DNA of 64,000 nucleotides from assembly GCF_009914755.1 (NCBI RefSeq), contig NC_060927.1. One strand, written 5' to 3'. The notes below the pieces were generated by a model that worked only from the letters and a program-made list of their open reading frames with translations, had not been told where the DNA came from and did not search any database. A program made the translations under genes and the position numbers. The stretch comes from the human T2T-CHM13v2.0 reference genome, Homo sapiens. Numbering within the stretch: the first letter of the stretch is position 1; each line of letters begins with the position of its first letter. Below are positions 1-64,000 of the stretch, piece by piece.

Positions 1-643
1 ATCTCTCAGGGTTTCTTCTGCTTTGAAATGCTGATCTTAATTTCTAAAGTAAACAAGAATTGAAATAGATTCTATGGGTCTTTGTTAAATCACATATTCA
101 TATATATACTTTATGATTAATATTAAAAGGTAATAAGTATATGAGTTGACATGTCACTAAATTATGCTTTATATCTTACTTCTGATACATTTTTTCTCAC
201 AAATTAATTTCTTGTATTTAGGAATGCTGATTTTATTTCAAAGTTTAGCCCTGATGAGGAACCAACCTCAGTTTGTTCATTTGTAAAAGAGCTATTAGGA
301 GGATTAAAAGAGTTCATAAATATTAAATGTTTACAAAGCTCCTGGCACATAGTAAGTGCTCAATAAATGCTATTATTATCATAATTAATGGCTGCCAAAT
401 ACTCTTCTAAATCTTCTTTAAGATACTACTAGATTTCTAGAAGATGGTGAGGTAGAATATATTTTTTTAAAGGCCTAGCATAGTGCCTAGCATAGTTAGT
501 TGCCCTCTAAATTAAAAAAAAAATTCTATCATCTTACATAAATAGATGTCAGTAGAAGTCATACTAATGTGCCTGTTTATGAGACATAAAAGCAGAACTT
601 TGAGTACAAAATGTTAAGTTTCAATATTAAAAATATTACTTAC

Positions 644-737
644 GGCTTTGCTTATTCTCCTTTGGTAACTGAATTTTGTTTGTTTGGCTGCTGCCTTCCA
701 GGACAAACACAAAACTTTTAACTTCTTTATCAAACTC
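644..737 (-). CDS. CFAP20DC: CFAP20DC coding exon 3 ([31 protein letters not shown] + 1 nt)
   Basis: 94-bp exon with minus-strand acceptor ttttgttctatAG (739-738) and donor GTAAGT (643-638). In frame with exons 1-2; peptide recognised as the CFAP20DC/C3orf67 N-terminus. Gene continues left of the window. Confidence 0.93.
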
Positions 738-1579
738 CTATAGAACAAAATGAAAACAGTAGTTATCACAGGATATTTTATTTGGCTTCTACTATAAAAT
801 TGAAACTTCAGATCTACAGGGAAAAAAAAATCCCATATTCAAATAACTTAAAAGCAGGCTCAGGCCTTAGTACTTTTATTCCAAGACTTGCTGGGAACTA
901 GAATACGGAGGCATGGTGAAAGGACAAAGAGCAAGGGCATTCAAGGTGTGGACTGGAAAGTGACTGAAATTATGGATGATGGATTCTGGGCTGGAGAGAA
1001 AAGGGAGATAAATAAAATAAATAAATAAATTAATTAAATCAATAAATAAAGCAAAACAAAACACAGGAAAAGTAGAACAGTCAATGGCCTAAAGTTCCCA
1101 ATGAAGTTGAAGAAGAGAGTGGAGTAATTGAGCAAGCGACCTTAAGAATAAAGATTGGGATCAGAAAGGGACATTTTAATGTCTCAGTAACTTCAGAGGT
1201 CCTATAGTTTGTGGTGACAGGGAGCAGGGTAAGACAGTAGGGATGAATGCTGAAGTAGAGCGGAAGAGGTTGTTAAAGATGAAGAAATCAAGAAACTGAG
1301 AAGCCCAGGACTAGGAGAGATTTTTCTTACAGATACTGAAGTCATCTAAAATGATACACAGCAGGGCATGGAGTACATAGAAGGGTTATGACCTGTGTGC
1401 CAAAGTCTTAGACAACTGAAGAGTGGTGTCCAGGACAGCTGCAGCCAACAATGTCATGAAAGGGTTTTGGAGTGAAAGAACAGGAAAAACAGCTCTGAAA
1501 TTTGATCACGCCCTTTCTTCTATAAGCTTCACTCACATTTCTTCCCCTGATTTATGTGGCTCTAATTTCTAATACTTAC

Positions 1580-1669
1580 TTTCCAAATCACAGATGGACT
1601 ACCAAGGATCTTCCATTTTGCTCCAGGATTTTTTCCTTGAGCACTGAAAATTTCAACAAATGCACCTCC
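1580..1669 (-). CDS. CFAP20DC: CFAP20DC coding exon 2 ([30 protein letters not shown])
   Basis: 90-bp phase 0-0 exon with acceptor ttttctAG and donor GTAAGT; 30 open codons; CFAP20/DUF667-type N-terminal motif. Confidence 0.94.
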
Positions 1670-3350
1670 CTAGAAAATGAAAATAAAATATTAAAAGACA
1701 ATGCTAACGAGGAAGTATTATCCACCACATAGTCTATAACCAGTGTTCCCGGCATCTGTCAGTTAAGCTGATCTGGGATGAAACATTCTCCCTGTTATTA
1801 CTCCTACTTTATACCTTGATTGTATCTAAACCACAACCATTCTGATTTGGATCACCTTGGATTAATGGTTTAAAGAATCTGTTTTTAAAGCATGACAAAC
1901 ATTAAATCAATTGTGCCATACAAACCCTACAGTATCTCAGTGGGGGACTCGTTTACTTGACACATACAGATCATTCTTGCAAAACATTTTATGTTTTACA
2001 GACTGTGTTTTGCAACCACACTAAAGGGTTTAAACGCAATTCTTGAATCAGGCCAATACATTCAGGTAGTTATCTCCAAATACAAGCTTTCTAGTCATAC
2101 TGACTGAGGCTCCAACACTGGCTTTTTAACTATCTGAACTTGGAGTTACTTAACTTCTTGATTCTCCATCTGTAAAATGGGTTGTTGGATTACATAAGAT
2201 ACTAAACATTAAACCTTGAGCATAATACTCAGCTCACAGCAGGGGCTCAACAGCACCATCAAAGTTTATTCAAAAAATGGGAAGGGAAATTAAACAGTTT
2301 AGTACTGGTCAATAAAAAGGCCTGGGAGGGATTTGGAAATTCCTATTTTGAGCATTCCTACAAGATATTTTTACGTATGTAATACAAATTAATGTGAAGA
2401 TCTATAAAATCTGTATAAGAGAAATAAAATATTGTGTCTACAGACAGCCTACTGGTTCCCCATTGTAAACATGAGAACATGGAAGGACACACTTATGTAA
2501 GCACACTGAAGATATTACTGAATGTCCATAAGCTTTAATTATTTAAGAAAGGGGAATTAAATAAGATAATTATCTCTAAGGAAGAATTTATTGCAAAAAA
2601 TGAGAATCCTATATGAGGATTAAATACGGTTTGAATTATAAACAATATGTGAGCAAATCTAATTTCTGTAAGGAATTTCCAGCTTTTAATTTTTCTCAGT
2701 AATATAAAGATATTTTTGCCTCTCAGTTATAACACACGATCACTTGGAGGTAAGACATTTAATGTCTTCTTCCTTAGGCAGTATTACGTGCAAACTGTAT
2801 ATGGGATAGAATTACTATAGCTTGTGAGGGCAGGTAATATTTCACTATGAATTTAAATTTGAGACAGCTAGTTGTTTTAAAAGACAAAAGCCCTCATACT
2901 CGGTGAGACGGCAAACTCTCCCTGCTGCTTTTTGCTTTCCCATGTCCTCCAAGTTTCCTGTAGTGGGCACATGTTTTTTTGATAATATATTTTACCTATA
3001 AGAAGTGAGACAAACTCTCTAAAAGTGTTCTAGCCCAATTAGTGATAACGAATGGGACAGAAGAAAGAGAACTGCAGACTACTCCGAGAGCACTCATAAT
3101 GAGGCAAGTAGTGTTAGGTGAATGAAAAGGCAGAAGCAATAAAGAGGTGGAGACGGGTAGAGAACTGATTAGATACAGTAACAAACGTTCATCAGAACAG
3201 CAGGACTAGCATGGTAAACAGACTGTAAACAAGGAGTGTAACCTCTTGCAAAGGCGAGGAGAGGAGACCAGGAAGGGAGGTGTCCAGTGAGGTGAGGAAA
3301 GCAGGTCGAGACACTCTAGGATACTCAAAGTGACTGAGGACGACCCAGAA

Positions 3351-3810
3351 GCAGTGTTTCTCCAAGTGTGATCCTTGGACCCCCTGCATAGGAATCACTT
3401 GGGGGAACTAGTTAAAAAGCTTAATCAAGTGACCCCCATCCAGAGATTCGGATTCACCAGATCTGGGATGCGGGTCAGGAAATCTGCACGTTTACAAGCA
3501 CCCCAAGAAAGCCTGATGTACTCCAACGTCTGAGATTCACTGACTCCCAGTTCTGTAAAAATAAAACAGCACATAGCCAAAGTGCTTATTTTCTTTCTTG
3601 ATGTAACAATGCATGCATTCACTCATTCACTCTTCTAAATCGCTTCTGAGATACCAGTGTTGCATGAATACTGAGTCTCCAAAGCGCTTTGTTAAAACTC
3701 AAGATTTCTGGGCCCTGCCCTCAAGATTCTGATTCAGGAGGTTTCAGTGGGGCTTAAGATCTCCATTTTAGGTAGAATCACAGACAATTAATTCATCTTA
3801 AGAAACACTG
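3351..3810. mobile_element. MER5A/MER5B-like hAT-Charlie relics (two copies, ~3351-3542 and ~3670-3810)
   Basis: cagtg...cactg-type ends and MER5-like text (gattctgattcagga, aatctgcacgtttacaagcacccca). Confidence 0.6.
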
Positions 3811-4025
3811 AGTTGGAGAGTGAACAAAAGCCAAATCATACGCCTAGACATTGGTAAATTTTTCCTTCTCTCTGGGTCAACAGCATTCACCCATTAATTC
3901 TGTCTTACCCCTGAAAAAGACCTTATTATGGGGATAGAGGGTGCACTTTATCCTCACCCCGATCACGGACTACCTCACCCAAGAGGAGAAAGGTATAGAC
4001 AGGTTGGAGAACCGTTTCGGGTTAC

Positions 4026-4046
4026 CTGGTACTCATTTTTGAACAT
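4026..4046 (-). CDS. CFAP20DC: CFAP20DC coding part of exon 1 (MFKNEYQ)
   Basis: gcgggaATGTTCAAAAATGAGTACCAG|GTAACC on the minus strand at the CpG-island edge. MFKNEYQGG resembles the CFAP20 start MFKNTFQSG. Confidence 0.93.
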
Positions 4047-4570
4047 TCCCGCAGGGGGCCCAGGGCTTGGGGGGCACAGAGTTCAGGGTTTCCAGCGAGT
4101 GGCGTGACCCTGACGGCTGGAAATCGGCTGGCGGGAACCCAGGAGCCCGACGGGTGGGAAAGGGCTTCGTGCTTGGCCCAGACTTGGGCAGGCTCTTCTC
4201 AGCCCCTCCGGCCCCTGGTCAGCTCCATCTCCCGCCCTCCATCAGCACCATTGCGGCTCCAGCCTCCGCGGTGCCCGGGTCTGGGGAGGGCGCAGCTGCC
4301 TGGACGGACTCCGGGCCGTCCCTGGGGAGTGATTGTGTGTGTAACCTACGTGACGGGGCGCCCAGTCGCGGAGCCACAGACAACCGCCCGCTGGCCTAGG
4401 AAAAGCGGGCGCGCTCCCGCTGCCGCCCCACCCCAGAATCAAACCGCGAAAGAGCAGCGCCGAGCGCCACCCGCGTTCCGGCCGCGCCCATTGGTTCCCA
4501 CTGGGCGCCTGCGCGTTGCGCTCTCTAGGCTTCTCGCCGACGGGCACGGGAGGATACGCGGTGACGTAGC

Positions 4571-4584
4571 GTTGCCCAGGCAAC
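4571..4584. promoter_or_regulatory. RFX X-box GTTGCCCAGGCAAC
   Basis: Near-perfect 14-bp palindrome matching the RFX consensus, typical of ciliary-gene promoters. Confidence 0.85.
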
Positions 4585-4621
4585 CGCGGGACTCCTGGAG
4601 AAATGGTGGGCGGTCCAAACG
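4585..4621 (+). ncRNA. Candidate first exon of a divergent lncRNA (probably CFAP20DC-DT); start approximate
   Basis: Plus-strand donor ACG|GTGAGC at 4621/4622 at the far edge of the CpG island. A divergent transcript at this locus is recalled, but its exon structure is not verified. Confidence 0.4.
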
Positions 4622-5090
4622 GTGAGCAGCACGCTCCTTACTTAGGTCATGACCTCTGCCGACTAAAAAGGCTAAACTCAGCGTGGATTAGGGCTATACC
4701 AGGTACTGGACTCTTCTAGAGTACTGTCACATCGGTTTGGTCTCTCCTCGTGGTAAACAGATAACTGGTAGGTTCCTGAGGGATACAGTCATGGACTCAT
4801 GGAACCCTCACGCGGCCTTTGCTTAGAAGGTTCCCAAATTTGGGTTCGTTGAGGCAGTAAGAGGGTCTGCTGGACCCTTTCATTGTTTCAGAAGACCCTA
4901 GGAAGCCAAGATTTTTTTGTAGAAAATAATAACTTATTGAGACTAGCACTGGCTTAAGTGTAACTATTAAGTTACTTTATTTAGTTTCTAGATCAGAGCC
5001 ACTTCTTACATGGAAGGTACTATTGCCAATTTTTGGCTAAGGAACTGTGGCTCAGAAAGGTTAAATGGCTTGGCCAAAGTCATATGGCAC

Positions 5091-6478
5091 TGAGAGGTGA
5101 CAGCATGCTGGCAGTCCTCAGAGCCCTCGCTTGCTCTCGGCACCTCCCCTGCCTGGGCTCCCACTTTGGCGGCATTTGAGGAGCCCTTCAGCCCCCCACT
5201 GCACTGTGGGAGCCCCTTTCTGGGTTGGCCAAGGCTGGAGCCCACTCCCTCAGCTTGCAGGGAGGTGTGGAGGGAGAGGCGCGAGCGGGAACCCGGGCTA
5301 CGTGCCGCGCTTGCAGGCCAGCTGGAGTTCCGGGTGGGCGTGGACTTGGCAGGCCCCGCACTCGGAGCAGCCGGCCAGCCCTGCTGGCCCCGGGCAATGA
5401 GGGACTTAGCACCCGGGCCAGTGGCTGCAGAGGGTCTACTGGGTCCCCCAGCGTGCTGGCCCACCGGCACTGTGCTCGATTTCTCGCCAGGCCTTAGCTG
5501 CCTTCCCGCGGGGCAGGGCTCAGAACCTGCAGCCCGCCATGCCTGAGCCTCCCACCCACTCCGTGTGTTCCTGTGCAGCCCGAGCCTCCCCGATGAGCGC
5601 CGCCCCCTGCTCCACGGCGCCCAGTCCCATCGACCACCCAACGGCTGAGTAGTGTGAGCGCACGGTGCGGGACTGGCAGGCAGCTCCACCTGCGGCCCCA
5701 GTGCGGGATCCACTAGGTGAAGCCAGCTGGGCTCCTGAGTCTGGTGGGGAGGTGGAGAGTCTTTACGTCTAGCTCAGGGATTGTAAATAACCAATCAGCA
5801 CCCTGTGTTTAGCTCAAGGTTTGTGAGTACACCAATTGACACTCTGTGTCTAGCTGCTCTGGTGGGGCCTTGGAGAACCTGTGTGTCCAAACTCTGTATC
5901 CAGCTAATCTGATGGGGACGTGGAGAACCTTCGTGTCTAGCTCAGGGATTGTAAACGCACCAATCAGCGCCCTGACAAAACAGGCCACTGGGCTCTACCA
6001 ATCAGCAGGATGTGGGTGGGGCCAGATAAGAGAATAAAAGCAGGCTGCCCGAGCCAGCATTGGCAACTAGCTGGGGGTCCACTTCCACACTGTGGAAGCT
6101 TTGTTCTTTCACTCTTTGCAATAAATCTTGCTACTGCTCACTCTTTGGGTCCACACTGCTTTTATGAGCTGTAACACTCACCGCGAAGATCTGCAGCTTC
6201 TCTCCTGAAGCCAGCGAGACCACGAGCCCACCAGGAGGAACAAACAACTCCAGACGTGCTGCCTTAAGAGCTGTAACACTCACCGCGAAGGTCTGCAGTT
6301 TCACTCCTGAGCCGGTGAGACCACGAACCCACCAGAAGGAAGAAACTCCGAACACATCCGAACATCAGAAGGAACAAACTCCAGACGCGCCACCTTAAGA
6401 GCTGTAACACTCACCGCGAGGGTCCGCGGCTTCATTCGTGAAGTCAGTGAGACCAAGAACCCACCGATTCCGGACACA
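5091..6478 (+). mobile_element. Solo LTR12C (ERV9 LTR)
   Basis: Starts TGAGAGGTGACAGC and ends CCGGACACA; 4-bp TSD GCAC (5087-5090, 6479-6482); CCAAT enhancer repeats; U5 repeats gctgtaacactcaccgcga x3; interrupts a MIR-like sequence. Confidence 0.95.
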
Positions 6479-7289
6479 GCACCAGTTAGGAACTCTTATC
6501 TGATGCTGCACTCATGGTTGAGTTAGGTCAATGGCATAGGTTAATGCTAATCAGGTACCACTCATAAAATTCCTGCTATAGGCAGAGTGGCTCACAGGTT
6601 CACGATTCTGTGAGGTAAGGGTTAGTCTCCTTTCATTTGAGAAGATTGAGATTCAGAGTCGATTAGGAATTTACTCAAGGATGCAATATTGAGTTTCATT
6701 TATGTTTGAGTCTAAAGCCTGGAATCATTCCACTTCACCCAAAAACCTCAAACATTTATTGTCGTATCATATGCCAACTATTATGGATTATGTAAGGGAC
6801 GCGAAAATAAATGATATTTGGACCTGCTCCTTATCAAGGATAAGAAGAGCAGATAAGGAACAAACCTTCTTGAACATTCTAAGCCAAATAATAGATGGAA
6901 AGGAAATAGAGGTGGGGGCCATGGCACAGCTATACATTGCAGTATAGTGTCTAGAATCCAAAATTCCTGATTTCTAGACTGGCAAACTTAGTTCAACAGC
7001 AGTTTCTTGTAAGGCTCTGTGCTGGAGGCTTTGACAATTGTGATCAATAGACATGGTCTCTGTCTTACAAGACTTATCTGTGGGGGACATTTATCCACTA
7101 ATTCTTTTTAACAGTTTCTAGGAACATAAGATACTTCAAATACTATGCTAAGAGACTGGGTGTGCAGTGAATGGCCCTACCTTCATGGAGCTTACACAGG
7201 GGAGTGAGACAGATGATAAATAAAATAGCAAATAATTACAACTTGTGATAAATATCATGAATTCAATCACAGGGAGTAACATTGGGCGG

Positions 7290-7850
7290 GTATATTAGTT
7301 TCCTGTGGCTGCTGTAACATTACCTCAAAAGGAGTAGCTTAAAACAACAGAAATTTATTCTCTCATAGTTCTGGAGGCCAGAAGTCCAAAATCAAAGTAT
7401 CAGTAGGGCCACACTCCCCCTAGTGGCTTTAGAGGAGGATCCATTCTTTGCCTCATCCAGCTTCTGGTAGCTGTTGGCACCCCTTGAATTGTGGCTTCAT
7501 TTGGAGGCCAGAAGTCCAAAATCAAAGTGTCAGTAGGGCCACACTCCTCTAGTGGCTTTAGAGGAGAATCCATTCTTTGCCTCATCAGCTTTTGGCAGCT
7601 GTTGGCACCCCTTGAATTGTGGCTCCATTTCTCCAGTCTCTGTCTCACCTCCGTGGTCACATTGTCTTCTCTTCTGTGTGTGTTTTCCCTGTGTGTCTCT
7701 TATAAAGAGGTTGTAATAGTATTTAGGGCCAACTTTGATAATCCAAGGCAATCTCTTTATTTCAAGATAATTTAATCACATCTCCAAAGACCAATTTTTC
7801 CAAATAAGGAAACATTTACATGCTCCAGGGGGTTGATGTGAATATCTTCT
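7290..7850 (-). mobile_element. MLT1 (MLT1C-like) MaLR LTR with internal 130-bp tandem duplication
   Basis: tattagtttcctgtggctgctgtaaca...aaaacaacagaaatttattctctcatagttctggaggccagaagtcc is typical MLT1 text; 7372-7501 is repeated at 7502-7630. Confidence 0.8.
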
Positions 7851-10603
7851 TTGGGCAGCTGTTAATAATAAGGATGGCAAAAGGTATAATGAAAATCTGG
7901 GAAGAATCTAGGGGACATCTTAAGGCTTCTAACAATCTACTTGGGTCTCTGAAAAGGGTCTTTTGACACCATAGTTGAAGTGAAATCCACAACTTTGCCC
8001 TACTTTATTTTTTTCTTCCTCTTATGATTACATGAGTTAATATGTTTATCATTTATCTACAACTAAAAGGGTGAATTAATAACCTCAATTTGTCAATGAA
8101 AAAATGAGCTACAGAATTGAAAATGAATAATTACAGTGAATCAGTAAGTCTTATTACTCAGGTGTTTTTGGTTTTGATCACCTGTTTATTCAACTTAAGA
8201 CTAGAAGGAAACAGTGTCCATTTATTTCAGTGTCCTCACTTCCTAAAGAGAAAGTAATAGTCCAAAGCCAAACATTGTCATCTGACCGTCCTAATTTCTA
8301 ACAAGTTCAGGAGACTCAGAGTTGGATTTTCATTAGCAAGTATGATATACTGCTTGTCCAGGAAATGGGCAAATCTGAAAGCTGCCCAAGTTTATCAATG
8401 GTATTTTGCCTATGGTGAGAGCCACCATTAACAATGACAATGGTAGCAATAAAACAAAAATAAGAATGTGCAGTACTTTAACAGTATGAATTCAAAATCA
8501 GAGAAAGGTGGAAATCCAACTTTACAATAGCAAGTACTCTTCAATTTGATTGAATGCAAGCTATGAACAAAAACTTGGATTTGACTATGACTTCAAGGAT
8601 ATCTAGCAGAATTCTGAAAAAAAGAAAAAAAAAGAAAAAAGCCAGCCTGCCCAAACAACTTGGCTTAAACCAAGTTATTTATGTTCATTATAAAAGATAA
8701 ACCAAGTTATTTATGTTCCCTATAAAAGACAGTGAAACAATTTCTTTAATTGCTACAATTTTTTAAGAAGTTGGTACATTTAGTAATTGCGTTAAATTGC
8801 TTAACTTAATTTGATAACTTTAAGATTAGTCACTTTACAAGCTGTAAAGTGCTTGTCTTTGTTCTACAAAGAAAGTGATTGAAAAAAATAATTTGTTGGT
8901 ATATTAATATTAAAGGATATTGGATAGTATTTAAAATGGAATAGACTAGAAACAGTTTTTAAAGAGTGGCAGTCTTCGTATGCCAATATAGCCATTCCAC
9001 TTAGATGAGTATGATTATCAATTTGACGAGAAATAATATCTTTTGAACTAAGAATGTACTGTATTTACCACAATATTGTTGTAGTTTATATTTTGATTAC
9101 AGTACATAATCTAATTATTTGGCTAATGGGAAGAAATAAGATATCTGTTTCATGAGAATTTGCTACACAGTAATCTAGAAATGTTTAATACTTGAAGGGT
9201 TAATTTTTTATACATTATGGAATAGCTTTATGAATGATAATGTTGAGTTGATAGGAAAGTTTTGAAACTGGGCCTATTTTATAGTTTTAAGCAAGAAAAA
9301 TTAATGATACCAAAGTTATTCATTTGACAGGTGATTTGAAAATAGTAGTGTCTTCTTTTTTCCAGAAAGTATGGAATGGTGAAAGTTTTTGAGGGCTTTA
9401 CTGTTTTTAGATTTTCTCCTCAAATGGGTTTTTCCCCCTTCTCAGGTCCATGAGATCCTATGGGGACTATTTCTTGCCTGTACCTATAGATGACCAAGTA
9501 CTTCAAAAGTCATGCATCATTTTAAAATTTCCAAAACCACTTGAAAGCTTTCTCAGGAAAACAAGACAAAACAAAAAAACTATCCCAGTAGTTTGATAAT
9601 TAGGTATGAATACTTTCCTAAATAAAGTAGCTTTACATAGCAAGCACTTAGGTTTAGAAAAACGACCGTTTGCCAAATGCATCTTTGAAAGGAATACATT
9701 TATTGAGTGGATATTTAGTATTAATTTGTTTTACAATGACATAAATGATCAAGGTTTTTAACAGACAAGTTAGATCTAAGTAGCAAGTTTTTCTTGGATA
9801 ACTTTCTCTAACCTAAAGCCAGTTAGTGTTGATTTGTGATAAAAGGGCTGTAGAAAACTAGATGTTTACATGAGAAAGAATGAAATTGGACTCTTGCTTT
9901 ACTTTTTAAATGTATATACATGAATTAACTCAAAATGAATCAAAGACATAAGACCTAAAATTATAAAACTCTTATAAGAAAACATAAGGGGAAAACTTAA
10001 TGACATTGGACTTGGCATTGATTTCTTAACAACCTAGAGTAGATCCAGCTGCATCTAGAGGTCAGAAACATCATCAGGTTTCCTTTCTCCACACTGCTTC
10101 CTCTAGGTTGCCTCAGTCGTTAGGCTGGCTCTCTTTAGGTTTACAAAATGGCTATAGCATTCTCAATTTTACATTCTGATATCGCTAAATAGAGCATTTG
10201 GGGCTAAAGTCCTGAAGTTTACCTTCATTTGGATCAGTTCAGGGGATATGCCTATCTCTGAAATAAACACTTTGGTCAGATAAATAAGCTTAAGGCTAGA
10301 TTAAGTGCTTATTCTTAAACCAGTCCCGGCAAACAAGGAGATGAGATATATTGATTGGCTGGGAATGGGGTACCACCCAAACATGTAACTAGGAATGGGG
10401 AAGGATTGTTTCCCAAAGGAAACTCTGGGTCCTCTTCTAGGGAAGGAGGAAGATGGATATTGGGCAGCCAAAAGGAGATATCTACTATAATGATTTTTTT
10501 TTTTTTTTTACAAATAACAGACACCAGACATATTTTTTAAAAACTCTAACTATACATGAATAATTTAATATGAAAGAAAGGTTCGCTAACATTCTTTAAA
10601 TGA

Positions 10604-10972
<369 letters not shown>

Positions 10973-11329
10973 CATTAACTCTTAATATTCAAGCCTGGAT
11001 TTTTTAAGCTCTTACCTGCTTAGTAACAGGAAATCCAATGTTATTGGATGCCTGTGTATTTCCAGGATCTTTAAGAGGATACTAAGTAGCCAGGAATCAC
11101 TTCAGAAGTGATTACTTAACTGCATTTTTTTCTCAGACCAAACATTTTTATGAGGGATTCCACTTAGTTGCCATTGTTACCACTATTGCCAAAGAATACC
11201 TGCCATGTTTGAAGTTGTTGAAATTAGAATGTAACTGCTTTCGCTAATGTCACCAGTGAAGCAAAGACATCTGGAAGCTGGCCTGACACTCACAGCTAGG
11301 TTTTGGTGTTTTGTTGTTGCTATTGTTAC

Positions 11330-11783
11330 TGAACACCAACAGTTTCACAGAATATCAACATCATACAAAACCACTCTGTGACCATGATGAATCAAGATAA
11401 AAACATGAATATGGTCCAAATCAAAAAGATGACTAAACATTTCCCTATCGTGGTTAATATGAGTGACTGCTGCTTCTTTACCAATTATAGCTAAGCCTTA
11501 CTTCATTCTTCCTGTCTTATATATAAGATTTATTAATATTCCCAATCATTGAAATACTCTTGGTTCCTGACAGGATCCAATCCAGAGCAAAGCTCTACTT
11601 CCCTAAACCCTCCCCTAAATCAGCTAACATAAGCCCAAATCCTATAGTAAGTTCTAACATCCTCTTACTAGCATACCCAAGGTTCCCCAATGGTGTATTT
11701 TCTTCCTTGTTGCAATGAGTAATGAACCCAGCTTCTTCAACTACTGATATATCCCTGATGTTCTTTGGCTGGGGGGCATTAAC
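11330..11783 (+). mobile_element. Old ERV1 solo LTR (MER31/MER67-like)
   Basis: tgagtgactgctgcttctttaccaat body and the ...ctttggctggggggcattaaca end resemble the MER31-group U5; left boundary approximate. Confidence 0.55.
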
Positions 11784-12195
11784 ACCAGTAAATCTAGAAT
11801 TTTGTGTTTTTATTCTTAGGAAGCAAACTGAATGGTTATTGTGAATTTCACTCAGTTGCCAGGAAGAAGAAAAGTCTTTTCTGCAAAATTATTTGAGCCC
11901 CAGTATTCAGTGGTTAGCAATAAAGCTATTGCACTCAAATGATGCAGCTAGTCCAGACCTAACTCTGAAGCCCAGACCCCAATTGGAACTATTTAAATAA
12001 AGTGATCTACACTGTCGCCCTGAGTACCACTTACACTGCCTACCACCATCATTGTCCATACTGATTTTTCGATGTGTATCTTCTTTCATTTACCAAGAGA
12101 AAGATGTCTTTTCCAGGTAAGATAAGGTGTTTGGGGTGGGGAAGTCCCCACAGCGAAGCTGACTGGGTCCCAAAGTTCTGTAATTTAAAAAATTC

Positions 12196-12227
<32 letters not shown>

Positions 12228-13245
12228 TCACAGGCCTATTCCATGAGGTTGGTTGGGTTGGGACAAGTTTGACTATTTGCCCTACCCATACCAATATTTC
12301 CTTATCATTTCAGGTCCTGTTACTCATCTAACTCATTGTATATTCTTTCCTAATGGTGAATTCTTTTCTGAAGCCCCTCCTAAAATCTGATTTCCCCAAT
12401 TTTCTGTCAGTTAGGCATAGCTCTGTCAGGTAGGCATACATATGTCAACAGAGTTTAAATATTTTTCTCCTGGGAGGCTCTTGGCCCTCAATAAAACCAC
12501 CAGATGCAAATAGGTTATGTGTATGAAGAAATTCACACCAGTCCCCTAAAATATCTAATCTTAGTTCAAATTAGACCACATAGAGAGGGAAGTTGTCTAA
12601 CTCAACTGTCCAAAAGCATCTGAGTTCCACCTCCACTCAAGTGCCCTAGTACTAGCTTATATTTCACCACCAAGAATATGTGCAGAAGAATGGGATTTCC
12701 TTCTCTCTTTTCCCCTTTCTCACCCCACAGGAGGCAGATATTTTGTTTAGCATATTAAATGCCGTTAAGCTATGGAACACAGTCAATAATATGTAGAGAA
12801 AAGTCTATTCATCTCATAGAAGTTCCAGTGTGAAGAACCCGAAGGACTTCTCAACCCCACCTCACCCACCTCTTACCCCAGGGCCCAGGGTAAGGACCTA
12901 CCATGACCACTAGGATAGAGAGACAGGTGAAACTTAGAATTCTCCTTCAGCTATGCTTCTAGGATGGAACTGGAACCCAGGAGGGAGTTCAGAGGGATAG
13001 AAAAAGCTACAAAGAAGAGGGAAGACAAGATAAATGCGAAGTGGGAAAAAGGCAGTAGAAGGGAATCCAGGATGTTCATCTTGCAAGGTCTTCTGATGTC
13101 TGATATTTTTTGTGTTTCTGATAAGTTAATGGAAAGGATATTTTCTTGCCATTCACACAGACTTCTGCATGTGTGCTGATAGTGTGTGCCTAATGCATAC
13201 AAACACATTCAGAACACCTTTTCAGAACACATATGAATAATAACC

Positions 13246-16200
13246 ATTATTATTATTTCTTATTTCAATAGGTTTTTGGGAAACAGGTGGTGTTTGGTTA
13301 CATGGATAAGTTCTTTAGTGGTGATTTCTGAGATTTTGGTATGCCCATCACCTAAGCAGCATACACTATACCCAATGTGTAGTCTTTTATCCCTCATCCC
13401 CTTCACACCCTTTCCTACAAGTCCCCAAAGTCCATTGTATCATTCTTATGCCTTTGTATCCTCATATCTTAGCTTCCACTTATGAGGGAGAACATACGAT
13501 GTTTAGTTTTCCATTCCTGAGTAACTGCCCTTAGGATAATGGTCTCCAATTCCATCCAGGTTGCTGCAAATGCCATTATTTCATTCCTTTTTATGCCTAA
13601 GTAGTATTCCATGGTATGTGTGTGTGTGTGTGTGTCTATATATATAACATTTTGTTCATCCACTTATTGATTGATGGGCATTTGGGCTGGTTCCATGTGT
13701 TTGCAGTTGTGAATTTTGCTGCTATAAACATGCATGTGCAAGTGTCTTTTTCATATAAGGATTTTTTTCCTTTGGGTACATACCTGGTACTGGGATTGCT
13801 GGATCAAATGGTAGATCTACTTTTAGTTCTTTAAGGAATCTCCACACTGTTTCCACAGCGCTTGTACTAGTTTATATTCCCACTAGCAGTGTAAAAGTGT
13901 TTCCTTTTCATCACATCCATGCCAATGTTTATTATTTTTTGATTTTTTCCTTATGGCCATTCTTACAGGAGTAAGGTGGTATTGCATTGTAGTTTTGATT
14001 TGCATTTCCCTGATAATTAGTGATGCTGAACATTTTTTCATATGCTTGTTAGCCATTTGTATATCTTCTTTTGAAAAATGTCTATTCATACCATTTGTCC
14101 ATTTTTTAATGGGATTGTTTTTCTTGCTGATTTGTTTCAATTCCTTGTAGATGCTGGATAGTAGTCTTTTGTCAGATGCATAGTTTGCAAATATAGTCTC
14201 CCATTCTGTGGGTTGTCTGTTTACTCTGCTGATTATTTCTTTTGCTGTGCAGAAGCTTTTTAGTTTAATTAAGTTCCATCTGTTGATCTTTGTTTTTGTT
14301 GCATTTGCTTTTGGGCTCTTGGTCATAAAGTCTTTGCCCAAACCAATGTCTAGAAGGGTTTTTCTGATGTTATCTTCTAGAATTTTTATGGTTTAAAGTC
14401 TTAGATTTAAGTCTTTGATCCATCTTGAGTTGATTTTTGTATAAGGTGAGAGATGAGGATCCAATTTCATTCTTCAACATGTGGCTTGCCAATTATCCCA
14501 GCACCATTTGTTGAATCGGATGTCCTTTCCCCACTTTATGTTTTTGCTTGCTTTGTCAAAGATCAGTTGAATGTAAGCATTTGGCTTTATTTCTGGGTTC
14601 TCTATTCTGTTCCATTGTTCTATGTCCTATTTTTATACAAGTTCCATGCTGTTTTGTTGATTGTAGACTTCAAGTATTGGTTGAAGTTGGGTAATGTGAT
14701 GCCTCCAGATTTGTTCTTTTTGCTTAGTCTTGATTTGGCTATGCAGGTTCTTTTTTGTTTCCATATGAATTTTAGGATTTTTTTCTAGTTCTGTGAAGAA
14801 TGATGGTGGTATTTTGAAGGGAAATGCATTGAATCTGTAGATTGCTTTTGGCAGTATCATCATTTTCACAATATTGATTCTTCCCATCCACAAGCATGGA
14901 ATTTGTTTCCATTTGTTTGTGTCATCTATGATTTCTTTCAGCAGTGTTTTTTTCTTGTCGAAATATTTTACCTACTTGGTTAAGTATATTCTTAAGTTTT
15001 TTTTTTTTTTTGGCAGCTATTGTGAAAGGGGTTGAATTCTTGATTTTATTCTCAGCGTGGTTGTTGTTGGTGTATAGCAGAGCTACTGATTTGCATACAT
15101 TGATTTTGTATCCTGAAATTGTAGTGAATTCACTTATCAGTTCTGAAGCTTTTTGGATGAGTCTTTAGGGTTTTCTAGGTATATGATTATATCATCAGCA
15201 AACAGTGACAGTTTGACTACCTCTTTACCAATTTGGTTGCCCTTTATTTCTTTCTCTTGTCTGATTACTCTGGCTAGGACTTTTAGTACTATGTTGAATA
15301 GAAGTGGTACAAGTGGCCATCCTTGTCTTGTTCTAGTTCTCAGGGGGAATGCTTTCATCTTTTCCCCATTCAGTATGATGTTGGCTGTGTGTTTCTCATA
15401 GATGGCTTTTATTACCTTAAGGTATGTCCCTTCTATGCTGATTTTGCTGAGGGTTTTATTGTAAAGCAATGGTGGATTTTGTCAAATGCTTTTTCTGCAT
15501 CTATTGAGATGATCATGTGGTTTTTGTTTTTACTTCTGTTTATGTGGCGTATCACATTTATTGACTTGCGTATGTTAAACCATCCCTGCATCCCTGGTAT
15601 GAAACTCAGTTGATAATGGTGGATTATCTTTTTGATATGCTGTTGGATTTGGTTAGCAAGTATTTTGTTGAAGGTTTTTGCATCTGTGTTCATCAAAGAC
15701 ATTGGTCTGTAGTTGTTGTTGTTGTTGTTGTTATGTCCTGTCCTGATTTTGTTATTAGGGTGATACTGATTTCACAAAATGATTTAGGGAGGATTCCCAC
15801 TTTCTCTATCTTTTGGAATAGTGTCAATAGGATTGGTACCAGTTATTCTCTGAATGTTTGAGAGAACTCAGCTGACTTCAGCTGTGAATTGGTCTGGTTC
15901 TGGAATTTTTTTGGTTGGCAGTGTTTTTATTACCATTTCAGTCTCGCTTCAATCTCATCTGTTCATAGTTTCTATTTCTTTCTGGTTTAATCTAGGAGGT
16001 TGTATATTTCTAGGAATTTACCCATCTCCTCTAGGTTTTCTAGTTTCTTTGCATAAAGGTGTTCATAGTAGCCTTGAATGATCTTTTGTATTTCTGAAGT
16101 ATCAGTTGTAATATCTCCTGTTTCATTTCTAATCAAGCTTATTTGGATCTTCTCTTTTCTTTTCTTGGTTAATCTTACTAATAGTCTTTCAATTTTGGTT

Positions 16201-19200
16201 ATTTTTTCAAAGAATGAGTTTTTTGTTTCATTTATCTTTTGTGGGGTTTTTTGTTTGTTTGTTTTCATTTCATTTAGTTCTGCTCTGATCTTTGTTATTC
16301 CTTTTCTTCTTCTGGGTGTGGGTTTGGTTGTTCTTGCTTCTTTAGTTTCTTGAGATGTGACCTTAGATTGTCTATTTGTGCTCTTTCAGACTTTTTGAGT
16401 TAGTCATTTAATGCCATGAACTTTCCTCTTAGCACTGCTTTTGCTGTATCCCAGAGGTTTTAATAGGTTGTGTCACTATTATCATTCAGTTCAAAGAATT
16501 TTTAAATTTTCATATTGATTTCATTGTCGATCCAACAATCATTCAGTAGCAGGTTAATTTTCATGTATTTGCATGGTTTTGAAAGCTTCTTTTGGAGTTG
16601 ATTTCCAGTTTTATTCCACTGTGGTTTGAGGGAGTACTTGATATAATTTTGATTTTCTTAAATTTATTGAGACTTGTTTTGTGGCCTATTATATGGTCTA
16701 TCTTGGAGAATGTTCCTTGTGCTGCTGAATAAAATGTGTATTCTGCATTTATTCTTTAAATATCTGTTAAGTCCATTTTTCTAGGATATAGTTTAAGTCT
16801 ATTGTTTCTTTGTTGACATTCTGTCTGGATGATCTGTCTAGTGCTGTCAGTGGAGCATTGAAGTCCCCCACTATTATTGTGTTGCCATCTATCTCATTTC
16901 TTAGGTCTAGTATTAATTTTTCTATAAATTTGGGAGCTCCAGTATTAGGTATATATTGATTTACAACTGTGATATTTTTCTGTTAGAGTAATCCTTTTAT
17001 CATTGTATAATGTTCCTTATTGTCTTTTTAAACTGTTGTTGATTTAAAGTCTGTTTTGTCTGATAGAAGAATAGCTACTCCTGCTTGCTTTTAGTGTACG
17101 TTTGCATGGAATGTCTTTTTCCACCCCTTTACCTTAAGTTTATGTCAGTCATTATGTGTTAGGTGAGTCTCTTGAAGACAGCGGATACTTGATTGTGGAT
17201 TTGTATTCATTCTGCCATTCTGCATCTTTTAAGTGGAGCATTTAGGCCATTTACATTCAGGATGAAGGTACTATTCTATTCATCATGCTAGTTGTTGCCC
17301 TGAATACCTTGTTTTTGTTTTTCAATTTTGTTGTTATTGTTTTATAGGTCCCCTGAGATTTATGCTTTAAGGAGGTTATATTTTGGTGTATTTTGAGGAT
17401 TTGTTTCAAGATTTAGAGCTCCTTTTAGCAGTTCTTGTAGTGCTGGCTTGGTAGTGGTGAATTCTGTCAGCATTTATTTGTCTGAAAAAGACTGTATCTT
17501 TCCTTCATTTATGAAGCGTAGTTTTGCTGGATACAAAATTCTTGGCTGATAATTGTTTTGTTTCAGGAGGCTAGAGATAGGACCTCAGTCCCTTCTAGCT
17601 TGTAGGGTTTCTCCTGAGAAATCTGCTATTAATCTGATAGGTTTTTCTTTATAGGTTACCTGATCCTTTTGCCTCACAGCTCTTAAGATTCTTTCCTTCA
17701 TCTTGACTTTAGATAACCTGAAGACTATGTGCCTATGCAATGATCTTTTTCTAATGAATTTTCCAGATGTTCTTTGAACTTCTTGTATTTGGATGTCTAG
17801 ATCTTTAGCAAGGGCAGGGAAGTTTTCCTTAATTATTCCCTTAAATATGTTTGCCATACTTTTAGATTTATCTTCTTCCTTGGGAATGGCAATTCTTAGG
17901 TTTGGTTGTTTAACATCATTTCAAACTTCTTGGAGACTTAGAATTTTAAAAAATGAACATTTTTTTTTTATTTGCTGGATTGGGTAAATTCAAAAGCCTT
18001 GTCTTTGTGTTCTGAAGTTCTTTCTTCTACTTGTTTGGTTCTGTTGTTGAGACTTTCCAGTGTATTTTGCATTTCTCTAAGTGTGACCTTCAATTCCAGA
18101 GGTTGTGGTTTTTATTTACGCTGTCTCTTTATCTGGAGATTTTTTTGTCCATATCTTGTATTTTTTTGTTTTATTTCTTTAAGTTGGTATTCACCTTTCT
18201 CTGGTCCTTCCTTGAGTAGCTTAATAATTGGCCTTCTGAATTCTTTTTCTACCAATTCAAGAGATTTCATCTTGGTTTGCATCATTGCTGGTGAGCTAGT
18301 GTGATCTTTTGGGGGTATTAAAGAACCTTGCTTTGTCATATTACCAAAACGGTTTTTCTGGTTCTTTCCCATTTAGGTAGACTATGTCAGAGGAAAGATC
18401 TGGGGCTCAGGGGCTGTTCAGATTCTTTTGTCCACGGAGTGCTCCTTTCATGTGGTAGTCTCTCCATCTCTAGGGATGGGGCTTCCTGGGAGCCGAACTG
18501 CAGTGATTGTTATTTCCCTTCTGGATCTAGCCACCCAGCAGAGCTTCCAGTCTCCAGGCTGGTACTGGGGAGTGTCTGCAAAGAGTCCTGTGATGTGATC
18601 TGTCTTCAGGTCTCCAGGTCTCTCGGCTGTGGATACTAGCACCTGCTCGGGTGGAGGTAGGAGGGGAGTGAAATGAGTCCTTGGTTGTAGTTTTGTTTAG
18701 TGAGCCACGTCCAGTGCTGATTGTGCTGGCAGTAAAGTTGTCACATGGACAGACTCAGGATCTCTGGTTAGCCAGGTTGTTACAGGCAATGAAATTAGTT
18801 GTTATTTTCTCCTTTCTTGGGGCAGGGTTGTTCTTTTATGAGTTGCTGTAATGTTTTATGTTGGCTGGTCTCCAGCCAGGAGGTGGCGCTTTCAAGAGAG
18901 CATCAGCAGAGGGCTTCCTGGGAGGAAACAAGTATACCCTAGGGTTGCCTAGATAAGTATTCAGGTTTCTGAGGTGGTGGGTAAGGCCATAGGGCTCTTG
19001 AAAGATTATGTCTTTTGTCTTTGGCTACCAGGGTGAACAGAGAAAGATCATCAGGTTGGGGCAGGATTAGGTGTGTTTGAGCTCAGATTTTCCTTGCGGG
19101 GGGCGGTTTTCTATGGCCACTGTGGGGGATGGGGGTGTGATTCTCAGACCAATGGAGTTATGTTCCCAGAAGGATTATGGCTCCTGTGCTATGTCATACA

Positions 19201-19985
19201 GGTCACCAGGGAAGTGAGGGAAAGCTAGCAGTAACAGGCCTCATCCAGCTCCCACACAGCCAGAAAGGCCAGTCTCACTTCCACTGTGCCTCACCAACAG
19301 CACCGTGTTTATATCCAGGCAGCCAGTGAGCAGGGCTGAGATTCTGGCAAAGGCTACAAGCCTCTCCACTGAGAAAGCAAGTAGGGCTTTCAGGTTTCAC
19401 ACCTCCCTGCCTGCCACAGCTTCTGTGCTCGTATCTGTGCTCCCCGTTTGCCTCCCTCCCTGGGATTCTGTCCAGGAAAATTCATGTTCAGTCAAAATTA
19501 TTACAAAGTTTAGCTTCTTCCTGTGGTCCTTCCCCAATTCCACTGGCAGCCCTCCCCAAGGACTCCTGTGAGGGAAAGTCAGAAATGGCTTCCCTGGGGA
19601 CCAAGAGGGCCCACACTGCTCTTCCCGCTGCTTCCTCTTCATCTATATTTCACTTGGCTCTCTAAATTCATCACAGCTACAGGTAAGGTCAGCTCCTTCT
19701 CCTGTAATCTGGACTTTAAGGTCCCCAATGAGGATGTGTGTTCAGGGGCGGATTTTTCCCCCCTGCTCACACTTGGGCACTCACAGTTTTTTGGCTGTCT
19801 CATAGAGTCTGCAGCAGCAAGCCACTTCCTTCAAAGGGTCTGGGGATTCCCTTGGCTTTCCTGGTATGTTCCTGCGGTAGTTCTTAAAGCAAAAGGTCAC
19901 GGTGTGAGTGTCCACGTGCTGCTCTGTGCGTCTGAGTGGGAGTTGCAAGTTAGTCCTGCCGCCTATCCGCCATCTTCAAACCCAC
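13246..19985 (-). mobile_element. Near full-length L1PB (L1PB1/2-like), ORF1/ORF2 disrupted
   Basis: L1PB-type 3' end (tttcaataggtttttggg...ttctttagtggtgatttctgagattttgg). ORF2 fragments at 13883-14341, 15137-15469 and 15433-15702; ORF1 fragments at 17585-17857 and 18112-18372; long 5'UTR ending at gccatctt (~19976). Confidence 0.92.
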
Positions 19986-20144
19986 AATTTTTTTTTTTTT
20001 TTTTAGTTGTAGCCTTTAAATACATCTTAATTAACTGAAAAGCCCTTGAAAAAGCAAGAAAAAGTCAAAGAAAGTATTTCAAGATAAAGGTCTCTTCACT
20101 GATAATTTGGGTAAGGCAACCTTTCATGAAAAGACTGTGAAGTT

Positions 20145-20456
<312 letters not shown>

Positions 20457-21193
20457 TGAAGTTTTAACAAACTTTCTGTAAAACCATTTTTAATGGTCTT
20501 TGGATATATCTAAAGTATATTCTAGCCGTATTTATTACACAACACTTTATGGTAATAAATTTGCTACTCTTTCCTGATGAACAGTTTGTGTTAACCAGAT
20601 TTAACCAGAGATTTTGGGTCTGTTTATAATTTATTACTGTGATCCATTTTCTTCAAATATAATCCCCAGGGGAAACAAGTTGCTTTAATTCACTGACCAT
20701 AGAATCAAGTGCCACCACCCCTACCCTCAGAAGCTCAGACTCTGAACTTTCTTCAGTTTTAAAAGCTGTTAACTGCTTACCTCCATCTGGAACTATTTTG
20801 CTGGCTCTTCTTCCTCCTTTCACCCTGTAATTATAAGTATTCCAGAAAGAGGTCTTTTTTCATTCAAAGGTAATATTTGAGAGCCACTAGATGCCAGATG
20901 CTGTGTTAGGTATGGAATACAACAGTCAACAATGCAGCTTTATCCTCTGCTTTCTCTCCAATTAAGAGAGCTAAAATTAACCAAGAACTAATATGTGTGA
21001 GGTCCTAATCTAGGTGCCTTATGTACATTCATTCTTCTAATTCTCACAACCATAGGGCAGAGACAGAATAAGCAACTTGCTCAAAGTCATACATTAAGAG
21101 GTAAGCCCATGCTAAATTACCTGCACTGCTTTTCGAAAAATGCCATGAGATGTATAAATTAGGCCTTCTGGGAGGAGGTGATGTATCTTGTAG

Positions 21194-21508
<315 letters not shown>

Positions 21509-21618
21509 TGAAATTTTCAAATGTGGCTATCAGCATGGGGGTGAGAGTGCAGAGTAAAAGATGTACCACTTGCATATAATATGCTGTGTGTCGAAACATA
21601 TTTACCCCAAATCATATC

Positions 21619-21911
21619 TTTTTTTTTTTGAGACGGAGTCTTGCTCTGTCGCCCAGTCTGGAGTGCAGTGACGGGATCTCGGCTCACTGCAAGCTCCACC
21701 TCCCAGGTTCATGCCATTCTCCTGCCTCAGCCTCCTGAGTAGCTGGGACTACAGGCGCCCGCCACCACGCCTGGCTATTTTTTTCTATTTTTTAGTAGAA
21801 ACGGGGTTTCACCGTGTTAGCCAGGATGGTCTCGATCTCCTGACCTCGTGATCCACCCGCCTCAGCCTCCCAAAGTGCTGGGATTACAGGAGTGAGCCAC
21901 TGCGCCCGGCC
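21619..21911 (-). mobile_element. AluY
   Basis: Full Alu with Y diagnostics. Confidence 0.9.
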
Positions 21912-23494
21912 TCAAAATTATATCTTTTTTGCTGCCGCTGTCATCAACTAGCTTTATTTTATATATCTAAAGTACAAAACATGATTATTTTAAAATATTT
22001 TATAATTCAGATCCCATGTTCAAGTGAGTGATGTTGTGCTGCATTTGCTGGGGATGTGATTGGAAATACACAGGCACTGGTACTGTCCACCACTGCTATC
22101 TTTGGTTTCTACCTAGTTCTACTCTTTCTCGGTTGGCCTGACAATTTTAATAGCAAAGGCAGGAGACTACAGACAATCTTTCAAGTGGATGATTGTGGAT
22201 AATGCATTCAGCTAAATTGAAATTAATTGTAGCTATATTTAGATAATAAAATGGTTCTATTGAAAATAGGGCTCAGACTTGTATAGAGCAAAAATTAATC
22301 TCTGTATTGTATTGCTTAGGCAGTCTGCTATTCTCCTGATATGACATTAGAATGAGGTTACTTAACACTTACTGAATTTTTTTAGCTTTTTCGTTTACCC
22401 TCCTTACTTTTTCCCCTCATTTGTTTATCTCTTTCATTGTCTTGTTTGGGCTTTTTCCAGTCCTTGTATTTTTCACAATAATATTCCTTCTAAGTCCTTT
22501 AGGGTAAAATGTAAACACTAAATGGAGAAATGTAAATCTGCAAAGAGATTTTGACAGCTTTGTTTTCTGTTTATTTACTTGTTTAGGAATTCGTTCTTTA
22601 GTTTGCCAGAAAGCAATCCTGTTTATAAATAGTAGAACCAGTGCTGGAAATATGATTTTCTTTATAATATAATCTTAGGTAAACTTTTCAACATATAAGA
22701 ACACCTAGATAGTGTTATAAATAATGTTAATCCAATAAAATATGAAATTTACACATATTGATTTCCATTGCAAGTTGGAATATACTGATAGATATGCCAT
22801 TAGTGCTCTAACAAGCACTTCCTTTCATTGCCATATTCAACCAAAATGTAGATTGTTATGGGCAATCTGCCTCCTTTTTTGCCTCAAATAGTTGTATTTA
22901 GTTGCAACATGCTGCAAACAGAATGGATTTAATTTAGAAGCTTCCTTGGTGTATAAAAAATATTCAATATATGATATTAAAAACCATTTGTATAAAAGAA
23001 ACCCAAAGGATGCATTTTGGCTTTTTAATCTATAACAAATTATTTTAATTTGGGAATGCATGCAAATATGAATATAGTATACAGGGCTTGTGTATTATAA
23101 GGTTCATTTAAACTGTTTGAGTGTATTGGGAACTGCAAGTTTTCTAGCTGAATTTTGAGATAATAGCATCATTTTTGAAATTTTGAGTTAAAAATTTTGA
23201 GATGATTATTATAATAGCGTCATTTATTCAGAGTAGTGGGAACTGCAGGTTTTCTGGTTGAATTTTGAGATAAGAGTATCACTTATTCAGATGTTAGATA
23301 TATTTAACAAGAAAGGATGATAGTAATTTGTGTAGATTTGGGTGGGCAGATAAGAGTTGAGTCCGGCCCTGCCCTAAAAGATGTCTTTTTCTAACTTTTT
23401 AGACTTTGGAATTCATTATAGAAACAAAGTATTCCTTCGTATATTATGGCCTCCATAGATGTATTTAAAGAATCCAAAGGTCAGAAATTCATTC

Positions 23495-23765
23495 AGGTGC
23501 TGCATAATGATGTTCTGGTCAACAACTGATTGTCGTGACCGTGTATGATGGTGGTCCCATAAGATTGCAATGGGGCTGAAAAATTTCTGCAGCATGGTGG
23601 TGTCTTGATGATCCTGGCCCTATGCAGACTTAGGCTAATGTTTGTGTCTTAATTTTTAACAAAAACATTTAAAAAGTAAACAAAAAAGTTAAAAGTAGAA
23701 AAAATCTTATAGCATAAGGATATAAAGAAAAAATATTTTTGTACAGCTATACAATATGTTTGTGG
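23495..23765. mobile_element. Tigger3/MER47-like DNA transposon fragment
   Basis: ggtggtcccataagatt...aaggatataaagaaaaaatatttttgtacagctatacaat. Confidence 0.6.
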
Positions 23766-24050
23766 TTTTTTTCTTTGTTTTTTTTAACTTAAATTTTTAA
23801 AAATTTCAATAGTTTATAGGGTACAGGTGGGTTTTGTTTACATAGGTAAGTTCTTTAGTGGTGATTTCTGAGATTTTAGTGCACATATCATCAGAGCAGT
23901 GTACACTCTACCCAATATGTAGTCTTTTATCTCTTATCCCTCTTCCAACCTTCCCAACAATCCCCAAAGCCCATTATATTATTCTTATTCCTTTGTGTCC
24001 TCATAGCTTAGCTCCTGCTTGTAAGAACATATGACATTTGGTTTTTCATT
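23766..24050 (-). mobile_element. L1PB 3'-end fragment
   Basis: Closely similar to the 3' end at 13260-13515. Confidence 0.8.
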
Positions 24051-24059
24051 GCTTCTTTT

Positions 24060-25755
24060 CTACATGCAAAATATACTCATTCTCTGCCTAAAGAAGACAA
24101 CTCAATTGTCTCATTCAATCATAGTATCAGGCTCAAAGTTCAAGATATTGTGATAGTCTCTCTATAAAACATGAATGTGATTCCTCTGATCCAGAGACTT
24201 AAGAGCTAAAAAAGGTGAATTATCTATTTTCCATAAGTTTAATATACAAAGGTGGAACAGGGATGGGTAATTTCATTTCAACAAATTGGAATAAAGTCTC
24301 TCATGCTTGAAAGGGGAAGAATGGGAGGCATAACAGTCATTAGGTCATATATATTCTGAAATCCTGCAGACTCCATAAGGGCCGCTTAACCTGGGGGTGA
24401 GGCATGTTTCTTGATTAGTCACTGTTTATGCTGCCTAAGAGTAGCTTCTGAGGACATTTTTCTCCGTGGCTTTTTGCTCATCTTCTTTTTCATGATCCTT
24501 CTTGGCCACATCTGAAAAGGAGACTGGAGAATATGCCTTCCTTGGGGGTTTTGTGGCTTCCTCAGCTTCCCTCCTACTCATGAAAGTTGTAATGTAAAAG
24601 TTGATTTAAGTCTGAAACAGCATCTTTTAATGCAGCATATGGCTCTTTTGTCAGTACAAAATTTCTCATAAACATCTTAGATTTAATATTTGATTCTTGT
24701 CAATTCCATGTGCCAATAGTCATGTCAAGTTTTTTCATCTCTCTCTATCTCTAGACATGTCACTGTCTCTATGGACATATAACTGATATGTGGATAATTC
24801 ATTGGTTTTGTGCATAATCACATCTTTACCTCTTTCCAAAGCTATCCTTTTCAACTAAAATGACTTACTGAATGCCATCTTAATTATTCAGGTATTTGTT
24901 GAATGCAATGTTTACATTAAGTATTGAACTTAAAGTTTCCTCAATTCTAGATTTATAGTTAGAGCTTAGTGGTGAGATTTGAGAACTGATTGCATTTGCC
25001 AATTCTGCAACTCTCAGAAATTCTGATATTCTCTGTTTCATTTCTGCTTGCACACTGGCCAGTTCTTTTCTGAATTGTTTTGTTGCTTGATGAATGCAGG
25101 CAACAGCAAGAAAATGTGCTCCTAACATTTGTTATTTCAACTTTTTCACCTAAGGCCACATGCTTATTGTTTCCATTATCTAACTTTTAAAGTTTGGGTA
25201 TCAATTTTCCCCAGTTTTGCTACTGCAAAACATGTCACCTGTTTCTATCTGCCAGTAACCATCTCCCTTCCACCTGCTGCCTAATCCTAAAGCCAATGCC
25301 ATGTGAAGTTCTGTTCAAGCAGCACCCGCTCCTGGTACCAATTTCTATGTCAGTCAGCTTATACAAAGTTATATAGTGCTAACAAACAATTTCCAAATTT
25401 CACAAACTCATAATTAACAAAGGTTTATTTCTTTCTTTGCTTGTTTTTCAAGGGCTAGCTGTGGCTTTTCCCATCACCTTCATTCCCAAACAGCTGCTAT
25501 TTGGGACATTGTGGGGTTTTTTTTCTGTTTTTTGTTTTGTTTTGTTTTGTTTGTTTGTTTTTTGTATTGTGGCAGAAGGAAAACAATGCAATAGAACCAT
25601 TCAGTGAGTTTTATGGCTTATGTTTGGAAGTGAAATGTACACTTGGCCAAATTAAATCACATAGCCAAGTATGACATCAAGGATAAAGGATATGAGAATC
25701 TGTAATCCTTCTGCAAGGAGCAGTAAATATTTTGGTCAATAATACAATCTACCCC
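24060..25755 (-). mobile_element. Old MaLR (MLT1) internal sequence plus LTR
   Basis: MLT-int-like text; ...tggtaccaatttc|tatgtcagtcag LTR/internal junction near 25347; degenerate. Confidence 0.45.
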
Positions 25756-26069
25756 AGCCATCCGCTTTTTTGTGCAGAATAAAATCACATCAACATTTAT
25801 TTATTTCTGTCTTATGTTTTGTCTGCCTCTTCATCTGAATTTGTTCTAACTGGATATGCAAAGTATTAGTATACAGAGAGTTTATGTTGGAAGTTATGCT
25901 CTGTCATTTTTTTTCCCTAGAAGTTGTTGCATGTCAATGTGTTGCTAGAATTGTAAAAGAAATGTTTATAACATTCTGATGATGGAGCCAAAATTGCAGA
26001 ATGAATAAAGGAGAGGAAGAAGAAACCTGTTCCTTGAAGATAACGTTAACTGAGTCAAATAACTCAGGA

Positions 26070-26165
26070 AATGCCTTTCACCTCCTGCCGTGATTCTGAG
26101 GCCTCCCCAGCCATGTGGAACTGTAAGTCCAATTAAACGTCTTTTTCTTCCCAGTCTCAGGTATG
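26070..26165 (+). mobile_element. THE1 LTR 3' fragment (~95 bp)
   Basis: gcctttcacctcctgccgtgattctgaggcctccccagccatgtggaactgtaagtccaattaaac...cccagtctcaggtatg. Confidence 0.8.
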
Positions 26166-27800
26166 ACTAACAAAAGAAGTGTAAGACTTGTACGTTGAAA
26201 ATTACAAAACTTTGCTGAAAGCAATTAAAGAAGACCTAAATAAATGGAGAGATGTTCCATCTTTGTGGATTGGAAGATTCAATATTAAGATGAAAATTCT
26301 CCACTAATTGAGCTCTGGATACAATACAGTCCCCATCAAAATTCTGGCTGGGCTTTTTGCATAAATTGACAAGCAGATACTAAAATTTATGAAGAAATGC
26401 AAAACACACAGAATAGACAAAGTTATTTTGAGAAAGACAAAGTTGGAAGACTTTTGCTTCCCAATTTCAAAACTTACTATTAATAACAATTATTAAGACA
26501 GAGTGGTACTGGCATAAGGGTACATATAGGTCAATGAAACACAAGAGTTCAGAAATAAATCTTTATAGCGAATTGATATTTGACAAATATGGCAAGAAAA
26601 GTCATTGGGGAAAGGATAATCTTTTCAACAAATGGTCACTGGTCCAATTGAATATCCACATGCAAAAAAAGATGAACTTATACCTTTACCTTATGCCGTA
26701 CATAAAAATCATAGTCTTAAATGTATGCTAAAACAATACAACTTTTAGAATAAAATATTGTAGAAGATCTTTGAGACCTTGGGTTAGGCAAAGATTTCTT
26801 ACATATGACCAAAGGCTCAGCCCACAAAAGAAAAAATGATAAGTTGAACTTCATCAAAATTCAAAACTTTTTCACTTTAAGTTTGAAAATAAGAATACAA
26901 GCAATAGACAGGGTCAAAACACATAGCTGATAAAGGACTTGCATCCAGAATATACAAATAACTTGTACAACTCAATAAGATAAATAACCCAGTCAAGATT
27001 GGGCAAAATATATAAACATATTTTACCAGAGAAGATACAGGAATGGCTACTGAGCACGCAGATAAAATGCTCGACAGCATTACTCCTTAGAAAAGTGCAA
27101 ATTAAAACCACAATGAGACATCATTTCACCCCTGCTGGAATGACTATAATAAATTACAGTAACAAATGTTTGTGAGAATGTAGAGAAATGGAAACGCTCA
27201 TACATTGCTGGTGGGAACGTAAAATGTAGCTATTTTCGAAAACAGTTTGGAAGTTTCTCAAAAAGTTAAACATGAAACTACGATACAAGCCAGCAGCCCC
27301 ACTCCTTGGTATCTATCCAAGTGAAATGAAAAAAGTCCACACAAAGGCTTGTATGTGAATGCTCATAGCAGCATTATTTACAATAGCCAAAAACTAAAAA
27401 CGACCCAAATGTCGACTAGTTAATAGACAAAATGTGTTATATTCATATAATTGAATATTATTCACCAATTAAAATAGTGAGCTACTTACAAATTCTCCAT
27501 CATGGATAAACCTAAAAAATTATGCTAATTATAAGAAGGATATAATTTATATGATATGTTCAGAAAAGGCTAATTTATTGAGTTAGAAAGTAGCTTAGTG
27601 GTTGCCCGGATCTAGGGGTGGGAAGCTGGATTAACTGTCAATGGGCATGAGGGATCTTTTGTTGGGGGGAGGATGAAGATGGCTAAAACTGATTTATGGC
27701 TACGTTTGCACCACCCAGTAAACCTGCTAAAAATCATTTAAATTGTATGCTTGAAATTGGTGAATTTTATTACACATTTTACATATATGAATAAAACTGT
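26166..27800 (+). mobile_element. Old L1M (L1MB/MC-like) ORF2 3' part and 3'UTR
   Basis: aaagaagacctaaataaatggagagat, gtggtactggcataagg, caaattaaaaccacaatgagac and an L1M-type 3'UTR. Confidence 0.8.
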
Positions 27801-28454
27801 TCTTGGAGATCACATGTGGTGATATGCCAAAACACATAAGGAGATGAAGACAGAACAATTAAAAATGTCATCTTGGGCTTTCCTAACAGTTTAGGAGGAT
27901 CACAATGAGATGACCAAATTGGTTTAAAACAATTTATCTTCTGGTGTTATTTCTGTTTTTGGTGGCCACATTCTGTGGTGGCTAGATAGCCTCTGTCATT
28001 TAGGAAACATAAATGTAGACAGAGACCGGTGCTCTCTAAAAAGATTGAAAAAAAGGTCACAGATAAAAGCTACAAGAGCATCTTTTTGTTCTCTAAAAGT
28101 TTCACCAGCTGCTACCATAATCTTTTGAAGTCTTCATTTTGTCACTGTATAATTCACAGAGTTTCATGTGGTTGTTGTTGACTCTACATTTTCTCTAAGG
28201 TCAGTTTCCAGGAGCCAGATACTGTTTCAGTTGGTTTTAAGTAAGGATTTGTATGTTCTCTGAAGTGAAATAGTTCACTCTGAAATGAGCTTATGGAAAT
28301 AACTGTCCTAAAAACTAAGCCTTGTGTTTCTGGAGCAAAATTAATTTGGATGGTTTATTAGTTAGTTTATAACAGCTAATGATCCTTGTTAAGGTCTTCT
28401 TGAGATAAGGAGCCTTCTATTTGTTGATCTCATTTACTTATTCATGGACATAGG

Positions 28455-29560
28455 CATTCATTCAGCAAATTTTATTGAGCGTCTCATTACTTAGCACTAA
28501 TCTACGTTCTGGGAGTGTATCAGTGAACTCCACCTGATGAAAGAAAAAATAAATAAACAATAACATAAGCAGGGTAATTTCACAAGACAGCAGTTGACAT
28601 GAGAAACAACAGCCAAAGGAACTATTGTAGATAGGCTGATGAGAGAAGTCTGTGTGTGGAGGTCAGATGTGAGCTAAGGTCTGAATGATGGGAAGAAACT
28701 AACCATGTGAGGATCTGGGGAGAGAGTAAAACAGGCCTAGAGAGTATAAAACAAAAGACCTCTAGGAGAGATTGATTGGGTCTCGAGTGTTTCTGAGAAT
28801 ATGGAAGCAAATGTTGTTGGAGTATGATGATGCAGGATCATAGCATATGTATTATAGGTCATAGTAAGAAGTATGAATTGAGTCTAATCACAACAGAAAG
28901 ACTTTTTGAACAGGGGAAAGGTTTTTAAGAAGGCAGTAACAATCTGATGTATTATTTAGATCAGTTTGGTTGTTAAATGGAAAACAGAATGGGGTAGGGG
29001 ATGAAGTGCATAGTTAACAGAAAGACCAATTGAAAGACTTTTCCAACACTTAGGAAAGGAGATAGTTATATCTTGGACCACGGTAGTAGCAATAGCGATG
29101 GAAAGAAATGACTAGATTTCTATTTTTTTTCTTTGGTACTTCTTAATGGTTTAAAGGTGGAGGATGAAATTAGATAAATCAAAGAGGACCTTTAGATATT
29201 TAATCTCAATAACTGGAAGGATAGTGGTATCATTTGCTGAGATGGGGAAGATAGGAGAAGAAACAGATTTGAAAAAAATCAAAAATTCTTCTGTTTTTAA
29301 TAGGTCAAATATAAAATCATATTAGTCATCCTAGTAGAATATCAAGTATCATAGTATTTAAATCTGGAGCTCAAAGGAAAGGTCAGGAATGAACACATAA
29401 GTTTGAGAGTTACTGCATATAGATGGCATTTTTAAATCCATAATTTCAGTCTCTGGAGGAGATCACCTAGGGAAGAGAAAAGTGCTCAGCTCTAATTCTG
29501 GGGCTCACAAACACTTAAAAGATGAGTAGAAAGAATGCAAAGAAAGCCAAATAAGTGAAG
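28455..29560 (-). mobile_element. L2 fragment
   Basis: cattcattcagcaaattttattgagc tail followed by purine-rich L2 body. Confidence 0.6.
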
Positions 29561-30024
29561 CAGGTTGAGTGGAGACTATGTTGCCTAGAAAGTGCATCTC
29601 CATCCAAAGGCTCTGCTGCCGCTCAGCTCCACCTGTGTGTTGCTAGGCAGTGCCATAAGGAGTTGTATTGAAGCCTGAGGCAAAAGGGAAAATGTGTATT
29701 TCTATATACACTTACCAAAATATCTTCCCATATTTTGAACTAAGTGGAAGAAGTTAATTAAAGTTTTACAATAAAAAGTGACTATATCTAAAGCTCTGTT
29801 ATCCAATCTGTTTGTATATCATCTTCAATGCTCAGAAACCTGCCCAGTGGCAGGGCTTGATGGGCAAGTGACCTCAGTGTACAGGGCTGATTAGAAATGA
29901 CTTCCCATGGCACAGTAATGGAGGGTTGTAAAACACATGAACAACAGCCTCACTTCATTTAAAATTGTTTTTTATCACAGATTTTTTGCATTAATATTGA
30001 TTACGTAAAGATTGCATTAAAATA

Positions 30025-30192
30025 TTATTATTATTATTAGAGACAGGATCTTGCCTTGCCACCCAGGCTGGAGTGCAGTGGCATGATCATCACTCACGTA
30101 GCCTTGAACTACTCGGCTCAAGCAATCCTCCCACCTCAGCGTCCAGAGTAACTGGGACTACAGGTGCACACAATTATGCTTGGCTAATTTTT
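30025..30192 (-). mobile_element. Alu monomer (FLAM/AluJ fragment)
   Basis: gagacagg...ggctaattttt single arm. Confidence 0.75.
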
Positions 30193-30668
30193 TAACATAA
30201 AGTATTATCTTGATTACTGAGTTATCTCACACCCCTTGACATTTTGCACCCACAGAATATTTGGTTTGCTTCATCATAATCCTGATCCTGGACTCAGGGC
30301 AGAATTTTCCCCATTTTTAAAGAGAAACTGACAATCCAGATTTTGGTGTGAAATCTCACATTTTAAATATGTTGGCTAGTTAGTTAAAAAGTTAAAAAAT
30401 GCAATGTTGGCCAAAGCATTAGGAGTTCCACCATAAAGCATTCTAGTATGAAAATCCCATTGAACCGGCCATCCAGTCGTAGTTTTAACCTAACCACATG
30501 GCACTTAAACTTTTCTGGGCCTCATTTTTTGTATTATTAAAAGTAAACGTCTATGACCCAGTGTAAGGCATGGTAATTATAATTTAACAGAATACTAAAT
30601 TGACTAAATCCTGTGGATCTGAAGTATGAATGTTAGATTTAACCATTTGAAATTACTGATAATAAGCC

Positions 30669-30947
30669 TTTTTTTCAGACAGGGTCTTACTGGAGTTTAG
30701 TGGCACAATTATGGCTCACTGCAACCTCTGCCTCCCAGGGCCTCAAGCAATCCTCCCACTGTCAGCCTCTCAAGTAGCTGGGGACCAGAGGCGTGTGCCA
30801 CCATGCCTGGCTAATTGTTGTATTTTCTTTTAGAGACAGGGTTTTGCTGTGTTGCCCAAGCTGATCTCAAAACCTGGGCTCAGGCAGTCTACACTCCTCA
30901 GCCTCCCAAAGTACTGGGATTACAGGCGTGAGCCACCACACCCAGCC
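30669..30947 (-). mobile_element. AluJ
   Basis: Diverged full Alu. Confidence 0.85.
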
Positions 30948-31504
30948 TAATCAGCTATTTTGGATCTACCAAAACATGAAATTCATTTGGTTCAAGCTGA
31001 TAGTTTTGTTTCAGCCTGTTGAGGCTGACAGTATGATGAACCAAGCAACGCTCTGCTGAGCCTGAGGTGAGGGAAAACTGTATTCCCCTATGTTTACAGC
31101 AAGATCAGGAGTTTGGCCAGAAACCTCGGGCCAGAAATCTCTAGCCAGACGACAAGGGCCAGTGATAGGGACAGGATCATAACTTGCCTTTTTTTCTGCT
31201 GTAGCTGCAGCTAATTTGATCTGAGCTCCTGTTCCCAGAGGCTCTCACTTAGGTGCTTTCTCTCTATACAGGCCTTCAAGTTGTCTATATCTGAGTCCAT
31301 TTGGGTTTCTGACTTGGATCTGAGTGATTTATGTATATGAAGATCTTAAGCCTTCATTGTCTTTAAAACAACACTGTTTTGAAATAAACAGCTGAAATAA
31401 AGTCTCTATCAATGCTTGTGCATTTATTTTTATCCAGGAAAGGTAACTGAGGTTGGCATTAACCAAGCATAAAATGTAACTGTTTACCAGCCTCTTCCAA
31501 TCTG

Positions 31505-31541
31505 AGCGCGCGCACACACACACACACACACACACAGACAC
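31505..31541. repeat. (GC)n(CA)n microsatellite
   Basis: gcgcgcgcacacacac...; alternating purine-pyrimidine tract. Confidence 0.9.
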
Positions 31542-31753
31542 ACCACGTGTAGAGTTCTTAAAATGATTATCTCGTTAGTTTAAGGTGAGCCTTATATTAA
31601 TATACATAGTAGTTTTCCTACTCCCTTAGTTAATTGAAAGCTACAGCTAATGCTTGCAATTGAGATGTACATGGATTTCAGGCCACATTACTTGTTGCCA
31701 AACTCAATTCTTTAGTTCACAGGGAACACAAACATCTTAAACTATTCATGTCA

Positions 31754-32112
<359 letters not shown>

Positions 32113-32689
32113 ACCCCATAGAATCTCCTTTTATACATTAGGATACTAGAGTTTTTAATTCAATTCAAGAAACATAATAGGTGTTAAATACCTATATGTT
32201 GAATGAATAAGAATATTTTGGATATTTACTGTAGGCTTAATGTTGTGATAACAAAATGTAAAAAGACCTTGTTTTTGCAGAGGAGTATAGGAATACTGGA
32301 GTTTGTATCCATTTCATTAAAAATAGGCTCAAGTTAAAAATGAGGGTACATAAAACAGCCTTATTTTATACCATCTAAAATTCAAGTTTTCTCTCGCTTA
32401 TGGTCATTGTGCAGTCTAATTTTAAAAGTAATAGAGTGGTTTTAAGAGAGCATTAAAAAAGGATATTAAGATTTTATAGTTTAGAGAATAAACTGTTTCT
32501 CAGATTAAATAAATGTTATGTATAGCCTTAATTTATGCTTAAATTTTTTTTCTTATGTGAGGGTGTACAACAATAATATATGGTAGGGAAAGGAGAAACA
32601 AAGCCTTCCTCTTCCCCCTGGAGGATATTAGATAGAGAGAAACATGACTAGAGCTTAACAAGTAAAAAGCCTGTGTTGAACTGAGGGGA

Positions 32690-33820
32690 TGTAGTGGACA
32701 GAGTAGCTAGCCTCCAAGTTGTCTTTCAGTGGTCATCACCTCCAGTATTCATGTGCTCATGTAGTCTTTTCTCACATCACACAATGGTCAGTCTATGTGA
32801 CCAATAGAATATGGTAGATACAATGATACGTTACTCCTAAGATTAGGTTTTAAGACTTGGCCGTCTTAGTCTCTCTCTCTCTCTCTCTGTCTCCCCGCCG
32901 CCTCCCTCCATGGGATGGATCACTCTGGAAAATACCAAGTTTGTGTCATGGGGACCCTCAAGAAGCCCCATGGAGATGTCTACCTGGTGAATAACTAAGG
33001 CTTCCAGTCATCAGCCAGCAAGGGACTGAGGACTCCAATCAGTAGCCATGAGCATGAGGTTGAAAGTGGTTCCTCTAGCTCCAGTCTTCCCATTCCTGGA
33101 TTCCTAACCCTCCAACAATGAGATAATAAGTGTTTGTTGTTTTAAGGCACAAAGTTTTCATCTGATTTGTTACGCAGTACTAGATAACTAATAGATAATT
33201 CCTACCTCCCCACGGTAGACCCATAAAACTCAAATTCCAACATCCTGTACATCTACAACATAGGCATGCATTCTAAACTCCACCACGTAGATTCTCCCAT
33301 GCTAGATTTCAATTCAGCAATAGGCAATTTAAATAATGAGGTTCTCTATAGAATCCTTTTAGCTGGTGATGTAGTGGGTAAGAATTTGGCTTTGAAGGAT
33401 GCTGGTGGTTGCAATGTCCAGTTACTGGGACTGAGTGACATTAGTATTGCATAAACAGCAGTGGTAGTTTTTCACCCTGTCGGTTCTGCAGGATGGTTTC
33501 AGTCCTTTATCCTGGAATTCAGTTTTAAATGGAATCCTCCTAGTCCTAGTCACTACTCCTCCTACCAATTCTGCAAGCTTTCCAATATCCTTTTCGGTTT
33601 CTGTTACTTGCAGCTAGAAGCCCTAACTGCTACAGAGAACTGCCAGTGAAAAGGAGATGCCCTTTCTGTAGATAGAATACAGGTACTTTTGCATGGAACT
33701 GAGGGGAGTATACCTAAGGAGTAAATCAGAATAAAGAGTTTTGAAATAATTGGGGCACAAAAGATTTTGCCATAGGGCTTTCACAGGAAAAGAGATCACC
33801 TCTGTAGGGACCTGATGTGG
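32690..33820 (+). mobile_element. MLT1 (F/G-like) LTR plus MLT-int relic
   Basis: LTR ends ...ttgttacgcagtactagataactaata (~33192); later text is MaLR-internal-like; boundaries approximate. Confidence 0.5.
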
Positions 33821-36812
33821 CAATAAAGTCCATCAACCCTGTTGTCTGTGGAAATATTTAGTGGATGGGAAAGCTAATTTTTATTCACTGCGCTAGCATT
33901 ATTACATGGAAGTATTTTATAATGATCCTGAGTCATCAGGATCTTTTAAATTATGTTCATTGATTTGCTATGATAGTGAAGTTTTGCAACACCTTAGACA
34001 GATTTAGAGAGATTTTAGTGAGAAATGGTTTAAGATAAAAAGTCTCCATCAAGTGATTACAACAGAAGTTTATTTGTAAAACTCACTTGTATGGTATAAC
34101 TCATTGCTCAACATTGCCAGATAAATCTGCTGTTGCTGCAGGTGCCAGATAACTGATTCATTTATTTCAGTTTAAATTTTTCAGTAGCAAATTTTTGCTG
34201 GTAGCTATATGTAAACTTTCATGGATGATCAGCTTATTTAATAGAGAAGAAACTCTGATTCCTGACTTCATTTACTTCCTTTACATGTAAAGATACAATC
34301 AATCAAAAAACACATTCGACAAAATATTTGTAACAGCAACTATAATTGATTTAACTATTAATTTCTGTATTATATCTTCCTGGTTTTTCTATAGGTATAG
34401 CTTCAAAATGTTTATGTTTTAAAGCATCCATTACAAATGTTAATGTTCAAAGCAAGTCTTTAGAAATGTCAAAATTTGAGTATCTCTTTGTTAATAAATA
34501 TTCAGCATTAACAGGACATCTAGATCTGGCTGACTGTCAGGAATGTTGTACGAAAATTAAATCATTGGTGGACTGAATAAGTGAATTTTAGGATCCCTTC
34601 CAATTTTGAAATATTGTGAGCATCTGTGATGTGTACTGTTAGAGTTACCAAATTAGAACTCATAGTTTAACAAATACTTTTTTTCTTGTGGTGAATTTAA
34701 TTCCATCTCTAATGTTTAGAACTGGATAAAATTTAAAGAATATGCTTATTCTTTAGAGTAAATTACCTTTATTAAAAGAATAAAGTTAAATGAATTGAGA
34801 CTCCAGGAAAATTATCTAGTCCATTACAAATTCTTAGTTAAATGTCAAACGTTGTATTTTTAAAACAAAAACAACTTTTTAAACCAATAGTTGTTTAAAT
34901 TTTTTGGCTTAATTTAAATGATTATTTTATATATATATATACTAAAAATATATAAATAAGTGTTTTATTTCCAAAACACATCTCAAATCTATTCATTTTG
35001 CTCTATTTCTCTTGGAATATCTGCTAAATCAAATAACCTGGGCTACTGCCGTTGCCTTCTACCACTCTCCCTGCTTCCTCTTTTGCCTTCCTCCAAGCCT
35101 TCTGTACACGGCAGCCAGAATGAATATGTGTCAATCATATATCATTTTTTTCCCCTTAAAATCCTTCTGGGGCTTCTCTCTGCCCTTAGCATATAAATCC
35201 TAGTTTCACAAATATGGCCAGCAAAGCCCTCTAGGCTCTCTCAGGTACCTGCATCTTCAACTTTATCTCTACCTCTAGTCTCTTTTTCCCCTCTCTGCAT
35301 TTTTTTTTTGATATAGTAATATTGACTTATCATAATGTTTTCAAGGTTTATCATCTTGTAGCATGTTTTAGCACTTCATTCCTTTTTATTGCTGAATAAT
35401 AGTCCATTGTGTGGATCTACTGCATTATGTAACTTATCTCCAGTTGATGGATATTTGAGTTCTTTCCCCCGCTTTTTGGCTATTAAGAATAATGCTTCTA
35501 TAGGCATGTTTTTCTGTGAACATATATTTTCATTTATCTTGGGTGTATACCTAGGAGTAGAATTGCTGGGTCATATGGTAACTCTACGTTTAATCTTTAC
35601 AGGAACTGCCAAACTGTTTTCCAAAGCATCTGTACCATTTTATATTCCCGCCAGCCATTGTAAAAGTTCCAGTTTCTCCACATTCTTGCCAGTACTTGTC
35701 ACTTACCCATCTTTCTTATTATAGCCATCCTAGTGTGTGTAAAGTGTTCTCTCATTGTAGATTGGATTTGCATTTCTCTGGTGGCTAATGTTGTTGAACA
35801 TCTTTCCATGTGCTTATATTGGCCATATATCTTCTTAGGATAAATATTGATTCCAATCCTTTGGCAATTTTTAAAATTGGGTTATTTGTCTTTCTATTAT
35901 TGAGTTGTAAGTTCTTTACATATTCTTGGGTGGAAACAGTAGACACTGGGGACTTTGGGACTCAAAAGTTGGAAAAACTACATATTGAGTACTATGTTCA
36001 CTATCTGAGTGATGGGTTCACTAGAAGCCCAAGCCCTAACATTATACAATACATCTATGTAACACACCTGCATATGTACCCCCTGAATCTATCTATATAT
36101 ATATTTTAAAAATTCTTGATACAAGTCAAGAGTTCTTGATACAAATCCCTTGATACAAATCTCCTATCCTTGATACAAGTCCCTTATCAGATAAATTATT
36201 TTCAAATTTTTCCCCATTCTGTGAATTGTCTTTTCCTTTTTTTGATGATATCTTTTGAGGAACAAAGGTTCATAATTTTGATGAAGACAAATTTATCCAT
36301 TTTTTCTTTTTATGCTTTTGGTGTCATAGCCAAAAAACCATGTCCTGACCCAAAATTACAAAGATTTAAACTTCTCTTTTCTTCTGTGTTTTAGTTTTAG
36401 CTTTTACATTTAGGTCTTTAAGACATTTTGAATTAGTTTTTATAGATGGTATGAGGAAGAGGTAGAACTTCATTCTTTTGCATGTGGATTGTCTCAGCAC
36501 CATTTGTTGAAAAGATGATTTATTCTTTCCTCATTCAATGGTCTTGGCACCCTTGTGAAAAATCAATTGATTATAGACACACGGGTTTATTTCTGGACTC
36601 TCAAATCTATTCCAGTAATCTATAAATCCATACTTATGTCTGTCAGTACTGCACTATCTTGATTATTATGACTTTGTAGTAAGTTTTGAAATCAGGAAGT
36701 ATGAGTCCTCCTGCTTTGTTCCCCTTTTTCAAGATTGTTTTTGGCTATTCTGGTTTTCTTGAATTTTTGTGTGAATTGTAAGATCAGCTTGTCAATTTCT
36801 TTTTAAAAATGG

Positions 36813-36849
<37 letters not shown>

Positions 36850-36867
<18 letters not shown>

Positions 36868-37149
36868 TTGAGACGGAGTCTCATTCTGTCACCCAGACTG
36901 GAATGCAGAGCGCGGTCTTGGCTCACTGCAACCTCCACCTCCTGGGTTCAAGCGATTCTCCTGCCTCAGCCTCATGAGTAGCTGGCATTATGAGCATGTG
37001 CCACCACATCCAGCTGATTTTTGTATTTTTAGTAAAGACGGGGTTTCAACTTGTTGGTCAGGCTGGTCTCGCTCTCCTGACCTCATGATCCGCCCACCTC
37101 AGCCTTCCAAAGTGCTAGGATTACAGGCGTGAGCCACTGCACCCAGCCC
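36850..37149 (-). mobile_element. AluS with (TA)n beside its tail
   Basis: Full Alu; (AT)n at 36817-36850. Confidence 0.88.
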
Positions 37150-37328
37150 AAGATTTTAATAACAATTGTATTGAATTTGGCAGTCAATCTGGGGAGTATT
37201 GTCATCTTAATATTAGTCTTCCAACATGGAATGTCTTCCATTTATTTAGGTCTTCATTAATTTTAATGATGTTTTGTTGTTTTCAATGTACAAGTTTTGC
37301 ATTTCTTTGTTAAATTTACTCCACAATA

Positions 37329-37622
37329 TTTTCTTTTCTTTTGGGACAGAATCTCATTCTGTCACCCAGGTTGGAGTGCAGTGGCATGATTTCGGCTCAC
37401 TGCAACCTCCAATGAGGGTTCAAGCAGTTCTCCTGCCCAGCTTCTCGAGTAGCTGAGATTACAGGCACACGTCACAATGCCCAGCTATTTTTTGTATTTT
37501 TAGTAGAGACAAGGTTTCACCATGTTGGCCAGGCTGGTCTCGAACTCCTGACCTCAAGTGATCCACCCATCTTAGCCTTCCAAAGTGCTGGGGATTACAG
37601 GCATGAGCCACTGCACCCAGCC
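37329..37622 (-). mobile_element. AluSx-like
   Basis: Full Alu. Confidence 0.88.
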
Positions 37623-39551
37623 TAATTTTTTGATGCTATGATAAATTAATGTTTTCTTCATTTTCAGATTTTTTGTTGCAAGTGTATAGAATACAACTGA
37701 TTTTTGTATATTGATCTTACTATCCTGTACTCATTTATTACCTCTAATAGTTTTTTTTGTGGTTCCTTAGGATTTTCTATGTGTAAGATCATGTCATCTG
37801 CAAATAGAGATAGTTTTAAATTGTCTTTTTCAGTCTTGATGGCTTTTTTTTTGTTTTTCTGGCCTATGAATGAAAGTGGTGAGAGTGGACATCCTTGTCT
37901 TGCTCCTGATCTTAGTTATGGGTTTTTACCCCTAGTTTCTTATACGCCAATCACAGTTTCCAGAACTTGCCACACTTTCCCACCTGGGGCCTTTGCAAGT
38001 GTGGTTCTTCTCATATTTAGTTTCTTCTCATCCTTCAAATTTCAGGAAAGCCTTTTCTGACTACCCCAGCTAAAATGTATTGCATTCTCTATGCATTATT
38101 CTCTGGAAGGGCATTGTAGATCCTTCAAATAATTTATCTCAATCTGGAGTTATTTTCTGTATTTTTCTGTTTGTTTATTTTCTGTGTCTTCGTGTATGTT
38201 CTGTGAAGACAGAGGAACCATTTCCATTGTGGTTGCTGTTGTATCTCCAGTGCCCAGAACAATAAACACTCCATACATTCTGTTAAATGAATGAGTAAAT
38301 AAATAAGCACTCATATATCAATGTGTCTTTGAGGTCAGGTGACAGATTTTAAAAATCAAACCTGCCTCAACCTACCTACCATCTCCCATCTAGAGCAACC
38401 ACTTCAGAAACCATCCATTTGTTTCATGATGCTACAATTTTGCAAAATATCTCTAGAATGCTTCTTTTGGAATTGGCTTTACAGCCTGTGTCATTTTCTT
38501 CTTTGCATCCTATCAATTCTTAAGAAAAATATGAGTTGTGTAAAATGAAATCCGAATCTACACTATGATAAATGTAAATATCTGGTATATGACACAGCAG
38601 TGTATTTGGCAGTGATTATTTATATTCCCCGACTCTACACAGCCATCCTTAGTGTGCTTATTAAGAGAGAAATCATGTTTCTTTCTAGCTAACATGTTAG
38701 GAAAGCTCCATATATGCTTCTAGAATAAACACATTTAGGTATGTGAAAAAAGAAAGCCTGCATTTTTCTCGGCTCTAGTCTGAGATTCCTGTCAGATTGC
38801 TTTGTCAGTCAGCATGTAAATAGGCAAGAAGCAATCCAAGACTGACTTTTGAAACCTCTGACCCTATCTTGGGCCCTGACAAGTTCTGGGACTCTGGCAG
38901 GTCCAAGCTTTAGCTTCTCTCCTGTGCAATCACCTACTTCACTAGATTTCTAAGAAATAGATAAGATAATTTCAAGTATTCATTTAGTGGTAGGTGTGTG
39001 GCATAGTAGGCTGTCAAAAATGGTAGCTGCTGTTATTATGATGATCACCTATTAGCCCAATTCCCACCCATCTTACAGCTAAGAAAACTGGGAGACAACT
39101 ATTAAAAAGCTGAACTCAAAATGTCCTGGCTCACAGTTCACTTCTTTCCATTCCAACACGCAGAACAAGCCTCAGCTTGCAGAATCTAACATCTGGGAGG
39201 AGCAAGCTCATTTTATGGCTATAAGCTAGCCAGAAAAGAATATGGCATGTATACTTACTTAATGAAAAGTAAACAGAAAGACCTTTTTAGTCCTTTGGCT
39301 GCAAATCAGAATCTTTTTGTGCAAATTGAATTCATTTTGTTATTGCTTCAGGATAAAATAGATTCCATTACCATTCTCCATCACTATTTCTCCATTTTTC
39401 TTGCTCTCAGTGTATCCCATCTCTTAGAATTAGAATGGGAACTTTGGTTGATCACAGTAGCCATTGGGAAGTTATAGGGTAAACAAAGAAAAATAACCTT
39501 TACTGATAAAAAAGAAGGAGTAAAAAATAATCTTTGGGATACCAGTAACAC

Positions 39552-39787
39552 TTTTTTTTCAGTCGGAGTCTCCCCACTCTGTTGCCCAGGCTGGAGTACA
39601 GTGGTGCGATCTTGGCTCGCTGCAGCCTCCGAGGCAGATGCATCACTTGAGGTCAGGAGTTCAAGACCAGCCTGGCCAACGTGATGAAACCCTGTCTCTA
39701 TTAAAAATACAAAAATTAGCCAGGCTTGGTGGCATGCTTGTAATCCCAGCTACTCAGGAGGCTGAGGCGGGAGAATTGCTTGAACCC
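39552..39787. mobile_element. Rearranged Alu: minus-strand 3' part (39552-39630) fused to plus-strand 5'/middle part (39631-39787)
   Basis: ...ctgcagcctcc|gaggcagatgcatcac...gcttgaaccc; the two parts cover complementary Alu segments and are flanked by a degenerate direct repeat. Confidence 0.88.
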
Positions 39788-41429
39788 AATAACATTTTAA
39801 TTTGAAAAATTTCCATAAAATTAGACTAGAGAGCTTTTGTGATCATATATAAATTGTAGGTGTATGACCCTTTTTGAGATTTGTATTTCACCTAGCAGTC
39901 AGGAAAAATCAGGTTGAGTAAAAAAAGTAGGTTGAAAAAATAATTAAAGGGAAATCTGAATTTTTAACATTCAAATATATTCTATTAGGTTTTTTTAAAA
40001 CAACTATTGACTATATCTTTTACTAATAAAATGCAGCCTGAGGGAGGTGACTCCACAATACAAAAATAGCAAGAAATTCATGATTTTTGCTCCTTTCTTA
40101 ATAATTTTTCTGTATTTTTATAGGATGGCCAAAGCTGTACCACTTAATGCTTTCAACGCAGATGATATAATGGGGGTAAAAATCCAGCCGGGTCCCTCTC
40201 CATCTCCCCAAGTCTTACGGAGAATGAACCACCTTTTATCTTTATACAAAGACTCCATCTTTTCACCAAGTCACATGCCCTGGGGGCTGCATCTATTCTT
40301 AAGGGACACCTTTCTAACTTGTCCAAAAATCCTGTATAGGCTAGGATGGTATAGGTGTTATAGCCTTACTAAATAATAACATCATAACACAGCCTGAAAT
40401 GAGCTTACAGAACAAATCTGTTTTCCAACAATAAGTAAACACTCCAACTCTTACACATAAAAGTTTGTAATAGAAAATTTACCCTGTGTGAAAACTTCCA
40501 AAGTTCAATTACTAGTTAATTCATTTCCTTTATTCATGCGTGCATCTATTCATTCAATACACATAATAAATAGTTCCACTGCTGATCTAAGATATAAAGA
40601 ATTTCAGAGGGCGTTCCATAAACAGTGAGTAAAAGTTAACCCATTGCTATTATATGCTATCACTGTGTGATTACATGCATATTATCATGATTACCCATTA
40701 ATTTATAACACTGCACTTTTAGATGGATTGTTGAAAACTTGCTTAGTGTTTTCGGAATAGCTGCTAAGAAAAAGCTAGCCTTTGATTAGCACCTAGCTCC
40801 ACTGTTTTCTATTTACCCTTTGAAGAAAACCTGTTCTGAATGTTTGCCTTTGTAGCAATTGTTAGGTTGGAAGGGGGTCCTTTTGGGTAGTTGCTCCACC
40901 TCAATAGGTCTCTATACCCAGCTCAGGCCACAGTAGCAGGCAGGTTCATTTTAATATAAATAACATTAATGAATGTCCTGTGTTGTAATATTATTCTTGA
41001 ATCTTTACTTCTCTAGGAGTTCTCTTTTTATTTCTCTTTATACCCACAACAAATGCATTTCATAGCTTTTCAATGAGCAATCAAATACTTTGCAGACCAG
41101 AGCTCTGACTTCCATGGGTTCTCTTTTGGGAATCTGAGAGGTTAGTATTTTATGTATTAATTATGTCAGTTCATCTTTTACATAACATTCATTAATCTCT
41201 CTGGTGAAAACATCCCAAACAAATCAAGCTTCCTTCTTTTCCTTTTACTTACAGGTGTTTTGGGGAGCAGTGCTAAGAAAGACTCCCCACCCTTAGTGAG
41301 AAGAGAATAATACTGACAGGGGCTTGTCATCTTGAGTGTAAGTGTTTACAAATTAATCAGGTTCACTAACTCATAGTGCCTAACAGGGTTACCAATGGAA
41401 GTTGTTACAGTACCATTGAAATATTTTTC

Positions 41430-41901
41430 TTTTACTGCCTATTTTCCCTTCTCCTGGTAATTATATACCCATTTATCTTTTAGCCCATTAAGTAGTATTA
41501 GTTCAATGCCCCACTCAAGAGTTGAACATTTACCTGGGTTTCAGCCAATTAGCATATCATATTTCCTGGTCACAGTGATTTGTTCAGAGAAAGCCTTGCC
41601 ACCAGATTGGAACCAATGAGACAGAATGAACCTTTGGCTGGCTGGGAATGCTGGGGCGAGAGCTCCCAGTCTTTTCTATTGAATATGGATGAGGAGGAGC
41701 CATCTTAGGAACACTGTGAGAGCCTGTCTGACAATGGTGTGTATGCAGAGATGGGGAGAGAGAAGTTGGATTTGGGTGGCTTTGTCTGAGTCCTTGGGTC
41801 CAGCGATGCCTATAGTCAGATTTGCCCCACTGGATTTTTTCGCTATATAAGCAATTCTCATTTTGCATCATCTAGTTAGGGTTGGAACAAACGACTGATA
41901 C
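41430..41901 (+). mobile_element. Old MLT1 (J/K-like) LTR
   Basis: attggaaccaatgagac, gccatctt, ...actgataca end. Confidence 0.5.
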
Positions 41902-42779
41902 AGCATAGAGGGTGTGAAGAAGTATATGGGTAAGGGTTGAAGATGTGTTTGCTGAGATTGAGGCATCACTGACACAGTTTGGAATCCCTCCTGGTTCACC
42001 TGCAGCCCAGGATCCCACCTCTTTGCGAAGACTTTGAAAGTTTCAGAAGTGAATTCTCATTCTAGTTTAGTCCCAAGCTTGGCCAACCCTGTCCCACTTG
42101 TAGCTACAAGAAATGTAGATAAAGTCTTAGGATCAGATCACCATTCCTTCATAGTTCATCCTCCAGAATTCAGAGTTTACATGATTGGAATTGTCGTTAG
42201 TGTCTGAAGTGACTTGTAGAAAGAATCTGGAATAAAGCTCTCTCAACTGGGTTGTAAATTAGCGAGTCTTAATCTGGTATTGGGTGAGGTACATAATGAA
42301 CTAGGATGGGGAATATGCTCAGTGTAAAATTCATAGGTTACCGGATACTTTTATTTTCCTACAGTTGGGTCCATCTTCTCCAAATTGGTAGGTTAAAAAA
42401 AGAAATTCAGGAAAGACGAAAATCATTACATATTTCTAAAGGATAAAAATACCAGCAAATGTTTTCGATAATATTTGGACATGTATAAGAAAGACCAAAG
42501 AGTTCCTCTTTAGTTGGATGTACTCATATTATTCAAAACATGGTTATTTGGATATATTTAATATGTGTGAAAATTTGTTGCCCTAATTAATATACATACA
42601 CTTTTCTATATGTATATTTCAATACAAGGATTTTTAAAATCCCAGTTATTACAATGTCAAAACTGAATAAAATTATCTGTGTATATATATTTATTTAAAT
42701 GGAATAATTTCAAAATGTAATTATATGTCTCTTATCCCAATAAATTATATGGCCCAGTATATGTGTTAAATTTGGCTAA

Positions 42780-43146
<367 letters not shown>

Positions 43147-43962
43147 GATAGTTATTAAAGTATCTGTTATTAGTCAGGGACCATCTAAAATAAAGCCTGT
43201 AAGTTCCATCTGTTCAAATTCTTCATTTGCTTTTGTGTCTAGCTTGTAATTTTTTTACCTCTTAAAAAAATGTAAAATATATCTTTTAGGACAGTCTCAG
43301 CATGCCTGTCCACATTTTCAATGGAAGTCTCCTATCCTGCATACAGTAATCTAGTAGGATTTGATTTGGCCCAGTCGTTTTTGCTATGTGCTTTTAAACA
43401 GATTAGTTTATCTATTCATGATGCTGACTCCAACTTAATTCTCTGGGAGCAGGACTGATATTACATATAAAGCACTTTATTCTGGAGTGAAGCACTGAAG
43501 AAAGTGTTCTGTTGTTTCATTGTAGCTGTTTTTCTATTATTTAAGCATTCAAATTTGATCTTAGGAAAGGTCTTTTCATTTTTTTACCCTAATGGATATT
43601 ATAAACTGAAATTTTACATTTAGTGCCTAAAACACATTTATTATCATTTTATCTGTCTATATCTAATCATAACATCTATCTTTCATGTGTCTATCAAAAT
43701 TACATTTTACTTCTGGTCGCATTTGTCAGACAGATCTATCAAGGGAGACCATTCTGAAAAGTTGGAGTTTTTTTCTCTTTGGAACTTTGTGATGAATATT
43801 AGTGCAGAGTTGAGTTGTTTTGCTGGTTGTAGTGAGCAGTATTTGCTTTGTGTTCCTTTGCCTCTCTCCCTTGTTGCATGGCCATCCTTTTGCAGTTATG
43901 ACTCTGCTGTGGGTGTGTGCTGGCACTTCACCACCATCAATAAACCATGGGTTGGATTTTTA

Positions 43963-44239
<277 letters not shown>

Positions 44240-45164
44240 GTATCTAAAACTATTGTGTAAGAATCCACATGTCAGTCCCTTAAAACTTTTTTCTTTCTGT
44301 TCTTTTTGACCCCTACTTTTCCCAAACCTTAAATTTATTGTAGTGAACATTTTTTAATTTTTTCAATTAGTACAGTGAATAGTATTTACCAGTGTCTCTA
44401 ATTTTACATGGTTTCTTTTTCACACATTAAAAATTATCCCTGGCTGAGATAATTTATATAAAATTATATATTACCAGTTTGAACACTTAAAAGGGACTCA
44501 ATAAAGTTTAGTTTTTTGATTAGAAAAATTCTTTTCTTGTTAAAATTCTGGCGATTTTGAGCTAATGTTTATGACACCTTGTAGAAAAACATTCCCCTCG
44601 ATAGGAGGCACTCAAAGATGAGAAAAGCTAGAAATATGAGCAGAGGACCTGATTATTTACTAGGTTCCAAATATGTCAATCATCCTTATTACACAAAACT
44701 TAGGATTTGTGGCCTTCCTGAGATCACTTGTAAAACTTTGTTCACAGAGGCTGCAAACTTTGAAGAGGAAATAGCATAGATTTGCCACGGATAATGGAAG
44801 GTAAGTGATTGATATTGGCAGATTTCAAGGATGATGGCCCTTCCAATCAGGACCAGTGGACCACGTAATACTTGGATCAGATAATTGCCAAACGCAGTGA
44901 ACACTTTTCAGTTCTTATTTGATCTCCAGACATAGCAACAGCATCAAGTCAAATAAATGTTAGACTGGAAGGCTGAGTTGATAGTCTGGCCTTTACTTCT
45001 CTCTCCATAAGGCTGTTCGAAACCATTCCTTATTCACCTTTCTGTGAAACCTTCTACTTCATTAGGCCTCATGCCATCCAGCTCCAACACTCATTACACC
45101 CTCCATCTTTTACTGACAATATGCTATTTTCTTAGCTACTCATTGTTATTCATTAAACCTTTTC

Positions 45165-46590
45165 TCTTAAGCTTTTTTTTTGAAATAATTCATATTTATG
45201 AAAGAGTTGTAAAGATAGTATATAGATTCTCCACATACCCATCAGCCATCTTCCCCTGATGTTAACCTTTTATCTAACATGGCACATTTATCAAAACTAG
45301 AAATCAACAGTGGCACAACCCTATTAACTAAACAACAGACTTTATTTGAATTACATGAGCTTCTTCACTATGTTCTTTTTTCCAAAATCCAATCCAGTAC
45401 CACATTGCATTTATTTGTCATGTTTCCTTAGTCTCCTCTAATCTGTCTTTCTTTGCTTCACAACCTGTCCTTATTTCTCAGTCTTGACACTTCGGAAGAT
45501 TACTGGCCAGGTGTTTTGCAGAATGTCCCTCAGTTTGGGTTTTAGCTAATATTTTCTCATGACTATACTGGGGTTACAGAACACTGCCACAGAAGTGAAG
45601 TGCCCTTCCCATCATATCATGTCAGGGGGTAAATGATTTCCATCATCTCACAGTATTGGTGAGGTAAACTTTGATCACTTGATTAAGGTGATGTGTGCCA
45701 AGTTTTCTCACTATAAAGTTACTACATTTTGCCTTTTAATACTCATGTACTTAGAAGGAAATCACCAAGTCTAGCCTACGTTTAAGGAGAGGAGAATTAG
45801 AGGTAGAAATTCTACCTCTTTGAGGTAGTAATATTAAAAAAAGCTTGTGGATATATGTTAAAACTACCATAGTAAATATATTGAAGAAAAGACTGAGACT
45901 ATGTAAATACCTGTTTCTCTTTCTCTTTGATATTTTCCTACTACTTTTAGTATTCACCCATGAATCTTGTGAAAGCAAATATTGCTGGGTAATTTTCTAT
46001 TTGCCTTGTTCCTCCTACACTTATTATTTATAATTATTCTGTATGAAAGGTTTGTCACTTATTTATTTTAGAGACAGGGTCTTGCTCTGTCACCCAGGCT
46101 GTAGTGCAGTGAGGCAATCATAGTTCACTGTAACCTCAAACTCCCGAGCTCAAGACATCCTCTTACCTCAGCCTCCCAAGTAGCTAGGACTACAGGCGTG
46201 TATCACCATGCCTGGCTAAATTTTATTTTTTTTGTAGAGGAGGGGTCTCCCTGTGCTACCCAGGCTGGTCTTGAACTCCTGACATCAAGTGATCCTCCTG
46301 CTTTGGCCTCACAAAATCCTGGGATTACAGGTGTAAGTGACCATGCAGCCCTATTTCTTTATTTATTGAACCATTTATTTACATGTAGGTATTCATGAGT
46401 ATGAAGTTATGGATATTTATTTTACTTTTTTGTGCTATAATGCAGTGCCGTTGTTTCATTGCTCAAAAAGCTTTGCCCATTGGAGATATTTTAGGGTTTT
46501 TTTTTTTTTTTGTATTCTAAGACATCTCATTCTTTTGTCTTTTTTAAAGCACCTCCTTTTTGGTATTCATCAAAATTTTTCTATTTATTA
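45165..46590 (-). mobile_element. L1MC 3' region with nested AluJ (46059-46351)
   Basis: acatttatcaaaactagaaatcaac, ttttgcagaatgtccctcagtttggg, gatcacttgattaaggtg. Confidence 0.7.
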
Positions 46591-46639
46591 ATTAAAGCCA
46601 TCTTATTAATTATTTCTTCCATTGCAATTTGTAACATTG

Positions 46640-48595
46640 TGCTGGTATCTTCCATGCCTATATAAACAACTCATCCAATAGCAGTAATATCTCAATTCTG
46701 CAACCTCATCAGCTCCCATGATAGTTACCTCCACTTGACTTCAGCCACTGAAGTGGCCTAGTGCTGGATTTTATCATCATCTGGAATTGCTCTACTTTTG
46801 TAATATCAGATTCAAATATTCAGTTCTTCCTGGTCTCTCAGTCTCTTCCCCCAACAATTGTTCTTTGTCTCATAGGAGCCTTCAATCTCTTCGCTTCTCT
46901 ATTTTCTACCAATTCATAGAGCTTAGCACTTAGAGCCCGTGGGCCAGAACTTTGATCAGTCCTGGGTGCTACCAGTCCAAAGCACGCAACCTTGTTAGGC
47001 TGTTAGCAGCTGATGAGCTCATCTCTTGCTGCACAGAGACAATAGAAATCATCAGAAAGAACACCCTCAACTCCAGCAACAAACTGATGATCTTACCTAT
47101 CCTCCTCTTATATCTTCCTCCTTTACTCTTGTTCCTCCCATAAAGGATTTGGTCATATTCCTATGTAAGGCTAATCTCCTCCACCGGGGTTCTGAATCCC
47201 ATTCTCTCCCTCTTTTCTAACCACCCAGTCTCATGATTATCCTTCTATCTACCATATCTTCAAATTCTTCCTTTCTCCTGCTGCCTCCTTTACTTGAGCA
47301 TGTAAAGAAAGCAAAATGAAACAAAGGCCCTTCCTCAAGTCCATGTTACCCTCTAAGTACATCCATTACATTTATTTGCCCCTTAACAGGCACACATTTT
47401 GAGGATTGTGTACTACCTGTCTTCTACTTCTTAGTCCACTATGATTCAGCTTCTGTCTTCTTGCACTATTTCACTACATTGCTCTTACCAAAGTTGCCAA
47501 TGGCCTCCACATAACTAAATCCAGTGGGTACTTATCAGTCCTCACCTTACTTGATCATCCTTGTTGATCACACTCCCTTCTTAAAATCCTCATTTTATTT
47601 TGCTTCAGTGACATCTTTTATTTTTCCTCTAATTATTCTGGCTGTTCCTCTTTCTTTACATATTCTTCAGGGTTCTGATCTAGATCCCCATCTCATATCA
47701 CATACATTTCTGGGGAAATTTATCTTCAACTACTATTCCGTGGCTTAAAAATTTTCATTTCAAGCCTAGACATCTCTCATGGGCCTCAGCCACAGGTATC
47801 TCTTTGCCCCCTTCATACCAACACTTGAATGTTCCTTAAGTAACCCGGATGTATACATCTACAACTAAACTCTACATCTGGCTCCTCAAGCAGGACCTCC
47901 TCTTTGATGCTTCTGTTGGTGAAAAGTATCACAATCTCCCTGTAGCTAAAATTAGAAACCCAGGGGTGGAGGGGAAGTCTTTCTTGACTCTTTTATTTCT
48001 CAAATAAGAAGCCACATCAAGAATTGCTGATTCTACTTCTTAATAGCGCTCAAGCCTTTCTATTTATGTTTATCCTCTCTGAAACCCTTTATCTCTCAGC
48101 AGGATTATGACAATAGCCTTCTAATTGTGTTCTCTGCCTCTAATCTTGTTCCCCACTAATCAATTCTCCACATGCTGCTTGTTTGACTTCCAAATGCAAA
48201 TGGGAACAAATCCCTTCCTTCAATTGCTCCAGTGGTCCTTAGTCTAAAACACAAAATTCTAATCTGGATTCACAAGCCCTACCTGAGCCTGGATTATTTG
48301 TCAGGCCTCATCTGTTGCCAGCTTCTTCTTCTAAATTTATATTTTCTCTTGCCTCCAGAAATATTTTATTTTATTTTTTGCCTATAATACTCTTGTCTGC
48401 CCTTCCCCTTCTTTCAGTTCTCTCAAGTCATTCCCCCATGTCTTCCTTGACCACCTTTCTACCCCCATCAGGATTGGTTAGATGCCCTTCCTTTGTGCTC
48501 CCATAGCACCCATATCCTGTTAAAGCACTTAGCAAACAAAATGTATTGTTTACTTGCCTATCTCCCCAATAAGCACTTACTGAATACATGAATTC
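46640..48595 (+). mobile_element. L2 fragments
   Basis: Pyrimidine-rich L2 body (ccaatggcctccacataactaaatccagtgg) and a tgaatacatgaa-type tail; degenerate. Confidence 0.55.
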
Positions 48596-50918
48596 CTTGG
48601 ATTTTTAATGAGCCATAACTACCCTCTCTGCTACCCTTCATTTTAATTTTTTTCTAGGCAAGAATTGATTTAAAGCAGAGTTTATTTCAGAAAATCGTTT
48701 CAGACACATTTCGCCATGGAAACGTTATTACAAATTGTACTTATGTTCTCAGATAATTTAATATTGTTAATAACTCATATCTTAATTAATAATTCCCCTT
48801 GGAATTTTCCTACCTATTATCATTGCTCTATAAAAATCTCAATTTTCCTTTCTGCCCGTTCCCTGTTTATCTCTCATTTTCTTCTATAGCATCTCAGCCC
48901 CATTATAGGTTAAATAGGGTTTTGTGAGTTTGGGACCTCTTTGCAACATTGTTTATTTGGGGAATGGCAAATTGCCATTCTTAGCAAGAAGAGAATGTGG
49001 TGGCACAGATAATGTTTATATTCTAGTTGAATCCACATCAGTTGGCCAATTGACTATTTCTTTGTTTATGGAAAACTGGAACGGCTAGAGGTTGTGATTG
49101 CTACAATGCCTATGACCCACTGTCAGTTACTGAAATGAGATTGCAATTTTTCTGTATATGTTTTTTCTAGACCATTGCTAAGGTACTTCGCGGTCACTAA
49201 GGATAAAAGTAATAATGAACCAGGCACAGGCCAGGTCAGCCATTTATATGTACAAATGTTGATTATTCAAGTTTATAAAACCTGGGGAAGTACACACACA
49301 CACACGCCACGCAGACACACACACACACCTGTTAACCTGTTATGATTAAAAGTTATTTTGCTGACAGTATTGCTTCCTGGGTTATCAGTGTGAAAGAAAA
49401 ACGTTCTATGATGCAAAGTCTCTTCTGCCTTGAGGTTGTGACTCCTTGATGAGAGTTGAACTCTCAAAAACTGAATTGGCAATTTACTGGTATCTGAGTG
49501 GTTAATGTTCAGATTCATGTTGACCCACCTCAAGAGTACATTTGGACTGCCCTCTGATTGGCAGAAGTTCTAAAACTGTGGCTGTTTGCTTCACTGTTCT
49601 TCACCTATTTAGGCTGCCTGATGCTTTTGCTGAAACAAAGCAACTCTCTTGGGCTGCCAGGTACCAAGGTTATCTGTCTCCTCATGTTGATTTTTGGCAG
49701 TCAACAGGCATGCTGCTGTGTCTTTCAGTGTCCTTGTGCAGCAACAAGGGCTTGGTTGCTGCTGGTCAAACATGAAGGTTGTTTTATTAGTGCATCAGGT
49801 ACATGCAGCTACTTTGTTGCTCTATTCACCTAGACCTAATCGGCTAAGGTAAGTTTTTCAGTACACTCTTGATGTAGTTTTTCAATCATCTTTATGTCCT
49901 ATAGAGTTTATGTGCAAAAGAAATCATTTTGCCTTCATATTTTAGCGGTAGCAGCTTATACTAAATTATTAAACTATAGCTTACAGTTTAGAGGCATGCT
50001 TACCAAGTTGTGTGAATAATAGTTTTATGCTTAAGCTTAGCCTGTTGACCAGGTAGTGGGTATGCTAAGAGCAATGCCTGGTCTGGTCTTTCACCTCTAT
50101 GGGAGATAATATTTGGTCTAAGGATTGTAACTTGTTAGTTGGTTATCATATATTGAACCTCTAAAATGTTTAAAGCATTGGCATAGGCATTATAAGGAAG
50201 TTAAAGACTCTATGATTGTGTTAGCCACTCAAAATACATACTCATGAAATGGTCCTAAAACGATCCCATTAAGTACAAGCCTTTAAGTTAAATTTGTAGT
50301 AAATGCTGAGCTTGAAGTCAAGGAGTGATCAGAATGAGGAAAAGTTCATTCATTCAACAAATTCAAGAAAATATTTATTGAGTACCTAACTTGTGCAAAG
50401 CACTGTGCTAGGTTAGATGTTGGGGTTAACAAAATAAATCCATATGTTCACTTGCCTCAGAATCTTAAGAAGAAGACAGTATATAAGAATTACATGAGCG
50501 GCTGCTCTGTCTGTGGAGTAGCCATTCTTTTATTGCTTTACTTTAATGAACTTGCTTTCACTTTGCACTCCAGACTCACCCTGAATTCTTTCTTGTGCAA
50601 GATCCAATAACCCTCTCTTGGGGTCTGGATCAGGGTCCCTTTCCTGTAACATATTTCTGGTGACCACAGAAGTGATTATAGAGCAGAAACCCTGACCCAA
50701 CGGCTACCTTTGGGTCCTGTAACACGTTTCTGGTGGACCATGGAAGGGACAATACTGAAGAGACCCCCAACCCAAAGGAAAATAATCTGTGTGCATCAGT
50801 TGGCTGACTTTGGGTAAGTGGGGTGCATATACCTGGGTAAAGAATGGGATTGGGTTAGAGGCCCAACTTAGAGGAGTTAGAGTCTCTCCTAAAACAGAGT
50901 GGGTTAGAGGCCCCTCTT

Positions 50919-53900
50919 TTTGTTTTTATATTACTTTAAGGTCTGGGATACATGTGCAGAACCTGCAGGTTTGTTACATACCATGTGCCATGGTGGTTTG
51001 CTGCACCTATCAACCTGCCATCTAGGTTTTAAGCCCTGCATACATTAGGTATTTGTCCTAATGCTCTCCCTCCCCTTCCCCCCAACAACCCAACAGGCCC
51101 TGGTGTATGATGTTCCCCTTACTGTGTCCATGTGTTCTCATTGTTCAACTCCCACTTATGAGTGAGAATATGTGGTGTTTGGTTTTCTGTTCCTGTGTTA
51201 GTTTGCTGAGAATGATGCCTTCCAGCTTTATCCATGTTTTTGTATATTGAACCAGCCTTGCATTGCCGGGATGAAGCCAACTTGATCGTAGTGGAGAAGC
51301 TTTTTGATGTGCTGCTGGATTTGGTTTGCCAGTATTTTATTGAGGATTTTCACATGGATGTTCATCAGGGATATTGGCCTGAAATTTTCTTTTTTTGTTG
51401 TGTCTCTGCCAGGTTTTGGTCTCAGGATGATGTTGGCCTCATAAAATGAGTTAGGAAGGAGTCCCTCTATTTCTACTGTTTGGAGTAGTTTCAGAAGGAA
51501 TGGTACCAGCTCCTCTTTGCACCTCTGGTAGAATTTGGCTGTGAGTCTGTCTGGTCTTGGGCTTTTTTGGTTGGTAGGCTATTAATTACTGCCTCAATTT
51601 CAGAACTTGTTATTAGTCTACTCAGGGATTTGACTCCTTCCTGGTTTAGTCTTGGGAGGGTGTATGTGTCCAGGAATTTATCCATTTCTTCTAGATTTTC
51701 CAGTTTATTTGCATAGAGGTGTTTGTAGTATTCTCTGATGGTAGTTTGTATTTCTGTGGGATCAGTGGTGATATCCCCTTTGTCATTTTTTATTGTGTCG
51801 ATTTGATTCTTCTCTTTTCTTCTTTATTAGTCTACCTAGCGGTCTATTTATTTTGTTAATCTTTTCCAAAAACCAACTCCTGGATTCATTGTTTTTTGAA
51901 GGGTTTTTCATGTCTCTATCTTCTTCAGGTCTGCTCTGATCTTAGTTATGTCTTCTGCTAGCTTTTGAATTTGTTTGCTCTTGCTTCTCTAGTTCTTTTA
52001 AGTGTGATTTTAGAGTGTCAATTTCAGACCTTTCCTACTTTTGATGTGGGTATTTAGTGCTATAAATTTCCCTCTAAACACTGCTTTAGCTGTGTCCCAG
52101 GGATTCTGGTACATTGTCTCTTTTTTCTTATTGGTTTGAAAGAACTTCTTTATTTCTGCATTAATTTCGTTATATACCCAGTAGTCATTGAGGAGCAGAT
52201 TGTTCAATTTCCATGTAGTTGTGTGGTTTTGAGTGAGTTTCTTAATCCTGAGTTCTTATTTGATTGCACTGTGGTCTGAGTGACTGTTTGTTATGATTTC
52301 CATTCTTTTGCATTTGCTGAGGAGTGTTTTACTTCCAATTATGTGGTCGATTTTAGAATAAGTGCTATGTGGTGCTGAGAAGAATGTATACTCTGTTGAT
52401 TTGGGGTGGAGAGTTCTGTAGATATCTATTAGGCTTGCTTGATCCAGAGCCGAATTCAAGTCCTGAATATCCTTGTTAATTTTTTGTCTCATTGATCTGT
52501 CTAATATTGACAGTGGGGGCTAAAATCTCCCACTAGTATTGTGTGGGAGTCTAAGTCTCTTCGTAGGTGGCTAAGAACTTGTTATATGAATCTGGGTGCT
52601 CCTGTATTGGGTGCATGTATATTTGGGATAGTTACCTCTTCTTGTTGCATTGATCCCTTTACCATTATCTAATGCCCTTCTTTGTCTTTTTTTGATCTTT
52701 GTTGGTTTAAAGTCTGTTTTAACAGAGACTAGGATTGCAACCCCTGCTTTTTTTTTTCTTTCCATTTGCTTGGTAAATCTTCCTCCATCCCTTTATTTTG
52801 AGCCTATGTGTGTCTTTGCATGTTAGATGGGTCTCCTGAATACAGCACGCTGATGGGTCTTGACTGTTTATTCAATTTGCCAGTCTGTGTCTTTTAACTG
52901 GGGCATTTAGCCCACTTACATTTAAGGTTAATATTGTTATGTGTGAATTTGATCCTGTCATTATGATTCTAGCTGGTTATTTTTCACATTAGTTGATGCA
53001 GTTACTTTATAGTGTCATTGGTCTTTACATTTTGATGTGTTTTTGCTGTGGCTAGTACAGTTTTTTTCTTTCTATATTTAGTGCTTCCCTAAGGAGCTCT
53101 TGTAAGGCAGGCCTGGTGGTGACGAAATCCCTCAGCATTTCCTTGTCTGTAAAGGATTTTATTACTCCATTGCTATGAAGCTTAGTTTGGCTGGATATGA
53201 AATTCTGGGTTGAAAATTCTTTTCTTTAAAAATGTTGAATATTGACCCCCACTCTCTTCTGGCTTGTAGGGTTTCTGCAGAGATATCTGCTGTTAGTCTG
53301 ATGGGCTTCCCTTTGTAGGTAACCCAACCTTTCTCTCTGGCTGCCCTTAACATTTTTTCCTTCTTTTCAACCTTGGAGAATCTGACAATTATGTGTCTTG
53401 GGGTTGCTCTTCTTGAGGAGTATCTTATTGGTGTTCTCTGTATTTCCTGAATTTGAATGTTGGCCTGTCTTGCTAGGTTGGGTAAGTTCTCCTGGATAAT
53501 ATCCTGAAGTGTGTTCTCCAACTTTGTTCCATTCTCCCCATCACTTTCAGGTACACCAATCAGTCTTAGGTTTGGTCTTTTCACATAGTCCCATATTTCT
53601 TGGAGGCTTTGTTTGTTCCTTTTCATTCATTTTTCTCTAATCTTATCTTCATGTCTTATTTCAGTAAGGTGATCTTCAATTTCTGATATCCTTTCTTCCA
53701 CTCGATCGATTTGGCTATTGATACTTGTGTATACTTCATGAAGTTCTTGTGCTGTATTTTTCAGCTTCATCTAGTGATTTAAAATTATTCCTCTCTAAAC
53801 TGGTTATTTTAGTTAGCACTTCTTGTAACCTTTTTATCGAGGTTCTTAGCTTCCTTGCATTGGGTTAGAACATGCTCCTTTAGCTCAGAGGAATTTGTTG

Positions 53901-55392
53901 TTACCCACCTTCTGAAGCCTACTTCTGTCAATTTGTCAGTGTCATTCTCCATCCAGTTTTGTGCTCTTGCTGGAGAGGAGTTATGATCATTGGGAGGAGA
54001 AGAGGCATTCTGGTTTTTGGAATTTTCAGCATTTTTGCACTGGTTTTTCTTCATCTTCATGGATTTATCTGCCTTTGATCTTTGAGGCTGAAGACCTTTG
54101 GATGGGGTTTTTGTGTGGGGGTATTTTTTTGTTGATGTTGACGTTGTTTTCTGTTTGTTAGTTTTTCCTCTAACAGTAAGGTCCCTCTTCTGCAGGTCTG
54201 CTGCAGTTTGCTAGAGGTCCACTCCAGACCCTGTTTGCCTGGGTGTCACCAGTGGCGGCTGCGGAACAGGAAAGATTGCTGCCTGCCCCTTCCTCTGGAA
54301 GCTTTATCCCAGAGGGGCACCAATGTAATGCCAACTGGAGCTCTCCTGTAGGAGGTGTCTGTTAACCTTGTTGGGAGGTCTCTCCCAGTCAGGAGGCACA
54401 GGGATCAGGGACCCACTTGAGGAGGCAGTCTGTGCCTTAGCAGAGCTGGTGCGCTGTGCTGGGAGAATCACCCTTGTCAGGATCAGCTGCTGTCTTGAGA
54501 GCTGGCAGGCAGGAACAATTAAATCCGTTGAAGCTGTGCCCACAGTTGCCCCTTCCCCCAGGTGCTCTGTCCCAGGGAGATAAGAGTTTTATCTGTAAGC
54601 CCCTGACTTGGGCTGCTGTCTTTCCTTCAGAGATGCCCTGCCCAGTGAGGAGGAATCTAGAGAAATAGTCTGGCCACAGCTGCTTTGCCGCACTGTGGGG
54701 AATTCTGCCCAGTCCTAACCTCCCAGCCTCCTTAGCACTCTCAGGAGAAAACCACCTACTAAAACCTCAGTAATGGCAGACTCCCCTCCCCCAACCAAGA
54801 TTGACTGTCCCAGGTCGACTTCAGACTGCTGTGTTGGCAGTGAGAATTTCAAGCCAGTGTTTCTTAGCTTGCTGGGCTCCATGGGAGTGGGACCTGCTCA
54901 GTGAGAACTTGGGTCTCTGGCTTCAGCCGCTTTTTCAGAGGAGTGAATGGTTCTGTCTTGCTAAGGTTCCAGGTGCCACTGGGATATGAAAAAAGCTCCT
55001 ACAGCTAGCTCAGTGTCTGCCCAAACAGCTACCCAGTTTTGTGCTTGAAACCCATGGCCCTGGTGGTGTAGGCAAACGAGGGAATCTCTTGATCTCCGGA
55101 TTGCAGAAACCGTGGGAAAAGCATAGTACCCGGGCCAGGTAACACAGACCCTCATGGCTTCCCTTGGCTGGGAAAGGGAGGCCCCCTGCTCCTTGCACTC
55201 CTTGAGTAAGGCAACGCCCCACCCTGCTTCTGATTGCTCTCTGTGGGTTGCACCCATTGCCTAACCAGTCCTAATGAGATGAACTGGGTACCTCAGTTGG
55301 AAATGTAGAAATCACCTGCCTTAGGCATTGGTCTCCCTGGGAGCTAGAGACCAGAGCAATTCCTATTCAGCCATCTTGGCCCCTCCCCCGCA
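50919..55392 (-). mobile_element. L1PA8-like, both ends present, ~2 kb internal ORF2 deletion, nested in MER41-int
   Basis: 5' end ggccaagatggctgaatagg; ORF1 fragments at 53162-53626 and 53809-54060; endonuclease fragments at 52256-52765; 3'UTR ctaggttttaagccctgcatacattagg; TSD aggcc(c/a)ctctt at 50908-50918 and 55393-55403. Confidence 0.9.
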
Positions 55393-58355
55393 AGGCCACT
55401 CTTAATAAAAGGCAAGGACACTTGTTGGACCTCGGTTAGAGGCCCAGTTTAGGAGGGTTAGAGTCTCTTCTACGATTTAGGGGGTTAGAGGCACCTCTTG
55501 GTAAAGTCCCTTTAAGAACAGGTTTTGCACTATGGGGTGCTAACTGCTATTCTCTTTGGATTAATCTGCCTTGTACTCTTTGCTGATGGCTGTGGGTGAC
55601 AGGCATGGACAGGATTGTGGGACATGAGGAGTTTTTTCCTCCCTAAAAGAGGAAACTTGAGAGGTGATGAGACTGCTGGAAAAAAATCCCTTTACGACAG
55701 CAGCTGCAGCTGCCTGAACTTTTCAGTGTCGCCGCAATGTGTGGGTCTTTCTCCTGGCCTCCCTGATCATTTCACCTTCCCCACCCTGCCAACAGGCAAT
55801 GCTTTTCTTCTCTACTTTTTATTTCCGTTTGTTATCTTTTCTATTACTCAGGGCAACCAACTTGCCCAGAGACCATGTGTTGAAACTCCTAGCCAGAGGT
55901 TGGATTAAAGATGACAGGGCCCTTCTGGGGGCAAATTTAAGCCTTGCCAGTCTGATATTGGGTGCTAAGCAGAATGACTAATGTCTATGTTTTATCACAT
56001 GTATTTTGCTCTGGCCAGAGCAAAAAAAAATTATTCTCCTTTATAATGCGGCTTGGCCCCCAGGGCTATGGTGTCACAAGCTGAATCACTAGGGTTGCTC
56101 AGGGAAAGGGAAACCAGAAGCCTGGCATGCTGGCAAAAGGGTAAGAATTTCTTACCAGTCAGATTTCTGGCTGCTCTCTGTGCAGTTGAATGGATGGTAA
56201 ATAAATAAATAAATAAATAATCAGTGTTTATCTCCTCTGTAAAGTTTTGATTAATGCGAAAAAGAATTCTAAGGCTAGTCTTAAGCTGGTGTATTTTGTG
56301 CTATGAATGTGTTTTTCTGTGTCAAGGGGTACTTTAGGTGCAAACACTGGCTTAGAACACTTGTAAGCCCACTTTTCAAGACCACCCAGCAAGCTGGTCC
56401 ATAACAAACTTGGCTGCAGGTCCCTGAAACAAACGAAAAACTGAATGAAGTCTCCACGTTGTTTTATGTCCTTGGGAGCTTGGCCTTTTAACCAGGTGGT
56501 GGTACTTTCTTTTGGTCTCTGTCTTCAGGAAACAGGAATTTTAGGGTTCATGTCAGAGTTAGCTCTAAAAATCCTATCACATAGTTAAAAGCCTCTGCAA
56601 GCTCAGGATTCACTACTCTAGATTCCTCGTGGGAAAGGAACTGGAGACTGCCCTGTGCTGTAGTTATGTCTCCTGTTAGCTTTTGAATTTGTTTGCTACT
56701 TCTGCCCAGTAGCTGCTAGTACTAGCTGCCTAGTAGCTAATGTTTTGCACTTTCACAGTGGCGGTCTGAGTTCAATTCCCCACCTAGGAAGTAAGTCATT
56801 TCTGGTTTAATATCTGTGTGACCTTGTCTATTCTCTTCTCCATGGACTGCCTTAATTTTTTGTTTCTCTAAGCACCTAGGAGGTTACCTTTGGCAAAGTT
56901 CAGAAACTAGAAATATTGGCCACTTGGCATGGCCGAAGTCGGGTAATAAGAGATCTGGAAGGATTTCTTTTTTAAAGAGCACCATGGTTAAAAATCAGCT
57001 TAATTAAAAGTGGATAAACAAGCTATACATATATTTTAAAGGCCGTTATGTTTTTGTCTCCTTGGAACTTTTTTTTTCTGGAAAAAGGTGTTTCTTCTCT
57101 GTCAATTGAATTATTTTTTCTCCAATTTTTTTTTTTTTTTGTCTTGCCACTCTTCAAGCACACATGAGAGACCCTAAGATAACTTCGGGTAGCCTGGGAC
57201 TCCTTGGGAGAAACAGAGGAGGCGCCACAGACCCCGTTTTGGGGAAAAAAACCCTCTGTTTCCCTCATGAAACCCCAGGAATTAAAAGCAAATAGATCCC
57301 TCTAAAACTCAAAGGCACTGTTCTGTTTTGCATTGTGTTATCTAACGGTTTTGAGTTTTGGGGTATCAGAAATTACTTTGCATTATGAGAGAGCTTTCGT
57401 GTGTAAGAACTAGGTAGGAAATATACTTTAAGGGATGGCTAATAGTAGTTATGGAGGGATACTTGACTCTTTGTACACTCAGCTCAGACAAGCATGCTCT
57501 TGGCCACTTGGGAGATAAGGAAACATCCCCACCCCCCACTGGGAGATGAGACACCCTTGAGGGATAGGCTGATGACAAAATGGGCTGATTGGCTTTGGGT
57601 TGCCTTGCAAGAAATGCAGAGTAGAAGCACTGCGCTATCTTCTTCCATAGTATTTCCCTCCTTTTGGGGATCCAGGAACCAGTATAAAATGACACCCTTA
57701 ATTTTGGGGATCTGTCTGCCTTCAGCTGCTTATTTGCTGCTTATTTGGCCGTAAGAACGCATGCTTTTCTGGCCCTGTTCCTCCAAGGGCTCCATCCTGA
57801 AGCCAGTAATTCAATTAAGAAACTGGCAAACGAAAAATCTTACAAGTGCTGAATCTGTCTGTCTGTGTATTTATATGTGTTATATGTTTACATATAAAAG
57901 AGCTCTAATTAATTGGCTTAGAAAAATAAGCACTTAAATCAAATATTTTGTCAGAAAAATAGAAACTTTAATGCCTTTTTGTTCATGTAACTTTAGTAAT
58001 CTTTTGGAAATAGTTTTAAAGATTATTAGTAAAATTATCTTGAAAATGTAGACATTTGGTCTAAATTAACGTCAGATATCAGATTTGCTAAATGCTTTAA
58101 GGTTGAACTGTTTATTTGACTTTTGAAAACTGTTTAATTTACCTACCTTAAAGCCATTAGATTCTAGATAGGGCCTGGGAACATGTGGAGTTAGCCTGAG
58201 AGTTAGCAGTCAGCTCCTATCTGCACTTCTGCCTGGTGTGTCCTAGGCTAGACTCCCCACCTAGTACACAATTAAAATAGCTTATTAACCAGGGTTTTCA
58301 CCAAAAATGAAAGTCACTAAAAGTTAACATTGTAACATGTAATTAAGACTACTGA

Positions 58356-58686
<331 letters not shown>

Positions 58687-61024
58687 TACTGAAGAAACAG
58701 TTTTACATGCAAGATGTATAAGAAAAGTGAAATGAGTTTTTGGTAAAAAAAGATTACAAGAAGGCATGGGAATGTGGAATTTCTTCAGCCTAGATTAAAG
58801 TGTTAAAGGATTGTTTTAAGTAAGAAAAAAAATCTAAAGGTTTAAACAAGTTGTGAAAGATTTGTAAAAATTAATTCTAAGAGATTCTATGTGTGAACAT
58901 ATTGGCTATTATTCAGTTTTTCTGTAAATTAAACACTGAAATAGAAGCACAACAGGTTTTTCTTAAAGCACTGATCTGCTCTTTCACAAAAAAATGTAAA
59001 GGGTTATAAAAGGTTTATAAGAATCTTATGTTATGGTTAAACATTAAAATTGGGTAAATATATCTATAAGGTTTTATTAAAAATTGAGTTTAATGTTAAT
59101 AGTACATTATTATAAAGGAGAAATTTGGCTCATTTGGTATAAAAATCATACAGAAAGCATTATCGAATGTGAAGTAGTGTTTTGCTTTCTTTGGACTATA
59201 TTTGCATAAATGTGTTATGTTCCAAAGTTATGGGAAACTTGGCTTTGGATTGCCTTGCAAGAAATGCAGAGTAGAAGCACTGCACTGTCTTCTCCCATAG
59301 TATTTCCCTCCTTTTGGGGATCCAGGAACCAGTATAAAATGGCACCCTTAATTTTGGGGATCTGTCTGCCTTCAGCTTTACCATGATTTGTCTTTAGTAA
59401 AAATGGGAAACTGGAGAGAGAAATATTATGTTTCAAGAATTATAGCACACTGGTTATTGAATTCTAGTATCAGTTGTTTTTAAGTTTGTTTCTGCAATTT
59501 AGGCTAACCCTGCTTATTCCTGTAAACCAACCAGTGATTTTTGACTGTTCCTCAGAAGAAACAAGAGGGATGGGTAATGTAAAAATCTGGATCGGTATTC
59601 TAATTCCGGGCACATTACAATCAGCTAACAACCCCATATCAGCTTAGTTCCAACAGTTGCCCAGTTCATGAAAAGCCTTCTAATTTAGTTTACTTGGAAT
59701 AACTTCACTTATTTTGCTTTAATCTTGTGGAATATATTGCTGTTATACTGTTTGTGCAGGAATACAGGACAAGCTTACTGAGTGCTTTCTTAAATTATAC
59801 ACTTATTAATCTTCCAGATATCACCTTCTGTCGCAACTCAAGAGTTTATAAATGGACCTTACCATACTGATGCTTTCCAACTGAGCTCCTCTCTACCCTG
59901 AATGCAAGAGACCCTCATAGTTAGGAAGAAATATTATTACCCCTATTCAGCCTGAAGAAGTTACAGAAGACAGATGTTTGTCCCTCTGCAAACCTTAGGA
60001 TTAAGGATTCTTTTATAAAAGGGAGGGGGGAAATGTCAGAGGCCTGTGAGCCAGAGCAACTTTATCTTAAACAGGAGCTGGGTAAAATGAGGGTGAAACC
60101 TACTGGGCTGCATTCCCAGATGGTTAAGGCATTCTAAGTCACAGGATAAGTTAGGAGGTCAGCATAAAATACGGGTCATAAAGACCTTGCTGATAAAACA
60201 GGTTGCAGTAAAGGAGCCAGCCAAAACCAAACAAAACCAAAATGGCCACGAGAGTGACTTCTGGTCGTCCTCACTGCTGCTCTCCCACTAGCACCATAAC
60301 AGTTTACAAATGCCATGGCAACGTCAGGAAGTTACCCTATATGGTCTAAAAAGGGGAGGCATGAATAATCCACCCCTTGTTTAGCATATCATCAAGAAAT
60401 AACCATAAAAATGGGCATCCAGCAGCCCTTGGGGCTGCTCTATAGAGTAGCCATTCTTTATTCCTTTACTTTCTTAATAAACTTGCTTTCATTTTGAAAA
60501 AAAAAAAAAAAAAAAAGAGCAAACTGCTGTAAGAGTAAAAAGAAAGCTCCAAAAAGGGATGAAACTTTCAGAAATATGAAGAGAATCCATAAAAACCTGT
60601 GTTGACAGTTCTAGACACAACTGCTACTTTCAATGTCTAGTTTCCAGTTTCTTTGAGTAAAAATGATTCATCATGCCAAACTTCATGCCAAGCCTTCTAT
60701 CAACAAACTGACCCTTTAGAATTCAGTAAAGTAAGAAGGCCAAACTTTGCAAACTTTATGCAACCTTTCAGGACACTGATTAAATAAAAGCATGAAGAAG
60801 GGCTTTGAAATTCAGTTTGTAAAGGCTATTTGACCAAGGAGGGCAATATATTGAGCAAATATTTGAATATGTGGTAAAGTAGCACAGGCACAGTCAAGTG
60901 AGACTGGTGGTAAAACAGAAACACATTGCTAACAGAAGAAGATTCTTCATAACTTCTTGCAGTATCCAAACTCATGTTACTGACGTGTCCCACTGTCATG
61001 TCCAGCTTCAGGCAATATTGTCCT

Positions 61025-61490
61025 TGTTTTAGTCCATTCCTATTGCTATGGAATAAGCAATAGGAATTCCTGTTGCTATGGAATAAGCTATGGAATGGAC
61101 TAAGACTATTGCTATGCTAAAATACCTTAGACTGCGTAATTTATAAATAACATAAATTTAGTTCTCATAGTTTTGGTGGTTGGGAAGCCAAAGATCAAGG
61201 TGACAGCAGATTCAGTGTCTGTAAGGACTCATTCTTTGATTCCAAGATGGCAACTTGTTACTGTATCCTCCCAAGGGGACAAACACTATGTCCTTACATA
61301 GCTGAAAAGATGGAAGGGCAAAAAGAGCCTAGCTCATTCCCTCCAGACCTTTTATAAGGCACTGAGCCCATCCATTAAAATGGAGCCCTCATGGCCTCAT
61401 CACCTCCTAAAGGACCCGTCTGTGAACACTGTTGCATTGGGGATTTAGTTCCGGCATGAATTTTGGAGGAAACACGAATATTCAAACCAC
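61025..61490 (-). mobile_element. MST (MSTB-like) MaLR LTR
   Basis: gggtaatttata-like start, ggttgggaagccaaagatcaaggtgacagcagattcagtgtctg, gagccctcatggcctcatcacctcctaaagg, ttcaaaccacag. Confidence 0.75.
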
Positions 61491-61519
61491 AGTGGTCCTG
61501 AAATACCACAGACCATTAA

Positions 61520-61822
61520 GTTCTAGTAGAAATACAACATAAGCCACATAAAAATGTTTAGTAGTTACATTAAAAATGGTAGAAAGAGATAAAATTAATT
61601 TTATCAATATATTTTGTTGACCCCAGTATATCCAAAACATTATTTCGATATATAATCTTGTAAAAAATTATTGAGAAATTTTACTTTTTTTTTTTTTGCC
61701 AAGTCTGAAATATGCCATTTCTTTCGTACTTACAGCACACCTCAATTAGGACTAGCCATATTCTAAGAGCTCAATAGCCACATGCATGCGGCTAATGGCT
61801 ACCATATTGGATAGTACAGTTC
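61520..61822. mobile_element. MER3/MER33-like hAT-Charlie relic
   Basis: cttacagcacacctcaattaggactagccatattc...ctcaatagccacatg...ctaatggctaccatattggatag. Confidence 0.65.
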
Positions 61823-61989
61823 TAGTCATATATAAAATATCCTGTTTTTAGGAGTCTCCATAGGAGATAATTCTTCAACTTTTTTCTGGGACCCCATTCC
61901 AGTTTTCAGTGATGCTCTAAAAATGCTCTCAAATGTACCCTAAGTCCCTATTGCCAGTGTTTGACTGTTTCATCTCATGCTGTTATTAT

Positions 61990-62720
61990 ACAATAAATAT
62001 TTATTGACTCCCTACTATATACTAGATTTTATGTTAGGTGTTGGGATATAATGGTGAGCATCAATACTGTGCTTTCTGCTTTAAGGTGCTTACACTAATA
62101 TACAAGAGAAATATTAAACAAATGAGCAAATTAAATCTGTACTTGTGACATGAATTAGTATGGAAAAGTTCCGTGAACTATGAGAATTTGTAACAGGAGG
62201 ACCTCTCTTACTCTGGAGGGACTGAGAAGCTTCCCCAGTGAAGCAGTCTTTGACTTGAAATCAGAGCCTCTTGTGTCAGGGCTCAGAGGCAAGAAAGAGT
62301 TTGCATTTTCAAGGAACTAACAGGAGGATGATGTGGCTCCAGTGGAAAGAGCTAAGGCAAGAATGATTCAAAATGAGGTAGGGGAGTTAGTCGGAGACCA
62401 AACACATGTGACTTTAGGTCATATTAAGGACCAGGATCTTCTGCCAAAGAGTAACAGAAACCACTGTATTACTGGATTTACATATTGGAATATCACTCTG
62501 TTGTAGACTGGAGAATGGATCTGAAGGGAAAAGGGTGAATGTGAGAAGACCTTTCAGGGAGCTACTTTTTAATCCAAGTAAGAGAACTGAGGCAGTGACT
62601 GTCTAATGGCATAAACTGATGACCTTGAGACATATTTAGTAAATAAAACTGCTAGGACTCTGACTGACTGGGTGGAGGAGACTGCAGGAAATGGGGAAGA
62701 GGCGTGTCCAAGCTGACTCC
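61990..62720 (-). mobile_element. L2 fragment
   Basis: caataaatatttattgactccctactat tail plus purine-rich body. Confidence 0.55.
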
Positions 62721-63590
62721 TGGCTTTCTGACTCGTTCAAGTAAGTGGATGTGCATGTGTTGCTTCTTAAAGAGAGTTCTCTTAGCTCTCCTCTGGATAG
62801 AAATTTGAGGGTAAGGTATTCCTCATCTAAAATAAAAAATACAGTGTTAATTTGCCTGTCATTTCTTTCTTGAATCAGAATGTAATTCTTTGGTGTTAAG
62901 GGTAGGATGTTATAAAGAAAAAACATTAACCATGAGCTTCTGTCCATCTGTTAAGCTTTACTTACTGAATAATCACTCAGTAAATAAACTGGATGAATCA
63001 CTTAATGATTTTACTGTTTTGAAAGCTAGTGTATGTTTTCTTATAAATTAAATAATCTTTCCGTGACAGACAGTATTATTGCCGTAGTACTGTCATGAGT
63101 ATTATGACAGTCTTTGCAGAGGAAGGAAACAATCAAAACAATCAAAGGAATACAATCAAAGAACAATTTGTCTGACCTTGAAGTTTTGTAAACCAATTAA
63201 GAAACCACAACAATAAAGCTTTTATTTTTCTTTACAATTGGTTTGCACAGATTCATAATTATTCGTAGCTAATCATTAAAAATTACATCTCTTTTAAAAT
63301 TAGTTATTAAATATGTAACTTACTTCCTAATCAAAGTCAAATCACATGAAGACTTCAAATTGCCAGATAATTCAAAATAGTTGGACACTGACAATCATGT
63401 TCATTCATTTATTCATTCATTCATGGGATAATAATTAAGTGTCTAGATACTTAACACAATAGACAACCCTTTAGGGGTTTACAATATAGTGGTGAAGGCA
63501 TAAATGAATAAACACATAAATAAATAAATAATGCATTGTCAGTAGTGATAAGTATTATTATTAAAAACAGACAGGGATAAAAAGCCATAG

Positions 63591-63877
63591 AGCTGGGTGT
63601 GGTGGCTCACACCTGTAATCCCAGCACTTTGGGAGGTGGAGGTGGGCGGATCATGAGGTCAGGAGATCGAGACTATCCTGGCCAATATAGTGAAACCCCA
63701 TCTCTACTAAAAATACAAAAATTAGCTGGGTGTGGTGGCATGTGCCTGTAATCCCAGCTACTCGGGAGGCTGAAGCAGGAGAATCGCTTGAACCCAGTGA
63801 GCCGAGATCGCGCCACTGCACTCCAGCCTGGCAACAGAGTGAGACTCCGTCTCAAAAAAAAAAAAAAAAAAAAAAAA
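63591..63877 (+). mobile_element. AluSc-like with small right-arm deletion
   Basis: gaacccagtgagccg junction; poly(A); flanks aaaagccataga on both sides. Confidence 0.88.
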
Positions 63878-64000
63878 TCACAAAAGCCATAGAGCAACGA
63901 CAAGAGCTGTCTTAGCTCCACCATGAAGAAAGATCTCTCAGTATGGGAATATTTGAGCAGTGCCCCAAGGAAGTGAGGGAGTAATCTGGGAAAATATCTG

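What the first reader, a model, noticed from the sequence alone, without database searches (positions are those of the whole stretch)
50485..60520. MER41A endogenous retrovirus fixed as an L1-type processed retrocopy (R-U5-int-U3-R-polyA)
Seen: the 5' LTR has no U3 and starts abruptly at ggctgctctg (50500). The 3' LTR has a complete U3 after an intact PPT, but stops 15 nt after AATAAA (60476-60481) and continues as A20 instead of U5. This is the layout of a retroviral genomic RNA, not an integrase-made provirus. Established: HERV-W processed pseudogenes have this form and are attributed to L1 target-primed reverse transcription. Inference: a non-autonomous MER41 RNA was mobilised by L1; I do not recall this being described for MER41. 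Only GAGC is visibly duplicated (50496-50499, 60517-60520). However, left-flank AAGAATTACATGAGC follows an endonuclease-like AT/AAGA site and would collapse to the observed AAGAGC by a 9-nt deletion between GA microhomologies.
Basis: partly seen in the sequence, partly recalled or inferred. Interest (0 to 1): 0.8.

Follow-up and report, generated by a model that had tools for sequence, protein, structure and literature searches.

The report
LINE-1-made retrocopy of a MER41 retrovirus RNA
This 10-kb stretch is a DNA copy of a MER41 endogenous-retrovirus RNA that LINE-1 machinery, not the virus's own integrase, pasted into the genome, and it is one of many such copies in a family for which we found no published description of this route.

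Summary
The element starts at 50500, 27-28 nt downstream of where the LTR's TATA-like box would lie, so it starts at R with no U3. It ends at 60496, 15 nt after AATAAA, followed by A20, so there is no U5. Measured against a natural full LTR, the 5' end covers positions 400-560 and the 3' LTR covers 1-467.

It is not a one-off:
- 8 of 39 other sampled MER41-interior 5' ends start at the same G(G)CTGCTCTG.
- 9 of 39 sampled 3' ends stop at the same poly(A) site with an A-rich tail.
- Three copies with both ends in hand have possible 8-17 nt target-site duplications, of which only the 16-nt one beats all mismatched controls. Five full-LTR proviruses have 4-bp ones.

105 exact R-poly(A) junctions exist genome-wide. 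Of 31 sampled, 21 are about 66-nt "R-only" retrocopies. Of those 21, 11 have 11-18 nt duplications that beat every mismatched control, and these duplications begin with A.

The window's own copy has only GAGC duplicated, which is chance level.

Reviews call HERV-W the only HERV group mobilised by LINE-1, and six literature searches found no MER41 case. This is a new member of a known kind, of moderate-to-high interest.

The parts
50496..50499 (+). GAGC, the 5' copy of the only visible flank duplication
   Evidence: Read. The score of 4 is at chance level against 156 mismatched flank pairs.
50500..50565 (+). 5' R (66 nt). It begins at the transcription start. Its poly(A) signal reads AATGAA here.
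   Evidence: It equals ruler positions 400-466. Eight other copies start within 1-3 nt of the same point.
50566..50651 (+). U5, ending in ..CCTGTAACA
   Evidence: It is contiguous with R in full LTR copies up to ruler position 554.
50658..50675 (+). Primer-binding-site-like TGGTGACCAC.... A second, diverged copy of the U5-end/PBS segment lies 74 nt downstream (50716-50764).
   Evidence: (repeat D4). The same TGGTGACCAC follows the LTR in L068. The tRNA identity was not tested.
50652..50918 (+). Leader and first part of the MER41-type interior
   Evidence: Collinear with other copies, for example L012:1355-1776. The own-genome search gave 341 first-look candidates, of which 40 were scored.
50919..55392 (-). 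Later antisense LINE-1 insertion, not part of the retrocopy. Its 5' end is complete and it is internally shortened. An approximately 11-nt duplication (AGGCCnCTCTT) flanks it.
   Evidence: Pfam hits on the minus strand: L1 ORF1 (Transposase_22, E 1.5e-59) at 53165-53626, RVT_1 at 51231-51578, and a weak endonuclease match at 52259-52519. Other copies join window position 50918 directly to 55393. Sequence read. The L1 5'-end identification is from recall.
55393..60016 (+). Rest of the MER41-type interior. No retroviral protein domain is recognisable.
   Evidence: Collinear with L012, L018, L032, L044 and L061. Pfam gave 0 families in three forward frames read through stops as X and 0 retroviral families in ORFs of at least 60 aa.
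58365..58686 (-). Later antisense Alu insertion with a 15-nt duplication, TACTGAAGAAACAGT (58350-58364 and 58687-58701)
   Evidence: Read. Many Alu-bearing loci match 58400-58690. The Alu identification is from recall.
60017..60033 (+). Polypurine tract
   Evidence: Read. It lies immediately before the TG that opens the 3' LTR.
60034..60432 (+). Complete U3 of the 3' LTR, with the TATA-like ATAAAAA at 60405-60411
   Evidence: Ruler positions 1-399 at 90.8% identity. 91% identity to many genomic LTR copies. The MER41B-like motif sits at 60369-60394.
60433..60496 (+). 3' R, with AATAAA at 60476-60481. It ends at the poly(A) site.
   Evidence: Nine other sampled 3' ends stop at ruler positions 466-469 and continue into an A-rich tail.
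60497..60516 (+). Poly(A) tail, A20
   Evidence: Read.
60517..60520 (+). GAGC, the 3' copy of the only visible flank duplication
   Evidence: Chance level.

Best explanation
An RNA transcribed from a MER41-type provirus was reverse-transcribed into the chromosome by LINE-1 machinery through target-primed reverse transcription. The RNA started at the LTR transcription start and was polyadenylated at the R poly(A) site of the 3' LTR. The result is R-U5-PBS-interior-PPT-U3-R-A20. The copy lacks a promoter at its 5' end but carries a complete U3-R unit at its 3' end. An antisense L1 and an antisense Alu inserted into it later.

Shown here:
- the RNA-shaped ends of this copy;
- their recurrence at the same LTR positions in other copies;
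- long duplications that begin with A in related copies, against 4-bp duplications in full-LTR proviruses.

Inferred: that LINE-1 ORF2p made this particular copy. Its own target-site duplication is not demonstrable. The copy belongs to a wider MER41 retrocopy population that includes about 66-nt R-only copies.
For: 1. Ends of this copy. The 5' end lies 27-28 nt after the position of the TATA-like box. The 3' end lies 15 nt after AATAAA and is followed by A20.

2. Recurrence at 5' ends. Of 39 other sampled leader-bearing loci, 8 start at G(G)CTGCTCTG with unrelated upstream DNA, 22 keep U3, 3 have another U3 type, and 6 are undetermined.

3. Recurrence at 3' ends. Of 39 other sampled 3' ends, 9 stop at ruler positions 466-469 with an A-rich tail, 26 keep U5, and 4 are undetermined.

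4. Copies with both ends in hand. L012/L044 has a perfect 16-nt duplication, ATAAAACTGAATGCCT. L032/L069 has 14 of 17 nt. L018/L061 has about 8-10 nt.

5. Contrast with proviruses. Five full-LTR proviruses have 4-bp duplications and no tail: AGGG, GCTA, GTTT, ATTC, and CCGT/CTGT.

6. Genome-wide junction counts. The exact R-poly(A) junction occurs 82 + 23 times, with 0 in reversed-pattern controls. The exact R-U5 junction occurs 119 times.

7. R-only copies. Of 31 sampled from the 82, 21 are R-only and start at the transcription start. Among these 21, 12 have a duplication score above the 95th percentile, and 11 score above the maximum, of 420 mismatched controls. The duplications are 11-18 nt and begin AAA, AAG or AAT. 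They are preceded by T in 8 of the 12 best cases.

8. Multiple sources. Retrocopies are scattered over a tree of the leader region (8 label changes for 8 rows). The tree is weakly resolved.
Against: - The window's own copy shows only a 4-nt duplication (GAGC), which is indistinguishable from chance.
- The junction CAT|GAGC is not an L1-endonuclease-like site.
- No orthologous empty site could be inspected. A proxy using the old repeat in the flank failed.
- Both samples of ends are the 40 best matches to this window's own sequence, so the one-quarter fraction may be biased.
- The MER41 name rests on one published motif.
- Nine of the 21 R-only copies show no duplication above the control level.
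Confidence: 0.9

Rival explanations
1. The same RNA-derived retrocopy, but inserted without LINE-1 endonuclease, at a pre-existing DNA break or with loss of target DNA. This would explain why there is no real target-site duplication. It is nested within the best explanation: it differs only in how the target was opened.
For: Only GAGC is duplicated, at chance level. The site CAT|GAGC does not resemble the T|AAA starts seen in the 12 best R-only duplications.
Against: The 5' flank reads ...TATAT|AAGAATTACATGAGC. Most related copies with readable flanks are endonuclease-type.
Confidence: 0.15
2. An ordinary integrase-made provirus that later lost U3 at its 5' end and U5 at its 3' end through two independent deletions, with an A-run arising by chance or by slippage.
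For: The element is old and has been hit by later insertions. It has no clear long duplication.
Against: Both breakpoints fall on the transcription start and the poly(A) site. A20 sits exactly at the cleavage position. Eight and nine other sampled copies share the same start and end respectively. No 4-bp duplication of the provirus kind can be placed, because the LTR edges are absent.
Confidence: 0.03
3. A copy made by a reverse transcriptase other than LINE-1's, such as a retroviral one acting on polyadenylated RNA, and joined to the chromosome by repair.
For: Nothing specific. It would also give an RNA-shaped copy without a regular duplication.
Against: Related copies carry the 11-18 nt duplications beginning with A, preceded by T, that are typical of LINE-1 endonuclease. 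Retroviral reverse transcription regenerates full LTRs, as seen in the 4-bp-duplication copies.
Confidence: 0.03

Closest known systems
HERV-W (HERV17/LTR17) processed pseudogenes
   Same: Same layout: the 5' LTR is reduced to R-U5, the 3' LTR to U3-R, and a poly(A) tail follows. In related MER41 copies there are variable long duplications at A-rich sites. These are the criteria read in passages of PMC5016936. HERV-W and MER41 are placed in the same HERVW9 supergroup (passages of PMC4724089 and PMC5753468).
   Different: The family is different: the LTR is about 554 nt with U5 of about 86 nt, against 780 nt for LTR17 (PMC5016936). The interior has no recognisable retroviral domain. There is an abundant R-only class. 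For this particular copy the duplication and insertion motif are not demonstrable.
HERV-K(HML-2) rec mRNA retrocopies ERVK-30 and ERVK-31
   Same: [quoted passage not shown]
   Different: They are two loci made from a spliced subgenomic mRNA of a class II ERV. Here the RNA is of the unspliced genomic type, from a class I family, and there are many loci.
Ordinary mRNA processed pseudogenes and SINE-R/SVA-type LTR-derived retroposons (recalled, not checked by any search)
   Same: Polyadenylated RNA polymerase II transcripts are copied in trans by LINE-1. SINE-R/SVA also carry an LTR-derived 3' end that supplies the poly(A) signal.
   Different: The template here is a whole retroviral RNA, or for the R-only class the 66-nt R alone, running from the LTR's own start site to its own poly(A) site.
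Integrase-made MER41 proviruses
   Same: They have the same LTR and interior sequences. The window's leader groups with the provirus at L010 (support 94/87).
   Different: Proviruses have complete U3-R-U5 on both sides, 4-bp duplications and no tail. The window's copy has none of these.

Membership tests
LINE-1-made processed pseudogene of an ERV RNA (criteria as given for HERV-W in PMC5016936) | The 5' LTR is reduced to R-U5 and starts at the transcription start | tested here: met
   The element starts at 50500, which is ruler position 400. No U3 lies within 1.3 kb upstream. The TATA-like box lies 27-28 nt before the equivalent point in the 3' LTR.
LINE-1-made processed pseudogene of an ERV RNA (criteria as given for HERV-W in PMC5016936) | The 3' LTR is reduced to U3-R and ends at the poly(A) site | tested here: met
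   Ruler positions 1-467 are present. The end is at 60496, 15 nt after AATAAA. No U5 follows within 1.3 kb.
LINE-1-made processed pseudogene of an ERV RNA (criteria as given for HERV-W in PMC5016936) | A poly(A) tail directly after R | tested here: met
   A20 at 60497-60516.
LINE-1-made processed pseudogene of an ERV RNA (criteria as given for HERV-W in PMC5016936) | A variable-length (5-15 bp) target-site duplication | tested here: inconclusive
   In the window only GAGC (4 nt) is duplicated, and 65% of 156 mismatched controls score as high. In related copies the feature is met: 16, about 17 and about 9 nt in three full copies, and 11 of 21 R-only copies score above every one of 420 controls.
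LINE-1-made processed pseudogene of an ERV RNA (criteria as given for HERV-W in PMC5016936) | A TT/AAAA-type insertion motif | tested here: inconclusive
   In the window, CAT|GAGC does not fit. TATAT|AAGAAT, 15 nt upstream, would fit only if the 3' copy of the duplication was later lost. In the R-only class the 12 best duplications start AAA, AAG or AAT, and 8 of them are preceded by T.
LINE-1-made processed pseudogene of an ERV RNA (criteria as given for HERV-W in PMC5016936) | An empty orthologous site in species that diverged earlier | not testable with these tools
   No primate genomes are held. A proxy using the old repeat in the flank gave nothing usable.
MER41 family (LTR plus MER41-type interior) | The LTR is homologous to MER41 LTRs | tested here: met
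   Positions 60369-60394 match, at 25 of 26, the motif that PMC2897888 says resembles MER41B. The LTR has 3266 first-look candidates in the own genome, of which 40 were scored at 89-92% identity. No Dfam or Repbase alignment was possible.
MER41 family (LTR plus MER41-type interior) | Subfamily MER41A specifically | not testable with these tools
   No consensus library is held, and none was built.
Integrase-made provirus | Two complete LTRs (U3-R-U5) flanked by a 4-bp duplication | tested here: not met
   U3 is missing at the 5' end and U5 at the 3' end. Five provirus-type MER41 copies do show 4-bp duplications.

The most novel reading that the evidence does not exclude
HERV-W is not the only human ERV group that LINE-1 amplified. 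MER41, its relative in the HERVW9 supergroup, has an apparently undescribed retrocopy population. That population includes full-length and shortened RNA-shaped copies: at least 16 loci seen here have the interior plus at least one RNA-type end. It also includes a SINE-like class of about 66-nt R-only copies, estimated at 50 or more. The R-only copies derive from transcripts that start and are polyadenylated within a single LTR, so each solo LTR would act as a self-contained mini-gene feeding LINE-1.
Probability: 0.55. Interest if true: 0.7.

Novelty: new member of a known kind. Interest (0 to 1): 0.6.

Why it matters
Reviews of human ERVs state that HERV-W alone was mobilised by LINE-1 (PMC5537654, abstract and introduction passages). 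They treat this as a peculiarity still needing explanation (PMC6995185, discussion passages).

A second affected group from the same supergroup makes the question testable by comparison. One can ask what the two share, for example a short R that carries the poly(A) signal, germ-line expression, or timing relative to the primate LINE-1 burst.

There are practical consequences too:
- Some 'MER41 proviruses' and many short 'MER41 LTR fragments' in repeat annotation would be retrocopies lacking a 5' promoter, or R-only tags. This affects LTR-pair dating, copy counts, and studies that treat MER41 LTRs as interferon-responsive enhancers.
- Copies like this one carry a complete U3-R only at their 3' end.
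- The R-only class records that the LTR's own poly(A) site was used directly after its own start site.

Tried and rejected
The loci were not cut out for the same reason. I continued with small fetches only. As a result, four loci whose 5' ends start at the transcription start (L017, L022, L030, L035) and seven loci with poly(A)-type 3' ends remain unpaired.

2. Junction patterns did not locate the missing 3' ends of those four loci.

3. I tried to use the old interspersed repeat around the insertion as a stand-in for the empty site. BLAST of both flanks against all held DNA gave one irrelevant hit. An own-genome search of the 5' flank matched only an inner part of that repeat, not the junction. 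The attempt was abandoned.

It was replaced by single ORFs and by reading stops as X.

6. Pavlicek et al. 2002 could not be read. What it says about other HERV families is therefore unknown to me, except as cited by others.

7. A single master source for the retrocopies is rejected as unsupported: they do not cluster on the leader tree. The tree is poorly resolved, with 2 of 27 inner branches well supported.

8. HERV-W itself as the identity of this element is rejected. The LTR is about 554 nt with an 86-nt U5, not 780 nt (against passages of PMC5016936).
Full report
**The observation**

- The element begins at 50500 with GGCTGCTCTG.
- The same words occur in the 3' LTR at 60433, 27-28 nt after a TATA-like ATAAAAA (60405-60411).
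- The 3' LTR opens with TG at 60034, directly after a polypurine tract (60017-60033).
- It carries AATAAA at 60476-60481 and stops at 60496. A20 follows (60497-60516).
- The shared R is 64-66 nt.
- Only GAGC is repeated in the flanks (50496-50499 and 60517-60520).

**A ruler for the LTR**

The window's genome is searchable. The 3' LTR finds many copies at 89-92% identity: 3266 first-look candidates, of which 40 were scored. One natural full copy, L007:1501-2060, served as a ruler.
- The window's 5' piece covers ruler positions 400-560 (R-U5, ending ..CCTGTAACA at 50651).
- The 3' LTR covers ruler positions 1-467 (U3-R).
- Neither U3 upstream nor U5 downstream is present within about 1.3 kb (L009, L039).

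**The family name**

No Dfam or Repbase library is held. The only independent tie to MER41 is a 26-nt motif that Schmid and Bucher report as resembling MER41B (PMC2897888, Table 1 and a figure legend, read as passages). It matches 60369-60394 at 25 of 26 positions, with 0 matches in 100 shuffles. The subfamily letter is untested. The element is not HERV-W, whose LTR is 780 nt with R at positions 256-326 (passages of PMC5016936).

**Interior**

Other copies join window position 50918 directly to 55393. So 50919-55392 is a later insertion.
- It is an antisense LINE-1. Pfam finds ORF1 domains at 53165-53626 (E 1.5e-59), the start of the reverse transcriptase at 51231-51578, and a weak endonuclease match.
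- It is flanked by an approximately 11-nt duplication.
- An antisense Alu at 58365-58686 has a 15-nt duplication.

The remaining roughly 4.6 kb of interior is collinear with other copies near both ends. It has no Pfam retroviral domain, either in 41 ORFs of at least 60 aa or in the three forward frames read through stops as X. This is consistent with a non-coding, helper-dependent element but does not prove it.

**Recurrence at 5' ends**

The 253-nt leader (50653-50905) was searched in the genome, and the 40 best places were examined. The first 29 other loci came with flanks. The last 10 were covered by 211-nt fetches. Among these 39 other loci:
- 8 begin within 1-3 nt of the same G(G)CTGCTCTG, with unrelated DNA upstream (L012, L017, L018, L022, L030, L032, L035, L083).
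- 22 keep U3.
- 3 (L015, L019, L023) share a different upstream sequence, meaning another U3 type.
- 6 could not be decided. L013 and L089 had no LTR hit, L016 and L085 were ambiguous, and L084 and L087 are cut by Alu insertions.

**Recurrence at 3' ends**

The 274 nt before the 3' LTR (59760-60033) were treated in the same way. Among 39 other loci:
- 9 stop at ruler positions 466-469 and continue as an A-rich tail (L044, L050, L051, L055, L061, L066, L091, L093, L097).
- 26 keep U5.
- 4 are undecided (L063, L094, L098, L100).

Both samples are the best matches to this window's own sequence. The fraction of about one quarter may therefore be biased. Counting the window, 16 distinct loci carry the interior with at least one RNA-type end.

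**Target-site duplications**

Three copies have both ends in hand:
- L012/L044 on contig 14 has a perfect 16-nt duplication.
- L032/L069 on contig 2 has 14 of 17 nt.
- L018/L061 on contig 23, a short 2.6-kb form, has about 8-10 nt.

By contrast, five full-LTR proviruses show 4-bp duplications and no tail (AGGG, GCTA, GTTT, ATTC, CCGT/CTGT). This agrees with the 4-bp value listed for group I ERVs in PMC11905727 (Table 1, read as a passage).

The window's own score is 4. Of 156 mismatched flank pairs, 65% do as well. This copy therefore has no demonstrable duplication.

It could not be tested here.

**The R-only class**

- The exact junction of the R end with five A's occurs 82 times in the genome, against 0 for the reversed pattern.
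- Junctions two or three bases further on add 23, including the window's.
- The exact R-to-U5 junction occurs 119 times.

I sampled 31 of the 82. The first 11 were about every eighth row, with two substitutions. The next 20 were every fourth row. The results:
- 21 are R alone. They start at the transcription start (one starts 12 nt earlier) and end at the poly(A) site.
- 8 reach into U3.
- 1 is truncated inside R.
- 1 is cut by an Alu.

Among the 21 R-only copies, 12 have a duplication score above the 95th percentile, and 11 score above the maximum, of 420 mismatched controls. Their duplications are 11-18 nt and begin AAA, AAG or AAT. T precedes the duplication in 8 of the 12 best cases. The other 9 show nothing above the control level.

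This is the LINE-1 endonuclease signature as described for HERV-W pseudogenes (passages of PMC5016936).

The simplest source of the R-only copies is a transcript that starts and is polyadenylated within one LTR, whether a solo LTR or a 5' LTR. A jump of the nascent cDNA from the 3' R to the 5' R of a full-length RNA would give the same product. The data do not exclude that.

**One source or several**

On a tree of a 200-nt leader segment from 30 loci, the 8 retrocopies need 8 label changes and are no more clustered than shuffled labels. Only 2 of 27 inner branches are well supported. The window's copy pairs with the provirus at L010 (support 94/87). Several source lineages are therefore likely, but this is not firmly shown.

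**Mechanism**

Taken together, the window's element is best read as a LINE-1-made copy of a genomic-type MER41 RNA (confidence 0.9).

How its target was opened remains open. There are two readings:
- a normal endonuclease site whose 3' duplication decayed;
- an endonuclease-independent or target-deleting event (about 0.15, nested within the main reading).

Two deletions in a provirus, or another reverse transcriptase, are each given about 0.03.

**Comparison with what is known**

- HERV-W processed pseudogenes are the model. One count gives 135 of 213 loci (passage of PMC5537654).
- Two HML-2 rec mRNA retrocopies are also described (PMC4351823, abstract and passages).
- Vargiu et al. place MER41 with HERV-W and HERV9 in one supergroup. 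[quoted passage not shown]

Six full-text searches found no description of MER41 retrocopies:
- MER41 with 'processed pseudogene';
- MER41 with HERV-W;
- R-U5/U3-R terms;
- L1-mediated, poly-A tail and target-site-duplication terms;
- MER41-int or MER41I, 9 papers;
- LINE-mediated, HERV9 and HERV-H terms.

Four gaps qualify this negative result. Pavlicek et al. 2002 is not held. No supplements were opened. Subscription journals are mostly absent from the library. Database notes in Dfam and Repbase could not be seen.

**Verdict**

The kind of event is known. The family is new for it as far as I could search, and the R-only class is an unexpected extension. Interest is 0.6.

Noticed in passing
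Genome-wide; examples L071, L074, L103, L107, L109, L113 (fetched 210-280 nt stretches): About 66-nt 'R-only' retrocopies of the MER41 LTR. They run from the transcription start to the poly(A) site, carry an A tail, and have 11-18 nt duplications. They make up 21 of 31 sampled from 82 exact junction sites.
   Followed up: partly
window 50919-55392 (-): An antisense LINE-1 inserted into the retrocopy's leader. It has a complete 5' end and an ORF1 recognised by Pfam, but it is only about 4.5 kb long, so it is internally shortened. An approximately 11-nt duplication (AGGCCnCTCTT) flanks it.
   Followed up: partly
window 58365-58686 (-): An antisense Alu with a clean 15-nt duplication, TACTGAAGAAACAGT.
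   Followed up: yes
window 57580-57727 and 59230-59377: A 148-nt direct repeat at 94% identity. The second copy sits where most other copies have about 1 kb of interior, for example L044:99-1110. This copy therefore carries an internal deletion-plus-duplication.
   Followed up: partly
window 50642-50690 and 50716-50764: The U5-end/PBS segment is present twice, 74 nt apart (repeat D4). About a quarter of the leader matches in other copies start only at query position 60-67, so they lack one of the two units.
   Followed up: no
L015, L019, L023 (contigs 10, 12, 23): Three copies have the same R-U5 and leader, but upstream of R they share a different sequence with each other. This is probably a second U3 type on the same interior.
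   Followed up: no
L018/L061, contig 23 at 54.40 Mb: A 2.6-kb RNA-shaped copy that lacks the equivalents of window 56183-57853 and 57989-59425. It may derive from a spliced or deleted RNA.
   Followed up: no
contig 1, 120.3-148.7 Mb (one search list): Six R-poly(A) junction hits lie in the pericentromeric part of contig 1. They look like one insertion multiplied by segmental duplication. They are absent from the stricter pattern.
   Followed up: no
window 50330-50499 and 60517-60600: By recall, the flanks look like one old MIR-type repeat split by the insertion. If so, the repeat's own sequence could serve as a proxy for the empty site. Two attempts found no usable copy.
   Followed up: partly
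window 50545-50550: The poly(A) signal in the 5' R reads AATGAA, while the 3' R keeps AATAAA.
   Followed up: no
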